Part shown: piece after piece, positions 1-64,000 of the stretch | Layout of the letters: each line of letters begins with the position of its first letter | Position numbering within the stretch: the stretch's first letter is position 1 | Assembly: GCF_050320075.1 (NCBI RefSeq) | Contig: NZ_CP190018.1 | DNA: 64,000 bases | DNA from: Escherichia coli | Lineage (GTDB): Bacteria > Pseudomonadota > Gammaproteobacteria > Enterobacterales > Enterobacteriaceae | Reading direction: 5' to 3' (one strand) | Notes under the pieces: model-generated | What the model was told of the DNA's origin: nothing | Database searches by the model: none | Seen by the model: the letters and a program-made list of their open reading frames with translations, nothing else | Position numbers and translations under genes: made by a program

Positions 1-287
1 GTTTTGCCGCCTGTATGGATTCATCAAATGAATATAAAAAAATCAGCCCCCTTCTGCGCAAGGGCGAAAATGAAATTAACCAATGGGCTGACCGTCATTC
101 TGTTGAGCGCGCTACCGTTCAGGCGATACAATGGCTGACCCGAGCACCCGATCGCTTTAGCGCCGCCCAGTTCAGCCCTTTACTCGAACACGAAAAATCA
201 TCAACGCAGATTATTAATCTGCTGGTATGGAGCGGGCTGTGTGGCTGGATAAATCGCTTAGAAATCGCGTTGGGTGAGACATATTAA
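1..287 (+). CDS. yciW: 3' portion of an uncharacterised CMD-family-like protein; the 5' end lies outside the window
   Basis: Open frame runs from the window edge (in frame with ORF 15..287) and sits immediately upstream of rnb as in the E. coli map. Gene identity is from position and memory, not from a domain match. Confidence 0.45.
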
Positions 288-354
288 CCTTGCCGCGTCA
301 GACAGATTCGCGTAAAACTGTCAGCCGCTCTAATGGCCACCAAAATAGACAATT

Positions 355-2289
355 ATGTTTCAGGACAACCCGCTGCTAGCGCAGCTTAAACAGCAACTGC
401 ATTCCCAGACGCCACGCGCTGAAGGGGTGGTAAAAGCCACAGAAAAAGGCTTTGGCTTCCTGGAAGTCGACGCGCAAAAAAGTTATTTCATTCCGCCGCC
501 GCAGATGAAAAAAGTCATGCATGGCGACCGAATTATCGCGGTTATCCACAGTGAAAAAGAACGTGAATCCGCAGAGCCAGAAGAACTGGTTGAACCGTTC
601 CTGACTCGTTTCGTGGGTAAAGTTCAGGGCAAAAATGACCGTCTGGCCATCGTTCCTGATCATCCACTCTTAAAAGACGCCATTCCTTGCCGCGCAGCCC
701 GTGGCCTGAACCACGAGTTTAAAGAAGGCGACTGGGCAGTTGCCGAAATGCGCCGCCATCCGCTGAAAGGCGATCGTTCTTTCTATGCTGAACTGACACA
801 ATACATCACTTTTGGTGACGACCACTTTGTACCGTGGTGGGTTACCCTTGCGCGCCATAATCTGGAAAAAGAAGCACCAGACGGCGTCGCTACCGAAATG
901 CTCGATGAAGGTCTGGTTCGTGAAGATCTGACCGCGCTGGATTTTGTCACCATCGACAGTGCCAGCACAGAAGATATGGATGACGCCCTTTTCGCTAAGG
1001 CGTTGCCGGATGGCAAACTTCAGCTGATTGTGGCGATTGCCGATCCAACCGCGTGGATTGCTGAAGGCAGCAAGCTGGACAAAGCCGCGAAAATTCGCGC
1101 ATTCACCAACTATCTGCCTGGCTTCAACATCCCTATGCTGCCTCGCGAGCTTTCTGACGATCTCTGCTCACTGCGCGCCAATGAAGTCCGCCCGGTACTG
1201 GCATGCCGCATGACGCTCTCCGCTGATGGCACCATTGAAGATAATATCGAATTCTTTGCTGCCACCATCGAATCCAAAGCGAAGCTGGTGTATGACCTGG
1301 TTTCTGACTGGCTGGAAAATACCGGTGACTGGAAGCCTGAAAGTGAAGCAATTGCCGAACAAGTCCGTTTGTTAGCGCAAATTTGCCAACGCCGCGGCGA
1401 GTGGCGTCATAACCACGCACTGGTATTTAAAGATCGCCCGGATTACCGCTTTATTCTCGGTGAAAAAGGTGAAGTGCTGGATATCGTCGCCGAGCCTCGT
1501 CGCATTGCCAATCGTATCGTCGAAGAAGCGATGATTGCCGCTAACATTTGTGCGGCCCGCGTACTGCGCGATAAGCTCGGTTTTGGCATCTATAACGTGC
1601 ATATGGGCTTTGATCCGGCGAATGCCGACGCGCTGGCAGCGTTGCTGAAAACCCACGGTCTGCATATCGATGCCGAAGAAGTGCTCACGCTGGACGGTTT
1701 CTGCAAACTGCGTCGTGAACTGGATGCGCAACCAACTGGTTTCCTCGACAGCCGCATTCGTCGCTTCCAGTCATTTGCTGAAATTAGCACTGAACCCGGT
1801 CCTCACTTTGGCCTCGGTCTGGAGGCATACGCCACCTGGACTTCGCCGATCCGTAAATATGGCGACATGATCAACCACCGTCTGCTGAAAGCGGTTATCA
1901 AAGGCGAAACTGCGACGCGTCCGCAGGATGAAATCACTGTCCAAATGGCCGAGCGTCGCCGTCTCAACCGAATGGCAGAACGTGATGTTGGCGACTGGTT
2001 ATACGCACGCTTCCTGAAAGACAAAGCCGGGTCCGACACCCGTTTCGCGGCGGAAATTGTCGATATCAGCCGTGGCGGCATGCGTGTGCGTTTGGTTGAT
2101 AACGGCGCTATTGCCTTTATTCCGGCACCTTTCTTACACGCTGTGCGCGATGAACTGGTTTGCAGCCAGGAAAACGGCACTGTACAAATTAAAGGTGAAA
2201 CGGCTTACAAAGTGACTGACGTTATTGACGTCACCATTGCCGAAGTCCGCATGGAAACCCGCAGCATTATTGCGCGCCCGGTCGCGTAA
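355..2289 (+). CDS. rnb: Exoribonuclease II (RNase II), 644 aa
   Basis: ORF of 644 aa with the N-terminus [20 protein letters not shown]; length matches E. coli RNase II. Followed by a hairpin terminator. Confidence 0.95.
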
Positions 2290-2299
2290 TCTCCTTTCA

Positions 2300-2331
2300 C
2301 GGCCCATTCCTCATGAATGGGCCGTTTATTT
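2300..2331 (+). terminator. Rho-independent terminator after rnb
   Basis: GC hairpin cggcccattcctcatgaatgggccg followed by tttattt. Confidence 0.55.
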
Positions 2332-2523
2332 CCCCGCTCCACCTTCGTCATATCCCGGCAGATTTTTAACTGACTTTCGTTTGAAAACTGGCGTTTTTCC
2401 AAAACTGGATTACAAATAAATATATAAAAAAAACAATGCGTTTAGCCGCCGTTAATTTCATGTAAGTCATGTTGTTCCTTTTATTTAACCGCGGACTCCG
2501 CTGTTAACCGGAGGATATGCATC

Positions 2524-4509
2524 ATGAAAACCGTTAGGGAGTCCACAACGTTGTACAACTTTCTCGGATCGCACAATCCATACTGGCGGTTAACGGAAAG
2601 CAGCGATGTTTTGCGCTTTTCTACCACCGAAACCACAGAACCTGAACGTACGTTGCAGTTATCTGCCGAACAGGCTGCTCGCATCAGGGAAATGACAGTC
2701 ATCACTTCCAGTCTGATGATGAGTCTGACCGTCGATGAAAGCGATCTTTCTGTGCATCTGGTAGGACGAAAAATCAATAAACGGGAATGGGCTGGCAACG
2801 CGTCGGCATGGCATGACACACCGGCGGTTGCTCGTGATTTATCACACGGGCTTTCCTTTGCTGAGCAGGTAGTTTCTGAAGCACATTCCGCAATAGTGAT
2901 TCTCGACAGTCGGGGGAATATCCAGCGCTTCAATCGGTTATGTGAAGATTACACAGGGTTGAAAGAACACGACGTCATTGGGCAAAGCGTGTTTAAACTG
3001 TTTATGAGCCGTCGTGAAGCTGCGGCATCCAGGCGCAATAACCGTGTATTTTTTCGAAGCGGCAATGCATATGAAGTCGAACTGTGGATACCAACACGTA
3101 AAGGCCAGCGGCTGTTTCTGTTTCGCAATAAATTTGTCCACAGCGGCAGTGGCAAAAACGAGATTTTTTTAATCTGTTCCGGCACCGACATTACCGAAGA
3201 GCGCCGCGCTCAGGAGCGACTGCGCATTCTGGCAAATACCGACAGTATCACCGGACTGCCGAATCGTAACGCAATGCAGGAGTTAATCGATCACGCTATT
3301 AATCAGGCAGATAACAATAAAGTTGGGGTTGTGTATCTTGATTTGGATAATTTTAAAAAGGTCAACGACGCCTATGGGCATTTGTTTGGTGACCAGCTAT
3401 TACGCGACGTGTCATTGGCCATTTTAAGCTGTCTGGAGCATGACCAGGTTTTGGCGCGTCCAGGTGGCGATGAGTTTCTGGTACTGGCATCCAATACCTC
3501 ACAAAGCGCGCTGGAAGCAATGGCATCACGAATTTTGACTCGCTTACGACTCCCCTTCCGCATTGGTTTAATTGAAGTTTATACCAGCTGTTCAGTGGGT
3601 ATTTCACTCTCTCCCGAACATGGTTCGGACAGCGCGGCTATTATTCGTCACGCCGACACAGCAATGTACACAGCGAAGGAAGGCGGACGAGGACAATTTT
3701 GCGTTTTTACTCCAGAAATGAATCAGCGGGTATTTGAATATCTCTGGCTGGATACCAACTTGCGTAAAGCACTGGAAAACGATCAGTTGGTTATTCACTA
3801 TCAACCGAAAATCACCTGGCGTGGCGAAGTGCGCAGTCTGGAAGCTCTAGTACGTTGGCAGTCAACTGAACGTGGGTTGATTCCACCGTTGGACTTCATT
3901 TCCTACGCCGAAGAGTCAGGGCTCATTGTGCCTTTAGGCCGTTGGGTGATTCTCGATGTCGTACGCCAGGTGGCAAAGTGGCGGGATAAAGGTATTAACC
4001 TGCGAGTGGCGGTAAACATTTCTGCACGTCAGCTCGCCGATCAAACCATTTTCACCGCCCTGAAACAGGTTCTCCAGGAACTCAATTTTGAATACTGCCC
4101 TATTGATGTTGAACTGACGGAGAGCTGCCTGATTGAGAATGATGAACTGGCACTTTCTGTTATTCAACAATTTAGCCAACTAGGTGCGCAAGTGCATCTG
4201 GACGATTTTGGTACCGGCTACTCTTCACTTTCGCAACTGGCGCGCTTTCCGATCGATGCGATTAAACTTGACCAGGTTTTTGTTCGAGATATTCACAAAC
4301 AACCTGTATCGCAGTCGCTAGTCCGGACGATCGTCGCTGTGGCCCAGGCATTGAATCTTCAGGTGATCGCTGAAGGTGTGGAGAGTAAAAAGGAAGATGC
4401 TTTTTTAACCAAGAACGGGATCAATGAGCGGCAAGGATTTTTGTTTGCCAAACCGATGCCCGCCGTCGCCTTCGAACGTTGGTATAAACGCTATCTGAAG
4501 CGCGCATAA
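2524..4509 (+). CDS. pdeR: Cyclic-di-GMP phosphodiesterase with PAS, GGDEF and EAL domains, 661 aa
   Basis: 661 aa ORF containing RPGGDEFLVL (GGDEF motif) and EALVRW (EAL motif); the position after rnb matches yciR/gmr/pdeR. Confidence 0.9.
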   Translation: MKTVRESTTLYNFLGSHNPYWRLTESSDVLRFSTTETTEPERTLQLSAEQAARIREMTVITSSLMMSLTVDESDLSVHLVGRKINKREWAGNASAWHDTPAVARDLSHGLSFAEQVVSEAHSAIVILDSRGNIQRFNRLCEDYTGLKEHDVIGQSVFKLFMSRREAAASRRNNRVFFRSGNAYEVELWIPTRKGQRLFLFRNKFVHSGSGKNEIFLICSGTDITEERRAQERLRILANTDSITGLPNRNAMQELIDHAINQADNNKVGVVYLDLDNFKKVNDAYGHLFGDQLLRDVSLAILSCLEHDQVLARPGGDEFLVLASNTSQSALEAMASRILTRLRLPFRIGLIEVYTSCSVGISLSPEHGSDSAAIIRHADTAMYTAKEGGRGQFCVFTPEMNQRVFEYLWLDTNLRKALENDQLVIHYQPKITWRGEVRSLEALVRWQSTERGLIPPLDFISYAEESGLIVPLGRWVILDVVRQVAKWRDKGINLRVAVNISARQLADQTIFTALKQVLQELNFEYCPIDVELTESCLIENDELALSVIQQFSQLGAQVHLDDFGTGYSSLSQLARFPIDAIKLDQVFVRDIHKQPVSQSLVRTIVAVAQALNLQVIAEGVESKKEDAFLTKNGINERQGFLFAKPMPAVAFERWYKRYLKRA

Positions 4510-4655
4510 GTAGATGAATATATATACTTAGCGATATATTCCGTCATTATATATCGTATTACTGGATGATAATTAGCCGTTGCTGTTAAACACTTCTCTT
4601 TTAGCGGCAATTTTTGCATTATTCCTTTTCCACTTTTGCTATAAGGATGTCCTTG

Positions 4656-4829
4656 ATGTCTGAATTTGATGCCCAGCGCGTTGCCGAACGTATTGATATT
4701 GTGTTAGATATCCTTGTGGCAGGCGATTACCACTCTGCGATCCATAATCTCGAGATACTTAAAGCAGAACTCTTGCGCCAGGTTGCTGAATCTACGCCAG
4801 ACATCCCGAAGGCACCGTGGGAGATTTAA
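4656..4829 (+). CDS. yciZ: UPF0509 small protein YciZ, 57 aa
   Basis: ORF 4614..4829 trimmed to the internal Met that gives [18 protein letters not shown], matching the remembered 57-aa YciZ. Confidence 0.7.
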
Positions 4830-4918
4830 CAATCGTGCCTTCAGGTTTTCCTATTTGAGGATGCCCGGCGCGTCAGTATTTTTTTATTTAGTATTATAAC
4901 GTTATAAGAATTACAGCG

Positions 4919-5668
4919 ATGAATTCCCGACAACAAACAATTCTACAGATGGTCATTGACCAGGGTCAGGTTAGCGTAACCGATCTGGCAAAAGCCACTG
5001 GAGTTTCTGAAGTTACCATTCGCCAGGATCTCAACACCCTCGAAAAACTGAGTTACCTCCGCCGTGCACATGGCTTTGCAGTATCGCTTGATAGTGATGA
5101 CGTCGAAACTCGTATGATGAGCAACTATACGCTGAAGCGTGAACTCGCCGAGTTTGCCGCGTCACTGGTTCAACCGGGCGAAACCATCTTTATCGAAAAT
5201 GGCAGCAGCAATGCCCTGCTCGCCCGGACTCTGGGCGAGCAGAAGAAAAATGTCACTATCATCACGGTCAGCAGCTACATCGCGCATTTGCTGAAAGACG
5301 CGCCTTGTGAAGTTATTTTGCTCGGTGGCGTGTACCAGAAAAATAGCGAAAGTATGGTTGGTCCTTTGACACGCCAGTGCATCCAACAGGTGCATTTCAG
5401 CAAAGCATTTATTGGTATTGATGGCTGGCAACCTGAAACTGGGTTTACCGGTCGCGATATGATGCGTACCGATGTGGTCAATGCCGTGCTGGAAAAAGAG
5501 TGCGAAGCGATAGTCCTGACTGACAGCTCGAAATTTGGTGCTGTACATTCATACTCCATCGGCCCCGTTGAGCGATTCAATCGCGTGATTACCGATTCGA
5601 AAATACGCGCCAGCGATCTGATGCATCTTGAGCACAGTAAACTCACCGTTCACGTCGTTGACATTTAA
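4919..5668 (+). CDS. yciT: DeoR-family transcriptional regulator (DeoT), 249 aa
   Basis: 249 aa ORF with an N-terminal HTH ([21 protein letters not shown]) and a sugar-phosphate-binding DeoR C-terminal domain. Confidence 0.85.
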
Positions 5669-5936
5669 CCATTTCCCTTCTCTACGGATGATTTGCTGTT
5701 TTGCAAATCATCCGCTCTAAGATGATTCCTGGTTGATAATTAAGACTATTTACCTGTTATTAACACTCTCAAGATATAAAATTATTATCAGCGATATAAC
5801 AGGAAGTCATTATCACCTGCGTGATATAACCCTGCGCGCGAGCGGATTTCACGGAATAATTTCACCAGGCTTATTCTTAGCTATTATAGTTATAGTGAGC
5901 TTACTTCCGTGAATCATAAATTCAGGAGAGAGTATT

Positions 5937-6155
5937 ATGTTTGTAACGAGCAAAAAAATGACCGCGGCTGTTCTGGCAATTACCCTGGCAATGTCTCTGA
6001 GTGCCTGTTCTAACTGGTCTAAACGAGACCGTAACACCGCAATTGGCGCGGGTGCAGGTGCATTAGGCGGTGCAGTACTGACCGATGGCAGTACGCTGGG
6101 TACATTAGGTGGTGCTGCCGTCGGTGGTGTTATTGGTCACCAGGTCGGTAAATAA
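5937..6155 (+). CDS. osmB: Osmotically inducible lipoprotein B, 72 aa
   Basis: Lipoprotein signal peptide with lipobox LSAC, followed by a Gly-rich body (GAGAGALGGAV...); length 72 aa. Confidence 0.9.
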   Translation: MFVTSKKMTAAVLAITLAMSLSACSNWSKRDRNTAIGAGAGALGGAVLTDGSTLGTLGGAAVGGVIGHQVGK

Positions 6156-6280
6156 TCGTAAATAAATGTCGATTATCGACTCGCAATTATAATACGCTTG
6201 ATTCTGTTCAGTACGAAATAACTGAATAATACACACAGTAAAATATTCGAAAGCCACGGATATATCCGTGGCTTTTTATG

Positions 6281-6607
6281 TTAACCGCCTGCGAGTTTTA
6301 CCTTCATCCCTTTCGCTTCAAGTAGTGATTTTAATAAATCACGCTTATCGCCCTGGATTTCAATAACTCCATCTTTAACTGCTCCGCCGCAGCCGCATTT
6401 TTTCTTCAGTTCCGCTGCAAGTTTTGTCAGTTCGGCATCATCGAGATCGACACCGGTAATCAAGCAAACGCCCTTACCTTTACGTCCACTGGTCTGACGC
6501 TGAATACGCACCACACCGTCGCCTTTAGGGCGTACAGGGGCCGCTTTTGGCTCATCAATACGTCCGGTTTCCGTTGAGTAGACCAGACGGCTGTTGGAAT
6601 CACTCAT
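6281..6607 (-). CDS. yciH: SUI1/eIF1-like translation factor YciH, 108 aa (109 aa if the upstream ATG at 6610 is used)
   Basis: ORF 6281..6610; SDSNSRLVYSTETGR matches YciH. Two adjacent ATG codons; the first overlaps the pyrF stop as ATGA. Confidence 0.85.
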   Translation of the reverse strand: MSDSNSRLVYSTETGRIDEPKAAPVRPKGDGVVRIQRQTSGRKGKGVCLITGVDLDDAELTKLAAELKKKCGCGGAVKDGVIEIQGDKRDLLKSLLEAKGMKVKLAGG

Positions 6608-7344
6608 CATGCACTCCGCTGTAAAGAGGCGTTGATCGCTTTCAGCGTCTGCGCTGGATCTACCGATTGCGTTATCGGGCGACCAATCACCATATAATCA
6701 ACACCAGCCGCCGACGCCTGTTCTGGCGTCATAATGCGGCGCTGGTCACCAGCTTCACTCCCCTGCGGACGAATGCCCGGCGTAACCAGTTTGAACTCCT
6801 GACCAAATACCTGTTTAAAGCGCGCAGCTTCCTGAGCAGAACACACCACACCATCAAGGCCACATTTTTGCGTCAGTGCTGCCAGACGTTCTGCATAATC
6901 TGCAGGTGACAGTGTCACGCCAAGATCGGCCAGGTCGCTGGCTTCCATGCTGGTCAATACTGTCACAGCAATCAAAAGCGGTGCATCTTTGCCAAACGGC
7001 ACCAGTGCCTCACGCGCTGCGGTCATCATACGCGCCCCACCGGAGGCATGAACATTCACCATCCACACGCCTAAGTCAGCTGCAGCAGCGACAGCGTGCG
7101 CTGCAGTGTTGGGAATATCGTGAAATTTCAGGTCGAGGAAGATATCAAAACCCCGTTGTTGAAGTTCGCGTACAAATTGAGGTCCAAACAGCGTAAACAT
7201 CTCTTTGCCGACTTTCAGACGACAATCGCGTGGGTCGATCTTGTCGACAAAGGCCAGCGCGTCATCACGATTATGATAATCAAGGGCAACAACCACAGGA
7301 GAATTCGTAACAGCGCGGGAAGAAGATGAAGCAGTTAACGTCAT
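6607..7344 (-). CDS. pyrF: Orotidine-5'-phosphate decarboxylase, 245 aa
   Basis: ORF trimmed to [25 protein letters not shown]; OMP decarboxylase family; length 245 aa. Confidence 0.9.
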
Positions 7345-7535
7345 GACCAGACCTTCTTGATGATGGGCACCGGAAGTGGCGCGAAACAGGTAAACGGCGA
7401 GCATTCTACCCGTGGAAATAAAAAATTAACAGTTGCGATTTCTCCCCTGGCAGGCTTTTCTGCGCCTGAGTTACCGGAGCACAATGGAACATCAACAATT
7501 AGTATGTTGTAACTAAAGTCGGATTTTTTTAAAAA

Positions 7536-8705
7536 TTACAGGCCATCAAGACCGCGAATCGGTTTAATGGTTGACCAGGCCCGACAAGACGGACAATGCC
7601 AGTAGAGAGCGTATGCGGTAAAACCACATTTCTGGCAGCGATAACGAGGCTTACTACGCACCTTCTCGCCAACCATGTCACGCAGCACCATCAGACTCTC
7701 TTTGGCACGCCCTTCTTCCGCTTCATTTAAGTGGTAATCCATAAGCTTATGGAACACACGCATGGTCGGATGACGCTGAAGCTGACGCGTAATATAGACC
7801 TGTGCGGCCTCACTACCGTCGCGCGCTTCGATGATGTCCGCAAGCATCAGTTCAGCATCGGCACCGGTGTTCTCTTCCACCGCGCGCTGCAGGAACTCTG
7901 CCCATTCGGCAGTTTTACCCAACTGCTGGTAGCAGGTTTGCAGCATTTCCAGCGTTTCGCTGACCAGTTCTCTGTCCTGGGATATCACGCGTTGCAGACT
8001 TTCGACGGCTTTGGCGTATTCTCCTTTCGCCATAAATACGCGTCCCATCATGATGGATACGCGGGCGCTGTTTTTATCTGCCGCCGCACCTTTTTTTAAC
8101 AAGGCCATGGCACGATCGAGATCGTCGCTGGCCATATGCTGCAGGGCTAACTCACAGTAGAAATGGGCAATTTCGACGCGCTGTTTATCTTTACCCAGCT
8201 TCACCAGGCGTTCGGCAACATCAATTGCTTTCTGCCACTCGCTGGTAGCCTGGTAGATTTGTAGCAACTGTTGCAGCGCGCCAATGCGGAAGTCAGTTTC
8301 ATCGGTCAGCTGATTGAACATGTCTTCCGCGCGGTCGTATAACCCGGCGGCCATGTAATCACGCCCCAGTTGTTGAATCGCCAACAGACGCTGTTCATAG
8401 GTCAGCGAGGCGCTTTCCATTAGGGTCTGATGGATGCGAATAGCGCGATCAACTTCGCCACGCGAACGGAACAGGTTTCCGAGCGTAAGGTGGGCTTCAA
8501 CGGTACCCGTATCCTCTTTAAGCATATCGAGAAACAGGTCTACCGCTTTATCCTGTTGATTACTAAGCAGAAAGTTAACCCCCGCTACGTAATCACGCGA
8601 CAAGCGGTTGGCTTCATCTTGCTTGTTTTGTTGCGCACTTCTGCGGCCCATATACCAGCCATAGGCAGCGGCTACAGGCAAAAGCAGAAACAACAACTCC
8701 AGCAT
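7536..8705 (-). CDS. lapB: LPS assembly protein LapB (TPR repeats plus C-terminal rubredoxin-like zinc finger), 389 aa
   Basis: 389 aa; N-terminal TM helix, TPR-like repeats, C-terminal CQKCGFTAYALYWHCPSC metal-binding motif. Confidence 0.9.
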   Translation of the reverse strand: MLELLFLLLPVAAAYGWYMGRRSAQQNKQDEANRLSRDYVAGVNFLLSNQQDKAVDLFLDMLKEDTGTVEAHLTLGNLFRSRGEVDRAIRIHQTLMESASLTYEQRLLAIQQLGRDYMAAGLYDRAEDMFNQLTDETDFRIGALQQLLQIYQATSEWQKAIDVAERLVKLGKDKQRVEIAHFYCELALQHMASDDLDRAMALLKKGAAADKNSARVSIMMGRVFMAKGEYAKAVESLQRVISQDRELVSETLEMLQTCYQQLGKTAEWAEFLQRAVEENTGADAELMLADIIEARDGSEAAQVYITRQLQRHPTMRVFHKLMDYHLNEAEEGRAKESLMVLRDMVGEKVRSKPRYRCQKCGFTAYALYWHCPSCRAWSTIKPIRGLDGL

Positions 8706-8711
8706 AGAAAG

Positions 8712-9020
8712 TTATTCCTTCGCCGCTGACGAATGCGGCGCTACAGCCACGTCAGTCGCGGGTGAAAGCTGGTTTTCCAGTCGCTTTATTTTACGTTCAG
8801 CGCGCGCCAGGGAAACACGAACTCGCAGCCAGAACAGACCGCAAATCAGCCAACCGATAGCAAACCCCGCAGCAAACAATACCGCCAGCAATGTGGAAAT
8901 ACGGTACTCCCCTTGCGCTAACAGATAATTAAACGTCACCTGTTGATCGTTCTGCGCACCTAACGTGACCGAAATCACGAAGATCGCTAACACCAGTAAG
9001 AAAATGAGTAAATATTTCAC
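8712..9020 (-). CDS. lapA: LPS assembly protein LapA (YciS), 102 aa inner-membrane protein
   Basis: 102 aa ORF with two hydrophobic helices, immediately upstream of lapB on the same strand. Confidence 0.85.
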   Translation of the reverse strand: MKYLLIFLLVLAIFVISVTLGAQNDQQVTFNYLLAQGEYRISTLLAVLFAAGFAIGWLICGLFWLRVRVSLARAERKIKRLENQLSPATDVAVAPHSSAAKE

Positions 9021-9168
9021 ATTACTTCCCGTTATGTGGTTAGAGCGAATAAATTATGGTCAACTTACCGCAATAGCCCTTTAAAGTACCATTTTCGCGC
9101 CGTCTGCGAAATGGCATCCACGCGCATTGTTGATGATTTAAGGGCTAAATTCGGAAAATCAACCAGCG

Positions 9169-9933
9169 TTAACTTTCTTGTTCTCGTTGTGCAATTTCGC
9201 GATTTTCTTCCACAGGTGGTGTTAATGGCCCACAAATTCGTTGCGCAAGCCACGTTGCCACCGCCACCAGCGCCCACGAAATCAACGTAGCTACCACCAG
9301 ATCGCGTGGCCAATGCATCCCGAGCAGCAGGCGGCTTCCCATGACTCCCGTTGCCCAGACCAACAAGATAGCAATGGTTAACGTTCGACGACGCGGCCAC
9401 AGCAAACCAACGGCCAGCAGAGCCCAACTGGCAGCAAACATCGTGTGACCGGAAGGAAAGGCAAACCCCGTCTCTTTTTGCCAGTGTGAACGCAAATATT
9501 GTGGGATATTTTTCTCTTCAGCCAACTGTTCTTTCACTAGATTTCCGCGTTCTGCTCGCTTTAAAGTGTAGAACTCATCAACCGGAATATGATGTATTTT
9601 TTCCAGCCAGATAACAAAAGGTCGTGGTTCCTGGACTTTGTCTTTGATCCAGGATTTAACTCCTTGTCCCACAAGGATTGCCGCCGCCAGAATGGCAAAT
9701 AACATAATGGCAGCCTTAATGCGAAAACGCAGACACCAGAGAAACCAGCCGAATAAAATCAAATGTGTAATGACGCCCCAGGGCTGGGTGACAGTTTCAG
9801 TAACCCAAAAAGCCGCTTTTAGTAGCCAACTTTGTTCTCCAGGTTGCCAACGCCAGCCAGAAATCCATACGGCTACTGGCATAACAAGCAATAGTGCAGC
9901 TCCCACTGCGGTACGTCTGGCAATCGAACGCAT
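9169..9933 (-). CDS. pgpB: Phosphatidylglycerophosphatase B (PAP2 family), 254 aa
   Basis: 254 aa multi-pass membrane ORF with PAP2 motifs (PSGHTM, SRLLLGMHWPRD). Confidence 0.9.
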   Translation of the reverse strand: MRSIARRTAVGAALLLVMPVAVWISGWRWQPGEQSWLLKAAFWVTETVTQPWGVITHLILFGWFLWCLRFRIKAAIMLFAILAAAILVGQGVKSWIKDKVQEPRPFVIWLEKIHHIPVDEFYTLKRAERGNLVKEQLAEEKNIPQYLRSHWQKETGFAFPSGHTMFAASWALLAVGLLWPRRRTLTIAILLVWATGVMGSRLLLGMHWPRDLVVATLISWALVAVATWLAQRICGPLTPPVEENREIAQREQES

Positions 9934-10102
9934 GGCCTCTCCTTTTTGATAAGTCCCACAATCATAACTGAAAATGCCAGTTCCAGGAAAAATTGACAGA
10001 TTTGTGCCATTCCGTGAACGATCGACGCGTCGTGATTAGGTGAACCCCTTCTCGTTATGGCAAAATAAGCCAATACAGAACCAGCATTATCTGGAGAATT
10101 TC

Positions 10103-10693
10103 ATGCAGCTTAAACGTGTGGCAGAAGCCAAACTGCCAACCCCATGGGGCGATTTCCTGATGGTGGGATTTGAAGAACTGGCAACCGGACACGATCATGT
10201 CGCGCTAGTCTATGGCGATATTTCCGGGCATACCCCGGTACTTGCGCGCGTCCATTCCGAATGTCTGACCGGTGACGCCCTGTTCAGCTTGCGCTGCGAT
10301 TGTGGCTTCCAGCTCGAAGCGGCACTGACGCAAATTGCCGAAGAAGGCCGTGGTATTTTGCTGTATCACCGTCAGGAAGGTCGTAACATTGGTCTGCTGA
10401 ATAAAATCCGCGCTTATGCACTGCAGGATCAAGGTTACGATACCGTAGAGGCTAACCACCAGTTAGGCTTCGCCGCTGATGAGCGCGACTTCACTCTTTG
10501 CGCTGATATGTTCAAACTCCTTGGCGTCAATGAAGTCCGCTTGTTAACCAATAACCCGAAAAAAGTCGAAATTCTGACCGAAGCAGGGATTAATATTGTT
10601 GAACGCGTACCGTTGATTGTAGGTCGTAACCCCAATAACGAACATTATCTCGATACCAAAGCCGAGAAAATGGGTCATTTGCTGAACAAATAA
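10103..10693 (+). CDS. ribA: GTP cyclohydrolase II, 196 aa
   Basis: ORF 10040..10693 trimmed to the ATG at 10103 giving [18 protein letters not shown]; zinc-binding [15 protein letters not shown] motif. Confidence 0.9.
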
Positions 10694-10716
10694 CCCTCTT
10701 GCATTGTGTAATTCAT

Positions 10717-10750
10717 TTGCTTGCCGGAAGCAAAATAACCGGCAAGCAAA
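10717..10750. terminator. Bidirectional hairpin terminator between convergent ribA and acnA
   Basis: Inverted repeat tttgcttgccgg ... ccggcaagcaaa flanked by A/T tracts. Confidence 0.5.
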
Positions 10751-10756
10751 TACTCG

Positions 10757-13432
10757 TTACTTCAACATATTACGAATGACATAATGCAAAATGCCGTCGT
10801 TCTGGTAGTAGGTCAACTCCGTCGCGGTGTCGATACGACAACGGCAGGGTACGACTTCCTGGCTACCATCCGCGCGCGTAAACGTCACCGGAACCGTCGC
10901 GCCGGGTTGTAGACTTTGCAGATCGACAATATCAATCTTCTCTTCCCCGATTAGCCCTAACGTTTTACGCGTCACGCCTTGCGGAAATTCTAGCGGCAGG
11001 ATGCCCATGCCAATTAAATTCGAACGGTGAATTCGTTCAAACGATTCGGCAATCACCACACGAATTCCAAGCAGACGAGGACCTTTTGCCGCCCAGTCAC
11101 GGCTGGAGCCTGATCCATACTCTTTCCCGGCAATCACCGCCAGCGGCGTTTGCTCCTGCTTATAGCGCATCGCGGCATCATAAATAGAGATGACCTCGCT
11201 GTCAGGTAAATGCCGCGTCATCCCCCCTTCAACGCCAGGCACCATTTCATTACGGATGCGAATATTGGCGAAGGTGCCGCGCATCATCACTTCATGGTTA
11301 CCACGCCGCGAACCGTAGGAGTTAAAGTCTTTTCGCTCAACACCCCGGCCTTGTAGATATCGACCCGCTGGGCTGTCGGGCTTAATACTGCCCGCCGGAG
11401 AGATATGGTCAGTGGTGACTGAATCCCCAAGCATTGCGAGGATCCGCGCACCGTGAATATCTTCCACAGGTGCTGGTGTTGCCTGCATTTCATCAAAGAA
11501 AGGCGATAAGCGAATATAGGTTGAATCCTCCTGCCAACCGTAGGTATCGGATCGTGCGACGTTAATTTCCTTCCACTCTGCTATGCCTTCAAAAACTTCT
11601 GCGTACTCTTTACGGAACATTTCTGTGGAGACTTGTTCTACCGCACGGGCAATTTCTTGTGCCGATGGCCAGATATCTTTCAGATATACCGGATCGCCTT
11701 TGCGATCGTGACCAATAGGCTCAGATGCGAGGTTGATATTCATATTTCCCGCCAGCGCATAGGCAACCACCAGCGGCGGCGAGGCCAGCCAGTTGGTTTT
11801 AACCAGCGGATGGATACGGCCTTCAAAGTTACGGTTGCCGGACAGCACTGCACCGACGGTTAAATCGCCTTTTTTGATTGCCGTTTCGATAGGATCGGGC
11901 AGCGGCCCAGAGTTACCAATACAGGTGGTACAACCATATCCCACAAGGTTAAACCCCAGTTCGTCGAGATACGGTGTCAATTTCGCTTTTGCCAGATAGT
12001 CAGAAACAACTTTCGAGCCTGGTGCCAGCGACGCTTTGACCCACGGTTGCCGCTTGAGGCCCAGAGTTACGGCTTTTTTCGCCAGCAAGCCTGCGGCCAT
12101 CAGCACACTTGGGTTAGAGGTATTGGTGCACGACGTTATCGCTGCAATGACCACAGCGCCATCAGGTAACTGATACTGATGTCCGTTCATAACATAATCG
12201 ACCGGCTGGCGATCTTTATGCGTGGCATTTACTTCCAGTTCGTTACTGGCGGCAAATGCTTTTGGTACATCGGGCAGTGCAACGCGATCCTGTGGGCGTT
12301 TTGGCCCTGCCAGGCTCGCTTCAACGTCATTCATATCCAGTTCTAACGTACTGGTAAAAATCGGTTCATCGCCCGGGTTACGCCACATGCCCTGCGCTTT
12401 GGCGTATTTTTCGACCAACTCGACCTGATCTTCACTGCGCCCGCTTAAACGCATGTAATCGAGGGTGACAGCATCGATTGGGAAGAAGCCACAGGTGGCA
12501 CCATATTCTGGCGACATATTGGCAATGGTGGCGCGATCCGCCAACGGTAGTGAATCCAGACCATCACCATAAAATTCGACGAATTTCCCCACCACGCCAT
12601 GTTTGCGCAGCATTTGGGTAACGGTGAGAACCAGGTCTGTGGCGGTAATACCTTCACGTAATTTTCCGGTGAGTTTAAAGCCCACTACGTCCGGGATAAG
12701 CATGGAAACCGGCTGACCTAACATTGCGGCTTCTGCTTCGATCCCCCCCACGCCCCACCCCAGCACGCCAAGGCCGTTGATCATGGTGGTGTGCGAGTCA
12801 GTACCAACGAGTGTATCCGGATAAGCAATCCATTCACCGTCCTGCAATTCGCTCCACACTGCTTTGCCGAGATATTCGAGGTTAACCTGATGGCAAATGC
12901 CTGTGCCTGGCGGCACGACGCTAAAACGACTGAACGCCTGCTTTCCCCATTTCAGGAACACATAACGTTCGTGGTTGCGCTCCATTTCCAGGCGCACGTT
13001 TTCTTCAAATGCCTCATCATCACCAAAACGATCGACGGTCACCGAGTGGTCAATGACCAGGTCGACCGGTGAGAGCGGGTTAACCTTTGCAGTATCGCCG
13101 CCGAGGCGTTTAACCGCTTCGCGCATTGCCGCCAGATCAACAACGGCAGGTACGCCGGTAAAGTCCTGCATCAGCACCCTTGCCGGGCGGTAGGCAATTT
13201 CACGGTCAGCATGGGCATTTTTCAGCCATCCCGCCAGCGCGTAGATATCCTCTTCGGTAACCGAGTTACCATCCTGCCAGCGCAGCAGGTTTTCGAGCAA
13301 AACTTTGAGTGACTTAGGCAAACGGGTGATATCGCCCAGTGATTTGGCAGCAAGCGGCAGGCTGTAGTAGTGGTAAGTTTTATCTTTGGCCTGCAACGTG
13401 TCCTTACTGGCTTCTCGTAGGGTTGACGACAT
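10757..13432 (-). CDS. acnA: Aconitate hydratase A, 891 aa
   Basis: 891 aa ORF, aconitase family (N-terminus [29 protein letters not shown]). Confidence 0.95.
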
Positions 13433-13804
13433 AGCTCCTCCTTAATGACAGGGTTGCGAAGCCCTGATTCTCTTCAGGGTGAATATTAAAGATAACACAA
13501 ACATCGCGTAACGATTTGATAACAACCCAAATTGATAAAAGAGGAGAAAGCTTGTGGCAAAACAAATGAAAACCCCGCCGCAGCGGGGTCAGGGATCAGT
13601 GAGTAATGATCCAGAGGAGTTCGGCCCAGAAGAGCATCGACAGAGAAAATGCGCCCATCCAGGACCAATATTTCATATTTGTGTTGATCATAGGCTACAC
13701 CTTTAACGGTTATTACTTTGTGTTGAGATAACTCAACCTGTTATTGCTGCGGTGTATTAAAAGCCCTGTAATTCATTAAAAATGGGTAATAAGAATGATG
13801 ATAA

Positions 13805-13972
13805 TTATTGTTTCGGCTGATCATCTTCAGCAAACAGTTCTATAAAGGCTTGCTGCTGCGATGTTAGTTGCCAGTCGTCTGGAATAACGACGGAACATTC
13901 CCGTTTCGTTTCTGTTTCATTGTCACTATGCTGGCATAATGGTGACGACTCCAGTTGCTCCTGACCGACCAT
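13805..13972 (-). CDS. yciX: Small protein YciX, 55 aa
   Basis: ORF 13805..13993 trimmed to MVGQEQLESSPLCQHSDNETETKRECSVVIPDDWQ..., 55 aa; lies between cysB and acnA as in the K-12 map. Confidence 0.6.
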   Translation of the reverse strand: MVGQEQLESSPLCQHSDNETETKRECSVVIPDDWQLTSQQQAFIELFAEDDQPKQ

Positions 13973-13974
13973 AG

Positions 13975-14103
13975 TTATCCCCACACTTTCCAAATCAGCA
14001 GTGCGACAACCACCCAGAAAAGTGCAGAACCAAGAAAAACCGCCAGCCAGGCTTTACGTTTTAATTCAGGATCGCGGCGGGGTTCCTGATTTCCAGAAGG
14101 CAT
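13975..14103 (-). CDS. ymiA: Small membrane protein YmiA, 42 aa
   Basis: Hand translation of the minus strand gives MPSGNQEPRRDPELKRKAWLAVFLGSALFWVVVALLIWKVWG with one predicted TM helix; its stop lies 2 nt before the yciX start. Confidence 0.6.
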   Translation of the reverse strand: MPSGNQEPRRDPELKRKAWLAVFLGSALFWVVVALLIWKVWG

Positions 14104-14433
14104 TGCTAACCTCATATAATCGCCATCACTTATCAGAAAGACGTTGAACGATTGGTGTAATTAATCATACGATGAGACAAATCCTAAAGAAACTTTAGTC
14201 AAAAATCCAGCGAATTTACGAATCGTCTCCAGTGAATAATTCAATCTTTTGACCTGAAATAGATATTTGAAAACTGGAGTTTGCGAGGCGGGTAATTAGA
14301 CACTACTTTACAGGTAATTTACCCTATAAATATGAGGGATAAAAATATTGTGCACGGTATACAAATAAGCAACAAAAGAGAATATATTCCGGCACCTTCG
14401 CTACATAAAAGGTGCCGAAAATAACGCAAGAAA

Positions 14434-15432
<999 letters not shown>

Positions 15433-15617
15433 TCAGAACATCGTTTTTTCGTCACACCTGGCGGGTGACTAATACGATTTAATAATAAAAAAGGTGCTAA
15501 CTATAACCACTATATCATTTATAGCCTTAGTGTATAGGTGTGAAGAAAAAATAATATGCAATAAAAAAGGGCCGCTTTCGCGACCCTTTGTTTATAAAAA
15601 CCTGACAGAATTAAAGG

Positions 15618-18215
15618 TTATTTTTTTCCTTCAACCCATTTGCCATCAACATAAAATGCTGACCAGCCAGTCGCCTTTCCGTCTTTTTCCGAAGAGACAT
15701 ATTGCTGTTTGGTTTTACGGCTAAAGCGAACCATGGTCTTATTACCTTCCGGATCCTGCTGTGGCGCATCGGCCAGATAACGCAGTTTTTCCGGCAGACG
15801 GTCGCGGAAGCGATAAAGCTCTTCCACCAGTGGCGCACGTGTTTCACGCGATTTCGGGAAGGTATTGGCCGCCAGGAACACACCGGCAGCACCGTCACGC
15901 AGCACGAAATAAGCATCTGATTTTTCGCACGGCAGCTCCGGTAATGGCACCGGATCTTCTTTCGGTGGTGCCACTTCGCCGTTACGTAAAATCTTACGCG
16001 TGTTTTTACACTCTTCGTTAGTGCAGGCCATGTATTTACCGAAACGCCCCATTTTCAGGTGCATTTCAGAGCCACATTTTTCACACTCAACGATCGGGCC
16101 GTCATAACCTTTAATGCGGAATTCGCCCTCTTCGATCTCGTAACCGTCGCAGGTTGGGTTATTACCACAGACATGCAACTTACGTTTCGGATCGATGAGA
16201 TAGCTGTCCATCGCCGTGCCGCATTTCGGGCAACGACGTTTTGCGCGCAGCGCGTTGGTTTCAGCGTCTTCGCCTTCCAGCACGTTCAGCACTTCGTTTT
16301 CCGGCACCAGGTTAATGGTGGTTTTGCAACGCTCTTTCGGCGGCAGCGCATAGCCAGAACAGCCAAGGAATACCCCGGTGCTCGCTGTGCGAATCCCCAT
16401 TTTGCGACCACAAGTCGGGCAGTCAATGCTGGTCAGAACCATCTGGTTCGGGCGCATCCCCCCCTCTTCCGGATCTTTTTCAGCTTTATCTAACTGCTGG
16501 GTGAAATCCGAGAAGAAGTGATCCAGTACAGCTTTCCACTCTGCTTCGTGATTTGCCACCTGGTCGAGGCTGTTTTCCATCTGTGCGGTGAAGTCGTAGT
16601 TCATTAACTCATGGAAATTTTCTTCAAGGCGATCGGTGACAATTTCACCCATTTTTTCCGCGTAGAAACGACGATTTTCTACTCGCACATAGCCACGATC
16701 CTGAATGGTCGAAATGATCGACGCATAGGTAGACGGACGACCGATGCCGCGTTTTTCCAGCTCTTTAACCAACGATGCTTCACTGAAACGCGCTGGCGGC
16801 TTGGTAAAGTGCTGGGCTGGTGTCAGTTCAACGAGTGTCAAAGCATCGCCTTTATCGACTGCCGGTAAGATACGATCTTCATCGCCTTTACGCAGCGCAG
16901 GCATCACTTTCGTCCAGCCATCAAAGCGCAAAATACGACCGCGTGCTTTCAGGCGGAAATCGCCCGCACCAACGGTCAGCGTCGTGGAGTCATATTTCGC
17001 TGGGGTCATCTGGCAGGCAACGAACTGACGCCAGATTAACTGGTACAGTTTCTGCGCATCTGCTTCCATATCCTTCAGCGATTCCGCCATCACATTGACG
17101 TCAGAAGGACGAATCGCTTCGTGCGCTTCCTGTGAGTTTTCTTTGCTGGCGTACTGATTCGGACTTTCCGGCAGATATTTCTTACCAAAATTATCGCTGA
17201 TATAACCGCGAACCATATTTACCGCGTCCTGACTCAGGTTGGTGGAGTCGGTACGCATGTATGTGATATAGCCAGCTTCATACAAACGCTGCGCCATCAT
17301 CATGGTTTTTTTCACGCCAAAACCAAGACGGGTGCTGGCAGCTTGTTGCAGCGTAGAGGTAATAAAAGGAGCGCCAGGTTTACTGGTTGTCGGTTTGTCT
17401 TCACGTTCCAGCACGCTGTAGCGCGCTTTTTCCAGCAGACTTACCGCAGCCTGAGTTTGTTCTTTGTTGACCGGACGGAACGGTTTGTCGTTCTGATGAG
17501 TCACCTGCAACGCCAACGCTTCACCAGATGGCGTGGTCGTGCTGGCATCGACTTCCCAGAACTCTTCCGGTACGAACGCTTTAATTTCACGCTCACGCTC
17601 GACCACCAGGCGGACCGCCACCGACTGCACACGACCGGCAGACAGACCACGAGCGATCTTTTTCCACAGCAGCGGCGAAACCATATACCCCACCACGCGG
17701 TCCATAAAGCGACGCGCCTGCTGGGCATTAACACGATCAATATTCAGCTCACCTGGTTTGTTAAATGCCTGGCGGATCGCGTTTTTAGTAATTTCGTTAA
17801 ACACCACTCGGCTATAGCGCGCATCATCACCACCAATCACTTCCCGCAGGTGCCATGCAATGGCTTCCCCTTCGCGGTCAAGGTCGGTTGCGAGATAGAT
17901 GTGGTCGGCTTTTTCAGCCAGTTGTTTCAGTTCAGAGACGACCTTCTCTTTACCAGGCAACACTTCATAGTGCGCCTCCCAATTGTGCCACGGGTCAACC
18001 CCCATACGGTTGACGAGAGCGCCACGTTCATCCTTTTTAGGCTTTTTAGCCGTCTTGGTGGAGGTAGAGTCGGCACTCTTTTTGGCAGCTGAGCCACTGG
18101 TCGGCAAATCGCGGATGTGACCGACGCTGGATTTCACCACGTAGTCACTACCCAGATACTTGTTGATCGTTTTGGCTTTTGCCGGGGACTCAACGATGAC
18201 AAGAGCTTTACCCAT
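15618..18215 (-). CDS. topA: DNA topoisomerase I, 865 aa
   Basis: ORF 15618..18257 trimmed to [22 protein letters not shown]; Toprim and topo IA core, C-terminal zinc ribbons ([16 protein letters not shown]). Confidence 0.95.
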
Positions 18216-18594
18216 ATTCACCTTACCTAATTTGATTCTTCCAGGAATGCGTCGCACGTTGATAAACCTTCCACTGGCAACGAGTTACCGATATGGACTC
18301 GCTCTCTGCGGATATCAACCCCTTGTCGTGACTCTGTTCACGAAAATTCAGGTGACTGAGTTAACAGGTCTTGGCCTACAGGCGCTATAGCACGACGGAA
18401 TTTTGGTCGAATGTCAAGCAAATCTATTGCCAGATTGACGAAAGCGTCACACTGTACCTGATAAAATCCGATACGCAACTTTATTAGCATGCAAAATCCA
18501 AAGTTGCCAGTAAGGCGCTCTTGCCACCAGCGTGGTATATTTGTCTGCAAGCCATGCCTGGCGTAGACTAATGTCCTTGTTTAAGGAGTAAATA

Positions 18595-18846
18595 ATGAAC
18601 AAAGAGACACAACCCATCGACCGCGAGACGCTGTTGAAAGAGGCCAACAAAATCATTCGTGAGCATGAGGATACGCTCGCAGGGATTGAAGCCACCGGCG
18701 TCACGCAGCGTAATGGCGTGCTGGTATTTACCGGCGACTACTTTTTAGATGAACAAGGATTGCCAACAGCCAAAAGCACCGCGGTGTTTAATATGTTCAA
18801 ACACCTGGCCCATGTGCTTTCAGAAAAATATCACCTGGTTGATTAA
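18595..18846 (+). CDS. yciN: Uncharacterised protein YciN, 83 aa
   Basis: 83 aa ORF between topA and sohB as in the K-12 gene order. Confidence 0.75.
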
Positions 18847-18881
18847 AGCAAAACGCGAGGTCTTAGCCTCGCGTTTGTCTT

Positions 18882-19931
18882 TTACATCAATGGCTTTTGA
18901 CCCCGCTGCCACCAGCGTAGCAACAATCGATCGGCGCTCTCTGCCGCGCTGCCGGTGAATCGGTCAATGAGTCGTTTACGCTGCATATAGCGTACATTGA
19001 CCACTTCACGGCCTTCCATCAGGCTAAGAATAACTTCATCACTGGTGTTGATTTCATCAACCAGGCCTTTCTCTACCGCCTGTTGTCCGTACCAGTGTTC
19101 ACCCGTTGCCACCTGTTCAATATCCAGAGACGGACGCATACGCTTCACAAAATCTTTAAATAACTGATGCGTTTCGTTCAGCTCTTCGCGGAATTTCTCC
19201 CGCCCTTCTTCGGTATTTTCACCCAGCAACGTCAGCGTGCGCTTATACTGCCCGGCGGTGTGCAGTTCGATATCAATATCTTTGCTTTTCAGGAAGCGGT
19301 TAAAGTTGGGCATTTGCGCCACCACGCCAATAGAACCCACAATAGCAAACGGTGCGGAAACAATTTTGTCTGCCACACAGGCCATCATGTAACCGCCACT
19401 GGCAGCAACTTTGTCTACCGTAACAGTTAAAGGAATGTTTTTATCACGCAGACGCTGCAGCTGCGAAGCCGCCAGCCCGTAACCATGCACCATGCCACCA
19501 GGGCTTTCCAGACGTAGCACAACCTGATCCTGCGGTTTGAATGCTGCGAGTACCGCCGTTATCTCTTCACGTAGCGAGTTCACTTCATGGGCGTCCATGC
19601 TGCCTTTAAAATCCAGCACCCAGACGCGAGGTTTACTGTCAGTTGCCACCTCGCCCAGTTTGGCTTTCGCTTTTGCTGCTTTCGCTTCTTGTTTGTGCTT
19701 TTTCTTCTGCGTTTTGTGCCACTGTTTTTGCTGATGAGTGTCCATCAGCGCCGCAGCCAGTTCTTCTTTCATCTCCTTATACTGTTCGCTGATATTGTTG
19801 ACCCGTAACTCGCCACGCTGGCGTTTATTACGTTGAGCAACATTGACAATAATGGCGGCAATCGCCGCAATCGCTAGCACAACGGTAACGATTTTCGCCA
19901 AAAACAAACCATATTCAGACAACAATTCCAC
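18882..19931 (-). CDS. sohB: S49-family periplasmic serine peptidase SohB, 349 aa
   Basis: 349 aa; N-terminal TM helix and signal-peptide-peptidase-like domain. Confidence 0.9.
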   Translation of the reverse strand: MELLSEYGLFLAKIVTVVLAIAAIAAIIVNVAQRNKRQRGELRVNNISEQYKEMKEELAAALMDTHQQKQWHKTQKKKHKQEAKAAKAKAKLGEVATDSKPRVWVLDFKGSMDAHEVNSLREEITAVLAAFKPQDQVVLRLESPGGMVHGYGLAASQLQRLRDKNIPLTVTVDKVAASGGYMMACVADKIVSAPFAIVGSIGVVAQMPNFNRFLKSKDIDIELHTAGQYKRTLTLLGENTEEGREKFREELNETHQLFKDFVKRMRPSLDIEQVATGEHWYGQQAVEKGLVDEINTSDEVILSLMEGREVVNVRYMQRKRLIDRFTGSAAESADRLLLRWWQRGQKPLM

Positions 19932-20150
19932 GAGTCCCCACCTTGGTTAAACAACGCTTTGGCTCACAGTTTACAACAGGCATGTTAAGCCGTCTCGCAG
20001 AGATGTTATTGCAGCGAAAGTATGACAAAGTATCCATTTTGCGGTGTTATCGCCCCAGGCTGATTGAAATGCCCTTCTGTTTCAGGCATAAAGCCCCAAA
20101 GTCATAAAGTACACTGGCAGCGCGACAGACAACGTCGTTGAGGAGTAGCC

Positions 20151-20909
20151 ATGCATTACCAGCCAAAACAAGATTTACTCAATGATCGCATTATCCTAGT
20201 GACGGGAGCCAGCGATGGTATTGGCCGTGAAGCCGCGATGACGTATGCACGCTATGGTGCGACAGTGATTCTGTTGGGCCGTAATGAAGAAAAATTACGT
20301 CAGGTAGCCAGCCACATAAACGAAGAAACTGGACGTCAGCCACAGTGGTTTATTCTCGATTTGCTGACCTGCACGTCCGAAGATTGCCAACAACTGGCAC
20401 AGCGCATTGCCGTTAATTATCCGCGTCTGGATGGTGTTTTGCATAATGCCGGATTGCTCGGCGATGTTTGCCCAATGAGCGAACAAAATCCGCAGGTCTG
20501 GCAGGACGTCATGCAGGTCAACGTTAATGCCACCTTTATGCTCACCCAGGCACTGCTTCCTTTATTACTCAAATCGGACGCCGGTTCACTGGTCTTTACT
20601 TCATCAAGCGTTGGACGTCAGGGACGAGCCAACTGGGGCGCATATGCAGCGTCGAAATTTGCCACCGAAGGGATGATGCAGGTACTGGCCGATGAATATC
20701 AGCAGCGCCTGCGCGTCAACTGCATTAACCCAGGCGGTACGCGCACCGCAATGCGGGCCAGCGCCTTCCCGACCGAAGATCCACAGAAACTTAAAACACC
20801 CGCTGATATCATGCCGCTCTACCTCTGGCTGATGGGCGATGACAGCCGCCGTAAAACCGGCATGACCTTTGACGCCCAACCGGGCCGTAAACCAGGAATT
20901 TCCCAATGA
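20151..20909 (+). CDS. yciK: Short-chain dehydrogenase/reductase family oxidoreductase YciK, 252 aa
   Basis: Rossmann motif TGASDGIGREAA and SDR catalytic region; 252 aa. Confidence 0.85.
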   Translation: MHYQPKQDLLNDRIILVTGASDGIGREAAMTYARYGATVILLGRNEEKLRQVASHINEETGRQPQWFILDLLTCTSEDCQQLAQRIAVNYPRLDGVLHNAGLLGDVCPMSEQNPQVWQDVMQVNVNATFMLTQALLPLLLKSDAGSLVFTSSSVGRQGRANWGAYAASKFATEGMMQVLADEYQQRLRVNCINPGGTRTAMRASAFPTEDPQKLKTPADIMPLYLWLMGDDSRRKTGMTFDAQPGRKPGISQ

Positions 20910-21496
20910 GTGATGAACGCTACCAACAGCGTCAGCAGCGAGTGAAAGAAAAAGTCGATGCTCGTGTGGCCCAGGCCCAGGATGAACGCGGTATTATCAT
21001 CGTTTTTACCGGCAATGGAAAAGGCAAAACCACCGCGGCATTTGGTACGGCAACTCGTGCAGTAGGCCATGGCAAAAAAGTGGGTATCGTGCAGTTTATT
21101 AAAGGCACCTGGCCTAATGGCGAGCGCAATCTACTGGAGCCACATGGCGTTGAGTTTCAGGTGATGGCAACGGGCTTTACCTGGGATACACAAAATCGCG
21201 AATCTGATACCGCGGCCTGCCGTGAAGTCTGGCAACATGCCAAACGAATGCTGGCCGATCCTTCACTGGATATGGTTTTGCTCGATGAGCTGACTTATAT
21301 GGTGGCGTATGATTATTTGCCACTTGAAGAAGTGGTGAAGGCGTTAAATGAACGTCCACATCAGCAAACCGTCATTATTACGGGTCGTGGTTGTCATCGG
21401 GATATACTTGAACTGGCGGATACGGTAAGTGAATTACGCCCCGTGAAACATGCGTTTGATGCCGGTGTAAAAGCGCAGATAGGGATTGACTACTAA
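20906..21496 (+). CDS. btuR: Cob(I)yrinic acid a,c-diamide adenosyltransferase, 196 aa
   Basis: 196 aa; P-loop GNGKGKTTAAFG; start overlaps the yciK stop (ATGA). Confidence 0.9.
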   Translation: MSDERYQQRQQRVKEKVDARVAQAQDERGIIIVFTGNGKGKTTAAFGTATRAVGHGKKVGIVQFIKGTWPNGERNLLEPHGVEFQVMATGFTWDTQNRESDTAACREVWQHAKRMLADPSLDMVLLDELTYMVAYDYLPLEEVVKALNERPHQQTVIITGRGCHRDILELADTVSELRPVKHAFDAGVKAQIGIDY

Positions 21497-21502
21497 GTGA
21501 AA

Positions 21503-21536
21503 GCACCTCAAAAGAAGCCTCTTGAGGTGCTTTAAT
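21503..21536 (+). terminator. Hairpin terminator after btuR, immediately abutting the IS1 left end
   Basis: gcacctcaa aagaagcctc ttgaggtgc followed by ttt. Confidence 0.5.
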
Positions 21537-21592
21537 CGGTAATGGTGCCAACTTACTGATTTAGTGTATGATGGTGTTTTTGAGGTGCTCCC

Positions 21593-21868
21593 GTGGCTTC
21601 CATCTCCATCAGTTGTCCCTCCTGCTCAGCTACTGAAGGCGTGGTGCGTAACGGTAAAAGTACTGCCGGACATCAGCGCTATCTCTGCTCTCACTGCCGT
21701 AAAACATGGCAACTGCAGTTCACTTACACCGCTTCTCAACCCGGTACACACCAGAAAATCATTGATATGGCCATGAATGGTGTTGGATGCCGGGCAACCG
21801 CCCGCATTATGGGCGTTGGCCTCAACACGATTTTACGTCACTTAAAAAACTCAGGCCGCAGTCGGTAA
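21593..21868 (+). CDS. insA: IS1 InsA (transposition repressor / N-terminal part of the transposase), 91 aa
   Basis: [46 protein letters not shown] with a zinc-finger motif; canonical InsA. Confidence 0.9.
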
Positions 21869-22290
21869 CCTCGCGCATACAGCCGGGCAGTGATGTGATT
21901 GTCTGCGCTGAAATGGACGAACAGTGGGGCTACGTCGGTGCTAAATCACGTCAGCGCTGGCTGTTTTACGCGTATGACAGGATACGGAGGACGGTTGTGG
22001 CGCACGTCTTCGGTGAACGCACTCTGGCCACACTGGAGCGTCTTCTGAGCCTGCTGTCGGCCTTTGAGGTCGTGGTATGGATGACGGATGGCTGGCCGCT
22101 GTATGAATCCCGCCTGAAGGGAAAGCTGCACGTAATCAGCAAGCGTTACACTCAGCGCATTGAGCGACATAACCTGAATCTGAGACAACATCTGGCAAGG
22201 CTGGGACGGAAGTCACTGTCGTTCTCAAAATCGGTGGAGCTGCATGACAAAGTCATCGGGCATTATCTGAACATAAAACACTATCAGTAA
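21787..22290 (+). CDS. insB: IS1 InsB frame; expressed as the InsAB' transposase by -1 frameshifting at A6C (21844..21850)
   Basis: ORF overlapping the insA 3' end in the -1 frame; contains [21 protein letters not shown] typical of InsB. Confidence 0.85.
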
Positions 22291-22319
22291 GTTGGAGTCA
22301 TTACCGCTTCAAATGAAGA

Positions 22320-22346
22320 AAAGGCCCCGCAGGGCCTTTATTTTAT
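22320..22346 (-). terminator. Hairpin terminator downstream of rluB (potentially bidirectional)
   Basis: aaggccccgcagggcctt flanked by an A-run upstream and a T-run downstream. Confidence 0.5.
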
Positions 22347-22358
22347 ACTTATCTTAAA

Positions 22359-23234
22359 TTAACCGTTATTATTACGTCCACCAGAACGACGACCGCCGCT
22401 CACCTGACTGTGACGCTTAACCGCTCGACGAATCTGATTCGCCTTCATACGACGACGGTCTTTTTCTACAGCGACTTTAGAGCTGGTTTCTGGCGGTAGC
22501 TCCACCAGTTCGCGCAGATAGTTAGTCTGGGCGAGGTCCAGCTCCGTCCAGCCACCGCGTGGCAGACCTTTCGGCAGTGGGATATCACCGTAACGAACAC
22601 GGATCAGGCGGCTTACCTGCACACCAACCGCTTCCCAAAGACGACGAACTTCACGGTTACGGCCTTCGGTCAGAGTAACGTTGTACCACTGGTTGATCCC
22701 TTCGCCGCCGCTGAACTTGATGGTTTTAAAGGCTGCCGGACCATCTTCCAACTGCACGCCACGACTCAAATCACGCAGTTTCGCGTCGTCAACCTGACCA
22801 AATACACGCACGGCATATTCACGTTCAACTTCACGGCTTGGATGCATTAAGCGGTTTGCCAGTTCACCGTCGGTGGTAAACAGCAGCAGACCGCAGGTAT
22901 TAACGTCCAGACGACCCACGGCAATCCAGCGCGCACCGCGCAGCTTTGGCAGACGGTCAAACACCGTTGGACGCCCTTCCGGATCGTTACGGGTACACAA
23001 CTCACCTTCCGGTTTGTAATAGGCCAGAACGCGACAAATTTGTTCAGCGGACTCACGTACCGAAATAAGGTGACCATCGATACGGATTTTCAATCCAGGG
23101 GTAACTTCAACGCGATCGCCGAGTTTAGCAATTTTGCCATCAACACTCACACGACCGGCTTCAATAATAGATTCGATTTCACGGCGAGAACCGTGGCCGG
23201 CACGCGCCAGCACTTTCTGTAGCTTTTCGCTCAT
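22359..23234 (-). CDS. rluB: 23S rRNA pseudouridine(2605) synthase, 291 aa
   Basis: ORF 22359..23315 trimmed to [21 protein letters not shown] (S4 domain) followed by the RsuA/RluB catalytic domain; Arg/Gly-rich C-terminal tail. Confidence 0.9.
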
Positions 23235-23444
23235 AGAGCTTCCTTTTGGTGTCGCCTTCCCAGGCGTCTGATATGCTTTTGTGCAACAGTGAGTCAGAAC
23301 TGACATCTGACTCACTGATAGTAAAGTCTGTTTGAACTCTTCAGGCCTTAAGTAAACGACTCGACGTTTATCGGCCTGGCTTTGAGGCGCAACATACTAC
23401 ACTATCTTTATGGTTAAAGCTTGTTTCGATTAACGTCGATTTGG

Positions 23445-25340
23445 TTACCAACCACCACCGCCTCCGCCACCCGCACCGCCGCCAGCACCACCACCGGAAT
23501 AGCTTCGCCCCAACAAACTGGTATAGGCCCCGCAACTCAGGTGCGTCTGCAATGAGAATAAAACGCCACTACGGGCAATTTCCGGGGCGCTAACAGCCGC
23601 TGTGAGTGATGGGGTGATACGTTCTGCCCATTCTCTACCAAGGTTTGCCGAGACCGCCCAACCTAACAACGCGTAATCCAGTTTCCGTGTTTCCCCTTTC
23701 CGCCGCCGCCCACTGTGTGTTGCCGCCTCTTTACGCGCAAGATAGTTAACGATAGCTTCACCGTGGGCATAACGTTGCTGCCCAGTTTGGGTAAACTTTG
23801 GCAGAAAAATATACCCCATGCCAGTGAGATAACCGGTCAGGACAACAGCGCTAAAATAACCCGCTGGCATATACCAGTAAAAGAATACATCTCCGACATT
23901 GATATAGAGAGAATAGAAGGCCACACCTGAACAAATCAGTGGTAAAAACAAAGTGATGATTACACGATTAACGCAAGGCTTGTCATCATCGCGGGCAAAC
24001 AAAAGCTCAAGGGAACAAAATAAAAAAGGAAGAAGCCAGCAGATCATAATAAACATATCGCCCACCAGACTCATTCCTGCCCAGCCTACGGGACTCAGGT
24101 TACCGTAGAGAATGACCGCCAATATTGCCATTCCGCCCCATTGCAAAAACGCATCAGGTCGGTAAAACGAAGACTTTTTACGCGGCAGATAAAATTTCTG
24201 CATCCGTAAAAATGCCCTGCGTAACACTCTGTTGCGTCTCCCCGTAAGAACGACCTTATCGCCTTTACGAAATAACGCTTCCAGTAATAACTGCTCTGCG
24301 GGCAGTAATACCGCATTATTTCTGGTCGCGCCTTCATTAACACGAATCAGGATTTGCTGGTTCTTGTCATACTGATCTTCCAGATGAATTTTGCCTTTCA
24401 CAATCAGATTTACGATATCGGCACAAAAACCTTTATCGTCGTAAACCAGCTTCGCATCGAGACGTAACATGCCGGGCGTGTAATCTGGCGGAATGACATC
24501 GGTTTCAATCACATCTACCGGCGTAAATTGCGGCCTGCGCTTCCAGAGATATAACCATCCACAAACCATGAGCAGACACGGAAACCAAATTAACAACGAT
24601 GACGTGGAGGGTAAAAGAAGATGGCTGAAAATATTCGTCGTTTGTAGAGCCGGGGCATTGCTAAGTAAAGCGTGAGGCCAGCGATAGAGGACCGTGAAGT
24701 CTTCACGATAAAACGGATCGCGGGATTCAATTCTTCCGTCCTCAAGGATGCGGCCATTTCGATATGTGTCGCCCTCTTCTCCGGTAAAGAGATCAATTTC
24801 GCTAAATGGATTACCCGCAATATTAGAGATCTGGAGAGAAAATCGGGTCTTATAAATTTCAAACGGCCACTTGTTACCGGTCACGTTCCAGATTAACAGA
24901 TCAGAATCTCCCTCACGCAGGAAAGCATTTTTAACCTGATAATGAATTTGATAATGATAGTCACCTTGAGGCAAGAAACGTTGTTTATCGCCCACGACAA
25001 TACTCATTAAACCGATATGCCAGTCAAGATGCCAGGGTTCAGGAACACCATCACGGGTGACGCCAACAATATGATAGTTCAGCAGTGCAGCGTCACCATC
25101 AGGCTGCATCCATAGTCGTGGTAAATCACGATAAAATCCGTGCTTAATCTGCTGATTTCGCGCCTGAAAATGAATGTTCTCTTTGATGTCGAGCACCCCA
25201 TCCAGTTGCAGGGTGGCTTCAACATCAAAGAGCGAGATCCCTTCTTCATAAGAAGGGATCTCCGTGTTTTCTGCATAACTTAGAGATGATACAAACAGCC
25301 CTGCTATCAACAGCAAAATGCAGCGAAACTTCCCTGCCAT
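23445..25340 (-). CDS. yciQ: DUF2207-family inner membrane protein YciQ, 631 aa, with a C-terminal poly-Gly tail
   Basis: 631 aa; signal/TM segment at the N-terminus, several TM helices in the C-terminal third, ends ...SYSGGGAGGGAGGGGGGGW. Confidence 0.8.
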   Translation of the reverse strand: MAGKFRCILLLIAGLFVSSLSYAENTEIPSYEEGISLFDVEATLQLDGVLDIKENIHFQARNQQIKHGFYRDLPRLWMQPDGDAALLNYHIVGVTRDGVPEPWHLDWHIGLMSIVVGDKQRFLPQGDYHYQIHYQVKNAFLREGDSDLLIWNVTGNKWPFEIYKTRFSLQISNIAGNPFSEIDLFTGEEGDTYRNGRILEDGRIESRDPFYREDFTVLYRWPHALLSNAPALQTTNIFSHLLLPSTSSLLIWFPCLLMVCGWLYLWKRRPQFTPVDVIETDVIPPDYTPGMLRLDAKLVYDDKGFCADIVNLIVKGKIHLEDQYDKNQQILIRVNEGATRNNAVLLPAEQLLLEALFRKGDKVVLTGRRNRVLRRAFLRMQKFYLPRKKSSFYRPDAFLQWGGMAILAVILYGNLSPVGWAGMSLVGDMFIMICWLLPFLFCSLELLFARDDDKPCVNRVIITLFLPLICSGVAFYSLYINVGDVFFYWYMPAGYFSAVVLTGYLTGMGYIFLPKFTQTGQQRYAHGEAIVNYLARKEAATHSGRRRKGETRKLDYALLGWAVSANLGREWAERITPSLTAAVSAPEIARSGVLFSLQTHLSCGAYTSLLGRSYSGGGAGGGAGGGGGGGW

Positions 25341-25367
25341 AGTCTTCCATCCGTGGAACGCAATTTG

Positions 25368-25988
25368 TTATAAGAAAGGCTTCACATCACCTACGCCTTC
25401 ACGCACCACGACCGGCGTATCATCAGTAAGATCAATAACCGTTGTTGGTTTCTGCCCGAGATAGCCGCCGTGAATAATCAAATCTACCTGTTTTTCCAGA
25501 CGGTCTTTAATTTCTTCCGGATCGGATTCGGTAAATTCGCTACCTGGCAGCATCAGTGATGTGGAAAGCATCGGTTCGCCCAATGCTTCAAGCAGCGCCT
25601 GCGCAATCGGGTTAGAAGGCACACGCATACCGATGGTTTTGCGTTTTTCCTGCAACAGACGGCGTGGCACCTCCTTCGTCCCTTTCAGGATGAAGGTGTA
25701 GTTGCCCGGCGTGTTGTTTTTCATTAAACGAAACGCAACGTTATCCACGAATGAATAGGTCGAGAGCTCAGAAAGATCGCGACACATCAGGGTAAAGTTG
25801 TGACCGTCCGGCAGCTGGCGAATACGACAAATACGCTCCATGGCGTTTTTATCTTCAATTTTACAGCCGAGCGCATAGCCGGAATCAGTTGGATAAACAA
25901 TCACCCCGCCTTTACGCACGATCTCCACCGCCTGGTTGATCAGACGTTGCTGCGGGTTATCAGGATGAATATAAAAAAACTGGCTCAT
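25368..25988 (-). CDS. yciO: YrdC/Sua5-family protein YciO, 206 aa
   Basis: ORF 25368..26024 trimmed to MSQFFYIHPDNPQQRLINQAVEIVRKGGVIVYPTDSGYALGC (YrdC fold signature). Confidence 0.85.
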   Translation of the reverse strand: MSQFFYIHPDNPQQRLINQAVEIVRKGGVIVYPTDSGYALGCKIEDKNAMERICRIRQLPDGHNFTLMCRDLSELSTYSFVDNVAFRLMKNNTPGNYTFILKGTKEVPRRLLQEKRKTIGMRVPSNPIAQALLEALGEPMLSTSLMLPGSEFTESDPEEIKDRLEKQVDLIIHGGYLGQKPTTVIDLTDDTPVVVREGVGDVKPFL

Positions 25989-26866
25989 AATTCCCTCTCT
26001 GTGGTGTTCTGCGGCTGTTCCCATAGCTGCCAGACGCCTTCAACGCCTGCAGGCAGCCAGAGTTTACGACCCAGTTCAATCCACGGGCACGGCTGATGAA
26101 AATCAGATCCTTGTGATGCCCATAAATGATGCTGACGCGCAAGTGTGGCCAGCTGGGTGCGTTCATTGGGCGATTGCTGGCACTGCGCGACTTCCATCGC
26201 GTCGCCGTGGTGTTCGGCAAAATGCGCAACCAATCTTTTCAGCCATTTAGCACTAAGATTGTACCGCCCAGGATGAGCTAGCACCGCCTTACCGCCAGAA
26301 TGATGAATGACATCAATAGCTTGTTCTATTGTACACCACTGTGGCGGAACGTATCCGGTTTTCCCGCGCGCCAGATATTTTTTAAAGACATCCGCCATTG
26401 AACTGGCTTTGCCGCACTCCACAAGGAAACGCGCAAAATGACCGCGCGTCACCGCACCGCCCTGCGCCAGTCGTTGCGCGCCTTCCAGCGCCCCAGGTAT
26501 TTGCGCTTTTTCAAGTCTTTCAGCAATCAGCTGCGCCCGCTGATTGCGCCGTTCTGTCTGCTGCGCGAGGAACTCACACATTAGCGGATGAGTAATATCA
26601 ATATTCAGCCCGACAATATGAATTTCATGATTTTCCCAGACCGTGGAAATTTCCACGCCGGGAATAAGATTCAGCGCCAGTCCCGAACGTGAAATTTCCT
26701 CTCTTGCTGGTGAGATTGCAGCTGTGGTGTCATGGTCGGTGATCGCCAGGGTGCCGACGCGCATCTCGACTGCACGGTGCACCAATGCTTCTGGCGTCAG
26801 GCAGCCATCGGAAGCTGTGGTATGGCTGTGCAGGTCGTAAATCACTGCGTAATTCGTGTCGCTCAA
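25985..26866 (-). CDS. trpH: PHP-domain phosphoesterase / 5'-3' exoribonuclease RNase AM (TrpH/YciV), 293 aa
   Basis: PHP motif YDLHSHTTASDG at the N-terminus; 293 aa; divergent from the trp promoter; stop overlaps the yciO start by 4 nt. Confidence 0.85.
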   Translation of the reverse strand: MSDTNYAVIYDLHSHTTASDGCLTPEALVHRAVEMRVGTLAITDHDTTAAISPAREEISRSGLALNLIPGVEISTVWENHEIHIVGLNIDITHPLMCEFLAQQTERRNQRAQLIAERLEKAQIPGALEGAQRLAQGGAVTRGHFARFLVECGKASSMADVFKKYLARGKTGYVPPQWCTIEQAIDVIHHSGGKAVLAHPGRYNLSAKWLKRLVAHFAEHHGDAMEVAQCQQSPNERTQLATLARQHHLWASQGSDFHQPCPWIELGRKLWLPAGVEGVWQLWEQPQNTTEREL

Positions 26867-26941
26867 GGCGCACTCCCGTTCTGGATAATGTTTTTTGCGC
26901 CGACATCATAACGGTTCTGGCAAATATTCTGAAATGAGCTG

Positions 26942-26978
26942 TTGACAATTAATCATCGAACTAGTTAACTAGTACGCA
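26942..26978 (+). promoter_or_regulatory. trp promoter with TrpR operator
   Basis: -35 ttgaca (26942..26947), 17-bp spacer, -10 ttaact (26965..26970); operator palindrome cgaactagttaactagtacg overlaps the -10. Confidence 0.85.
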
Positions 26979-27003
26979 AGTTCACGTAAAAAGGGTATCG
27001 ACA

Positions 27004-27048
27004 ATGAAAGCAATTTTCGTACTGAAAGGTTGGTGGCGCACTTCCTGA
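27004..27048 (+). CDS. trpL: trp operon leader peptide, 14 aa ([14 protein letters not shown])
   Basis: Hand translation; tandem Trp codons tgg tgg at codons 10-11. Confidence 0.9.
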
Positions 27049-27090
27049 AACGGGCAGTGTATTCACCATGCGTAAAGCAATCAGATACCC

Positions 27091-27118
27091 AGCCCGCCTA
27101 ATGAGCGGGCTTTTTTTT
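27091..27118 (+). terminator. trp attenuator (3:4 terminator hairpin)
   Basis: agcccgcctaatgagcgggc followed by tttttttt, located 20 nt upstream of trpE. Confidence 0.85.
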
Positions 27119-27139
27119 GAACAAAATTAGAGAATAACA

Positions 27140-28702
27140 ATGCAAACACAAAAACCGACTCTCGAACTGCTAACCTGCGAAGGCACTTATCGCGACAACC
27201 CGACTGCGCTTTTTCACCAGTTGTGTGGGAATCGTCCAGCAACGCTGCTGCTGGAATCCGCAGATATCGACAGCAAAGATGATTTAAAAAGCCTGCTGCT
27301 GATAGACAGTGCGCTGCGCATTACAGCATTAGGTGACACTGTCACAATTCAGGCACTTTCTGGCAATGGCGAAGCCCTGCTGGCACTACTGGATAACGCC
27401 CTGCCTGCGGGTGTGGAAAGTGAACAATCACCAAACTGCCGTGTGCTGCGCTTCCCCCCTGTCAGTCCACTGCTGGATGAAGACGCCCGCTTATGCTCCC
27501 TTTCTGTTTTTAACGCTTTCCGTTTATTGCAGAATCTGTTGAATGTACCGAAGGAAGAACGAGAAGCCATGTTCTTCGGCGGCCTGTTCTCTTATGACCT
27601 TGTGGCGGGATTTGAAGATTTACCGCAACTGGCAGCGGAAAATAACTGTCCTGATTTCTGCTTTTATCTCGCAGAAACGCTGATGGTGATTGACCATCAG
27701 AAAAAAAGCACCCGCATTCAGGCCAGCCTGTTTGCTCCGAATGAAGAAGAAAAACAACGTCTCACTGCTCGCCTGAACGATCTTCGCCAGCAGCTGACCG
27801 AAGCCGCGCCACCGCTGCCGGTGGTTTCCGTGCCGCATATGCGTTGTGAATGTAATCAGAGCGATGAAGAGTTCGGTGGCGTAGTGCGTTTGTTGCAAAA
27901 AGCGATTCGCGCTGGAGAAATTTTCCAGGTGGTGCCATCTCGCCGTTTCTCTCTGCCCTGCCCGTCACCGCTGGCGGCCTATTACGTGCTGAAAAAGAGT
28001 AATCCCAGCCCGTACATGTTTTTTATGCAGGATAATGATTTCACCCTGTTTGGCGCGTCGCCGGAAAGTTCGCTCAAGTATGACGCCACCAGCCGCCAGA
28101 TTGAGATCTACCCGATTGCCGGAACACGCCCGCGCGGTCGTCGCGCCGATGGCTCGCTGGACAGAGACCTCGACAGCCGCATCGAACTGGAAATGCGTAC
28201 CGATCATAAAGAGCTTTCTGAACATCTGATGCTGGTGGATCTCGCCCGTAATGATCTGGCACGCATTTGCACCCCCGGCAGCCGCTACGTCGCCGATCTC
28301 ACCAAAGTTGACCGTTACTCTTACGTGATGCACCTGGTCTCCCGCGTGGTCGGTGAGCTGCGCCACGATCTCGACGCCCTGCACGCTTACCGCGCCTGTA
28401 TGAATATGGGGACGTTAAGCGGTGCGCCGAAAGTACGCGCTATGCAGTTAATTGCCGAGGCGGAAGGTCGTCGCCGCGGCAGCTACGGCGGCGCGGTAGG
28501 TTATTTCACCGCGCATGGCGATCTCGACACCTGCATTGTGATCCGCTCGGCGCTGGTGGAAAACGGTATCGCCACCGTGCAAGCCGGTGCTGGCGTGGTA
28601 CTTGATTCTGTTCCGCAGTCGGAAGCCGACGAAACCCGTAATAAAGCCCGCGCTGTACTGCGCGCTATTGCCACCGCGCATCATGCACAGGAGACGTTCT
28701 GA
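27140..28702 (+). CDS. trpE: Anthranilate synthase component I, 520 aa
   Basis: 520 aa chorismate-binding enzyme; first gene after the attenuator. Confidence 0.95.
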
Positions 28703-30297
28703 TGGCTGACATTCTGCTGCTCGATAATATCGACTCTTTTACTTACAACCTGGCAGATCAGTTGCGCAGCAATGGTCATAACGTGGTGATTTACCGCAAC
28801 CATATTCCGGCGCAGACCTTAATTGAACGCCTGGCGACAATGAGCAATCCGGTGCTGATGCTTTCTCCTGGCCCCGGTGTGCCAAGTGAAGCCGGTTGTA
28901 TGCCGGAACTCCTCACCCGCCTGCGCGGCAAGCTGCCAATTATTGGCATTTGCCTCGGTCATCAGGCGATTGTCGAAGCTTATGGGGGGTATGTCGGTCA
29001 AGCGGGCGAAATTCTTCACGGTAAAGCCTCCAGCATTGAACATGACGGTCAGGCGATGTTTGCCGGATTAACAAACCCGCTGCCAGTGGCGCGTTATCAC
29101 TCGCTGGTTGGCAGTAACATTCCGGCCGGTTTAACCATCAACGCCCATTTTAATGGCATGGTGATGGCGGTGCGTCACGATGCAGATCGCGTTTGTGGAT
29201 TCCAGTTCCATCCGGAATCCATTCTTACTACCCAGGGCGCTCGCCTGCTGGAACAAACATTGGCCTGGGCGCAGCAGAAACTGGAACCGACTAACACGCT
29301 GCAACCGATTCTGGAAAAACTGTATCAGGCGCAGACGCTTAGCCAGCAAGAAAGCCACCAGCTGTTTTCAGCGGTGGTGCGTGGCGAGCTGAAGCCAGAA
29401 CAGCTCGCGGCGGCGCTGGTGAGCATGAAAATTCGCGGCGAGCACCCGAACGAAATCGCCGGGGCAGCAACTGCCCTTCTGGAAAATGCTGCGCCATTCC
29501 CGCGCCCGGATTATCTGTTTGCCGATATCGTCGGCACCGGTGGTGACGGCAGCAACAGTATCAATATTTCTACCGCCAGTGCGTTTGTCGCCGCGGCCTG
29601 TGGGCTGAAAGTGGCGAAACACGGCAACCGTAGTGTCTCCAGTAAATCCGGTTCGTCGGATCTGCTGGCGGCATTCGGTATTAATCTTGATATGAACGCC
29701 GATAAATCGCGCCAGGCGCTGGATGAGTTAGGCGTCTGTTTCCTCTTTGCGCCGAAATATCACACCGGATTTCGCCACGCGATGCCGGTTCGCCAGCAAC
29801 TGAAAACCCGCACCCTGTTCAACGTGCTGGGGCCACTGATTAACCCGGCGCATCCTCCGCTGGCGTTAATTGGTGTTTATAGTCCGGAACTGGTGCTACC
29901 GATTGCCGAAACCTTGCGCGTGCTGGGGTATCAACGCGCGGCAGTGGTGCACAGCGGCGGGATGGATGAAGTTTCATTACACGCGCCGACAATCGTTGCC
30001 GAACTGCATGACGGCGAAATTAAGAGCTATCAATTGACCGCTGAAGATTTTGGCCTGACCCCCTACCACCAGGAGCAACTGGCAGGTGGAACACCGGAAG
30101 AAAACCGTGACATTTTAACACGCTTGTTACAAGGTAAAGGCGACGCCGCCCATGAAGCAGCCGTCGCGGCGAATGTCGCCATGTTAATGCGCCTGCATGG
30201 CCATGAAGATCTGCAAGCCAATGCGCAAACTGTTCTTGAGGTACTGCGCAGTGGTTCCGCTTACGACAGAGTCACCGCACTGGCGGCACGAGGGTAA
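28702..30297 (+). CDS. trpD: Anthranilate synthase component II / anthranilate phosphoribosyltransferase (bifunctional TrpGD), 531 aa
   Basis: N-terminal glutamine amidotransferase (GICLGHQ) and C-terminal phosphoribosyltransferase; ATG overlaps the trpE TGA (tgATGg). Confidence 0.95.
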
Positions 30298-31659
30298 ATG
30301 ATGCAAACCGTTTTAGCGAAAATCGTCGCAGACAAGGCGATTTGGGTAGAAACCCGCAAACAGCAGCAACCGCTGGCCAGTTTTCAGAATGAGATTCAGC
30401 CGAGCACGCGACATTTTTATGATGCGCTACAGGGTGCACGCACGGCGTTTATTCTTGAGTGCAAGAAAGCCTCGCCGTCAAAAGGCGTGATCCGTGATGA
30501 TTTCGATCCGGCACGCATTGCCGCCATTTATAAACATTACGCTTCGGCAATTTCGGTGCTGACTGATGAGAAATATTTTCAGGGGAGCTTTGATTTCCTC
30601 CCAATCGTCAGCCAAATCGCCCCGCAGCCGATTTTATGTAAAGACTTCATTATCGACCCTTACCAGATCTATCTGGCGCGCTATTACCAGGCCGATGCCT
30701 GCTTATTAATGCTTTCAGTACTGGATGACGAACAATATCGCCACCTTGCCGCCGTCGCCCACAGTCTGGAGATGGGCGTGCTTACCGAAGTCAGTAATGA
30801 AGAGGAACTGGAGCGCGCCATTGCATTGGGGGCAAAGGTCGTTGGCATCAACAACCGCGATCTACGTGATTTGTCGATTGATCTCAACCGTACCCGCGAG
30901 CTTGCGCCGAAACTGGGGCACAACGTGACGGTAATCAGCGAATCCGGCATCAATACTTACGCTCAGGTGCGCGAGTTAAGCCACTTCGCTAACGGTTTTC
31001 TGATTGGTTCGGCGTTGATGGCCCATGACGATTTGAACGCCGCCGTGCGCCGGGTGTTGCTGGGTGAGAATAAAGTATGTGGCCTGACGCGTGGGCAAGA
31101 TGCTAGAGCCGCTTATGACGCGGGCGCGATTTACGGTGGGTTGATTTTTGTTACAACGTCACCGCGTTGCGTCAACGTTGAACAGGCGCAGGAAGTGATG
31201 GCTGCGGCACCGTTGCAGTATGTTGGCGTGTTCCGCAATCACGATATTGCCGATGTGGTGGACAAAGCTAAGGTGTTATCGCTGGCGGCAGTGCAACTGC
31301 ATGGTAATGAAGATCAGCTGTATATCGATACGCTGCGTGAAGCTCTGCCAGCACACGTTGCCATCTGGAAAGCATTAAGCGTCGGTGAAACCCTGCCCGC
31401 CCGCGAGCTTCAGCACGTTGATAAATATGTTTTAGACAACGGCCAGGGTGGAAGCGGTCAACGTTTCGACTGGTCACTGTTAAACGGTCAATCGCTTGGC
31501 AACGTTCTGCTGGCGGGGGGCTTAGGCGCAGATAACTGCGTGGAAGCGGCACAAACCGGCTGCGCCGGACTTGATTTTAATTCTGCTGTAGAGTCGCAAC
31601 CGGGCATCAAAGACGCACGTCTTTTGGCCTCGGTTTTCCAGACGCTGCGCGCATATTAA
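30298..31659 (+). CDS. trpC: Bifunctional indole-3-glycerol-phosphate synthase / phosphoribosylanthranilate isomerase, 453 aa
   Basis: 453 aa; starts directly after the trpD stop. Confidence 0.95.
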
Positions 31660-31670
31660 GGAAAGGAACA

Positions 31671-32864
31671 ATGACAACATTACTTAACCCGTATTTTGGT
31701 GAGTTTGGCGGCATGTACGTGCCACAAATCCTGATGCCTGCTCTGCGCCAGCTGGAAGAAGCTTTTGTCAGCGCGCAAAAAGATCCTGAATTTCAGGCTC
31801 AGTTCAACGACCTGCTGAAAAACTATGCCGGGCGTCCAACCGCACTCACCAAATGCCAGAACATTACGGCTGGCACTAACACCACGCTGTATCTCAAGCG
31901 CGAAGATTTGCTGCACGGCGGCGCGCATAAAACCAACCAGGTGCTCGGCCAGGCTTTGCTGGCGAAGCGGATGGGTAAAACGGAAATCATCGCCGAAACC
32001 GGAGCCGGTCAGCATGGCGTGGCGTCGGCCCTTGCCAGCGCCCTGCTCGGCCTGAAATGTCGCATTTATATGGGTGCCAAAGACGTCGAGCGCCAGTCGC
32101 CTAACGTTTTTCGTATGCGCTTAATGGGTGCGGAAGTGATCCCGGTGCATAGCGGTTCCGCGACGCTGAAAGATGCCTGTAATGAGGCGCTACGCGACTG
32201 GTCCGGCAGTTATGAAACCGCGCACTATATGCTGGGCACCGCGGCTGGCCCGCATCCTTACCCGACCATTGTGCGTGAGTTTCAGCGGATGATTGGCGAA
32301 GAAACGAAAGCGCAGATTCTGGAAAGAGAAGGTCGCCTGCCGGATGCGGTTATCGCCTGTGTTGGCGGCGGTTCGAATGCCATCGGCATGTTTGCTGATT
32401 TCATCAACGAAACCGACGTCGGCCTGATTGGTGTGGAGCCTGGCGGTCACGGTATCGAAACTGGCGAGCACGGCGCACCGTTAAAACATGGTCGTGTGGG
32501 CATCTATTTCGGTATGAAAGCGCCGATGATGCAAACCGAAGACGGGCAGATTGAAGAATCTTACTCCATCTCCGCCGGACTGGATTTCCCGTCTGTCGGC
32601 CCACAACACGCGTATCTTAACAGCACTGGACGCGCTGATTACGTGTCAATTACCGATGATGAAGCACTGGAAGCCTTCAAAACGCTCTGCCTGCACGAAG
32701 GGATCATCCCGGCGCTGGAGTCCTCCCACGCCCTGGCCCATGCGCTGAAAATGATGCGCGAAACCCCGGAAAAAGAGCAGCTACTGGTGGTTAACCTTTC
32801 CGGTCGCGGCGATAAAGACATCTTCACCGTTCACGATATTTTGAAAGCTCGAGGGGAAATATGA
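31671..32864 (+). CDS. trpB: Tryptophan synthase beta chain, 397 aa
   Basis: 397 aa PLP enzyme; the PLP-lysine context HGGAHKTNQ is present. Confidence 0.95.
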
Positions 32865-33670
32865 TGGAACGCTACGAATCTCTGTTTGCCCAGTTGAAGG
32901 AGCGCAAAGAAGGCGCATTCGTTCCTTTCGTCACGCTCGGTGATCCGGGCATTGAGCAGTCGCTGAAAATTATCGACACGCTAATTGAAGCCGGTGCTGA
33001 CGCGCTGGAGTTAGGTATCCCCTTCTCCGACCCACTGGCGGATGGCCCGACGATTCAAAACGCCACACTGCGTGCCTTTGCGGCAGGTGTGACCCCGGCA
33101 CAGTGCTTTGAGATGCTGGCACTGATTCGCCAGAAGCACCCGACCATTCCCATCGGCCTTTTGATGTATGCCAACCTGGTGTTTAACAAAGGCATTGATG
33201 AGTTTTATGCCCAGTGCGAGAAAGTCGGCGTCGATTCGGTGCTGGTTGCCGATGTGCCAGTGGAAGAGTCCGCGCCCTTCCGCCAGGCCGCGTTGCGTCA
33301 TAATGTCGCACCTATCTTTATTTGCCCGCCGAATGCCGACGATGATTTGCTGCGCCAGATAGCCTCCTACGGTCGTGGATACACCTATTTATTGTCACGT
33401 GCGGGCGTGACCGGCGCAGAAAACCGCGCCGCGTTACCCCTCAATCATCTAGTCACGAAGCTGAAAGAATACAATGCTGCGCCTCCATTGCAGGGCTTTG
33501 GTATTTCCGCCCCGGATCAGGTAAAAGCAGCGATTGATGCAGGAGTTGCGGGCGCGATTTCTGGTTCGGCCATCGTTAAAATCATCGAGCAACATATTAA
33601 TGAGCCAGAGAAAATGCTGGCGGCACTGAAAGCTTTTGTACAACCGATGAAAGCGGCGACGCGCAGCTAA
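32864..33670 (+). CDS. trpA: Tryptophan synthase alpha chain, 268 aa
   Basis: ORF trimmed to [22 protein letters not shown]; ATG overlaps the trpB TGA by 1 nt. Confidence 0.95.
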
Positions 33671-33676
33671 TCCCAC

Positions 33677-33704
33677 AGCCGCCAGTTCCGCTGGCGGCAT
33701 TTTA
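33677..33704 (+). terminator. trp operon terminator (trp t)
   Basis: cagccgccagttccgctggcggc hairpin followed by atttt. Confidence 0.8.
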
Positions 33705-34050
33705 ACTGTCTTTAACGAAGCTGGAAAAATCCTAAATTCATTTATTATTTATCTTTTTACCGTTTCGCTTACCCCTGTCGAACGTAAACTTACGTCTTTT
33801 TTCAGCCCAACAGTAATATAATCAAACAAATTAATCCCGCAACATAACACCAGTAAAGTCAATAATTTTCTCTAAGTCACTTATTCCTCAGGCAATTGTT
33901 AATATATCCAGAATGTTCCTCATAATATATTTTCCCTCTTTCTTCTCGTTGCGCTTAATTTGACTAATTTTCATTAGCGACTAATTTTAATGAGTGTCGA
34001 CACACAACACTCATATTAATGAAACAATGCAACGCAACGGGAGAAATAAC

Positions 34051-34230
34051 ATGGCCGAACATCGTGGTGGTTCAGGAAATTTCGCCGAAGACCGTGAAAA
34101 GGCATCCGACGCTGGCCGTAAAGGCGGTCAGCATAGCGGCGGTAATTTTAAAAATGATCCGCAACGCGCATCTGAAGCGGGTAAAAAAGGCGGTCAACAA
34201 AGCGGTGGTAATAAATCAGGCAAATCCTGA
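34051..34230 (+). CDS. yciG: KGG-repeat general stress protein YciG, 59 aa
   Basis: ORF trimmed to MAEHRGGSGNFAEDREKASDAGRKGGQHSGGNFKNDPQRASEAGKKGGQQSGGNKSGKS; repeated [RK]KGGQ motifs. Confidence 0.8.
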   Translation: MAEHRGGSGNFAEDREKASDAGRKGGQHSGGNFKNDPQRASEAGKKGGQQSGGNKSGKS

Positions 34231-34315
34231 TTCACCGTTAATTATTAATATCAGCTGATAAAGATAATTGCATCTGCGGGCCGTATGGCTCGCAGTGATT
34301 TCACTGGAGAAAAAT

Positions 34316-34816
34316 ATGAATATGAAGACCATTGAAGATGTATTTATTCACCTGCTTTCAGATACCTACAGCGCAGAAAAACAATTAACCCGGGCACTGG
34401 CAAAACTCGCAAGAGCAACATCAAACGAAAAATTAAGTCAGGCTTTTCATGCGCACCTCGAGGAAACTCATGGACAGATTGAACGTATTGATCAAGTTGT
34501 GGAATCTGAATCGAACCTGAAAATTAAGCGCATGAAATGTGTGGCAATGGAAGGTCTCATTGAAGAAGCTAATGAGGTTATCGAAAGCACCGAGAAAAAC
34601 GAAGTGCGTGATGCCGCACTGATTGCCGCAGCGCAGAAAGTCGAGCACTATGAGATCGCCAGTTACGGGACATTAGCGACGCTGGCTGAACAATTAGGTT
34701 ACCGTAAAGCAGCGAAGCTTCTGAAAGAAACTCTTGAAGAAGAAAAGGCCACCGACATCAAACTGACTGATCTGGCACTTAATAACGTAAATAAGAAAGC
34801 CGAAAATAAAGCCTGA
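34316..34816 (+). CDS. yciF: DUF892 ferritin-like stress protein YciF, 166 aa
   Basis: ORF trimmed to MNMKTIEDVFIHLLSDTYSAEKQL; paralogous to the downstream yciE. Confidence 0.85.
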   Translation: MNMKTIEDVFIHLLSDTYSAEKQLTRALAKLARATSNEKLSQAFHAHLEETHGQIERIDQVVESESNLKIKRMKCVAMEGLIEEANEVIESTEKNEVRDAALIAAAQKVEHYEIASYGTLATLAEQLGYRKAAKLLKETLEEEKATDIKLTDLALNNVNKKAENKA

Positions 34817-34861
34817 AATATGAACTTTAACTTTTAGTCATTTTATAAAGAGGACATTTTC

Positions 34862-35368
34862 ATGAATCGTATTGAACATTATCATGACTGGTTACGTGAC
34901 GCCCACGCAATGGAAAAGCAAGCCGAATCTATGCTTGAATCCATGGCTAGTCGTATAGATAATTATCCTGAACTACGCGCTCGTATTGAACAACATCTTA
35001 GTGAAACCAAAAACCAGATTGTTCAACTGGAAACTATTCTTGATCGTAATGACATTTCACGTTCAGTCATTAAAGATTCCATGAGTAAAATGGCTGCGCT
35101 TGGGCAGTCAATCGGTGGTATATTCCCTTCTGATGAAATAGTCAAAGGCTCTATTAGCGGATATGTCTTCGAGCAATTTGAAATCGCCTGTTACACCTCA
35201 CTATTAGCAGCAGCAAAAAATGCCGGTGATACAGCTTCAATTCCAACCATCGAAGCGATTTTAAATGAGGAAAAAGAAATGGCCGACTGGCTGATTCAGC
35301 ATATTCCGCAAACAACTGAGAAATTTTTAATTCGCTCTGAAACTGATGGCGTAGAAGCGAAGAAATAA
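34862..35368 (+). CDS. yciE: DUF892 ferritin-like stress protein YciE, 168 aa
   Basis: 168 aa; similar architecture to YciF (four-helix-bundle signature ...HAMEKQAE...). Confidence 0.85.
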   Translation: MNRIEHYHDWLRDAHAMEKQAESMLESMASRIDNYPELRARIEQHLSETKNQIVQLETILDRNDISRSVIKDSMSKMAALGQSIGGIFPSDEIVKGSISGYVFEQFEIACYTSLLAAAKNAGDTASIPTIEAILNEEKEMADWLIQHIPQTTEKFLIRSETDGVEAKK

Positions 35369-35427
35369 TACCCTTTATACCATGTCCTTATTGACCCCGT
35401 ATATTACGGGGTCGTTTTTGTGCGGAA

Positions 35428-36066
35428 TTAAAAACGATATCCTGCTGAGAACATAAACACCCACGGATCGAGGCGTACGCTATCGTGTTGCTGTGCACCG
35501 CCCAGTTTATAATTGGCGGTGGTATCAATATCCATGTACCACACTGACATGTTAACCAACCAGTCACGGTTAATCAGATAATCAACCCCCACCTGCCCGG
35601 CAGCTCCCCAGGAGTCTTTAAGACTGAGATCGGAAAGCCCCGCCTCTTTGCCATGATCGTTAAATCCATTATCAAAGAAGGTGGTGTAGTTAATACCTGC
35701 ACCAACGTAAGGACGGAATTTGCTGCTGGCATCACCAAAATACCACTGCGCCATCAGTGTTGGCGGCAGATGATGAACGGTTGCAATATCGCCGGTCGCC
35801 CGGGTGCCGATTTTATGGCGGAACGGCGTCGCTGCCAGCAATTCCACACCAATGTTATCGGTCGCCATATAAGTAAACGTCAGGCCCAGTTGCGTGTTAT
35901 TGGTCACGCTGAATCCACCCAGACTTCCTAACGTACCACCAGCACCTTCTGTTGGACGTACGGTTGCAGACCCTGCACGCATAAAAAATTCGCCTGCTTC
36001 ATGCGCATAGGCACTGCCAGAGAGAAGAGTTGTTACTGCCAAAGCCGCCACTGTTAACTTTTTCAT
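35428..36066 (-). CDS. ompW: Outer membrane protein W, 212 aa
   Basis: Signal peptide MKKLTVAALAVTTLLSGSAYA and beta-barrel ending in the aromatic residue F (…SAGYRF). Confidence 0.9.
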   Translation of the reverse strand: MKKLTVAALAVTTLLSGSAYAHEAGEFFMRAGSATVRPTEGAGGTLGSLGGFSVTNNTQLGLTFTYMATDNIGVELLAATPFRHKIGTRATGDIATVHHLPPTLMAQWYFGDASSKFRPYVGAGINYTTFFDNGFNDHGKEAGLSDLSLKDSWGAAGQVGVDYLINRDWLVNMSVWYMDIDTTANYKLGGAQQHDSVRLDPWVFMFSAGYRF

Positions 36067-36214
36067 ATCCGCTCCGTCGTTATGGTTATAAAAACGTGAC
36101 GAATATACCTACATTGGAGTAACAAATGATCCTACATAGATCACATTACATATGATAATTCACCATTTATTGATCTGGATTAATTTAGAAGTTGCATTGA
36201 GAATCCTGGTTAAT

Positions 36215-36229
36215 GTGATTTAAATCAAT
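36215..36229. promoter_or_regulatory. FNR/CRP-like palindrome in the ompW upstream region
   Basis: gTGATttaaATCAat, a perfect palindrome with FNR-like half sites, about 150 bp upstream of the ompW start codon. Confidence 0.35.
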
Positions 36230-36422
36230 TTTTAAATATTTTCGCTACGCAAATATTAACTCGTTCGCCACTTGCCGCGGTTTGCCCACGCCTGAAGGCC
36301 AGCAATTACCTCCGCTTTACAAAGATATGCTTTTCCATACAAGACCTGATGCTGCCACCCGAGGCTTAACCAGGGTACAATTGCCCGCTAATTAACACCT
36401 GCATAAAACTCAAGGAGAGTGC

Positions 36423-37166
36423 ATGTCTATCACGGCGCAGTCCGTATACCGTGACACCGGAAATTTCTTCCGTAATCAATTTATGACCATTCTGTTGGTA
36501 TCGTTGCTATGTGCGTTTATCACAGTGGTGTTAGGGCATGTTTTCTCACCCAGTGATGCACAGCTTGCGCAGCTCAATGACGGCGTGCCCGTTAGCGGCA
36601 GTAGTGGGTTGTTCGACCTGGTTCAGAATATGTCACCGGAACAGCAACAAATTTTGCTGCAGGCTTCAGCGGCGTCCACTTTTTCAGGATTAATCGGTAA
36701 CGCCATTCTCGCCGGAGGCGTAATATTAATTATCCAGCTGGTGTCTGCGGGTCAGAGAGTCAGTACGCTGCGAGCTATTGGTGCCAGTGCGCCGATATTG
36801 CCAAAGTTATTTATTCTGATTTTTCTGACTACCCTTTTAGTACAGATTGGCATCATGCTGGTGGTCGTTCCGGGAATTATCATGGCCATTTTACTGGCCC
36901 TGGCACCGGTGATGTTGGTACAGGACAAAATGGGCGTTTTTGCCTCGATGCGTAGCAGTATGCGGCTGACTTGGGCGAATATGCGTCTGGTGGCACCCGC
37001 AGTACTGAGCTGGTTGCTGGCAAAAACACTGTTGCTGCTTTTTGCCTCTTCTTTTGCCGCATTAACCCCGGAAATTGGTGCCGTACTTGCGAACACCTTG
37101 AGCAACCTGATTTCAGCCATACTGCTCATCTATCTGTTCCGCCTGTATATGTTGATTCGCCAATAA
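36423..37166 (+). CDS. yciC: UPF0259 inner membrane protein YciC, 247 aa
   Basis: 247 aa multi-pass membrane ORF; position between ompW and yciB. Confidence 0.85.
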
Positions 37167-37195
37167 CCTTAAGCATTTGATTACGGAATCGTAAA

Positions 37196-37735
37196 ATGAA
37201 GCAGTTTCTTGATTTTTTACCGCTGGTTGTCTTTTTCGCGTTTTACAAGATTTATGACATCTATGCGGCTACTGCGGCGCTGATCGTCGCCACGGCGCTT
37301 GTGCTTATATATAGCTGGGTTCGCTTTCGTAAGGTTGAGAAGATGGCCCTGATCACTTTTGTTCTGGTGGTCGTCTTCGGTGGCTTGACCCTGTTCTTCC
37401 ACAATGATGAGTTTATTAAATGGAAGGTTACTGTCATTTATGCCCTGTTTGCGGGTGCCCTGTTAGTCAGCCAATGGGTGATGAAAAAGCCGCTAATTCA
37501 GCGGATGCTGGGTAAAGAACTCACGCTGCCGCAACCGGTATGGTCGAAGCTGAATCTGGCCTGGGCTGTTTTCTTTATCCTTTGCGGTCTGGCAAACATC
37601 TACATCGCATTCTGGCTGCCGCAAAATATTTGGGTCAACTTTAAAGTCTTTGGCCTGACCGCCCTTACCTTAATCTTCACATTGTTAAGCGGTATCTATA
37701 TCTACCGCCACATGCCGCAGGAAGATAAATCCTAA
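37196..37735 (+). CDS. yciB: Inner membrane (intracellular septation) protein YciB, 179 aa
   Basis: 179 aa, five predicted TM helices; N-terminus [18 protein letters not shown]. Confidence 0.85.
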
Positions 37736-37839
37736 CCAGACTGCCAGTCCTTCGGGGCTGGCGCTGTATCTCCTCTGTTCTCCTCAGGAAAATCATAGTA
37801 GCATCGCGCCTGTGATTTTCCTTTTAAGTCGGTTTTACC

Positions 37840-38238
37840 ATGTCTACAACACATAACGTCCCTCAGGGCGATCTTGTTTTACGTACTTTAGCCATGCCCG
37901 CCGATACCAATGCCAATGGTGACATCTTTGGTGGTTGGTTAATGTCACAAATGGATATTGGCGGCGCTATTCTGGCGAAAGAAATTGCCCACGGTCGCGT
38001 AGTGACCGTGCGGGTTGAAGGAATGACTTTCTTACGACCGGTTGCGGTCGGCGATGTGGTGTGCTGCTATGCACGCTGTGTCCAGAAAGGGACGACATCG
38101 GTTAGCATTAATATTGAAGTGTGGGTGAAAAAAGTCGCGTCTGAACCCATTGGGCAACGCTATAAAGCGACAGAAGCATTATTTAAGTATGTCGCGGTTG
38201 ATCCTGAAGGAAAACCTCGCGCCTTACCTGTTGAGTAA
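37840..38238 (+). CDS. yciA: Acyl-CoA thioesterase (hotdog fold) YciA, 132 aa
   Basis: 132 aa; hotdog thioesterase signature around DIFGGWLMSQMD. Confidence 0.85.
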   Translation: MSTTHNVPQGDLVLRTLAMPADTNANGDIFGGWLMSQMDIGGAILAKEIAHGRVVTVRVEGMTFLRPVAVGDVVCCYARCVQKGTTSVSINIEVWVKKVASEPIGQRYKATEALFKYVAVDPEGKPRALPVE

Positions 38239-38277
38239 TAATCAAAAGCCTCCGGTCGGAGGCTTTTGACTTTATGC

Positions 38278-38997
38278 TTACTGAATTTCGGTGGTGCCGT
38301 TAATTTTAAACAGGATATTCACCACAATCCCACTGCCTGGCTTACCCGGCTCATAACGCCATCTGCGCATCGCATTTTTCACCTCACGCTCAAACATATT
38401 CGCAGGCTTGGCTGAGAGGATTTGTACGTTATCCACGCGACCATCCGGCGTGACGTCAAATTTAACTTTAACCTGCCCTTCAATGCGCAATGCCTGTGCT
38501 CGTGCCGGATACTGCGGCTGATTACGGCTTAATGCGCGTGGTCCTGAAGCCACACTGGTAACCGGCTTGCTGGTTGCAGCCGTCGCCGTACTTGATGTCG
38601 GGCGCGCGGGCGCCGTATTTTCAAACGGTGATGCCGGACGCGACTCTACGGGTTTGACATCGCGTTTTGGCTGTTCCTGTACCTTTTTCACCGGCTTCGG
38701 TTTTGGCTTAGGTTTCGGCTTCGGCTTTTCAATGACCACCGGTGCTTCTTTTGGCGGTTCGGGGATCGGCTCAGGTTCCGGTTCTGGCTCTACCACCGGC
38801 TCCGGTGGCGGCTGAACGGCTTGTGGCGGTTCGAGATCCGCAGGCGCAACCATCGTGACAGAAATTGGCTGCGCAGGCGCAGGTAGTTCAATAACCTGAT
38901 GTACCGAGGTATAGAGCAGACCCGCCACAACAGCACCATGAATGCAGACCGAAAGTAACGTCGGCCAGGGGAAGCGGCGAGGTAAATCAAGGGTCAT
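38278..38997 (-). CDS. tonB: TonB energy transducer, 239 aa
   Basis: ORF trimmed to [26 protein letters not shown]; characteristic (EP)n and (KP)n repeats. Confidence 0.95.
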
Positions 38998-39040
38998 TGA
39001 AGTCATAATCATTTCAGTAGAAAAACCAGGCCTCGATTTT

Positions 39041-39066
39041 AAATGCAAATAGCAATCATATTCAAT
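39041..39066 (-). promoter_or_regulatory. Candidate Fur box in the tonB promoter region
   Basis: Minus-strand sequence attgaatatgattgctatttgcattt resembles the Fur consensus and lies about 45-70 nt upstream of the tonB start. Confidence 0.5.
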
Positions 39067-39220
39067 AAGGCAAGACGATCAGGATCAGTGAAAATGTCAT
39101 TTTTGGCGTAATTGACCTTACTTTATGCATGGTCTTAACAAAGACATCATCTTTCCGTTGCAGATCTTCGCCCTTTCAAATAACGTACTTTACAACTTTC
39201 CCGAACAAGGAGTTGTGCCC

Positions 39221-39517
39221 GTGTTGTATGTTATTTACGCTCAAGACAAAGCTGATAGCCTCGAAAAACGCCTTTCCGTTCGTCCGGCACATTTAGCACG
39301 TTTACAGTTACTGCATGATGAAGGTCGTTTGTTGACAGCTGGTCCAATGCCAGCGGTAGACAGTAACGATCCAGGGGCTGCGGGATTTACTGGCTCAACC
39401 GTTATTGCTGAATTTGAATCGCTGGAAGCAGCTCAGGCCTGGGCCGATGCTGACCCGTACGTAGCGGCAGGAGTCTATGAACACGTTTCAGTGAAACCAT
39501 TTAAGAAAGTGTTCTGA
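39221..39517 (+). CDS. yciI: YciI-like (Dabb-fold) protein, 98 aa, GTG start
   Basis: ORF 39125..39517 trimmed to the GTG at 39221 ([17 protein letters not shown]) preceded by aaggag 8 nt upstream. Confidence 0.8.
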
Positions 39518-39817
39518 ATAGAGATTCAATATTTAAGGGCACGGTTTTTGCAACCGTGTTCTTGTTTGGCCTTTCCTTATAGGTCGGTCAGTGCATTCAC
39601 CCCCACAAGCAGATAATAACTTTATCTGTATTTCTTTATATGATGTAAGCATATTCAGGAAAAATGCCCTTTCCTGACGCAGAGTTGCTCACTCAAAACC
39701 TTTGATTACTGCGGATAAAGTCATCTACTATTGTTTAACACATTCACGCGCTGCATGTATGTTCAGAAAATGTGCACGCTCAGATAATTAAACAAAATTG
39801 TGGTTACAGAGGTATCA

Positions 39818-41071
39818 GTGAGTCACTGGGCTACATTCAAACAAACAGCAACTAATTTATGGGTGACCCTACGGCACGACATTCTCGCGCTGGCCGTCTT
39901 TTTAAATGGATTGCTTATTTTTAAAACAATCTATGGTATGTCGGTCAATTTGCTAGATATTTTCCATATCAAAGCATTTTCAGAGTTGGATCTCTCCTTG
40001 CTGGCAAACGCCCCACTCTTTATGCTCGGCGTCTTTCTTGTCCTGAACTCCATTGGCTTACTGTTCCGGGCAAAGCTCGCATGGGCAATCAGTATCATTT
40101 TGTTGTTGATAGCGCTAATTTACACCCTGCATTTTTATCCCTGGCTGAAATTTAGTATTGGATTTTGCATTTTTACGCTGGTGTTTTTGCTGATACTGCG
40201 CAAAGACTTCTCCCACAGTAGCGCCGCAGCCGGGACAATTTTCGCATTTATTAGTTTCACGACGTTACTGTTTTACTCCACCTACGGTGCGCTTTATTTA
40301 AGCGAAGGTTTTAATCCGCGAATAGAAAGTTTGATGACCGCGTTCTATTTTTCGATAGAAACCATGTCAACCGTCGGCTATGGCGATATTGTCCCTGTTT
40401 CTGAATCAGCACGATTGTTCACTATTTCGGTCATTATTTCCGGCATTACCGTTTTTGCCACCTCTATGACCTCAATTTTTGGTCCGCTTATCCGCGGGGG
40501 ATTCAACAAACTTGTAAAAGGAAACAATCATACAATGCATCGTAAAGATCATTTTATTGTTTGCGGACATTCGATTCTCGCCATCAATACGATCCTGCAA
40601 CTGAATCAACGCGGACAAAACGTAACGGTTATCAGCAACTTGCCTGAAGATGATATCAAGCAACTTGAGCAACGCTTAGGCGATAACGCTGATGTTATCC
40701 CCGGTGACAGTAATGACAGTTCAGTCTTGAAGAAAGCGGGAATCGATCGTTGCCGGGCCATTCTGGCGCTGAGTGATAACGATGCAGATAACGCGTTTGT
40801 TGTACTCTCGGCAAAAGATATGAGCAGTGATGTCAAAACAGTTCTCGCCGTCAGTGATAGCAAAAACCTGAATAAGATTAAGATGGTACATCCGGATATC
40901 ATTCTCTCGCCGCAACTGTTTGGCAGCGAAATTCTGGCGCGAGTTTTAAATGGTGAAGAGATTAATAATGATATGCTCGTTTCAATGTTGTTGAACTCCG
41001 GTCATGGCATTTTCAGCGATAACGATGAACAAGAAACGAAAGCTGACAGTAAAGAATCGGCGCAAAAATAG
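39818..41071 (+). CDS. kch: Voltage-gated potassium channel Kch, 417 aa, GTG start
   Basis: Selectivity filter TVGYGD, six TM segments, C-terminal RCK/TrkA-N domain; start trimmed to the GTG giving MSHWATFKQ. Confidence 0.85.
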   Translation: MSHWATFKQTATNLWVTLRHDILALAVFLNGLLIFKTIYGMSVNLLDIFHIKAFSELDLSLLANAPLFMLGVFLVLNSIGLLFRAKLAWAISIILLLIALIYTLHFYPWLKFSIGFCIFTLVFLLILRKDFSHSSAAAGTIFAFISFTTLLFYSTYGALYLSEGFNPRIESLMTAFYFSIETMSTVGYGDIVPVSESARLFTISVIISGITVFATSMTSIFGPLIRGGFNKLVKGNNHTMHRKDHFIVCGHSILAINTILQLNQRGQNVTVISNLPEDDIKQLEQRLGDNADVIPGDSNDSSVLKKAGIDRCRAILALSDNDADNAFVVLSAKDMSSDVKTVLAVSDSKNLNKIKMVHPDIILSPQLFGSEILARVLNGEEINNDMLVSMLLNSGHGIFSDNDEQETKADSKESAQK

Positions 41072-41441
41072 AGTTTAAAGACGGAAGAGTAAACTTATTG
41101 GGCACCGCAATGGTGCCCAGTACATTTAGATATTGTAGATCGCAAACAATAACGAGTTACGCTGTTTGTTTAGAATGCACTTCCTGATGCTGTGGATACG
41201 CATATTTCGGCGCGATTGCCCCTCAAGCCAACGCGATTTACGTCGGCTAGCCTGACGCTGCATGCGCCAGCGCCCCACTTCCGTTCTACTCCGCTTCATG
41301 TTAACTACTCTATGCAATAACAGAATGGTCATTATACCCCCGCCCCCGACGCTGACCAGTGCTTTTCCCGCGTTTTTATTTGCCAGATGAATCCATATGC
41401 GTAAACTCATAACAATGCGCTTTCAAAAGGATTTCTAATCT

Positions 41442-43266
<1,825 letters not shown>

Positions 43267-43318
43267 ATAATCGCTTTCGGCGTGAAAAAGGGCTGACAAC
43301 TGTCAGCCCTTATTGTGT

Positions 43319-44323
43319 TTAAAGCGGATCGACTTTCAGGCAAGAAACGGCGTGTCTGAAACTCCCCTCCAGAACAGGACGTGTTTTGGCGCACTCCGGA
43401 CCGGCAATCGGGCAACGGGTACGGAAAACACAACCGGAAGGCGGGTTGATCGGCGACGGTAATTCCCCTTCCAGTAACTGGATGGTTTTGTTCTTCTCCA
43501 GATCCGGATCAGGTATGGGGACTGCCGACATCAATGCCCGGGTGTAAGGATGTAGTGGATTGTGGTAGACCTCATCATAGTTCCCCAGTTCTACCGCATG
43601 GCCGAGATACATCACCAGCACACGATCGGAAATGTGTTTTACCACGGCCAGGTCGTGAGCGATAAAAATTAATGACAATCCCATCTCGCGTTGCAGCTGC
43701 TGGAGCAGGTTGACCACCTGCGCCTGAATTGACACGTCCAGCGCCGACACCGGCTCATCACAGATAATCAGCTTCGGTTCAAGAATAAGAGCACGAGCAA
43801 TCCCGATACGCTGGCACTGCCCACCAGAGAACTCATGCGGATAGCGGTTAATCAGGTTAGGCAATAACCCGACTTTCAGCATCATCGCCTTCACGCGCTC
43901 GCGAACTTCCTGGCGTGACATTTTCGGATGATAAGTACGCAGTGGTTCAGCGATGATCTCGCCGATGGTCATACGCGGGTTAAGCGATGCCAACGGATCC
44001 TGGAAAATCATCTGAATATCACTGCGAACGGCACGCCATTCATCGGGCTTCATGCCCAGCAACTCTTTACCTAACCAGGCAACATGACCGTCGGTCGCCT
44101 TGACCAAACCGATGATGGCGCGAGCAAAGGTGGACTTACCGCATCCCGATTCCCCTACCACACCTAAAGTTTCCCCTTCATACAGGCGAAGAGTGACACC
44201 ATCGACGGCTTTGAGCGTTTTCGGCGGTTGCCAGAACCACTGTTTGCCATCTTTGATTTCAAAGTGCACTTTCAGATCGGCGATTTCAAGGAGGACTTTT
44301 CTTCCTTCAGTTACAGCATTCAT
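43319..44323 (-). CDS. oppF: Oligopeptide ABC transporter ATP-binding protein OppF, 334 aa
   Basis: Walker A GESGCGKST, ABC signature LSGGQ; last gene of the opp cluster. Confidence 0.9.
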   Translation of the reverse strand: MNAVTEGRKVLLEIADLKVHFEIKDGKQWFWQPPKTLKAVDGVTLRLYEGETLGVVGESGCGKSTFARAIIGLVKATDGHVAWLGKELLGMKPDEWRAVRSDIQMIFQDPLASLNPRMTIGEIIAEPLRTYHPKMSRQEVRERVKAMMLKVGLLPNLINRYPHEFSGGQCQRIGIARALILEPKLIICDEPVSALDVSIQAQVVNLLQQLQREMGLSLIFIAHDLAVVKHISDRVLVMYLGHAVELGNYDEVYHNPLHPYTRALMSAVPIPDPDLEKNKTIQLLEGELPSPINPPSGCVFRTRCPIAGPECAKTRPVLEGSFRHAVSCLKVDPL

Positions 44324-45333
44324 AACAGTTCCTCCACCGGTTTAAAGCAAGCACGCAGACGGCCAGGCGTAAACTCTTCCAGCGGCGGTGCGCTACTACA
44401 AATTTCCATCGCATGCGGACAACGTGGCTGGAACGGGCAACCTTTCGGTAATCGCAGCAAGTTTGGCGGATTACCCGGGATGGTCAACATTGTTTCACCT
44501 TCCGCATCAAGACGCGGCACCGCGTTGAGCAAACCGATAGAATAAGGATGAACGGGTTGATAAAAGACATCGCGCGCATTGCCATATTCCATCGTGCGCC
44601 CGGCGTACATTACCAGCACTTTGTCGCAGATCCCCGCCACCACGCCAAGATCGTGGGTGATCATAATGATGGCGGTATTAAATTCCCGCTTCAGTTCATT
44701 TAATAGCGTCATGATCTGTGCCTGTACGGTGACGTCCAGCGCAGTAGTGGGTTCATCCGCAATCAGCAGCTTAGGTCGACATAGCAATGCCATCGCAATC
44801 ATGACTCGCTGACGCATGCCGCCAGAAAATTCGTGCGGGTACATTTTCATGCGTTTACGCGCTTCCGGCATTTTTACCGCATCGAGCATCCGCACCGACT
44901 CTTCAAACGCCTCAGCTTTGCTCATGTTCTTATGCAGCATCAGCACTTCCATCAACTGCTCACCGACACGCATATAGGGATTCAACGAAGTCATTGGGTC
45001 CTGAAAAATCATTGAGATTTGTTCAGCGCGCAGTTTATTGAGTTCATGCTCTGGCAAATTGAGGATTTCACGCCCATTGAAGGTTGCCGATCCGCCAATA
45101 CGTCCGTTGGCAGCCAACAGGCCCATCAACGCAAATGCAGTTTGCGATTTACCCGAACCAGACTCACCTACAATGCCCAGCGTTTCTCCGGCACGTAGGG
45201 AAAAATTCAAATCATTGACCGCCGTGACGTCGCCGTCCGGGGTACTAAAGGTGACACGCAAATCTTTCACGTTCAGCAGTGCGTCAGCCTGTTGTTGTGC
45301 GAGCGGCACAGTTGCAGTTTCAATTACGCTCAT
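44320..45333 (-). CDS. oppD: Oligopeptide ABC transporter ATP-binding protein OppD, 337 aa
   Basis: Walker A GESGSGKSQ, signature FSGGMRQR; 4-nt overlap with oppF. Confidence 0.9.
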   Translation of the reverse strand: MSVIETATVPLAQQQADALLNVKDLRVTFSTPDGDVTAVNDLNFSLRAGETLGIVGESGSGKSQTAFALMGLLAANGRIGGSATFNGREILNLPEHELNKLRAEQISMIFQDPMTSLNPYMRVGEQLMEVLMLHKNMSKAEAFEESVRMLDAVKMPEARKRMKMYPHEFSGGMRQRVMIAMALLCRPKLLIADEPTTALDVTVQAQIMTLLNELKREFNTAIIMITHDLGVVAGICDKVLVMYAGRTMEYGNARDVFYQPVHPYSIGLLNAVPRLDAEGETMLTIPGNPPNLLRLPKGCPFQPRCPHAMEICSSAPPLEEFTPGRLRACFKPVEELL

Positions 45334-45344
45334 GGCTGCACTCC

Positions 45345-46253
45345 TTAACGATCTTTCGGGTCGAGGGCATCACGCAAGCCATCGCCGATAAAGTTGAAAC
45401 AAAACAGTGTCACCACGAGGAATCCCGCTGGGAACAACAGTAACCATGGAGAGACTTCCATCGAGTTCGCGCCATCACTCAGCAATGCACCCCAGCTGCT
45501 TAACGGCTCTTGCGTACCCAACCCCAGGAAGCTAAGGAAAGATTCAAAGAGGATCATGCTGGGCACCAGAAGTGATGCGTAGACCACCACCACACCGAGT
45601 ACATTCGGCACAATGTGGCGAATAACAATGCCCGACGTCGATACACCGCCAACTTGTGCCGCCTCAATAAACTCTTTGCGCTTCAGACTCAGGGTTTGCC
45701 CACGCACAATACGAGCCATATCCAGCCAGGAAACCATGCCTATCGCCACGAAAATCAGCAGGATGTTTTGACCGAAAAAGGTCACCAGCAAAATGACGAA
45801 GAACATGAATGGGAAGGAGTTGAGGATTTCCAGCAGACGCATCATTACCGAATCCACTTTACCGCCCAGATAACCGGAAAGCGAACCATAAAGTGTCCCG
45901 ACGACCACAGCCACCAGTGCCGCAGCAACACCGACCATGAGTGAGATACGCCCGCCAATCGCAACGCGTACAAGCAGGTCGCGACCGGATGAGTCAGTAC
46001 CAAAGTAGTGACCGGACTCCATATCCGGGGCGCTGGACATCATCGCCCAGTCAGTATCGTCATAGGCAAACTGCGAAAGCATCGGTGCCAGGATTACAAA
46101 TAACGCGATCAGCACCAGCACTATCAGACTGGCAACCGCCGCACGGTTATGCATAAAACGTCGACGTGCGTCCTGCCACAAGCTGCGCCCTTCGACCTCC
46201 AGCTTTTCACTGAAATTTTCCAGCGTCTCGCTGTTTTTCTTACTTAACATCAT
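45345..46253 (-). CDS. oppC: Oligopeptide ABC transporter permease OppC, 302 aa
   Basis: 302 aa permease with ABC-transmembrane domain. Confidence 0.9.
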   Translation of the reverse strand: MMLSKKNSETLENFSEKLEVEGRSLWQDARRRFMHNRAAVASLIVLVLIALFVILAPMLSQFAYDDTDWAMMSSAPDMESGHYFGTDSSGRDLLVRVAIGGRISLMVGVAAALVAVVVGTLYGSLSGYLGGKVDSVMMRLLEILNSFPFMFFVILLVTFFGQNILLIFVAIGMVSWLDMARIVRGQTLSLKRKEFIEAAQVGGVSTSGIVIRHIVPNVLGVVVVYASLLVPSMILFESFLSFLGLGTQEPLSSWGALLSDGANSMEVSPWLLLFPAGFLVVTLFCFNFIGDGLRDALDPKDR

Positions 46254-46267
46254 CGCGAGCTCCAGTA

Positions 46268-47188
46268 TCAGTAACGGATTTTCGGGTCGATAACCGCATA
46301 TAGCACATCGACAATGGCATTAAACAAAATGGTTAACGCACCAACCAGGATAGTCAGGCTTAACACTAAGGAATAGTCACGGTTCAATGCGCCATTAACG
46401 AACAGTTGCCCAATCCCCGGCAAACCATAAATGGTTTCGATAACCATAGAACCGGTAATAATGCCGACAAATGCGGGGCCCATATAGGAGAGCACGGGTA
46501 ACAGAGCAGGTTTTAATGCGTGGCGTAAAATGATCCGCCGCATAGGTAACCCTTTCGCCCGGGCAGTACGAATAAAGTTGGAGTGTAAAACCTCAATCAT
46601 AGAGCCACGGGTAATACGCGCAATACTGGCGATATAGGCGAGTGACAACGCCACCATCGGCAATATCATGAATTTAAGCGCCCCACCATTCCAGCCACCG
46701 CCCGGCAGCCAATGCAAAATGATCGCAAATATCATGACTAATAATGGCGCAACCACAAAACTAGGGATAACAACCCCGGTCATTGCCAGCCCCATCACGG
46801 TATAGTCCCATTTGGTGTTTTGTTTTAATGCGGCAATAACGCCAGCACTAACACCCAGTATTACCGCAAGGAAAAATGCTGCGGCTCCCAGTTTGGCAGA
46901 AACGGGAAAACTGGATGCAACCAGGTCGTTGACCGAATAATCTTTATATTTAAACGATGGACCGAAATCGCCATGCGCCAGTTGTTTCAGGTAGCTGAAA
47001 TACTGTGTCATGATCGGATCATTAAGATGATATTTCGCTTCGATATTGGCCATCACTTCTGGCGGTAAAGTACGTTCGCCGGTAAAAGGGCTTCCCGGCG
47101 CGAGGCGCATCATGAAGAACGAAATAGTAATAAGAATAAATAGCGTCGGAATCGCTTCCAGACAGCGACGTAGAATAAATTTTAACAT
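46268..47188 (-). CDS. oppB: Oligopeptide ABC transporter permease OppB, 306 aa
   Basis: 306 aa permease with ABC-transmembrane domain. Confidence 0.9.
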   Translation of the reverse strand: MLKFILRRCLEAIPTLFILITISFFMMRLAPGSPFTGERTLPPEVMANIEAKYHLNDPIMTQYFSYLKQLAHGDFGPSFKYKDYSVNDLVASSFPVSAKLGAAAFFLAVILGVSAGVIAALKQNTKWDYTVMGLAMTGVVIPSFVVAPLLVMIFAIILHWLPGGGWNGGALKFMILPMVALSLAYIASIARITRGSMIEVLHSNFIRTARAKGLPMRRIILRHALKPALLPVLSYMGPAFVGIITGSMVIETIYGLPGIGQLFVNGALNRDYSLVLSLTILVGALTILFNAIVDVLYAVIDPKIRY

Positions 47189-47273
47189 TGCCCTACCTTC
47201 TGGCCTGTGCCTTCTGTAATGCGATAAAAATCAGACACCGTGGAGCAGGACACGCCTGCCCCACGTATTGCCA

Positions 47274-48905
47274 TTAGTGCTTCACAATGTACATATTCCG
47301 GGTGTAGGTATTATCCAGCGGATCTTTGCCGGTATAGCCACCAACCCACGGTTTCACCAGACGCGCATTCACGTAGTAATAAACAGGAACAATGGCCGAA
47401 TCCTTATCCAGCTGTTGTTCTGCTTTAGTGTACAGAGCTGTGCGCTGCGCCTCGTCAGTCGCTTTCAGCGTTTCCGCCATAATGCTGTCAAAGGCCGGGC
47501 TCTTATAATGCGCGGTATTCATCGAGCTGTTCGACAGCATGGTGTTCAGGAAGGAAGTTGGTTCGTTGTAGTCTGCACACCAGCCTGCACGGGCCACATC
47601 AAAAGTGCCCTGGTGACGGGTGTCGAGGAACGTTTTCCACTCCTGGTTAACCAGTTTGACGTTTACACCAATGTTTTTCTTCCACAATGAAGAGGCTGCA
47701 ATCGCCAGCTTTTTATGCAGATCGGAGGTGTTATACAACAGGTTGATGGTCAACGGTTTGTCTGCGGTATAACCCGCTTCAGCCAGCAGTTTTTTTGCTT
47801 CTTCGTTACGTTTTTCCTGGCTCCAGCCAAACCATTCCGGCTGAGTCAATTTTGCGCCATCAGTATACGGTGGAGTGTAACCATAGGCGGGCATGTCGCC
47901 CTGCGCTTTCACTTTATTAACAATGATATCGCGGTCCATACCCAGTTTCAGTGCGGTACGCACACGTACATCGTTAAATGGCGGTTTCTGGTTGTTAATT
48001 TCGTAATAATAAGTGCACAGGTATGGATCAACGTGAACTTCGTCCGGGATCTCTTTTTTCAGCTTCTGGAACAATTCGATCGGCATGTTGTTATAAGTCA
48101 TGTCGATTTCACCACTACGGTAGCGATTGACATCGGTAACTTCAGAAGCAATAGGCAAATAGGTTACCTGGTTAATAACGGTTTTCGCGTTGTTCCAGTA
48201 GGTCGGGCTGCGTTCAAGAACGATTCGTTCGTTTACGACCCAATCTTTTAAGGTATAGGCACCGTTGGTGACGATATTACCAGGCTGGGTCCATTTTTCG
48301 CCGAATTTCTCGATAGCGGCTTTTGGCACCGGTGAAGTTGACGGGTGAACAAGTAATTTATAGAAGTACGGAACGGGTTCACTTAAGGTGACTTCTAATG
48401 TGTGATCATCAATAGCTTTCACGCCGAGATCGGTAATCGGTTTTTTCCCTTCAAGAATTTCATCAATACCGGCGATATGCCCATATTGCAGATAACTGGC
48501 ATACGGAGAAGCGGTGTTCGGATCAACAGAACGTTGCCAGCTATACACAAAGTCTTGGGCTGTGACTGGCGTGCCATCAGACCATTTCGCATCTTTACGC
48601 AAATGGAAGGTCCAGACTTTCGCGTCTTTATTATCCCAGGATTCAGCGACGCCAGGTGCCGGATGGCCGTCAAGATCGCTGACCAGTAAGCCTTCAAACA
48701 GGTCTCGGCTGATATTAGACTCCGGAACACCTTCAATTTTGTGCGGATCTAATGACTGAACTTCTGAACCATTGTTACGTACCAGCGTTTGTTTTTCCGC
48801 CAGTGTGACGCCTGCGGGTACATCAGCTGCCAGCGCGACATTCCCTGCCATAAGCGCAGCCAGAACGCCAGCTGCTACTAAACTTCTCTTGGTGATGTTG
48901 GTCAT
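47274..48905 (-). CDS. oppA: Periplasmic oligopeptide-binding protein OppA, 543 aa
   Basis: ORF 47274..48977 trimmed to MTNITKRSLVAAGVLAALMAGNVALA (signal peptide); SBP family 5. Confidence 0.9.
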   Translation of the reverse strand: MTNITKRSLVAAGVLAALMAGNVALAADVPAGVTLAEKQTLVRNNGSEVQSLDPHKIEGVPESNISRDLFEGLLVSDLDGHPAPGVAESWDNKDAKVWTFHLRKDAKWSDGTPVTAQDFVYSWQRSVDPNTASPYASYLQYGHIAGIDEILEGKKPITDLGVKAIDDHTLEVTLSEPVPYFYKLLVHPSTSPVPKAAIEKFGEKWTQPGNIVTNGAYTLKDWVVNERIVLERSPTYWNNAKTVINQVTYLPIASEVTDVNRYRSGEIDMTYNNMPIELFQKLKKEIPDEVHVDPYLCTYYYEINNQKPPFNDVRVRTALKLGMDRDIIVNKVKAQGDMPAYGYTPPYTDGAKLTQPEWFGWSQEKRNEEAKKLLAEAGYTADKPLTINLLYNTSDLHKKLAIAASSLWKKNIGVNVKLVNQEWKTFLDTRHQGTFDVARAGWCADYNEPTSFLNTMLSNSSMNTAHYKSPAFDSIMAETLKATDEAQRTALYTKAEQQLDKDSAIVPVYYYVNARLVKPWVGGYTGKDPLDNTYTRNMYIVKH

Positions 48906-49642
48906 TGTTTTTTGGACTCCCTCATTATAATTACTGGTATTAACCAGCATGTGTAATCCCGGATTGGGACCCTGCACAGGCTCGGAGACTTTCTGCTGTC
49001 AGGTTACTTTATCGTTACGTATTACTATCACCGACTTTATTTATTCTGGTGATTCAGACGATCACCTTATGTCGATTCGTACTGTGTCTCCCCTGTCGAG
49101 ACACATTATTCTTTCGCGACGCTCTTTAATTGTTAATTATTCTCATTACCAATAAAGAATCGTCTGGCGGTTGCCCGGAAAGTACCAAATGCGGTTCTTA
49201 CTCGCCAATACATTTTGCAAAATTGTTAAGCAATTCTCTTTTATTGACCGTATCAGAATCTATAGCTTGCATCCATGTCTTAACAAACATCTTTTAATTC
49301 AATCAAATAGAGATTGGTTAAGCATGTCTCTCTTTTCTGATTACAGTTCCAGTAGTGAAATGCACAATAATTTAACAATTGATTATTATTTAGCACTTTC
49401 CTCTACCAAAGGCAGTGGAATTACTAATATCATTTCAATTATTCTTCAGCAAGCCCAGGATTATGATGTGGCGAAAATAACATGATGGTGAGGAGAAGCA
49501 GTTAAGGAAATCCTTATAACCAACTGTAATTTGAGAAGAATATTTTCACCCATTCCTTTTGCTTTTGATAACTGCGCGGGAACAAAGTAAAAATAATGAC
49601 GAAGTAAACGGAGCATGACAGCTCCGTTTCATTTGAAAGGAA

Positions 49643-50290
49643 TTAATTAAGCAGGCCGGGGAAAATCCCCTTAATACCAGTAACGATAAATTCAATCCCC
49701 AATGCCATCAGCAATAGCCCCATAATACGCGTGATCACGTTGATGCCGGTTTGGCGTAAAACCCGTACCAGCCACGGTGCCATGCGGAACAATCCCCAGC
49801 AACATAAAGCGAACAATGCAATAGCCACAAAGAAACCAAACAGATAGCTAATGCTGTGATAACGCGTACCCCAGACGATGGTAGAACTGATCGCCCCTGG
49901 CCCCGCCATCAACGGCAACGCCAGTGGCACCACACCAATGCTTTCACGTACCGCGGTTTCTGATTTTTCTTGCTTGTTCTGTTTATCCTCGCCAAGCTTG
50001 CCGCTGATCATCGACATCGCTATCGTCACCACCAGGATGCCCCCGGCGATACGGAACGAATCAATTGATATACCAAAAAGTTGCAGAATCGTGTCGCCGA
50101 GAAAAAGCGAGATCCACAAGATAATGGCCACAGACAGGTTGGCTGTAAGGTTAGTTTTGTTTCGCGCTGCCGCTGTCTGATAACTGGTCATGCTGATAAA
50201 GACGGGAATAATCCCTACCGGGTTGACCAGCGCAAATAACCCGATGAAAAATTTGAAGTAAACGGGAAAATCAAAAAGGGTCTGAATCAC
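49643..50290 (-). CDS. ychE: MarC-family inner membrane protein YchE, 215 aa
   Basis: 215 aa, six predicted TM helices. Confidence 0.8.
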   Translation of the reverse strand: MIQTLFDFPVYFKFFIGLFALVNPVGIIPVFISMTSYQTAAARNKTNLTANLSVAIILWISLFLGDTILQLFGISIDSFRIAGGILVVTIAMSMISGKLGEDKQNKQEKSETAVRESIGVVPLALPLMAGPGAISSTIVWGTRYHSISYLFGFFVAIALFALCCWGLFRMAPWLVRVLRQTGINVITRIMGLLLMALGIEFIVTGIKGIFPGLLN

Positions 50291-50627
50291 GGTTAGCTCC
50301 GAAGCAAAAGCCGGATAATGTTAGCCATAAATAAGGTTAAAAAGACGCGCTGACAATACGCCTTTTGACAGCATTTTTCACCTCCTAACTACTTAAAATT
50401 GCTATCATTCGTTATTGTTATCTGGTTGTGCAAAACATGATAATGTAGCCAACAAATCATACTACAATTTATTAACTGTTAGCTATAATGGCGAAAAGCG
50501 ATGCTGAAAGGTGTCAGCTTTGCAAAAATTTGATTTGGATCACGTAATCAGTACCCAGAAGTGAGTAATCTTGCTTACGCCACCTGGAAGTGACGCATTA
50601 GAGATAATAACTCTAATGTTTAAACTC

Positions 50628-50740
50628 TTTTAGTAAATCACAGTGAGTGTGAGCGCGAGTAAGCTTTTGATTTTCATCGGTTAAGCAAATCATCACCGCA
50701 CTGACTATACTCTCGTATTCGAGCAGATGATTTACTAAAA
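50628..50740 (+). promoter_or_regulatory. Long-range inverted repeat in the adhE 5' leader
   Basis: tttagtaaatca (50628..50640) pairs with tgatttactaaa (50728..50740); the downstream arm ends about 14 nt before the adhE Shine-Dalgarno. Confidence 0.4.
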
Positions 50741-50766
50741 AAGTTTAACATTATCAGGAGAGCATT

Positions 50767-53442
50767 ATGGCTGTTACTAATGTCGCTGAACTTAACGCAC
50801 TCGTAGAGCGTGTAAAAAAAGCCCAGCGTGAATATGCCAGTTTCACTCAAGAGCAAGTAGACAAAATCTTCCGCGCCGCCGCTCTGGCTGCCGCAGATGC
50901 TCGAATCCCACTCGCGAAAATGGCCGTTGCCGAATCCGGCATGGGTATCGTCGAAGATAAAGTGATCAAAAACCACTTTGCTTCTGAATATATCTACAAC
51001 GCCTATAAAGATGAAAAAACCTGTGGTGTTCTGTCTGAAGACGACACTTTTGGTACCATCACTATCGCTGAACCAATCGGTATTATTTGCGGTATCGTTC
51101 CGACCACTAACCCGACTTCAACTGCTATCTTCAAATCGCTGATCAGCCTGAAGACCCGTAACGCCATTATCTTCTCCCCGCACCCACGTGCAAAAGATGC
51201 AACCAACAAAGCAGCTGATATCGTTCTGCAGGCTGCTATCGCTGCCGGTGCTCCGAAAGATCTGATCGGCTGGATCGATCAACCTTCGGTTGAACTGTCT
51301 AACGCACTGATGCACCACCCAGACATCAACCTGATCCTCGCGACTGGTGGTCCGGGCATGGTTAAAGCCGCATACAGCTCCGGTAAACCAGCTATCGGTG
51401 TAGGCGCGGGTAACACGCCTGTTGTTATCGATGAAACTGCTGATATCAAACGTGCAGTTGCATCTGTGCTGATGTCCAAAACCTTCGACAACGGCGTAAT
51501 CTGTGCTTCTGAACAGTCTGTTGTTGTTGTTGACTCTGTTTATGACGCAGTACGTGAACGTTTCGCAACCCATGGCGGCTATCTGTTGCAGGGTAAAGAG
51601 CTGAAAGCTGTTCAGGACGTTATCCTGAAAAACGGTGCGCTGAACGCGGCTATCGTTGGTCAGCCAGCCTATAAAATTGCTGAACTGGCAGGCTTCTCTG
51701 TACCAGAAAACACCAAGATTCTGATCGGTGAAGTGACCGTTGTTGATGAAAGCGAACCGTTCGCACATGAAAAACTGTCCCCGACTCTGGCAATGTACCG
51801 CGCTAAAGATTTCGAAGACGCGGTAGAAAAAGCAGAGAAACTGGTAGCTATGGGCGGTATCGGTCATACCTCTTGCCTGTACACTGACCAGGATAACCAA
51901 CCGGCTCGCGTTTCTTACTTCGGTCAGAAAATGAAAACGGCTCGTATCCTGATTAACACCCCGGCTTCTCAGGGTGGTATCGGTGACCTGTATAACTTCA
52001 AACTCGCACCTTCCCTGACTCTGGGTTGTGGTTCCTGGGGTGGTAACTCCATCTCTGAAAACGTTGGTCCGAAACACCTGATCAACAAGAAAACCGTTGC
52101 TAAGCGAGCTGAAAACATGTTGTGGCACAAACTTCCGAAATCTATCTACTTCCGCCGTGGCTCCCTGCCAATCGCGCTGGATGAAGTGATTACTGATGGC
52201 CACAAACGTGCGCTCATCGTGACTGACCGCTTCCTGTTCAACAATGGTTATGCTGATCAGATCACTTCCGTACTGAAAGCAGCAGGCGTTGAAACTGAAG
52301 TCTTCTTCGAAGTAGAAGCTGACCCGACCCTGAGCATCGTTCGTAAAGGTGCAGAACTGGCAAACTCCTTCAAACCAGACGTGATTATCGCGCTGGGTGG
52401 TGGTTCCCCGATGGACGCCGCGAAGATCATGTGGGTCATGTACGAACATCCGGAAACTCACTTCGAAGAACTGGCGCTGCGCTTTATGGATATCCGTAAA
52501 CGTATCTACAAGTTCCCGAAAATGGGCGTGAAAGCGAAAATGATCGCTGTCACCACCACTTCTGGTACAGGTTCTGAAGTCACTCCGTTTGCGGTTGTAA
52601 CTGACGACGCTACTGGTCAGAAATATCCGCTGGCAGACTATGCGCTGACCCCGGATATGGCGATTGTCGATGCCAACCTGGTTATGGACATGCCGAAGTC
52701 CCTGTGTGCTTTCGGTGGTCTGGACGCAGTAACTCACGCCATGGAAGCTTATGTTTCTGTACTGGCATCTGAGTTCTCTGATGGTCAGGCTCTGCAGGCA
52801 CTGAAACTGCTGAAAGAATATCTGCCAGCGTCCTACCACGAAGGGTCTAAAAATCCGGTAGCGCGTGAACGTGTTCACAGTGCAGCAACTATCGCGGGTA
52901 TCGCGTTTGCGAACGCCTTCCTGGGTGTATGTCACTCAATGGCGCACAAACTGGGTTCCCAGTTCCATATTCCGCACGGACTGGCAAACGCCCTGCTGAT
53001 TTGTAACGTTATTCGCTACAACGCGAACGACAACCCGACCAAGCAGACTGCATTCAGCCAGTATGACCGTCCGCAAGCTCGCCGTCGTTATGCTGAAATT
53101 GCTGACCACCTGGGTCTGAGCGCACCGGGCGACCGTACTGCTGCTAAGATCGAAAAACTGCTGGCATGGCTGGAAACGCTGAAAGCTGAACTGGGTATTC
53201 CGAAATCTATCCGTGAAGCTGGCGTTCAGGAAGCAGACTTCCTGGCGAATGTGGATAAACTGTCTGAAGATGCATTCGATGACCAGTGCACCGGCGCTAA
53301 CCCGCGTTACCCACTGATCTCCGAGCTGAAACAGATTCTGCTGGATACCTACTACGGTCGTGATTATGTAGAAGGTGAAACTGCAGCGAAAAAAGAAGCC
53401 GCTCCGGCTAAAGCTGAGAAAAAAGCGAAGAAATCCGCTTAA
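50767..53442 (+). CDS. adhE: Bifunctional acetaldehyde-CoA / alcohol dehydrogenase, 891 aa
   Basis: 891 aa; N-terminal aldehyde dehydrogenase and C-terminal Fe-ADH domains; N-terminus [20 protein letters not shown]. Confidence 0.95.
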
Positions 53443-53744
53443 TCAGTAGCGCTGTCTGGCAACATAAACGGTCCCTTCTGGGGCCGTTTTTTTGTTTTAC
53501 CCAAAGCAACTTTCCCATAAACCGACAGCATTTGCCTTCATCATATTTACGGCGATGTATAACGCCTACACACAGCGATATTGTACTTTACAGGTCACAA
53601 GTCAATGTCACTGTAAAAGCGCTCTGTGAGGGGTATAGTGGCGTTAAAGAACTGTCGAGAAGGGTATATACACCGGATGAAGTGAGTAAAACGAACTGAC
53701 AGGATAAAAGCGCCCTGCTCACCCTGTCAGTAAAGAAATTCTTA

Positions 53745-54362
53745 TTAATCGTGGCGATGCCTTTCCTGAATAGCCGTTAATGAGCCGACTTCTAACGCTT
53801 CTTTATAGTGTTTACGGCATACAGAAACGTAGCGTTCATTACCACCAATAACCACCTGCTCACCTTCGTTATAAGGTCTGCCTGCTTGATCAAGACGCAG
53901 CACCATGCTTGCTTTGCGGCCACAAAAACAGATGGTTTTTAATTCAACCAGTTTGTCGGACCATGCCAGTAAGTATTGGCTGCCAATAAATAACTCACCT
54001 CGAAAATCGGTACGTAAACCATAACAAAGTACGGGTATATCGAGTTGATCGACAACCTCCGATAATTCATATACTTGTTGTCTGGTTAAAAACTGGCATT
54101 CATCAACCAGTACGCAATGAATTGCCTGCTGTTCATGTTCCGCACGAATCTCATCAAATAATGATGAATTTTGGTTAAATAATTTTGCAGGCGATGACAA
54201 ACCTATACGCGAGCTGACTTTCCCGGCACCAAAGCGATCATCAATTTCTGCCGTATATACGACAGTGCGCATGCCGCGTTCCTGGTAATTGTATGAAGAT
54301 TGCAACAATGCTGTAGACTTACCCGCATTCATTGCGGAATAGTAGAAATATAGCTGTGCCAT
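53745..54362 (-). CDS. tdk: Thymidine kinase, 205 aa
   Basis: P-loop SAMNAGKST and C-terminal zinc-ribbon cysteines; 205 aa. Confidence 0.9.
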
Positions 54363-54965
54363 CAGCCACAGGCCCTCAATGATATGAATTAAAGTTGGCT
54401 GGAGTTTATCATAATTCGTCAGTTTTTCAGCTCAACAGTATGCACAGAAGTGGTATATGCGTTCTCCCTTACGAAGCCTTGCATAATCCTTCTGAGCTAT
54501 CATTACAACTGCCTCGCTTGTTATAAGCGGGTAAATGACTGCTGGTAACTATTCACAATCTTTAACCTGTTGCGCAAGTAATAGCCCTCTGTTGACCTCC
54601 TGGAGATAGTGCAATACTAAGTCCCTGCTCTTATTGCGACTGTTCTACTTTTCATCATTCGCTTAATAGGGAATTCTCGTAAACACGACTAATACAGAAG
54701 ACTGAAAGGTCGTCAGCCTACGATAATCTCCCCATAAAATGTGACATGAATCAGGAAGTTTTAACCTCACGTGCTGCGAAATCATCGGCGCAAATAGGGC
54801 TATATGCCGCGTCTTTTCTGGCTAATTTTATGAAAAGATATTTATTGGCGGCACAAAATAAAGAACAATTTTGAATTCCTTACATTCCTGGCTATTGCAC
54901 AACTGAATTTAAGGCTCTATTATTACCTCAACAAACCACCCCAATATAAGTTTGAGATTACTACA

Positions 54966-55379
54966 ATGAGCGAAGCACTTAAAATTCTGAACAACATCCG
55001 TACTCTTCGTGCGCAGGCAAGAGAATGTACACTTGAAACGCTGGAAGAAATGCTGGAAAAATTAGAAGTTGTTGTTAACGAACGTCGCGAAGAAGAAAGC
55101 GCGGCTGCTGCTGAAGTTGAAGAGCGCACTCGTAAACTGCAGCAATATCGCGAAATGCTGATCGCTGACGGTATTGACCCGAACGAACTGCTGAATAGCC
55201 TTGCTGCCGTTAAATCTGGCACCAAAGCTAAACGTGCTCAGCGTCCGGCAAAATATAGCTACGTTGACGAAAACGGCGAAACTAAAACCTGGACTGGCCA
55301 GGGCCGTACTCCAGCTGTAATCAAAAAAGCAATGGATGAGCAAGGTAAATCCCTCGACGATTTCCTGATCAAGCAATAA
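54966..55379 (+). CDS. hns: Nucleoid-associated protein H-NS, 137 aa
   Basis: [41 protein letters not shown]... and the DNA-binding motif TWTGQGRTP. Confidence 0.95.
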
Positions 55380-55402
55380 TCTTTTGTAGATTGCACTTGC
55401 TT

Positions 55403-55430
55403 AAAAATCCCGCCATCGGCGGGATTTTTT
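55403..55430 (+). terminator. Rho-independent terminator after hns
   Basis: aaaaatcccgccatcggcgggatttttt. Confidence 0.7.
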
Positions 55431-55523
55431 ATTGTCCGGTTTAAGACAATTTAATAAGAATAAGCTATAAAAAAACGGCGTCGATTGCTCAACGCCGTTT
55501 CGTGGATAACACCGATACGGATG

Positions 55524-56432
55524 TTACTTCTTAATGCCCATCTCTTCTTCAAGCCAGGCTTTAAATTCCGTGCCAAGGGTGTTATGACGAATACCGTATT
55601 CAACGAAGGCCTGCATGTAACCTAATTTATTACCGCAGTCATGGCTCTTCCCTTTCATATGATAGGCTTCCACCGTTTCTTTTTCGATCAGCATATCAAT
55701 TGCGTCGGTGAGCTGAATTTCATCACCAGCTCCCGGAGGGGTTTTTGCCAGCAACGGCCAAATATCCGCGCTAAGTACGTAACGACCCACAATAGCGAGA
55801 TTAGACGGCGCAACATCCGCTTTCGGTTTTTCTACCACACCAACCATCGGTACGCTTTCACCCGGCGCTAATTCAACGCCTTTGCAATCCACAACGCCAT
55901 ATGCGGTAACATCAGCAACCGGTTCAACCATGATCTGGCTATGACCCGTTTCATCAAAGCGGCGGATCATCTCTGCCAGGTTATCCTGTGACAAATCGGA
56001 TTCATATTCATCCAGAATAACGTCAGGCAAAATAACAGCCACAGGTTCATCACCCACTACCGGGTGAGCACACAATACCGCATGTCCCAGGCCTTTCGCC
56101 AGCCCCTGACGAACTTGCATAATAGTCACGTGCGGCGGACAAATAGACTGCACTTCATCAAGCAGTTGACGTTTTACACGTTTTTCCAGCATTGCTTCCA
56201 GTTCAAAACTGGTATCAAAGTGGTTTTCAATCGAGTTTTTAGATGAGTGAGTAACCAGCACAATTTCAGTAATGCCAGCCGCAATACATTCATTCACGAC
56301 GTATTGAATTAATGGCTTATCGACAAGTGGCAGCATCTCTTTCGGGATGGCTTTCGTCGCCGGCAACATCCTGGTTCCTAATCCCGCAACGGGGATAACG
56401 GCTTTTTTGACTTTCGTATTAATGGCAGCCAT
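55524..56432 (-). CDS. galU: UTP--glucose-1-phosphate uridylyltransferase, 302 aa
   Basis: [35 protein letters not shown], nucleotidyltransferase signature. Confidence 0.9.
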
Positions 56433-56633
56433 TTAAATTCTCCTGGACTGTTCGTGTTTTGAACGTGTTCATATTTCTGTATCGCATCCCAGTATATCAG
56501 CACCCCGAAGGGGCTAAGTTCTGAAAAGGAGGCGAGTTAGCATAATTAAGACAATTACTTATACGAATGGCGACGATAGTAACACCAGCCGACATTAGCA
56601 GGTAATGCAAATTTAGCCCGCGTTATCGTTTGC

Positions 56634-57647
56634 TCATTCTGCAGACAACATCAAGCGAAGCCGACCACCGGTTCCCCATATTTGGCATTGCCAGGCATCG
56701 CATCGCTGGCTCAATTGATTCAAATAAGCGTTACCTAAAGTGCCTAACGGAACACCATTACTGATTTGCACCTGGTGTTCGCCAGTATTTAATGTCGCAT
56801 TCAGACCCGCAGAAACCAGAATGAAATTTTTCAGTTCGCGATGATAATAGCCAACTAATAGCGGAAACTGCCCCGGTAGATTGGCCTGACGGAGTAAATG
56901 GTTTACCTGCTTCAATAACGCGCCCAACTCTGGCAACCGTTGATTTTGATGTGCAAGCTGTTCCTGTAATAATCCGTTAAACAATGCGCGTAATAACAAG
57001 GCAGCAAGTACGCCATTATGTCCAGCTCGGGTGACATCAAGGCAATAAAATGCCAGATCGTTTTCCGAAAGTGCGGCAATATCAAGCACCAGGCCGGGTT
57101 TGTCCGCGGCAACCAATTGACGATAATTAACCCGGCAATGGGAAATCACCTGCTGAACCGGCGGTTGCAATTCCTGTAATAATTTCGCCGCTGCGGCAGG
57201 GTTATCAACCATTGCATCCCAGTCGCGAAAAAGCCTCTCCTCTTCCTCAACGCGGGAATTAAACATGCTGGGATAGAGACAGGCAAAAACCATCTCGCGC
57301 AAGCGATTCAGATCTTTAACTGGTTTCAGCAAAACATCTTCAACGCCCAGACGTAACGCTTTGGCAATATCTGCCATATTTTCAGTGGCAGATATCACCA
57401 GAACAGGTGTCTGGTCGCCTCTGTTACGTATATGCTCCAGCAGTTTAAGCCCGTTCATTCGTGGCATCGCGATATCACATATCATCAGGTCTGGAGTGAA
57501 ACCTCCCAGCAACTCAAGGGCATCCACCCCATCAGCCGCCAGTACCGTTGTCGCTCCCAATGAGGAAAACCACGAATCCAGAAGCGAGCGAAATACCTGC
57601 TCATCTTCAACAATGAGAATCTGTTTTCCGACCAATGGCTGCGTCAT
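56634..57647 (-). CDS. rssB: Response regulator / RpoS adaptor RssB, 337 aa
   Basis: N-terminal receiver domain (ILIVEDEQ...DLMICDIAMPRMNG) with C-terminal PP2C-like domain. Confidence 0.9.
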   Translation of the reverse strand: MTQPLVGKQILIVEDEQVFRSLLDSWFSSLGATTVLAADGVDALELLGGFTPDLMICDIAMPRMNGLKLLEHIRNRGDQTPVLVISATENMADIAKALRLGVEDVLLKPVKDLNRLREMVFACLYPSMFNSRVEEEERLFRDWDAMVDNPAAAAKLLQELQPPVQQVISHCRVNYRQLVAADKPGLVLDIAALSENDLAFYCLDVTRAGHNGVLAALLLRALFNGLLQEQLAHQNQRLPELGALLKQVNHLLRQANLPGQFPLLVGYYHRELKNFILVSAGLNATLNTGEHQVQISNGVPLGTLGNAYLNQLSQRCDAWQCQIWGTGGRLRLMLSAE

Positions 57648-57738
57648 GTTCTCTCCCCTGACTGGCTTTACTCAATAGTGGCATGCTATTGCCACCTGCG
57701 CCTGTCAGAATTAACTTAAGTGTAGATAAAAATTCTGG

Positions 57739-58644
57739 TCAAATGTTGGTGCGTACCAACGGCAAAAGTTCATCCATTTTCTTTTCCACTGCCAGCTGCC
57801 CAGCCGCAATGGCAGCGTGCGCGCGATGGAAATCAAGCGTAGATATTTGCGGGCAAACAGGTTGAATCAGAATATCGGGCGGATCACCTGCCATGCGGTT
57901 CCTTTTAAGGCGGTTCTCCAGCACTTGGATAGAAGTGGTCATAATCTCTGTTGCCGTTGGCGCTGTCACCGCCCGACGTGTCGTTATGCTGCCCAACCTT
58001 TCTTTCAGACGCGCATGCCACGGCAGAGAATCACCATTCTCGCTATTTTCTTCACTAACATTAAAGGAGAGCAGATCTTGTTGCATCAAATGAGCATCGT
58101 GCTGCAGGTCGACCGCTATCACAATATCAGCACCCAATGCACGCGTGAGCGAAATAGGAATTGGGTTAACTACAGCGCCATCAACCAGCCAGTAGCCGTT
58201 ATGCGCAACGGGTGCCATTAGTCCTGGAATACTGCATGATGCACGAATAGCAAGATGGAGATCGCCTTCAGTAAACCATAATTCGCGCCCAGTACTTAAA
58301 TTGGTGGCAACAGCCGCGAAGCGACGGGAACAATTTTCGATCTCTGTTTCCGGCATTATTTCGCGATATTGATTGAAGACACGCTCGCCGCGCAGTAACC
58401 CACCGCGCTGCCAGGAGAGATCCATCAGGCGTAAAACATCCCAATAACTGAAAGAGGTCACCCAATCTTCCAGCGCAGATAGTCGATCGCATGCATAGGC
58501 AGCGCCCACCAGCGAACCAATTGAACATCCTGCAACGATATCAATTTCAATACCCACTTTTTTTAGCGCATTAATAACGCCAATATGCGACCAACCTCTC
58601 GCCGCGCCAGATCCCAGCGCCAGCCCTATTTTTATCTTTCTCAT
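57739..58644 (-). CDS. rssA: Patatin-like phospholipase RssA, 301 aa
   Basis: Patatin motifs GSGAARG and GCSIGS (GXSXG). Confidence 0.85.
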   Translation of the reverse strand: MRKIKIGLALGSGAARGWSHIGVINALKKVGIEIDIVAGCSIGSLVGAAYACDRLSALEDWVTSFSYWDVLRLMDLSWQRGGLLRGERVFNQYREIMPETEIENCSRRFAAVATNLSTGRELWFTEGDLHLAIRASCSIPGLMAPVAHNGYWLVDGAVVNPIPISLTRALGADIVIAVDLQHDAHLMQQDLLSFNVSEENSENGDSLPWHARLKERLGSITTRRAVTAPTATEIMTTSIQVLENRLKRNRMAGDPPDILIQPVCPQISTLDFHRAHAAIAAGQLAVEKKMDELLPLVRTNI

Positions 58645-58756
58645 TATTCCCGCAAGATTCCCCTGGAATGCAATCGTAGCAACATCGCTACTGCTCGGTT
58701 AACATAGTGCTACTCAGGCGGTTAATACGCCGTTATTGTTTCCAGGGAGATTATTT

Positions 58757-59215
58757 GTGTCTCAGCTTTGTCCCTGTGGTAGTGCTGTCGAGTATAGCCT
58801 ATGTTGCCACCCTTATGTGTCTGGTGAAAAGGTTGCACCTGATCCAGAACATCTCATGCGTTCGCGTTACTGCGCTTTTGTGATGAAAGACGCAGATTAT
58901 TTAATAAAGACCTGGCATCCATCTTGTGGAGCGGCGGCGTTACGTGCCGAATTGATTGCCGGATTTGCGCATACTGAATGGTTAGGATTGACCGTATTTG
59001 AACATTGTTGGCAGGACGTCGACAATATCGGATTTGTCAGTTTTGTTGCGCGATATACCGAAGGTGGCAAAACAGGTGCAATCATTGAACGTTCGCGATT
59101 TTTGAAAGAAAACGGTCAATGGTACTATATTGACGGTACACGTCCGCAGTTTGGCCGCAACGATCCCTGCCCTTGTGGTTCAGGTAAAAAATTTAAAAAG
59201 TGCTGCGGCCAATAA
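58757..59215 (+). CDS. ychJ: UPF0225 protein YchJ with N- and C-terminal SEC-C metal-binding motifs, 152 aa, GTG start
   Basis: ORF 58736..59215 trimmed to the GTG at 58757 (RBS gggaga 6 nt upstream); CPCGS...CC motif at both ends. Confidence 0.8.
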
Positions 59216-59264
59216 TGGTTGACGGTACGGTTTAGCAAACACTCTCAACAAGGTTTTTCCAGCA

Positions 59265-60107
59265 ATGCATTCACTCCAACGTAAAGTTCTGCGTACTATT
59301 TGTCCGGACCAAAAAGGTCTGATCGCACGTATTACCAATATTTGCTACAAGCACGAGTTAAATATCGTACAGAACAATGAATTTGTTGATCACCGTACCG
59401 GGCGCTTTTTTATGCGCACGGAACTGGAAGGAATTTTTAATGATTCCACCCTGCTGGCGGATCTCGACAGCGCATTGCCAGAAGGCTCCGTACGTGAGCT
59501 GAATCCTGCCGGTCGTCGCCGGATAGTGATTCTGGTCACTAAAGAGGCGCATTGCCTCGGCGATTTGTTGATGAAAGCCAATTACGGCGGCCTGGATGTC
59601 GAAATCGCGGCAGTTATTGGTAACCACGATACTTTACGTTCTCTGGTTGAGCGTTTTGATATTCCGTTTGAGCTGGTAAGCCATGAAGGGTTAAGCCGCA
59701 ACGAGCACGATCAAAAGATGGCGGATGCCATTGATGCTTATCAGCCTGACTACGTGGTGCTGGCGAAGTATATGCGGGTATTAACGCCAGAATTTGTGGC
59801 ACGCTTCCCGAATAAGATCATCAATATTCACCATTCATTCCTGCCAGCGTTTATCGGCGCACGTCCTTATCACCAGGCCTATGAACGTGGCGTGAAGATT
59901 ATTGGCGCAACCGCTCACTATGTGAATGACAATCTGGACGAAGGTCCAATCATCATGCAGGACGTTATTCATGTCGATCATACCTACACAGCTGAAGATA
60001 TGATGCGCGCAGGTCGTGACGTCGAGAAAAACGTCTTAAGTCGCGCACTCTACAAAGTACTGGCGCAGCGCGTCTTTGTTTACGGTAATCGGACGATTAT
60101 TCTTTAA
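59265..60107 (+). CDS. purU: Formyltetrahydrofolate deformylase, 280 aa
   Basis: N-terminal ACT domain and C-terminal formyltransferase domain; 280 aa. Confidence 0.9.
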   Translation: MHSLQRKVLRTICPDQKGLIARITNICYKHELNIVQNNEFVDHRTGRFFMRTELEGIFNDSTLLADLDSALPEGSVRELNPAGRRRIVILVTKEAHCLGDLLMKANYGGLDVEIAAVIGNHDTLRSLVERFDIPFELVSHEGLSRNEHDQKMADAIDAYQPDYVVLAKYMRVLTPEFVARFPNKIINIHHSFLPAFIGARPYHQAYERGVKIIGATAHYVNDNLDEGPIIMQDVIHVDHTYTAEDMMRAGRDVEKNVLSRALYKVLAQRVFVYGNRTIIL

Positions 60108-60188
60108 TCGCCAGCAAAAATAACTGGTTACCTTTAATCCGTTACGGATGAAAATTACCCAACCAGTTCATTTTTCTCAACGTAACAC

Positions 60189-60216
60189 TTTACAGCGGCG
60201 CGTCATTTGATATGAT
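60189..60216 (+). promoter_or_regulatory. tyrT promoter (stringently controlled tRNA promoter)
   Basis: -35 tttaca (60189..60194), 16-bp spacer, -10 tatgat (60211..60216), followed by the GC-rich discriminator gcgccccgcttcccg. Confidence 0.8.
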
Positions 60217-60265
60217 GCGCCCCGCTTCCCGATAAGGGAGCAGGCCAGTAAAAGCATTACCCCGT

Positions 60266-60350
<85 letters not shown>

Positions 60351-60384
60351 TCTCAAGCATTACCTCAAAATTTGAATTACCCCT

Positions 60385-60469
<85 letters not shown>

Positions 60470-61004
60470 TCACTTTCAAAAGTCCGTGAACTCTCAAACG
60501 AATCCGCGATTAAATATTCTGCCCATGCGGGGAAGGATGAGAAGCTTCGACCAAGGTTCGACTCGAGCGCCAGCGAGAGAGCGTGGCCGCAGGCAACGAC
60601 CCGAAGGGCGAAGCGCGCAGCGCTGAGTAATCCTTCCCCCACCACCATAACTTTCAAAAGCCCCGGAATTCTCAAACGAATCCGCAATCAAATATTCTGC
60701 CCATGCGGGGAAGGATGAGAAGCTTCAACCAAGGTTCGACTTGAGCGCCAGCGAGAGAGCGTTGCCGCAGGCAACGACCCGAAGGGCGAAGCGCGCAGCG
60801 CTGAGTAATCCTTCTCCCACCACCATCACTTTTCAAAAGTCCGTGAACTCTCAAACGAATCCGCAATTAAATATTCTGCCCATGCGGGGAAGGATGAGAA
60901 GCTTCGACCAAGGTGCGACTCGAGCGCCAGCGAGAAAGCGTTGCCGCAGGCAACGACCCGAAGGGTGAAGCGCGCAGCGCTGAGTAATCCTTCCCCCACC
61001 ACCA
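60470..61004 (+). repeat. rtT: Three tandem 178/179-bp tRNA-derived repeats distal to tyrV (rtT RNA / tpr region)
   Basis: Units 60470..60647, 60648..60825 and 60826..61004, each ending with the tRNA-Tyr 3' segment aatccttc[c/t]cccaccacca; a partial fourth start follows. Confidence 0.85.
60525..60626 (+). CDS. tpr: Arg-rich protamine-like small ORF (Tpr-like), 33 aa, in repeat unit 1
   Basis: Hand translation [33 protein letters not shown]; unit 2 copy has a premature stop, unit 3 copy is a 28-aa variant. Whether it is translated cannot be judged from sequence. Confidence 0.4.
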
Positions 61005-61070
61005 TCACTTCCTGTAAATACTCAAAACCTGTTACTCCGAGCTAATTCTACCCAATGGCACCGCGTTTAC

Positions 61071-61122
61071 CGGACCTACAATATCCTCCCCTGTAGGTCG
61101 GATAAGCGAAGCGCATCCGACA
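61071..61122. repeat. REP-like palindromic element
   Basis: Nested inverted repeats gacctaca...tgtaggtc and gtcggat aagcgaagcgc atccgac; resembles REP units. Confidence 0.4.
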
Positions 61123-61144
61123 ACTCACCCCGTACCGTGCCCAT

Positions 61145-61170
61145 AAAAAAACCCCGCCGAAGCGGGGTCT
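61145..61170 (-). terminator. Rho-independent terminator of the narGHJI operon
   Basis: Minus strand reads agaccccgcttcggcggggttttttt, 19 nt after the narI stop. Confidence 0.75.
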
Positions 61171-61188
61171 ATGCAAACTAAAATTCGC

Positions 61189-61866
61189 TTAGTGACGAGC
61201 GCGCACCAGCTGATACTTACGTGTCAGATACTCCACCGGTACGCTCCAGATGTGCACCAGACGTGAGAACGGGAACAGCAAGAATAACGTCATCCCCAGC
61301 ACCAGGTGCAGACGGAAGATAAACGCCACACCATCAAGGTGTTGAGAAGCGCCACCGTGGAAGGTCACTACCGACTGCGCCCAGCCAACCAGTTTCATCA
61401 TCTCGCTACCGTCCATATGCTGGGCGGAGAACGGAATGGTCAGCAAGCCCAGAGCGCACTGGATAACCAGCAGAGACAGGATCAGGATATCCGCTCCGGT
61501 AGTCGTTGCACGCACGCGTGGGCTGAACAGACGACGTTTCAGCAACAGCACGCCGCCAATCAGACACAGCACGCCGCTGGCACCACCAGCAAACATCGCC
61601 ATTTTCTGTTTCACTTCAATCGGCAGCCAGGCTTCATACATCCAGTGCGGCGTCAGCATACCAAAGAAGTGACCGACAAAAATCCCCAGAATACCGATAT
61701 GGAACAGGTTCGACGCCAGGTTCATCCCTTTGCGATCCAGCATCTGGCTGGACGCCGCGCGCCAGGTGTACTGCCCGTAGTCATAACGCAGCCAGCTACC
61801 AATCAGGAAGACCGCCCCGGCTATGTACGGGTAGATATCAAAGAAGAACATATTCAGGAATTGCAT
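61189..61866 (-). CDS. narI: Respiratory nitrate reductase gamma subunit (cytochrome b), 225 aa
   Basis: 225 aa, five TM helices with conserved haem-ligand His residues; N-terminus [35 protein letters not shown]. Confidence 0.9.
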
Positions 61867-62576
61867 TAGTGCTGTCCTCCGGTGGTGATATTCAGATATT
61901 GCGGCGCGACGGCACCGGCAAAGCGACGCTGATGAGCAGTGATTGCTGAATCACCGCAGCCTTTGTCAGCAAAGAATTTAACCTGCTCTTCTTCCCAGAC
62001 AGCATCCAGCGCCTGCGGCGTATCGTCGCGCGCTTCGTCGGCAATTTTTTCCGCCACTTTGTCGCTGTCGATTGCGGTATTCGCCAGTTTCAGCAGCAGA
62101 TCAAACAGCACGGCATAACGGCTTTCACGCTGTTGCAGACGCGCGCAGAGCAATGCCAGAATCGGCGCGATATCTTTCAAACCTTCCACGGCTTCGCTTT
62201 GCGGCAGCTGCGCCAGATACTCCAGATACAGCGGCAAATGGTCGGGCAATTCGCGGCTGTTTAACTGCAAACCGTGCTGCTCGTACTGTGCCAGCAGGTC
62301 CACCATCGCCTGACCGCGATCGCGGGATTCCCCGTGAACGTGTTCAAACAGCAACAGCGACGTGGCGCGACCACGATCGAACAGTTCGCTGTACTGCGCC
62401 TGGGCATCGAGCGGATCCATCGTCGTTAAATCGCGCAGGAAAATGCCCAGCGCATGGGCATCTTCTTTCGACAGATTTTTCGACGCAGCAATTGCCTCAA
62501 ACATCTCTTGTTGATGCTGCCATAAAGCAGCATCCGGATATTCAAGGAGACGCGATACAATCACGAGTTCGATCAT
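61866..62576 (-). CDS. narJ: Nitrate reductase assembly chaperone NarJ, 236 aa
   Basis: 236 aa; stop overlaps the narI start by 1 nt (ATGA-type junction). Confidence 0.9.
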
Positions 62577-64000
62577 GGGTGCGGCTCCGTTTTGCTGGTT
62601 ACGTCGATGGCATCGATACGGCGGCTGTTGAACAGATTGAATTTGGTATCTGAACCGTGGCAGCCATCACCAAAGGTAAAGCCGCAGCCATTTTTCTCCG
62701 GGAAGGCTTCCCGCGCCAGTTCACGATGACTGCTCGGCACCACAAAGCGATCTTCGTAGTTAGCAATCGCCAGATAACGGTACATCTCCTGTGCCTGGGC
62801 TTCGGTCAGACCGACCTCTTCCAGCGCACGGGTATCGACTTTACCGTCAACGGTTTCAGCACGTTTGTAATGACGCATCGCCAGCATACGTTTCAGCGCG
62901 CGCAGTACCGGTTTGGTATCACCGGCGGTCAGCAGATTCGCCAGATACTGTACCGGAATACGCAGGCTTTCGACGTCTGGCAGAATGCCGTTGCTGCCCA
63001 GCTCACCCGCGTCTGCTGCAGACTGAATCGGAGACAGAGGCGGCACGTACCAGACCATCGGCAGTGTGCGATATTCTGGATGCAGCGGCAGCGCCAGTTT
63101 CCATTCCATCGCCATTTTATAAACCGGCGACTGCTGTGCGGCTTCAATAACGCTCAGCGGAATACCGTCTTTAATTGCCTGCTCGATGACTTTCGGATCG
63201 TTCGGATCGAGGAACACCTCCAGCTGACGCTGGTAGAGATCTTTCTCGTTCTCGGTGCTGGCTGCACGTTCAATGGCGTCGGCATCGTACAACAGCACGC
63301 CGAGATAACGGATACGACCGACACAGGTTTCAGAGCACACGGTCGGCTGACCCGCTTCAATACGCGGATAGCAGAAGATGCACTTCTCAGACTTACCGCT
63401 CTTCCAGTTGAAGTAGATTTTTTTGTATGGGCATCCGGTGATGCACATACGCCAGCCACGGCATTTATCCTGGTCGATCAGGACGATGCCATCTTCTTCA
63501 CGCTTGTAAATCGCACCGCTCGGGCAGGTCGCCACACATGCCGGGTTCAGGCAGTGTTCGCACAGGCGCGGCAAATACATCATGAAGGTGTTTTCGAACT
63601 GGCTATACATCGCCTTCTGGATGTTGTCGAAGTTCTTGTCTTTCGCCAGCTTGTCAAACTCACCGCCCAGGTCATCTTCCCAGTTCGGCCCTTTTTCGAT
63701 TTTCGCCATCCGTTCCCCGGTAATCAGCGAACGCGGACGGGCAATCGGCTGCGATTTGCTGCCTTCCGGCGCGGTATGCAGGTTCTGATAATCAAAATCG
63801 AACGGCTCGTAATAATCGTCGATCCCCGGCAGATGCGGGTTAGCGAAGATTTTACCCAGCAGCATGGCGCGGTTACCCATGCGCGGTTGCAGTTTGCCAT
63901 TGATTTTACGGATCCAGCCGCCTTTGTATTTTTCCTGGTTTTCCCAGTCAGTCGGGAAGCCCTGGCCCGGCTTGGTTTCCACGTTGTTGAACCACGCGTA
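62573..64000 (-). CDS. narH: Respiratory nitrate reductase beta subunit, 3' portion (5' end beyond the window)
   Basis: Frame open to the window edge; Fe-S cluster Cys motifs (CEHCLNPACVATCPSGAIYKRE, CRGWRMCITGCPYKK); C-terminus ...[14 protein letters not shown]. Confidence 0.9.
   Translation of the reverse strand, partial: YAWFNNVETKPGQGFPTDWENQEKYKGGWIRKINGKLQPRMGNRAMLLGKIFANPHLPGIDDYYEPFDFDYQNLHTAPEGSKSQPIARPRSLITGERMAKIEKGPNWEDDLGGEFDKLAKDKNFDNIQKAMYSQFENTFMMYLPRLCEHCLNPACVATCPSGAIYKREEDGIVLIDQDKCRGWRMCITGCPYKKIYFNWKSGKSEKCIFCYPRIEAGQPTVCSETCVGRIRYLGVLLYDADAIERAASTENEKDLYQRQLEVFLDPNDPKVIEQAIKDGIPLSVIEAAQQSPVYKMAMEWKLALPLHPEYRTLPMVWYVPPLSPIQSAADAGELGSNGILPDVESLRIPVQYLANLLTAGDTKPVLRALKRMLAMRHYKRAETVDGKVDTRALEEVGLTEAQAQEMYRYLAIANYEDRFVVPSSHRELAREAFPEKNGCGFTFGDGCHGSDTKFNLFNSRRIDAIDVTSKTEPHP

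Follow-up and report, generated by a model that had tools for sequence, protein, structure and literature searches.

The yciGFE(katN) locus is known from Salmonella enterica and E. coli K-12 (Beraud et al. 2010; Robbe-Saule et al. 2001). In E. coli EDL933, loss of rpoS lowers the expression of yciG, yciF, and yciE by 205-, 405-, and 38-fold, respectively, and the same study lists H-NS among the regulators of yciGFE (PMC2907692). Salmonella qRT-PCR agrees, with yciG reduced in rpoS mutants (PMC7161692), while a Salmonella hns mutant derepresses yciG more than 20-fold; McbR (YncC), whose binding has been seen by EMSA, activates yciGFE. Salmonella YciF binds iron and acts as a ferroxidase (bioRxiv 10.1101/2023.01.20.524870), an activity that requires Q54, E113, and the bridging residue E143. 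The protein forms oligomers of ~110-120 kDa with no ferritin cage and lowers reactive oxygen species; the effect of its overexpression is mimicked by an iron chelator, and a yciF deletion strain of Salmonella grows like wild type in bile. For YciG, the literature describes a disordered hydrophilin with phenotypes in motility and under stress, those in motility varying between serovars. The locus is thus already known: it is annotated, the structures of both of its DUF892 proteins are solved, and its control by RpoS, H-NS, and McbR is published.

The window analyzed here, a stretch of 64,000 nucleotides from an E. coli contig (NZ_CP190018.1), carries yciG-yciF-yciE at 34051-35368, co-directional with trpA and convergent with ompW. 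An earlier note, made from the sequence alone, had named and placed this triplet, and all of the features it described are present; osmB, which it also reported in the window, lies at 5937-6155 on the plus strand. At the locus, the window DNA matches annotated E. coli chromosomes carrying trpA-yciG-yciF-yciE-ompW with 100% identity, and the RefSeq annotation on this identical DNA is exactly yciG, yciF, and yciE. With Salmonella yciGFE(katN) the window shares the three genes, their order, their position relative to trpA and ompW, the promoter core, and the RpoS, H-NS, and McbR control, as published; the Salmonella proteins are 86-87% identical to those of the window, and the only differences from the K-12 proteins are I153L in YciF and H140E in YciE. 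The GC content of the yciGFE DNA is ~0.40, below that of its flanks. On the whole, the locus can very probably be read as the yciGFE general-stress operon of E. coli, encoding a KGG hydrophilin and two DUF892 paralogues under σS, H-NS, and McbR control and having a ferroxidase role. Its features, in window coordinates, are the following.

33678-33703, plus strand: trp t, the intrinsic terminator of the trp operon (hairpin 33678-33698, T-run 33700-33703)
33704-33959, no strand assigned: AT-rich upstream region, presumed zone of H-NS silencing and McbR(YncC) anti-silencing
33960-33994, plus strand: yciG promoter, predicted from cross-genus conservation and the Salmonella start site
34039-34044 (GGGAGA, yciG) and 34306-34309 (GGAG, yciF), plus strand: ribosome-binding sites, from sequence
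34051-34230, plus strand: yciG, ATG to stop, 59 aa, KGG-repeat hydrophilin/general stress protein
34239-34298, plus strand: yciG-yciF spacer structures, an AT-rich hairpin (34239-34270) and then a GC hairpin
34274-34282 and 34287-34295, plus strand: arms of the GC hairpin, with an RNA 3' end at 34298
34316-34816, plus strand: yciF, 166 aa, DUF892 ferritin-like four-helix bundle
34862-35368, plus strand: yciE, 168 aa, DUF892 paralogue of yciF
35392-35419, plus strand: operon terminator (hairpin 35392-35414, T5 run, RNA 3' end 35417)
35428-36066, minus strand: ompW, convergent neighbour of yciE

Upstream of the operon, trpA ends at 33670 and is followed by trp t, whose stem has 9 pairs (7 GC) in a terminator scan and which folds at -18.1 kcal/mol (z -4.3). 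The K-12 Term-seq 3' end at 1316383, assigned to trpA, falls on window position 33703. (A sub-threshold Rfam match to sroD on this hairpin, 21.9 versus 50 bits, was taken as a terminator look-alike.) The earlier note had the triplet immediately downstream of trp t, which here means across a 348-nt AT-rich gap with a GC content of 0.32, compared to 0.53-0.56 in trpA. Within the DNA upstream of yciG, the sequence ATATAT, which is the motif given for McbR ChIP-seq (PMC13343897), is present at 33902-33907 and 33925-33930. In addition, a candidate RcsB-like box, CTGGAAAAATCCTA, matches at 33721-33734, and in Salmonella an RcsB box occupies the corresponding position, 340 nt before the yciG ATG (PMC7913699). 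The RcsB right half-site TCCTAAAAT does not occur above chance in the window (6 found versus 14.6 expected), and the box is only a lead.

The predicted yciG promoter has a -35 element TTGACT (33960-33965), a 16-bp spacer, a C at -13 (33981), a -10 element TAATTT (33982-33987), and a TAA (33988-33990), with a predicted start at G33994. The σS -10 consensus, reportedly from work of Weber in 2005 and Typas in 2007, comprises C-13, T-12, A-11, T-7, and a discriminator that starts with a TAA-type sequence. Such an element, CTAATTTTAA, is present at 33981-33990, although overall it matches only 7 of the 11 positions of the strict consensus. Promoter alignments were made with sets of five and seven enterobacterial loci. 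The only upstream bases invariant in all seven are C-13, T-12, A-11, T-7, T-6, and A-5; every locus of the five-locus alignment has the TTG of the -35, which is kept in six of the seven loci, and the spacer of 16 was counted in the five-locus set. It was only through this cross-genus conservation that the promoter at 33960-33994 could be identified. A strict σS -10 scan (KCTAYRCTTAA, 380 nt upstream) gave no unique match and did not single out the 33981 site, and a generic σ70 scan missed the promoter. The best strict σS match, at 33948 (9/11), lacks A-11 and T-7, and the candidate returned by the σ70 scan, TTAATA-16-CATAAT at 33899-33926, was not adopted because it is not conserved in other genera. 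G33994 aligns with the start that SalCom is cited as giving for yciG of Salmonella, 55 nt ahead of its ATG (PMC7913699). By homology, the E. coli yciG start can be inferred to lie at about G33994, where σS RNA polymerase would initiate from TTGACT-N16-C-TAATTT-TAA. The earlier note had called the arrangement typical of an RpoS-dependent stress operon and had suggested looking for an RpoS-type -10 upstream of yciG. The search yielded the conserved CTAATTTTAA, with C at -13, 61-70 nt before the ATG, and the published drop in expression in rpoS mutants of both EDL933 and Salmonella bears out the assignment; the published expression is RpoS-dependent rather than constitutive.

YciG was aptly described in the earlier note as a 59-aa Gly/Lys-rich KGG-repeat protein. 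Its composition is 24% Gly and 19% Lys+Arg with just three bulky hydrophobic residues, it contains two 22-aa repeats, NFAEDREKASDAGRKGGQHSGG and NFKNDPQRASEAGKKGGQQSGG, identical at 14 of 22 positions, and it matches Pfam KGG (PF10685) in two stretches (E 8e-18, 64.8 bits, cut-off 20.4). Homologues numbering 1991 were found. A mechanical ORF list gave longer, GTG- or TTG-started versions of yciG and yciF; the shorter starts are backed by RefSeq, by PDB 2GS4 (which starts MNMKT), and by the ribosome-binding sites. RefSeq names YciG a 'con-10 family general stress protein'. NCBIfam has no family for YciG, YciF, or YciE, so the RefSeq names must come from other types of evidence. YmdF of E. coli and Salmonella, STM14_1829, and fungal con-10 have in common with YciG that they are short, Gly/Lys/Ser-rich proteins with tandem ~22-aa KGG repeats, and these hydrophilins, like YciG, are induced by stress or sigma factors and are reported to be intrinsically disordered. 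Bacillus subtilis GsiB is a further KGG-repeat hydrophilin. Among the KGG paralogues, only YciG is linked to DUF892 genes. A Pluralibacter YciG homologue (locus L129) was left out, since it has no DUF892 gene nearby and adjoins wrbA/yccJ-type genes; from this position it is probably a ymdF-type paralogue. YciG itself may serve as a hydrophilin-type protectant or as an interaction partner.

The assignment of YciF and YciE to paralogous, ferritin-like DUF892 proteins is upheld by Pfam and by solved structures. Both match DUF892 (PF05974, cut-off 23.7 bits) over nearly the whole 159-position profile: YciF with E 5e-52 and 176.7 bits (positions 1-158), YciE with E 6e-51 and 173.0 bits (positions 4-158). 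They are distant paralogues, 24% identical to each other (E 1e-6). YciF matches PDB 2GS4 (E 2.5e-98) and YciE matches PDB 3OGH (E 4e-107), with I153L and H140E, respectively, as the single difference; the four-helix-bundle fold is taken from these entries and from the literature. The ferritin-like superfamily (ferritin, Dps, bacterioferritin, rubrerythrin) has this bundle and a buried, carboxylate-rich two-metal site in common with YciF/YciE, and the ferroxidase chemistry and single bridging Glu of Salmonella YciF are like those of ferritins. YciF differs from the superfamily in having no 12- or 24-mer cage, in having Q or H at position 54, and in being without the canonical paired ExxH. The search for two E...ExxH pairs found E142-E143 in helix D with no His at +3 (T/A146), and Pfam gave no ferritin match and a Rubrerythrin match below the cut-off (E 0.006, 17.5 versus 22.8 bits).

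The metal-ligand residues are conserved in both proteins. The window YciF, 86% identical to its Salmonella counterpart, has Q54, E113, and E143, and the aligned positions of YciE are Q52, E107, and E137. In 57 diverse YciF-like proteins, Q54/E113/E143, E21, H47, E50, E110, H111, and Y117 are conserved, mostly in YciE as well, where E18, H45, E48, Q52, E104, E107, Y111, E136, and E137 are the counterparts that are kept. Position 54 is Q in 35 of the 57 and H in 21, while H52 is variable in relatives (E/Q/K/R). By analogy with the Salmonella protein, E. coli YciF would be a small, non-cage ferroxidase, and the carboxylate ligands retained in YciE suggest that it is probably one too; the pair would take Fenton-active iron out of circulation under stationary-phase, osmotic, acid, bile, or peroxide stress. 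The statement in the earlier note that the function of these proteins is not established is consequently outdated in part, given the published Salmonella YciF ferroxidase, whose residues are conserved here, and the characterization of YciG; it stands for YciE and YciG in so far as a biochemical function is meant.

A different role, in which YciF and YciE would work as peroxide-linked di-metal proteins, either reducing peroxide in the manner of rubrerythrin or serving KatN as metal donors or partners, and the ferroxidase activity seen in vitro would be a side reaction, appears unlikely. It would accord with the position of the Mn-catalase gene katN, directly 3' of yciE in Salmonella, Klebsiella, and Enterobacter (E. 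cloacae, E. asburiae), with a heme or Mn catalase gene within 3 kb of the YciF-like gene at 22 of the 120 loci compared across many phyla, with the sub-cut-off Rubrerythrin match, and with the missing iron-storage cage. However, gene neighbourhood, which also counts in favour of the ferroxidase role, points to a stress context in common and not to a common reaction. E. coli, the window included, has no katN, its operon terminator following 23 nt past yciE, and locus L131 also keeps yciGFE without katN, indicating that the pair works without KatN. Moreover, residues of the di-metal site were needed for both iron binding and ferroxidase activity, and an iron chelator reproduced the effect of YciF overexpression. 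Among the same 120 loci from diverse phyla, YciE and YciG partners stand beside YciF-like genes only in Enterobacterales, which argues that the triplet is lineage-specific and not a family-wide module. The operon is also dispensable, as yciGFE is absent from ~13% of complete E. coli genomes, roughly 700 in number, which have a divergent segment at the trpA 3' end and ompW.

The new detail at this locus is a conserved hairpin after yciG that coincides with an unassigned K-12 RNA 3' end; the literature searched gave no earlier description of an internal hairpin or 3' end for yciGFE. The yciG-yciF spacer folds at -25.2 kcal/mol (z -2.7). In its GC hairpin, a 9-bp stem (7 GC pairs, one G-U, one A-U) is extended by two outer pairs and capped by a GUAU loop. 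A GC hairpin is found at the same place in all seven enterobacterial loci, with stems that are compensatory or wholly different, and z lies between -2.7 and -4.5 for five loci, with -1.8 for Salmonella. In published K-12 Term-seq data, the 'orphan' 3' end at 1315788, which lies on an identical 61-mer, corresponds to window position 34298. This end has 44,522 reads in LB at OD 2.0 and 86,472 in M63, and none is listed for LB at OD 0.4. The operon terminator, with 10 pairs in the terminator scan, a fold of -18.3 kcal/mol (z -3.1), and a position 9 nt from the ompW stop codon, corresponds to the 'primary' 3' end of yciE at 1314669. In M63, the internal end thus exceeds the final one (86,472 versus 24,586 reads), although such read counts are not transcript stoichiometries. 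Many transcripts would accordingly end at the hairpin past yciG (3' end 34298), giving a yciG mRNA of ~305 nt, and the remainder would read through to 35417, giving a yciGFE mRNA of ~1.42 kb; internal ending combined with partial read-through is proposed to produce YciG in excess over YciF and YciE.

Leaky internal terminators and 3' stabiliser hairpins within operons set unequal gene dosage. The yciGFE operon resembles this class in having a GC hairpin between cistrons, a 3' end shortly beyond the stem, and a signal there above that of the operon end, but it differs in the weak U-tract of the E. coli hairpin. How the 3' end at 34298 arises can be read in several ways; instead of termination, processing or a stalled exonuclease may have produced it. 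In that case the yciGFE mRNA would be cut in the spacer or trimmed 3' to 5', the hairpin protecting the yciG fragment and setting mRNA half-lives instead of transcriptional read-through. This is possible, if somewhat improbable. In its favour, the tract past the E. coli hairpin, UGAUUUC, has only three U's, E. asburiae lacks a U-tract next to the hairpin, the yciG-yciF hairpin went uncalled in the generic terminator scan, the end lies 3 nt beyond the stem, as is typical of exonuclease stalling, and CspE reportedly binds yciF transcripts and stabilises them. Yet five of the seven loci (Klebsiella, Enterobacter sp. Bisph1, Superficieibacter, L131, and Salmonella) carry U-rich, UAUUUU-type tracts directly past the hairpin, like those of intrinsic terminators. 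Furthermore, at LB OD 2.0 the internal 3' end is listed and the yciE terminator end is not, a pattern that favours termination over the processing of a full-length transcript.

Termination at the hairpin might itself be regulated. Salmonella cspE mutants under-express YciF, and it is conceivable, though doubtful, that the hairpin at 34274-34295 works as a leaky terminator under regulation, uncoupling YciG from YciF/YciE, and is also where the cold-shock-domain antiterminator CspE acts. If so, the cspE effect on YciF would be explained, and under stress more transcripts would read through into the ferroxidase genes with promoter activity unchanged. It is quite improbable that the strong 3' end between yciG and yciF instead separates two units, a monocistronic yciG that stops at the hairpin and a yciFE unit transcribed from its own McbR-dependent promoter in the spacer. 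McbR did shift a 'yciF promoter' probe whose primers reach from the yciG end to the yciF start, an AT-rich palindrome of 30 bp with ATCAGCTGAT at its centre lies in the spacer (34240-34269), and E. coli strain A3 has lost yciG and retains yciFE. The palindrome, however, is not conserved in Salmonella or Klebsiella, no σ70-like promoter was called in the spacer, and the 17 nt from the 3' end to the yciF start codon leave hardly enough space for a promoter past the hairpin; RpoS dependence is common to all three genes, which the literature treats as one operon.

DUF892 is a very large family, numbering over 10,000 clusters at 50% identity, and its genes often lie beside those of catalases. For E. 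coli, internal ending of yciGFE transcripts with partial read-through, the reading preferred here, means that the internal 3' end could set the ratio of YciG to YciF/YciE, and it gives a concrete site for the reported effect of CspE on yciF.

The yciGFE locus is a known, well-annotated operon, and the interpretation placed on it in the earlier note is supported. Among 5,426 complete E. coli genomes searched by megablast, several chromosomes are 100% identical to the region 33600-35500, and on these the RefSeq annotation is exactly trpA, yciG, yciF, yciE, and ompW. The ORF list and the raw sequence also give the three co-directional genes, and osmB is found elsewhere in the window, as had been said. 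The features are as follows:

5937-6155, osmB
end at 33670, trpA, upstream of yciGFE
33678-33698, trp t hairpin after trpA, followed by a T-run
34051 (ATG) to 34230 (stop), plus strand, yciG, 59 aa
34239-34270, AT-rich hairpin in the yciG-yciF spacer, from folding
34274-34282 / 34287-34295, GC hairpin in the same spacer, from folding
34316-34816, plus strand, yciF, 166 aa
34862-35368, plus strand, yciE, 168 aa
35428-36066, minus strand, ompW, convergent with yciGFE

The placement of the operon just after trp t is right as to position, but its adjacency must be qualified, as a 348-nt AT-rich gap (GC 0.32 versus 0.53-0.56 in trpA) separates trp t from yciG. A sub-threshold Rfam match to sroD on the trpA end and the trp t hairpin (33649-33703, plus strand; 21.9 bits versus a gathering score of 50) is most likely a terminator look-alike. 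Elsewhere, an IS1 copy with InsA-like (91 aa) and InsB-like (167 aa) ORFs lies between cobO/btuR and rluB (21593-22290, plus strand); in strain CFSAN061763, which is nearly identical apart from this, two hypothetical genes take its place, and adhE is followed by an IS4 not present in the window, so the window is from another strain.

Published expression data bear out the assignment of yciGFE as an RpoS-dependent stress operon. In stationary-phase E. coli O157:H7 EDL933, yciG, yciF, and yciE are 205-, 405-, and 38-fold RpoS-dependent, and H-NS is a listed regulator (PMC2907692); in Salmonella, loss of hns raises yciG more than 20-fold (PMC4223078) and loss of rpoS lowers it (PMC7161692). According to PMC7705038 (citing Beraud 2010), McbR/YncC binds the yciG promoter and activates the operon.

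The earlier note suggested looking for an RpoS-type -10 upstream of yciG, and a candidate emerged from conservation. (A scan of this region by consensus alone was uninformative for a σS -10, and a generic σ70 scan did not pick up the promoter site at 33960-33994.) The E. coli sequence was aligned with the loci of Salmonella (L124), Klebsiella (L126), Enterobacter sp. Bisph1 (L049), and Superficieibacter (L072), and then also with those of E. asburiae (L130) and a further enterobacterium (L131). The only upstream bases invariant in all seven loci are C33981, T33982, A33983, T33987, T33988, and A33989. Within the -35 sequence TTGACT (33960-33965), TTG does not vary in the five-locus set and is retained in 6/7, and the -35/-10 spacer, counted in the five-locus set, is 16 bp. 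The resulting -10 region, C(-13)-TAATTT-TAA, has the pattern that is a hallmark of σS selectivity, and its predicted start, from alignment, is G33994. This position is independently supported by the SalCom start of Salmonella yciG quoted in PMC7913699 (Table 2): the 'distance to ATG' given there puts this start 55 nt upstream of the yciG start codon, at G3446 of the Salmonella locus, which aligns with E. coli G33994.

Other sequence elements lie in this region. Two 16-bp direct repeats, GACTAATTTTCATTAG and GACTAATTTTAATGAG, 17 bp apart (33962-33994, plus strand), overlap the -35 and -10, with a third, weaker copy in the 5' UTR (34009-34022). Close behind trp t, CTGGAAAAATCCTA (33721-33734, plus strand) is a candidate RcsB-like box at the position homologous to that of TAAGAAAACTCCTA, the RcsB box that Salmonella has 340 nt upstream of yciG; the left half of the E. 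coli box is degenerate, and the half-site occurs no more often than expected by chance. RcsB expression raises yciG by log2 3.0 (PMC7913699). A 2026 preprint describes an osmotic-shock activator, itself unidentified, with the TCCTAAAAT half-site in its motif, and counts yciGFE and osmB among its candidate targets.

YciG has a Pfam KGG match over two repeat units (E 8e-18) and consists of two 22-aa repeats with 14/22 identical residues; Gly makes up 24% of the protein and Lys+Arg 19%, and just three residues are bulky and hydrophobic. The literature describes it as a hydrophilin and intrinsically disordered protein with motility, acid, and heat phenotypes, and a recent report adds an interaction with the c-di-GMP phosphodiesterase YhjH. 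YciF and YciE are paralogous DUF892 proteins, as the earlier note held: both match the family end to end (E 5e-52 and 6e-51, Pfam), and, sharing only 24% identity (E 1e-6), they are old paralogues. The solved structures 2GS4 (YciF) and 3OGH (YciE) differ from the window proteins by I153L and H140E, respectively. The view that these proteins have no established function is partly outdated, though it remains true of YciE and, for the most part, of YciG. Salmonella YciF forms oligomers of roughly 110-120 kDa, binds iron, and has ferroxidase activity that requires Q54, E113, and the bridging E143; in a cspE mutant, ROS levels fall when it is overexpressed (bioRxiv 10.1101/2023.01.20.524870).

A full-database HMMER search for YciF relatives gave 10,417 clusters at E<=1e-3, and the window proteins were aligned with 57 full-length representatives. 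Polar positions conserved across these 57 are D16, E21, H47, E50, T51, Q/H54, R57, E84, D99, Q107, E110, H111, E113, Y117, E142, E143, and D147. The window YciF has every one, including the three probed by mutagenesis, as do Salmonella and Klebsiella YciF; YciE retains E18, H45, E48, Q52, E104, E107, Y111, E136, and E137, with Q105 replacing H111. Metal-ligand residues are thus conserved in both proteins. The canonical double ExxH motif was not found in the YciF site in this alignment, as H52 varies and helix D lacks a His; YciF and YciE are therefore classed as ferritin-like rather than as ferritins or rubrerythrins.

Gene neighborhoods bear on whether these proteins sequester iron or are instead peroxide-linked di-metal proteins. 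Within 3 kb of 120 YciF-like loci from many phyla, recurrent neighbors are response regulators (26), heme catalase (15), DUF72 (10), Fpg/Nei glycosylase (8), short-chain dehydrogenase (8), Mn catalase (7), and topoisomerase IB (7). These fit an oxidative or dormancy stress role and keep the peroxide-linked alternative to iron sequestration alive. Among these 120 loci, YciE and YciG accompany the YciF-like gene only in Enterobacterales. The Salmonella order is trpA-yciG-yciF-yciE-katN-ompW, whereas katN is absent from E. coli and L131; in Klebsiella, E. cloacae, and E. asburiae, yciGFE-katN lies beside cytochrome bd genes at a different chromosomal site. In L131 (3873-4859, minus strand), CinA-like and DUF421 genes flank yciGFE; they also occur beside YciF-like genes in distant phyla (7/120 and 6/120; e.g., the Bacteroidota loci L017 and L058), which may point to a broader conserved neighborhood of stress or dormancy genes. 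E. asburiae has a called 67-aa gene with no Pfam match between yciF and yciE (L130 3299-3502, plus strand) that the E. coli, Salmonella, and Klebsiella loci lack.

Most of the region is carried by 4,715 of 5,421 matching complete E. coli genomes. In about 700 (13%), yciGFE is absent and the match ends within the trpA 3' end (window 33655-36066 compared with L128 2560-3286 and L002 6056-6262). Here an ompW allele (217 aa) lies 50 bp after trpA; it is divergent, at 82% DNA identity versus 97-99% in flanking genes, and carries a hairpin terminator of its own. A prophage is inserted in ompW in 345 of these genomes. The arrangement looks less like a simple deletion than like a haplotype that is imported or ancient. 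Strain A3 (L003 1572-1915) has lost yciG and kept yciF and yciE, and in strain EC96 (hit H45) an IS1 and a DUF892 remnant are all that lies between trpA and ompW. E. coli can therefore do without this operon.

Within the operon, the 85-nt yciG-yciF spacer folds with a total of -25.2 kcal/mol (z -2.7). The GC hairpin is at the same place in all seven enterobacterial loci. Five share a CUGCGRG...CUCGCAG stem core, whose inner pairs show compensatory changes (C-G to U-A in Klebsiella, and likewise at the neighboring pair in E. asburiae); Enterobacter sp. Bisph1 and Superficieibacter have unrelated stems. A UAUUUU-type tract lies 3' of the stem in 5/7 loci, and E. coli has only UGAUUUC. The K-12 Term-seq 3' end 1315788 (minus strand, class 'orphan'; PMC7815308, supplementary file 1) falls at window 34298, as the surrounding 61-mer is identical to 34248-34308. 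It has 44,522 reads in LB OD 2.0 (sheet inferred from file position) and 86,472 in the M63 sheet, with none listed for LB OD 0.4; the yciE terminator end 1314669 (window 35417) has one listing, of 24,586 reads (PMC7815308). We infer that many transcripts stop at, or are trimmed back to, the hairpin after yciG, which would favor YciG over YciF/YciE. The end may arise by termination or by processing; none of the sources consulted describes it. Less probably, the hairpin is a regulated attenuator, perhaps the site of CspE action on yciF. The spacer also holds a 30-bp AT-rich palindrome (34240-34269, plus strand; AATTATTAATATCAG/CTGATAAAGATAATT, center ATCAGCTGAT), which lies within the 'yciF promoter' probe used by others for McbR gel shifts and is not conserved in Salmonella or Klebsiella.

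A further K-12 3' end, 1314965 on the plus strand, is antisense to yciE at about window 35121, minus strand (PMC7815308, supplementary file 2, presumed to be the Rho-dependent, bicyclomycin set). This suggests that transcription of ompW continues beyond the shared hairpin, antisense to yciE, until Rho ends it after about 300 nt. Such read-through, if true, could give convergent interference under high ompW expression.

Follow-up and report, generated by a model that had tools for sequence, protein, structure and literature searches.

The gene on the minus strand at 38278..38997 is an ordinary chromosomal E. coli tonB, and both features that an earlier note had pointed out in it, the proline-rich repeats and a Fur-like site upstream, hold. 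Our reading, to which we assign a probability of about 0.95, is that this is chromosomal tonB with an X-Pro spacer and a low-information Fur operator that occludes the promoter. The DNA analysed is a 64-kb stretch, hereafter the window, whose source is the E. coli chromosome in the orientation opposite to K-12; gene identity, feature positions, repeats, variation and conservation were established here. Accounts of tonB, of its X-Pro spacer and of its control by Fur at the promoter go back to the 1980s and 1990s; all three are already known, and nothing is new here in that respect. The check quantifies how rarely the Glu-Pro (EP) and Lys-Pro (KP) arrays change in natural E. coli, and it illustrates that a weak score against a position weight matrix (PWM) is no disproof of a real operator, since the tonB site is the lowest-scoring of the footprinted sites and yet among the most conserved non-coding blocks at its locus.

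The 901 bases around the feature are 100% identical to those of strain CFSAN061763 and were matched in 5422 of 5426 complete E. coli genomes, and the features in the matching records are annotated tonB and yciA. The locus is laid out as follows.

37840-38238, plus strand: yciA, convergent with tonB
38242..38269, both strands possible: putative hairpin terminator in the gap where tonB and yciA converge, from a terminator scan
38278..38997, minus strand: tonB coding sequence, ATG at 38997 and stop at 38278, 239 aa plus stop, starting MTLDLPRRF
39221-39517, plus strand: yciI, the other neighbour of tonB

The order yciA-tonB-yciI is that of the orthologous chromosomal position, with an intergenic region of 223 bp upstream of tonB; K-12 tonB (b1252) has the same two neighbours, the same promoter/operator and the same four EP and six KP units. 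Against the curated NCBIfam equivalog NF008083 the protein scores 539.5 bits over residues 1-239, above the cutoff of 448. Pfam assigns residues 33-157 to TonB_N (1.3e-37) and residues 160-230 to TonB_C (5.8e-20), and the three-part architecture of TonB is present: an N-terminal membrane anchor with the S16/H20/L27/S31 motif, a proline-rich spacer and a C-terminal domain. The full-length E. coli TonB in the PDB (9ddo) matches with an E value of 2.9e-150. Identity to K-12 TonB is 99%, the two substitutions being A51 for T51 and P133 for L133. The operator is likewise unchanged from K-12; downstream of the -10 hexamer and ahead of the ATG there is one base change, G for A at window 39031. No functional change is expected from these differences.

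The ATG at 38997 is the tonB start in all annotated records examined. The mechanical list of open reading frames begins the same frame further upstream at a TTG, giving 256 aa. Two further in-frame ATGs (M-I-M-T-S-M) and the TTG lie within 38998-39048, upstream of the annotated start, and the annotated ATG is not preceded by any evident strong Shine-Dalgarno sequence.

At the other end of the gene, the hairpin between tonB and yciA has a 14-bp G+C-rich stem flanked by an A-run and a T-run; its tonB-sense RNA folds at -22.2 kcal/mol (z = -6.8), and it looks like a terminator that may be used from both strands. An Rfam scan of 37800-39700 returned no known RNA element, the sole match being a chance microRNA at E = 0.85. 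Among the matches to tonB in E. coli, 13 lie on records labelled as plasmids. The one inspected, 'plasmid unnamed1' of strain KE48 (385 kb), carries yciI-tonB-yciA in chromosomal order; probably it is a piece of the chromosome or a replicon with the wrong label.

The EPEPEPEP segment and the Lys-Pro run which the earlier note described as encoded in tonB can both be read directly from the translation. The interval given there for the whole feature, 38700-39066, misses 8 nt of the KP array and the last 1 nt of the upstream string.

38752..38802, minus strand: acidic X-Pro segment, E66-P82, from the sequence and codon listing
38767-38790, minus strand: uninterrupted (Glu-Pro)4, residues 70-77
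38692..38727, minus strand: basic (Lys-Pro)6, K91-P102 (residues 91-102), an imperfect 6-nt tandem array

The six KP units read AAGCCG, AAGCCG, AAACCT, AAGCCA, AAACCG and AAGCCG. Both arrays are imperfect at the DNA level because synonymous codons alternate within them (GAG/GAA, CCA/CCG/CCT and AAG/AAA). Tandem Repeats Finder describes the KP array with period 6, 6.0 copies, 76% matches and a score of 44, and passes over the EP array even when the minimum score is 30.

The X-Pro repeats of TonB are described as an extended polyproline-II rod that spans the periplasm, by which the C-terminal domain reaches the outer membrane (PMC5413942, PMC12204202); the polyproline-II conformation, taken from the literature, is a second-hand statement via PMC5413942. 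Paired acidic and basic polyproline-II segments have been reported in TonB of Enterobacterales, Pasteurellales and B. pertussis (PMC12204202). In the protein encoded here the acidic Glu-Pro run and the basic Lys-Pro run would together form one charged, extended periplasmic spacer of the polyproline-II type, which would let membrane-anchored TonB contact outer-membrane transporters. The X-Pro spacers of TonB in other Enterobacterales and domain II of TolA are similar in being periplasm-spanning linkers from a membrane anchor to a C-terminal domain. The former differ from the present spacer by a few units (EP 2-5, KP 3-8), and domain II of E. coli TolA is alpha-helical, unlike the X-Pro spacer of TonB. 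TonB that lacks residues 66-100 retains its activity as long as the periplasm is not expanded (PMC3005593). For this reason the 'rigid spacer' of the earlier note is helpful rather than essential.

Repeat number does vary between strains, a comparison which the earlier note had proposed, but only in about 2-3% of E. coli genomes. Allele frequencies were estimated as BLAST identity bands of short queries over 5423 E. coli records and are approximate.

81-nt query with six KP units: 5302 records at 95% identity or more, 121 at 80-95%, 8 with less than 80% coverage
87-nt query with seven KP units: 126 records at 95% identity or more, about 2.3%
86-nt query of the EP region: length change in 2 records only, 5421 invariant

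Six KP units are kept in about 97.6% of these records and four EP units in 99.96%, and the number of KP length variants comes to 121-129 with the six-unit query against 126 with the seven-unit query. The seven-unit KP allele has an additional AAGCCG beside two identical AAGCCG units. An allele with two KP units was seen once, in strain 7_33_46A. It arose by a 24-nt loss between AAGCCG units, and its existence fits the tolerated deletion of the spacer (PMC3005593). Strain KE48, the one examined of the 2 records with an EP length variant, has five EP units through duplication of GAACCG. All length alleles examined are gains or losses of whole 6-nt units beside identical units, in frame, and the rare variation in the EP and KP arrays resembles the usual slippage between adjacent units of identical sequence.

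Outside the X-Pro arrays, an in-frame deletion of the 3 nt of the Gln107 codon (window 38677-38679) changes VKKVQEQ to VKKVEQ and gives a protein of 238 aa. This allele is common in E. coli, being present in CFT073, in N50 and in 6 of 30 evenly sampled records.

Across species, a degenerate DNA pattern for the tonB coding motif was applied to Enterobacteriaceae with one genome per species and recovered 108 loci, 91 of them complete orthologues.

Uninterrupted EP copies in the 91 orthologues: two in 2 species, three in 21, four in 56, five in 12
Uninterrupted KP copies in the 91 orthologues: three in 1 species, four in 9, five in 34, six in 34, seven in 10, eight in 3

It could be argued that the arrays are a hypervariable, contingency-type locus that tunes the length of TonB between strains, as length alleles exist (seven KP in about 126 records, two KP in one strain and an EP variant in 2 records) and unit counts differ between species. 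The simple-sequence contingency loci of pathogens are also tandem short-unit arrays within coding regions in which units change beside identical units. We nevertheless consider such a role very improbable and reject it on frequency and repeat quality. The near-constancy of six KP and four EP units in E. coli is not that of a frequently changing locus, and TonB length stays within 236-245 aa across the 91 species despite the spread in EP and KP counts. The 6-nt unit, a multiple of three, keeps changes in frame, the array is short, and it holds no long perfect frame-shifting tract, the mixed synonymous codons breaking the DNA repeat down to 76% matches; in contrast to contingency loci, variation is rare and there is no on/off switch.

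Upstream of the gene, the Fur-like string attgaatatgattgctatttgcattt was said to lie 45-70 nt before the start codon, and this placing is exact: it occupies 39067..39042 on the minus strand, or -70..-45 counted from the first base of the start codon. The elements of this region are listed below.

39036..39065, minus strand: sigma-70 promoter of tonB, with -35 TTGAAT at 39065..39060 (-68..-63), an 18-nt spacer and -10 TAAAAT at 39041..39036 (-44..-39)
39038..39070, minus strand: Fur operator of the tonB promoter, the published footprint mapped to the window (-73..-41), containing 39042-39067
39045-39063 (-66..-48), minus strand: PWM-positive 19-mer GAATATGATTGCTATTTGC, 6.8 bits
39051-39069, minus strand: overlapping PWM-positive 19-mer, 6 bp upstream, 3.4 bits
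38998..39016 (-19..-1), minus strand: second Fur-box-like 19-mer TGAAATGATTATGACTTCA, abutting the tonB ATG, 12.6 bits, fifth best in the window

The promoter matches the consensus at 9 of 12 positions, and no other sigma-70-like promoter turned up in the region; the scan by itself is not significant (1 found versus 1.1 expected). Its -35 hexamer and spacer, the latter including the stretch GATTGCTATT, are covered by attgaatatgattgctatttgcattt, which stops 1 nt before the -10 hexamer. Operator and promoter overlap, the 19-mer at -66..-48 overlying the -35 and adjoining the -10.

The PWM employed here is symmetric, 19 bp long and derived from 17 K-12 Fur-bound promoter regions from which tonB was excluded, with site coordinates from PMC2189734 (Tables 3 and 4); its information is 17.5 bits and its consensus GATAATGATAATCATTATC. 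Leave-one-out scores of the 17 training sites were 12.2-22.5 bits, and the tonB 19-mer, at 6.8 bits, lies below all of them. GAATATGATTGCTATTTGC agrees with the classical Fur consensus GATAATGATAATCATTATC at 12 of 19 positions, which is equalled by 108 of the 63,982 19-mers in the window. By PWM score it ranks 30th in the window, and about 0.17 chance matches are expected in the 223-bp intergenic region. Two positive controls listed in PMC2189734 were recovered, the oppA Fur site (49132-49150, about -233, 18.5 bits) and the acnA cluster of overlapping sites (13785-13815, listed at about -371 and lying some 350-380 nt upstream of acnA). The second-best match in the window, GGCAATCAGTATCATTTTG (14.9 bits, 40084-40102), lies within the kch coding region.

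Sequence statistics alone would not establish the tonB Fur site; its position, published binding and conservation do. The resemblance to a Fur operator which the earlier note had seen is modest by sequence alone, and the string lies inside the published footprint and is conserved. The PWM scan proposed there gives a weak score to a site that is nevertheless experimentally bound, and for that reason a weak score, offered at the time as grounds for refutation, is not a valid test in the case of tonB.

Fur binding to this promoter and its derepression in fur mutants are documented in the literature. The tonB footprint has been reported at NC_000913.2 1309040-1309072 with three overlapping sites, the best of 11.5 bits (PMC2189734 Table 3); no other footprinted site in that table has a best score as low. 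The Fur model of PMC2189734 includes tonB in its training set (11.5 bits) and ours excludes it (6.8 bits). With the tonB ATG at 1309113 (PMC1807945), the footprint, whose coordinates are second-hand from PMC2189734 and PMC1807945, corresponds to -73..-41 or window 39070..39038 and contains the whole of attgaatatgattgctatttgcattt. Two Fur walkers of 8.7 and 11.5 bits have been placed over an 11.7-bit promoter, where they compete with -35 contacts (PMC1807945); transcription has been mapped to start 8 nt downstream of this promoter, which the Fur sites overlap (PMC1807945 Fig. 5). Fur ChIP-exo gave 13-nt windows which we mapped to -56..-44 in W3110 and to -54..-42 in BL21(DE3) and CFT073, in all three strains under iron-replete conditions only (PMC10164565). 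Together these windows (-56..-42) lie inside the footprint and overlap the downstream half of attgaatatgattgctatttgcattt. In fur deletion mutants tonB was up by log2 1.6-4.8 in 8 of 9 strains, the derepression in MG1655 being modest at log2 1.6 (PMC10164565), and tonB is among the operons found to be both Fur-bound and Fur-regulated (PMC4676285).

In the MG1655 sheet of Dataset 2 of PMC10164565, a peak at 1309033-1309056 (U00096.2), which is -80..-57 in the tonB promoter, is labelled acnA, and gmr is given for the next peak, which lies directly upstream of acnA. That part of the table apparently has its gene labels shifted by one row.

The Fur operators of fepA-fes, fhuA, exbB, cirA, fecA and entC share with that of tonB the overlap with a promoter, overlapping sub-sites at 6-bp spacing, binding under iron-replete conditions and derepression in fur mutants. 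The tonB operator differs from them in its far lower information content, 6.8 versus 12-22 bits.

Of 5423 E. coli records, 5402 (99.6%) share all 39 nt of promoter and operator at 39034-39072. Beyond the species, 106 other Enterobacteriaceae species of more than 20 genera were compared, and 97 of them carry the same tonB 19-mer; their upstream regions had been retrieved via the coding-region pattern only. Mean column identity in 107 aligned Enterobacteriaceae sequences was distributed as follows.

-120..-74, upstream flank: 0.36
-73..-41, footprint: 0.95
-40..-20: 0.73
-19..-1: 0.83

Together these figures indicate that the non-coding tonB operator is under purifying selection. Part of the conservation of the block must be owed to the promoter hexamers and not to Fur. 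A promoter spacer normally requires no specific sequence, and an invariant one is a prediction of an overlapping operator.

One may ask whether the upstream string is merely an A+T-rich sigma-70 promoter whose likeness to a Fur box is coincidental, with iron control of tonB being indirect. The weak PWM score, the 12 of 19 consensus matches and the roughly 0.17 hits to be expected by chance in each intergenic region would allow this, and the -35 and -10 hexamers also lie inside the conserved block. It is, however, difficult to reconcile with a spacer that stays invariant in more than 20 genera, with a published footprint and ChIP-exo windows on the exact stretch, the latter seen only when iron is replete, and with the derepression of tonB in fur mutants; we judge a promoter without direct Fur control to be highly implausible. 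A different proposal concerns TGAAATGATTATGACTTCA at -19..-1, which might be a functional or additional Fur site, acting as a roadblock or extending the Fur array towards the start codon. Its 12.6 bits place it fifth among some 64,000 positions, with about 0.017 chance matches expected in the intergenic region, and a 9-1-9 inverted-repeat symmetry can be read from its sequence. Against this, it lies outside the published footprint and all ChIP-exo windows, and its high score is confined to Escherichia: other Enterobacteriaceae score between -9 and 12.6 bits (median 5.9), with C as the sixth base in many genera (9.4 bits) and much lower or negative values in others. Its conserved part, GATTATGACTTCA, moreover coincides with translation-initiation signals and the two in-frame upstream ATGs. 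We therefore regard a role for TGAAATGATTATGACTTCA as unlikely, and it is slightly less likely still that it would be a genuine second Fur site which an Escherichia-specific C-to-T change has raised from 9.4 to 12.6 bits. Were TGAAATGATTATGACTTCA bound, Fur would cover both the promoter and the translation-initiation region, and iron control might be tighter or differently graded.

The preferred reading remains a single low-information operator over the tonB promoter. It consists of two overlapping sites 6 bp apart, reaching from the -35 hexamer through the spacer to about the -10. When iron is available, Fe2+-Fur would occupy the operator and compete with RNA polymerase, resulting in modest repression by promoter occlusion, and when iron is scarce the tonB promoter would be freed. 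That the allele in the window works by occlusion is our inference, and a strong one because its promoter/operator is the sequence present in 99.6% of E. coli genomes.

In other E. coli a mobile element was encountered at tonB. In about 225 of 5426 complete genomes (~4%) homology to the normal locus ends 2 nt before the tonB ATG, the upstream region being replaced by an element with a divergent, large 'recombinase family protein' gene and phage tail genes; the native Fur-box promoter of these carriers is displaced to the far side of the element, beside yciI. The element is absent from the 64-kb window. The recombinase region had no match in a phage collection at megablast sensitivity, and a literature search on tonB as a prophage integration site found nothing useful. 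In strain MMC-J-0020 the tonB-adjacent element is about 13 kb long and looks degraded, and the 90-bp spacer between recombinase and tonB has a Fur-box match, GCAATTGATTATCATTTAA, at -74 with 16.5 bits, much stronger than the native site. An element that swaps the upstream region of tonB and yet keeps a Fur box may deserve separate study. Related upstream regions with strong Fur boxes were also found in one Enterobacter asburiae genome and one Yokenella regensburgei genome.

Follow-up and report, generated by a model that had tools for sequence, protein, structure and literature searches.

AdhE is the key fermentative enzyme of enterobacteria, and the leader of its mRNA is a classic example of expression that depends on RNase III. 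The enzyme is reported to be needed for adhE expression because it releases an occluded ribosome-binding site (Aristarkhov 1996, as cited in later papers). Paired RNase III sites have been described in the adhE leader, upstream of a site for RNase G, and cleavage by the first enzyme primes the second (Romero 2014). The RNase G cut shortens the leader to 18 nt, and rng mutants accumulate upstream-cleaved adhE species (Clarke 2014).

Several other RNAs are handled in a comparable manner. In the leader hairpins of pnp and rnc and at the RNase III sites upstream of eno, the RNase III cut yields a monophosphorylated product, which is then attacked by RNase E or RNase G. Whereas processing only destabilises the pnp and rnc messages, for adhE there are also reports that it switches on translation of one form of the transcript. 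The lambda cIII and T7 early mRNAs resemble adhE in that RNase III likewise raises translation by altering the structure of the leader; however, these are phage RNAs of other architectures, and in adhE the stimulated form is the long, Escherichia-specific −292 transcript only.

The leader examined here is the same locus and the same RNA as in the model of ribosome-binding-site (RBS) occlusion of E. coli adhE (Aristarkhov 1996; Membrillo-Hernandez & Lin 1999). It lies in a stretch of 64,000 nucleotides of E. coli DNA (contig NZ_CP190018.1), hereafter the window, to which all positions refer; features are on the plus strand unless stated otherwise, and negative numbers without further reference count back from the adhE start codon. 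We find that an inverted repeat in this leader forms a helix that is functional and conserved, yet is an already described element of adhE. Our results refine the known mechanism, including a conserved promoter inside the helix, and bring no new one. They set apart two things that are often merged, namely a conserved helix that serves as a processing platform and Escherichia-specific 5′ segments that are predicted to cover the AUG and the Shine-Dalgarno sequence (SD).

An inverted repeat in the adhE leader

A reading of this DNA based on its letters alone, below called the sequence-only reading, had proposed that two 13-nt arms in the 476 bp upstream of adhE can pair across about 90 nt. These arms are present with small corrections: 50628–50640 and 50728–50740 are perfectly complementary over 13 nt, and within them tttagtaaatca occupies 50629–50640 and its perfect complement tgatttactaaa 50728–50739. 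An ungapped repeat search extends the inverted repeat to 21 nt with 95% complementarity. Its 5′ arm comprises 50620–50640 (−147 to −127) and its 3′ arm 50728–50748 (−39 to −19), both defined by repeat search, folding and covariation. The sole mismatch in the 21-bp helix is C50627·A50741. The helix is AU-rich, with only three G-C or C-G pairs, and at 21 bp with one mismatch it exceeds 20 bp, or about two helical turns; if three further pairs past a bulge are counted, it reaches 23 bp. The 87 nt between the arms (50641–50727) are branched and, except for an internal promoter, poorly conserved in both sequence and length.

Two ways of lengthening the helix were rejected. In the in-register extension, the bases of 50615–50619 and 50749–50753 do not pair, and the extension seen in the minimum-free-energy (MFE) structure of the short fold requires a bulged U50621. 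In full-length transcripts the latter gives way to a small hairpin directly 5′ of the helix, found by repeat search and folding, with arms at 50596–50606 and 50608–50618.

The repeat is not readily produced by chance. Among 2000 dinucleotide-preserving shuffles of 50291–50800, none contained an inverted repeat that reached 21 nt with at most one mismatch, the maximum being 16; perfect inverted repeats of at least 13 nt, the size originally proposed, occurred seven times. Together with the folding and conservation described below, this confirms the repeat as a real, conserved 21-bp RNA helix of the E. coli adhE leader.

The upstream region indeed measures 476 bp (50291–50766) when counted from the end of the ychE open reading frame, but a small annotated gene lies within it: ychT, which encodes 17 amino acids (MLSKGVLSARLFNLIYG) on the minus strand at 50321–50374, as in K-12 (b4771). 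The SD, AGGAGAG, starts at 50756 (50756–50762, core AGGAG 50756–50760) rather than at about 50754. The distance to the SD is 15 nt from the end of the 13-nt core and 7 nt from the end of the 21-nt 3′ arm, which leaves the SD outside the helix. The adhE start codon ATG, assigned from the sequence and the open reading frame, is at 50767–50769. Compared with K-12 MG1655, the leader has no indels and a single difference (50678, C/A), so that a K-12 position x converts to window position 50767 − (x − 1298121); in U00096.3, the 5′ arm corresponds to 1298248–1298268 and the 3′ arm to 1298140–1298160.

Upstream promoters and the transcripts that carry the repeat

The table of transcription start sites (TSSs) of Romero 2014 lists 1297533(−), flagged as known, which is −189 or window position 50578; this is the start of promoter P2, which has a conserved −10 element, TAATCT, at 50566–50571. 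Both arms of the repeat lie downstream of this start and hence within a mapped transcript. A conserved FNR-type site, TTGATttggATCAC (50530–50543, no strand assigned), has the form TTGAT-N4-ATCAC, close to the FNR consensus TTGAT-N4-ATCAA, and is centred at −41.5 of the P2 start. A second site, GCTGAAAGGTGTCAGC (50503–50518, no strand assigned), is of Cra type and invariant in 26 species; it has reportedly been assigned to Cra (Mikulskis 1997). These two DNA sites (50503–50543) are better conserved than the −292 promoter region.

The adhE starts given in the literature are −292 and −188; −292 is window position 50475, with TACAAT at 50463–50468 upstream. The −189 and −292 transcripts both carry the repeat. 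The −292 region, including 50480–50490, is not conserved outside Escherichia, and the classic −292 start is absent from two genome-wide TSS data sets (Romero 2014, Kim 2012). The former reports a class II TSS at −351 (1297695(−) in U00096.2, window position 50416).

Conservation of the helix

For comparison we collected 80 adhE loci from Enterobacterales, Aeromonas, Vibrionaceae and one betaproteobacterium. Covariation was counted on a MAFFT alignment of 57 Enterobacterales leaders, which was not fitted to the structure. Standard pairs fill 83.9% of the cells of the helix, compared with 39–55% when the partners are slid by one to three columns. Changes on both sides of a pair were found in 12 of the 21 pairs and 60 cells, as against 7.5 and 22.9 in shuffled alignments, and none of 500 shuffles reached the observed values; in the slid controls, only four to seven pairs changed on both sides. 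The helix thus shows the compensatory changes of a conserved cis-regulatory RNA structure. Typical compensations are AGUAAAU/AUUUACU, AGUCAAU/AUUGACU, AGGCAAU/AUUGCC and AGCCAAU/AUUGGCU, and exchanges of A-U for G-U are frequent, which fits pairing in RNA of the sense strand. When each leader was folded on its own, at least 12 homologous pairs had a probability above 0.5 in 46 of the 57 species. The sequence UUUACUAAAA(G/A)AGUUUAA of the 3′ arm is nearly invariant in the 57 Enterobacterales.

A homologous helix, alike in architecture and core sequence, is found in Aeromonas and Vibrionaceae. The duplex energies in Vibrionaceae are mostly no better than those of shuffled sequences, because the sequence there is AU-rich. 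Consensus folding depended on the scoring used. With default scoring, RNAalifold returned no consensus pairs on the 57-sequence MAFFT alignment, on its gap-filtered versions or on the arms only; the reasons are that AU pairs stack weakly, that about 16% of the cells are non-pairing and that the Photorhabdus and Moellerella rows are misaligned. With RIBOSUM scoring on the arms of 49 rows it recovered the helix. A search of 49500–54500 with cmscan (E ≤ 1) found no Rfam family at the locus, only a chance snoRNA match that scored 18 bits, the gathering score being 65. The comparison shows the helix to be under purifying and compensatory selection throughout the bacterial order.

Three further observations were made on this set of loci. 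The single-stranded sequence that leads from the 3′ arm up to the ATG, 50742–50766 (AGUUUAACAUUAUCAGGAGAGCAUU), which holds the RNase G site, is almost invariant across Enterobacterales, beyond what pairing needs. A second contig of Phytobacter massiliensis (L055) carries a divergent adhE paralogue, 91% over residues 9–200, that does not have this leader. In several Vibrio loci (L069, L071, L072, L075 and L078), a TATACT lies directly 5′ of the 5′ arm, at about −130 to −110 (CCUGAAAUAAUAUACUCAGCC-UUGAAAGC...), so that the mRNA of these species may begin with the helix.

Processing by RNase III and RNase G

The 18-nt processed leader places the RNase G cut between A50748 and C50749 (−19A/−18C), at the foot of the 3′ arm and thus at the 3′ base of the helix (Clarke 2014). 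The context of this site, UUUAA/CAUUAUC (50744–50755), is AU-rich and conserved. The RNase G site reportedly lies at −19A/−18C, with which the bases A50748 and C50749 agree, and the segment from −145 to −125 together with a stem containing a bubble is said to be necessary for RNase G-dependent regulation. We take that segment to be 50622–50642, which coincides with the 5′ arm, and the bubble to be C50627·A50741. The position of the cut at 50748/50749 thus agrees with the described RNase G system of adhE, from which we know of no difference (Ito 2013; Clarke 2014).

The link to RNase III made by the sequence-only reading holds: the helix is the sole duplex of RNase III size in the leader, where the literature places paired sites. 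The remaining leader helices, as found by repeat search and folding, have 5–11 bp, none being near 20 bp. Since no other duplex of the leader is long enough, we assign the RNase III cuts to the two arms, and by this elimination the published sites probably lie in this particular helix. In Table S1 of Gordon 2017, position 1298235 has a coverage of 30 reads when rnc is mutated, against 0 and 1 in the two wild-type replicates. It corresponds to window position 50653 (−114), inside the hairpin; the signal is weak and sits at the 30-read detection threshold. Overall, the most fitting interpretation of the repeat is that it is the RNase III/RNase G processing element already known from this leader.

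We consider it likely that the following model of processing at the core helix describes the adhE leader as a whole. Transcripts from the upstream promoters (−189 and, in E. coli, −292) would carry both arms and fold the helix, which would be the double-stranded RNase III substrate of the leader. Cuts in both arms would release all of the 5′ sequence and leave a short, 5′-monophosphorylated leader. In the long −292 transcript, cleavage would take away the 5′ pairing partners of the AUG and the SD, and would in this way activate translation. In all processed transcripts, the monophosphate end would prime RNase G at −19/−18, at the 3′ foot of the helix, and the RNase G cut would generate the 18-nt leader and inactivate the mRNA. 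Transcripts that start at −48, from the conserved promoter in the loop, would do so without the 5′ arm and bypass this pathway, a bypass whose physiological weight we infer.

An unlikely alternative makes the helix a structural determinant that is recognised directly by RNase G or a stabilising factor, and moves the RNase III cuts to another place, such as the stacked outer helices of the −292 transcript. The RNase G site does adjoin the helix, and an internal mismatch is present in 42 of 53 species, clustered at positions that are mostly homologous to 50627 or 50631. The other helices of the leader, however, are below the size of an RNase III substrate, conservation extends to the helix but not to the −292 region, and direct recognition is at odds with the finding that RNase III cleavage primes RNase G (Romero 2014).

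Accessibility of the translation initiation region

As the sequence-only reading had anticipated, the arms are paired in both the MFE and the centroid structure of 50600–50780; the same holds for 50579–50800 and 50475–50800, and the fold z-scores of the three segments range from −3.1 to −3.4. In the ensembles of the two long transcripts (−189 and −292), the core pairs have probabilities of 0.87–1.00. The helix ends at 50748, however, and includes neither the SD core (50756–50760) nor the AUG (50767–50769); neither element is paired inside the repeat. In the ensemble of the −189 transcript, in which the helix forms with a probability of about 1, the AUG is unpaired with a probability of 0.91 and the SD with 0.52. 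This accessibility is about that of leaders after cleavage in the 3′ arm or at −18, the SD of the processed leaders being unpaired with a probability of 0.57–0.59.

The situation is different in the −292 transcript. Here the segment 50480–50490 is predicted to pair with 50763–50773 (p 0.85–0.99) and thereby to engage the AUG, and a CCUGG segment at 50583–50587 is predicted, in this transcript only, to pair with UCAGG at 50754–50758, which includes part of the SD (p 0.83–0.92). The AUG is unpaired with a probability of only 0.01 in the −292 transcript compared with 0.99 once the 3′ arm is cut. The predicted occlusion of AUG and SD is thus confined to the −292 transcript. This matches the published observation that only the −292 transcript reportedly needs RNase III for translation. 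In the modelled structure, the repeat makes up the long middle part of a rod, and the initiation region is covered at the base of the rod by other segments. Compared with the RBS-occlusion model, the predicted contacts are therefore those of 50480–50490 with the AUG and of 50583–50587 with the SD, and not those of the reported repeat, on whose long duplex they sit.

These results bear on the proposed role of the repeat in sequestering the translation initiation region, in which case the helix itself would cover that region and RNase III would have to open it. The 3′ arm is only 7 nt from the SD and within the upstream part of the 30S footprint, and CUCUUU in the 5′ arm (50625–50630) could pair with GGAGAG of the SD, a pairing that alifold draws for 24 rows of Enterobacteriaceae. 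In the E. coli ensemble this pairing is negligible, however, and the distal arm pairs have probabilities of 0.94–1.0. With the SD and AUG outside the helix, an AUG that is 91% unpaired in the −189 transcript although the helix is fully formed, and an SD about as accessible there as in processed leaders, we regard direct sequestration as quite improbable, a little more so than direct recognition by RNase G. The −188 transcript is also said to be translated without a need for RNase III. The sequence-only reading is thus partly supported: its connection with RNase III stands, but not its claim of an initiation region sequestered by the helix itself.

A promoter inside the loop

The loop enclosed by the arms contains a proximal promoter. 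Its extended −10 region, TGACTATACT, occupies 50702–50711, with the hexamer TATACT at 50706–50711 preceded by a C at −13 (CTATACT, 50705–50711). TG(A/T)CTATACT is nearly invariant at 50702–50711 in the alignment of the 57 Enterobacterales, and C-TATA(C/A)T is found between −56 and −68 in about 50 of the 80 loci. Aeromonas has it in the form CTATAAT; Vibrionaceae and most Morganellaceae of the set lack it. The C at −13 resembles that of sigma-S-preferred promoters, and on the basis of this base the sequence suggests a preference of the internal promoter for sigma-S.

A TSS lies at the expected place. The table of Kim 2012 gives a single adhE start, 1297392(−), with a 48-nt untranslated region and the upstream sequence ...CTGACTATACTCTCGTATT, which corresponds to 50719, 7 nt past the hexamer. 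The signal consists of five reads in TEX-treated RNA from exponential M9-glucose cultures (Kim 2012), and the −48 start is not in the TSS table of Romero 2014. A transcript that starts here does not contain the 5′ arm, so the helix cannot form.

With the core-helix processing model as a basis, the helix and its nested promoter might constitute a promoter-dependent switch of mRNA fate that is conserved from Aeromonas to E. coli. Transcripts from the FNR-type promoter would be committed to RNase III, RNase G and rapid shut-off, whereas −48 transcripts would keep their triphosphate and escape. We put this forward tentatively and consider it rather doubtful.

The position of the arms around the internal promoter also allows for a reading at the level of DNA, in which they are inverted operators (about −99 to −79 and +10 to +30 of the TSS at 50719) for a looping regulator. 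The conserved −10 element is indeed flanked by the arms, the centres of which are about 108 bp apart. The arms co-vary for complementarity and keep no fixed motif, however, and many of the changes from A-U to G-U preserve pairing only in RNA of the sense strand; no regulator with such a motif was identified, and we consider operators highly improbable. Least probable of all is an RNase III substrate formed by sense and antisense RNA instead of the intramolecular helix: a promoter-like match on the minus strand (GTAACA-16-GATAAT, 50777..50750) would give rise to antisense RNA over the leader, but no forward-strand (antisense) TSS is listed between 1292716 and 1298694 (Romero 2014), and conserved intramolecular complementarity would not be needed.

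The locus within E. coli

The spacer between ychE and adhE is present in 5423 of 5426 complete E. coli genomes, and the 157 nt that span the helix have an identity of at least 99% in 5217 of 5424 records. Six nucleotides, GTGAGC (50649–50654), are deleted from the GTGAGTGTGAGC stretch of the loop in an E. coli O121 strain (NZ_CP119441.1), in which both arms are intact. Both E. coli polymorphisms examined, this deletion and the difference from K-12 at 50678, map to the loop and neither to the arms. Thirteen matches to the adhE leader (query 50291–50800) are on records labelled as plasmids, and some genomes contain up to three copies.

Follow-up and report, generated by a model that had tools for sequence, protein, structure and literature searches.

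What does a small protein with a SecA-type cysteine motif at each of its two ends do in Escherichia coli? The gene that raises this question lies in a 64-kb stretch of E. coli DNA, which was analysed as a whole and is referred to here as the window, and it is the known E. coli core gene ychJ. The gene and its ribosome-binding sequence are placed as follows.

58757..59215, plus strand: ychJ coding sequence, 459 nt with a GTG start and a TAA stop, encoding 152 aa (translation, RefSeq annotation and NF002449)
58745..58749, plus strand: Shine-Dalgarno sequence GGGAG, 7 nt 5′ of the GTG (read from the sequence)

In RefSeq, ychJ is annotated with the same start and coding sequence as 'YchJ family protein', in an E. 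coli genome that is 100% identical there. The coordinates, GTG start, translation and rssA and purU neighbours that the original prediction had given for the gene are therefore correct, the RefSeq coding sequence being identical. It had also been stated that the ORF track misses ychJ; in fact the mechanical ORF list contains the frame, opened at a TTG 7 codons upstream (58736), and only the start is mis-set there. The position of the Shine-Dalgarno sequence favours the GTG at 58757 over this TTG as the start of ychJ, and in the locus comparison the AGGGAG before the gene is kept in S. enterica. The NCBIfam equivalog model NF002449 matches YchJ end to end over residues 1-152 with 293 bits (cut-off 141). 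Of 5426 complete E. coli genomes, 5397 cover at least 80% of a 2.7-kb query that runs from the 3′ end of rssB to just past purU and has ychJ inside, several complete chromosomes being 100% identical to it. The YchJ protein encoded here shows 98% identity to the E. coli cluster that is commonest.

We show that the product of ychJ is a 152-aa cytoplasmic protein in which an NTF2-like core is placed between two SecA-type Cys4 motifs, and its three parts are encoded as follows.

58757..58813, plus strand: N-terminal SEC-C motif, residues 1-19, with Cys5, Cys7, Cys16 and Cys17 at 58769-58807 (PF02810)
58841..59137, plus strand: central NTF2-like domain, residues 29-127 (PF17775, YchJ_M-like; AlphaFold2; Foldseek)
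59156..59212, plus strand: C-terminal SEC-C motif (SecA-type metal-binding domain), residues 134-152, with Cys138, Cys140, Cys149 and Cys150 at 59168-59206 (PF02810)

The strict pattern C-x-C-x8-C-C is present at residues 5-17 and 138-150, in the form CPCGS-x3-aromatic-x2-CC. It had been proposed that both termini are SEC-C motifs, with a failure of HMM searches to recognise either of them named as the refuting outcome. That search was run with each terminus as an isolated peptide, and both peptides were recognised by the Pfam SEC-C model (PF02810) above its gathering score of 20.4, the N-terminal one with 31.2 bits (E 1.9e-7) and the C-terminal one with 47.0 bits (E 2.3e-12). The HMM scans, the conservation within the family and published metal data all bear out the claim that two SecA-type metal-binding motifs flank a central domain; the size of about 110 residues given for that domain has to be corrected, however, as the PF17775 match spans 99. 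In the six frames of the window, the pattern C.C.{8}C[CH] is matched 3 times, and 2 of the 3 matches are the YchJ motifs within the one 152-aa ORF. The third match (36990-37028, minus strand) was rejected as a chance occurrence, being out of frame and antisense to a 247-aa membrane ORF, and the weak Pfam matches of YchJ to Choline_bind_1 (18.1 bits, cut-off 20.5) and DCP2 were set aside as sub-threshold. The explanation that the YchJ motifs themselves are a chance pattern, or that ychJ is not a real gene, deserves practically no credence: nothing speaks in its favour, only 0.29 matches to the pattern are expected in the whole window, both motifs score above a curated HMM threshold, the region is present in almost every complete E. 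coli genome, homologs number in the thousands, YchJ has been purified (10.1101/613315) and the structure of an ortholog has been solved (9VXG and 9L6B).

The two motifs, the metal content and the idea of a SecB or ribosome association are already published, and are also covered by Pfam and NCBIfam, so the observation holds but adds nothing new. The E. coli proteins with a CXCXnC(H/C) motif that were compiled by Cranford-Smith et al. (10.1101/613315; J Biol Chem 2020) include YchJ. In the same study, purified YchJ contained 1.30 ± 0.17 zinc per protein, described as 'consistent with two MBDs', along with some iron; the protein was yellow, a colour associated with iron, and aggregated upon dialysis with EDTA.

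Both motifs have the conserved serine and aromatic residue that correspond to Ser889 and Tyr893 of SecA, namely S9 and Y13 at the N terminus and S142 and F146 at the C terminus. When compared with what we take to be the sequence of SecA 878-899, of which PDB entry 1SX0 confirms the central 20 residues, the C-terminal 22 residues of YchJ are identical at 16 of 22 positions, and these include the basic residues that contact SecB. This count agrees with the published value of 73% identity between the two segments (10.1101/613315). In the C-terminal motif, the SecB-contact basic residues are R134, K144, K145, K147 and K148, whereas the same positions of the N-terminal motif hold A10, V11, E12, S14 and L15, so that the basic residues are absent there; it has been reported previously that this second motif keeps the serine and aromatic residue and lacks the SecB-contact residues (10.1101/613315). 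Since only the C-terminal copy keeps the SecB-contact residues, the two motifs cannot be called a duplicated SecA-like hook as far as function is concerned. The C-terminal metal-binding domain of SecA (1SX0, 1TM6 and 1OZB) resembles the YchJ motif in its CxCx8C(C/H) pattern, its serine and aromatic residue and its basic face. The fourth ligand is His in E. coli SecA (1SX0) and Cys in YchJ, and the Cys-x-Cys-x8-Cys-Cys form that had been ascribed to the SecA C terminus in general is that of B. subtilis SecA, while E. coli SecA ends in C-H. In addition, the motif is attached to an ATPase in SecA and to an NTF2-like core in YchJ, which also has the second, non-basic copy at its N terminus.

This similarity to SecA is the starting point for a rival explanation, according to which YchJ is a SecB- or ribosome-associated factor whose C-terminal domain docks there, so that the NTF2-like core comes close to nascent or pre-secretory proteins, and which might compete with SecA. 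A binding of YecA and YchJ to SecB or the ribosome was put forward as speculation (10.1101/613315), and later papers repeat it for YchJ (10.1101/2020.07.21.215244; PMC9039743). The C-terminal 22 residues of YecA/AscA, which consists of a UPF0149 domain and a C-terminal SecA-like domain, are 77% identical to those of YchJ, and both proteins copurify with zinc and iron (10.1101/613315). For YecA, binding of this domain to SecB and to ribosomes has been reported (10.1101/2020.07.21.215244), though in a preprint only, and the protein differs from YchJ in having another body domain and a single motif. In E. coli, deletion of ychJ increases Congo-red binding and biofilm formation in LBG medium, and it raises hEGF secretion by 28%, an effect on secretion that the authors read as relief of SecA competition (PMC9039743), although large-scale screens gave no secretion phenotype for ychJ (10.1101/613315). 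The match to the SecB-contacting residues of SecA and the strong conservation of K145, K147, R134 and N135 within the family, described below, also speak for a docking role, and such a role would suit a family that reaches beyond rssB-bearing taxa. On the other hand, the residues that contact SecB are missing from the N-terminal motif, the neighbours of ychJ in the loci examined include no sec, secB or ribosomal gene, no report of YchJ binding to SecB or the ribosome was found in the searchable literature, and the same C-terminal lysines are reported to be needed for DNA binding in Salmonella (PMC13377102). Taken together, we consider it unlikely that an association with SecB or the ribosome is what YchJ is for.

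What then does the core of the protein contribute? PF17775, the model for the YchJ middle NTF2-like domain, matches residues 29-127 with 107.7 bits (cut-off 22.7). The AlphaFold2 model of YchJ, for which the family alignment served as input, has a mean pLDDT of 96.9 and a pTM of 0.90 with no low-confidence segment, and the C-terminal motif is predicted with a pLDDT of 92-97. Both motifs are modelled as bridge, bridge and three-residue helix, offset from each other by exactly 133 residues and in register with the cysteines. Sequence matches in the PDB are the Salmonella YchJ entries 9VXG and 9L6B (E 1e-71), and in a Foldseek search the model superimposes on 9VXG with a target-normalised TM of 0.97, an rmsd of 0.7 Å and 77% identity. 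The next matches are 2JQ5 (target-normalised TM 0.93) and 2I9W, followed by NTF2-like enzymes. No transcription factor is found among the 50 listed Foldseek matches (E up to about 1e-3), and Pfam and NCBIfam scans found no DNA-binding domain in YchJ.

Beyond its own relatives, the fold neighbours of YchJ are limonene epoxide hydrolase, ketosteroid isomerase and a CaMKII-association-type domain. It could hence be argued that the NTF2-like core is the functional part and forms a small-molecule-binding or catalytic pocket, with the Cys4 knuckles serving mainly for structure or metal storage and the effects on rssB and RpoS being indirect. Invariant or nearly invariant polar residues of the core, L33-M34-R35-S36-R37, E111 and S113 in the family alignment, look like a functional site, some subfamilies are wholly without the C-terminal motif, and the aggregation of YchJ on metal stripping fits a structural metal (10.1101/613315). 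However, the identity to NTF2-like enzymes is only 14-19% at a TM of about 0.5 (Foldseek), there is no known ligand or activity, and the C-terminal basic face is conserved to an extreme degree, which points to a macromolecular partner. Furthermore, a C149S/C150S variant fails to complement in Salmonella, which indicates that the C-terminal motif matters there (PMC13377102). We hold this explanation to be quite improbable, with the reservation that the roles of rssB repressor, SecB or ribosome factor and NTF2-like pocket protein are not mutually exclusive.

The conservation of the two motifs was followed in an exhaustive HMMER search with the YchJ family against 1.84 billion cluster representatives, which found 10,731 proteins with an E-value of 1e-3 or lower, 2,288 of them at 1e-10 or lower. 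Full-length sequences make up 135 of the best 150, and both CxCx8C[C/H] motifs are present in 128 of these 135 diverse representatives, the remaining 7 having mostly variant spacing or being fusion proteins. In an alignment of 134 sequences, the invariant residues are C5, C7, C16, C17, R37, E111, F115, C138, C140, K145, K147 and C149. Seven of the eight motif cysteines are thus invariant, the exception being position 150, which is C in 105 and H in 23 of the 128 representatives with two motifs. Of the other motif positions, the conserved serine is present in 109 of 128 N-terminal and in all 128 C-terminal motifs (Ser142), and an aromatic F or Y occupies position 146 in 111 of 128. R134 is found in at least 90% of the family sequences, and R134 and N135 are nearly invariant. 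The C-terminal family motif starts with (R)N, ends with (F/Y)-K-(K/R)-C-(C/H) and has an invariant basic face, whereas the N-terminal family motif keeps the cysteines, serine and aromatic residue without conserved basic residues.

Subfamilies exist that end directly after the core and have no C-terminal motif, namely 2JQ5 (128 aa), NF003262 (129 positions) and NF002502 (150 positions), and YchJ matches the latter two only up to residues 127-128. Since these subfamilies, which have nothing beyond the core, still possess the N-terminal knuckle, we infer from the family data that it is an integral structural part of the YchJ fold. By the same family data, the C-terminal knuckle, with its invariant basic face, would be an added module for interactions.

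The only function of YchJ with experimental backing is that of a peroxide-responsive rssB repressor, and the work was done in Salmonella (Wang et al. Nat Commun 2026, PMC13377102). That paper describes the structure of Salmonella YchJ (PDB 9L6B and 9VXG), in which zinc is bound to Cys5, Cys7, Cys16 and Cys17, and a ΔychJ mutant that is H2O2-sensitive and attenuated in macrophages. As also described there, YchJ represses rssB only under H2O2, as seen by qRT-PCR and with an rssB promoter-lacZ reporter, and RpoS accumulates. The protein was found to bind the rssB promoter and a 24-bp palindrome with a Kd of 8-64 µM in EMSA and 1 µM in BLI, and the promoter was enriched in ChIP-qPCR. H2O2 led to a DTT-reversible YchJ dimer, and dimerisation, DNA binding and complementation were all lost in the C149S/C150S variant. 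The DNA contacts are claimed to be the C-terminal lysines together with R112 and R114, with R112 called essential for binding; the dimer and its complex with DNA were modelled with ColabFold and MD. The paper takes the C-terminal cysteines for free thiols that are exposed to solvent in a loop of high flexibility. In our 134-sequence alignment of the family, R112 is not conserved.

E. coli YchJ is a member of the same YchJ/UPF0225 family (PF17775 plus PF02810; NF002449) and shares with Salmonella YchJ the gene order and eight conserved cysteines. The two proteins are 77% identical over residues 1-130 of the 9VXG chain, and within the last 25 residues there is a single difference (F132 in place of L). 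Cys149 and Cys150, the claimed switch cysteines, are both present in the E. coli translation. From the family, E. coli YchJ differs in nothing of substance, and Salmonella is the one genus in which the peroxide/rssB function has been demonstrated. Three further features were placed in the DNA next to ychJ.

56634..58644, minus strand: rssA-rssB operon (annotation), by orthology the YchJ regulatory target reported for Salmonella (PMC13377102)
58645..58756, no strand assigned: divergent rssA-ychJ intergenic region, with a conserved block GTTAACATA at 58698-58706 and a small GGCG/CGCC hairpin at 58717-58734
57673..57696, minus strand: 24-nt candidate operator upstream of rssB, read by eye, in which two 6-bp dyads interleave (GGTGGCAATAGCATGCCACTATTG)

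In E. coli, rssB and rssA are divergent upstream of ychJ, and purU follows 49 nt downstream, then two tRNA-Tyr genes, three RtT repeats and narI; the layout around ychJ is the same in K-12. The order hns-galU-rssB-rssA / ychJ-purU is common to the E. coli, two Salmonella lineage and Klebsiella loci, and a more distant locus (55% identity) keeps galU-rssB-rssA / ychJ-purU with a UDP-glucose dehydrogenase gene in place of hns. E. coli, Klebsiella and both Salmonella lineages share the block GTTAACATA. For the ychJ-rssA intergenic region, a ChIP peak of sigma-S RNA polymerase has been reported together with transcription start sites for both genes (PMC4447067), and when carried over from K-12 coordinates these start sites would be placed in the same region of the window.

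The GGCG/CGCC hairpin is not claimed as a regulatory element. Single-sequence folds show a hairpin in 4 of 4 enterobacteria, but their energies are no better than those of shuffled sequences (z -0.2 to -1.3). RNAalifold predicted no pairs for the ychJ leader from five loci, in which the hairpins are misaligned, and a promoter and terminator scan gave sites no more numerous than in shuffles.

E. coli and S. enterica hardly differ in the 70 nt upstream of rssB. The candidate operator at 57673-57696 is identical at 21 of 24 positions in S. enterica, though its arms are short enough to have arisen by chance. An inverted-repeat search of 57550-58800 (rssB-rssA-ychJ) for the published 24-bp palindrome gave three short palindromes and no others, all of them within the coding sequence of rssA, and upstream of rssB or rssA in E. 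coli only 6-bp dyads and no strong palindrome were found.

Since the gene order is conserved, the region upstream of rssB is nearly identical and a sigma-S ChIP peak lies between the divergent genes, it is plausible that the Salmonella model also applies in E. coli, by orthology. On balance, we lean slightly towards a reading in which YchJ is an NTF2-like core with two SecA-type motifs that would form a peroxide-induced dimer and repress rssB, as in Salmonella, and in which the C-terminal motif would act as a metal-thiolate switch. As transferred from the Salmonella ortholog, peroxide would oxidise the C-terminal cysteines and a disulfide dimer dependent on Cys149 and Cys150 would form; the lysine-rich C-termini of this dimer would then bind upstream of rssB in the divergent rssA-rssB operon, RssB would fall and RpoS would be stabilised. 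Some caution is called for with the transcription-factor model, which comes from one paper on another genus and involves a weak, micromolar DNA affinity and no known DNA-binding fold. The E. coli ΔychJ phenotypes (PMC9039743) are not obviously predicted by lower RpoS. Among known peroxide responses, OxyR-type sensors resemble Salmonella YchJ, as claimed, in that a reversible disulfide controls DNA binding under H2O2. Unlike OxyR, however, YchJ has neither a LysR-type helix-turn-helix nor any recognised DNA-binding domain, it binds DNA with micromolar affinity, and it forms an intermolecular disulfide.

The view of the C-terminal cysteines as free thiols is in conflict with the metal stoichiometry of YchJ published in 2020. 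Purified YchJ held more than one zinc per chain (10.1101/613315), position 150 alternates between C and H, and AlphaFold2 predicts a confident knuckle with the conformation of the zinc-bound N-terminal one, and together these suggest that the reduced C-terminal motif may be a folded metal knuckle rather than a free-thiol loop. The alternation at position 150 is what the fourth metal ligand shows in SecA, whereas a disulfide partner would not be expected to vary in this way. The sequences of the family thus favour a metal ligand at this position.

Zinc-thiolate redox switches such as Hsp33 and the RsrA/ZAS anti-sigma factors have a Cys4 metal site that loses its metal on oxidation, and the disulfides that form alter oligomeric state or activity. 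By analogy only, as YchJ has no sequence or fold relationship to these proteins, the reduced C-terminal motif could be a metal-bound knuckle from which oxidation first ejects the metal, and thus a zinc/iron-thiolate redox switch. A metal-thiolate switch of this kind would reconcile the metal data of 2020 with the disulfide data of 2026. An extended version would give the switch two partners, such that the reduced, metal-loaded C-terminal knuckle docks on SecB or the ribosome and peroxide causes loss of zinc or iron, formation of a Cys149 disulfide dimer and binding to DNA at rssB. We think this version very improbable; if true, it would likewise reconcile the 2020 and 2026 papers and explain the alternation of C and H at position 150.

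It seems unlikely that rssB control is the general role of the YchJ family, and at most it may be an enterobacterial specialisation. The family is widespread, with named homologs beyond the enterobacteria in Bacteroidota (e.g. Flectobacillus), Desulfobacterota (Pseudodesulfovibrio), a Chloroflexi MAG and Alphaproteobacteria in the profile search, and the neighbours in the four loci sampled are unrelated. Three distant representatives (P0168, P0257 and P0144) lie on contigs of 0.8-1.5 kb with an uninformative neighbourhood, and homologs on long contigs from the profile search were used instead. In four such non-enterobacterial contigs, including those of Flectobacillus, Pseudodesulfovibrio and Dasania, no rssA/rssB-type neighbours of ychJ were found, and the neighbours are also unrelated to each other.

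As a finding from a sequence scan, ychJ matters little: the gene, its motifs and its metal content are in the literature, and a function of the Salmonella ortholog has been reported since. Its remaining value lies in a testable disagreement about the C-terminal motif of YchJ, which is either a metal-bound SecA-like domain or a free-thiol disulfide switch. Were the switch with two partners true, YchJ would link the secretion or translation apparatus to the stability of RpoS. As the family reaches well beyond rssB-bearing bacteria, its general role is probably another than rssB control.

Both termini of YchJ carry a CxCx8C[CH] motif, the metal-binding cysteine pattern of the SecA type, and in a six-frame translation of the window the sole further match outside ychJ was found at 36990-37028 on the minus strand. 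This match lies antisense to an ORF for a 247-aa membrane protein (36423-37166, plus strand) and is a chance occurrence. Two structures of the Salmonella protein have been deposited. PDB 9L6B consists of three chains of 60, 60 and 32 residues, which when joined give the full protein, while PDB 9VXG contains a 131-residue chain that ends at protein residue 130 and is without the C-terminal motif. There is therefore little direct evidence from structures on the state of the YchJ cysteines at this end.

Downstream, the region 60266-61004 (plus strand) is the already known tyrT-tyrV/rtT locus, in which a tRNA-Tyr pair is followed by three tandem RtT RNA repeats, each scoring 127-132 bits against Rfam RF00391:

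60266-60350, plus strand, tRNA-Tyr(GTA) gene 1
60385-60469, plus strand, tRNA-Tyr(GTA) gene 2
60516-60647, plus strand, RtT RNA repeat 1 (RF00391)
60694-60825, plus strand, RtT RNA repeat 2 (RF00391)
60873-61004, plus strand, RtT RNA repeat 3 (RF00391)

An arginine-rich peptide frame is found among the mechanical ORFs that span these repeats.

Two further elements were located:

57673-57696, minus strand, GGTGGCAATAGCATGCCACTATTG, upstream of rssB, with two interleaved 6-bp dyads
58717-58734, plus strand, small GGCG/CGCC hairpin followed by a T-run, in the ychJ leader

The dyads of the first element are GTGGCA/TGCCAC and CAATAG/CTATTG, and 21 of its 24 positions are identical in S. enterica. 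It might be the counterpart of the published 24-bp YchJ operator (Wang et al. 2026; PMC13377102), but dyads of such short length are within chance.

A ychJ start site has been given in a sigma-S ChIP-seq study (PMC4447067), and our own coordinate mapping places it at approximately 58712. The block GTTAACATA (58698-58706) in the rssA-ychJ intergenic region, which is common to E. coli, two Salmonella lineages and Klebsiella, fits as a candidate -10 element for this site. The stem of the leader hairpin is likewise kept in all four species compared, with variable loops, and its folding energy was no better than that of shuffled controls. For rssA, the table of this study lists a start site at 1288329 in K-12 (version 2) coordinates. 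Presuming that the paper uses the older K-12 numbering, offset by 777 from NC_000913.3, this site maps to approximately 58783 on the minus strand, within codons 9-10 of ychJ. Given this numbering, ychJ and rssA, which are transcribed divergently, would produce transcripts that overlap head-to-head by approximately 70 nt.
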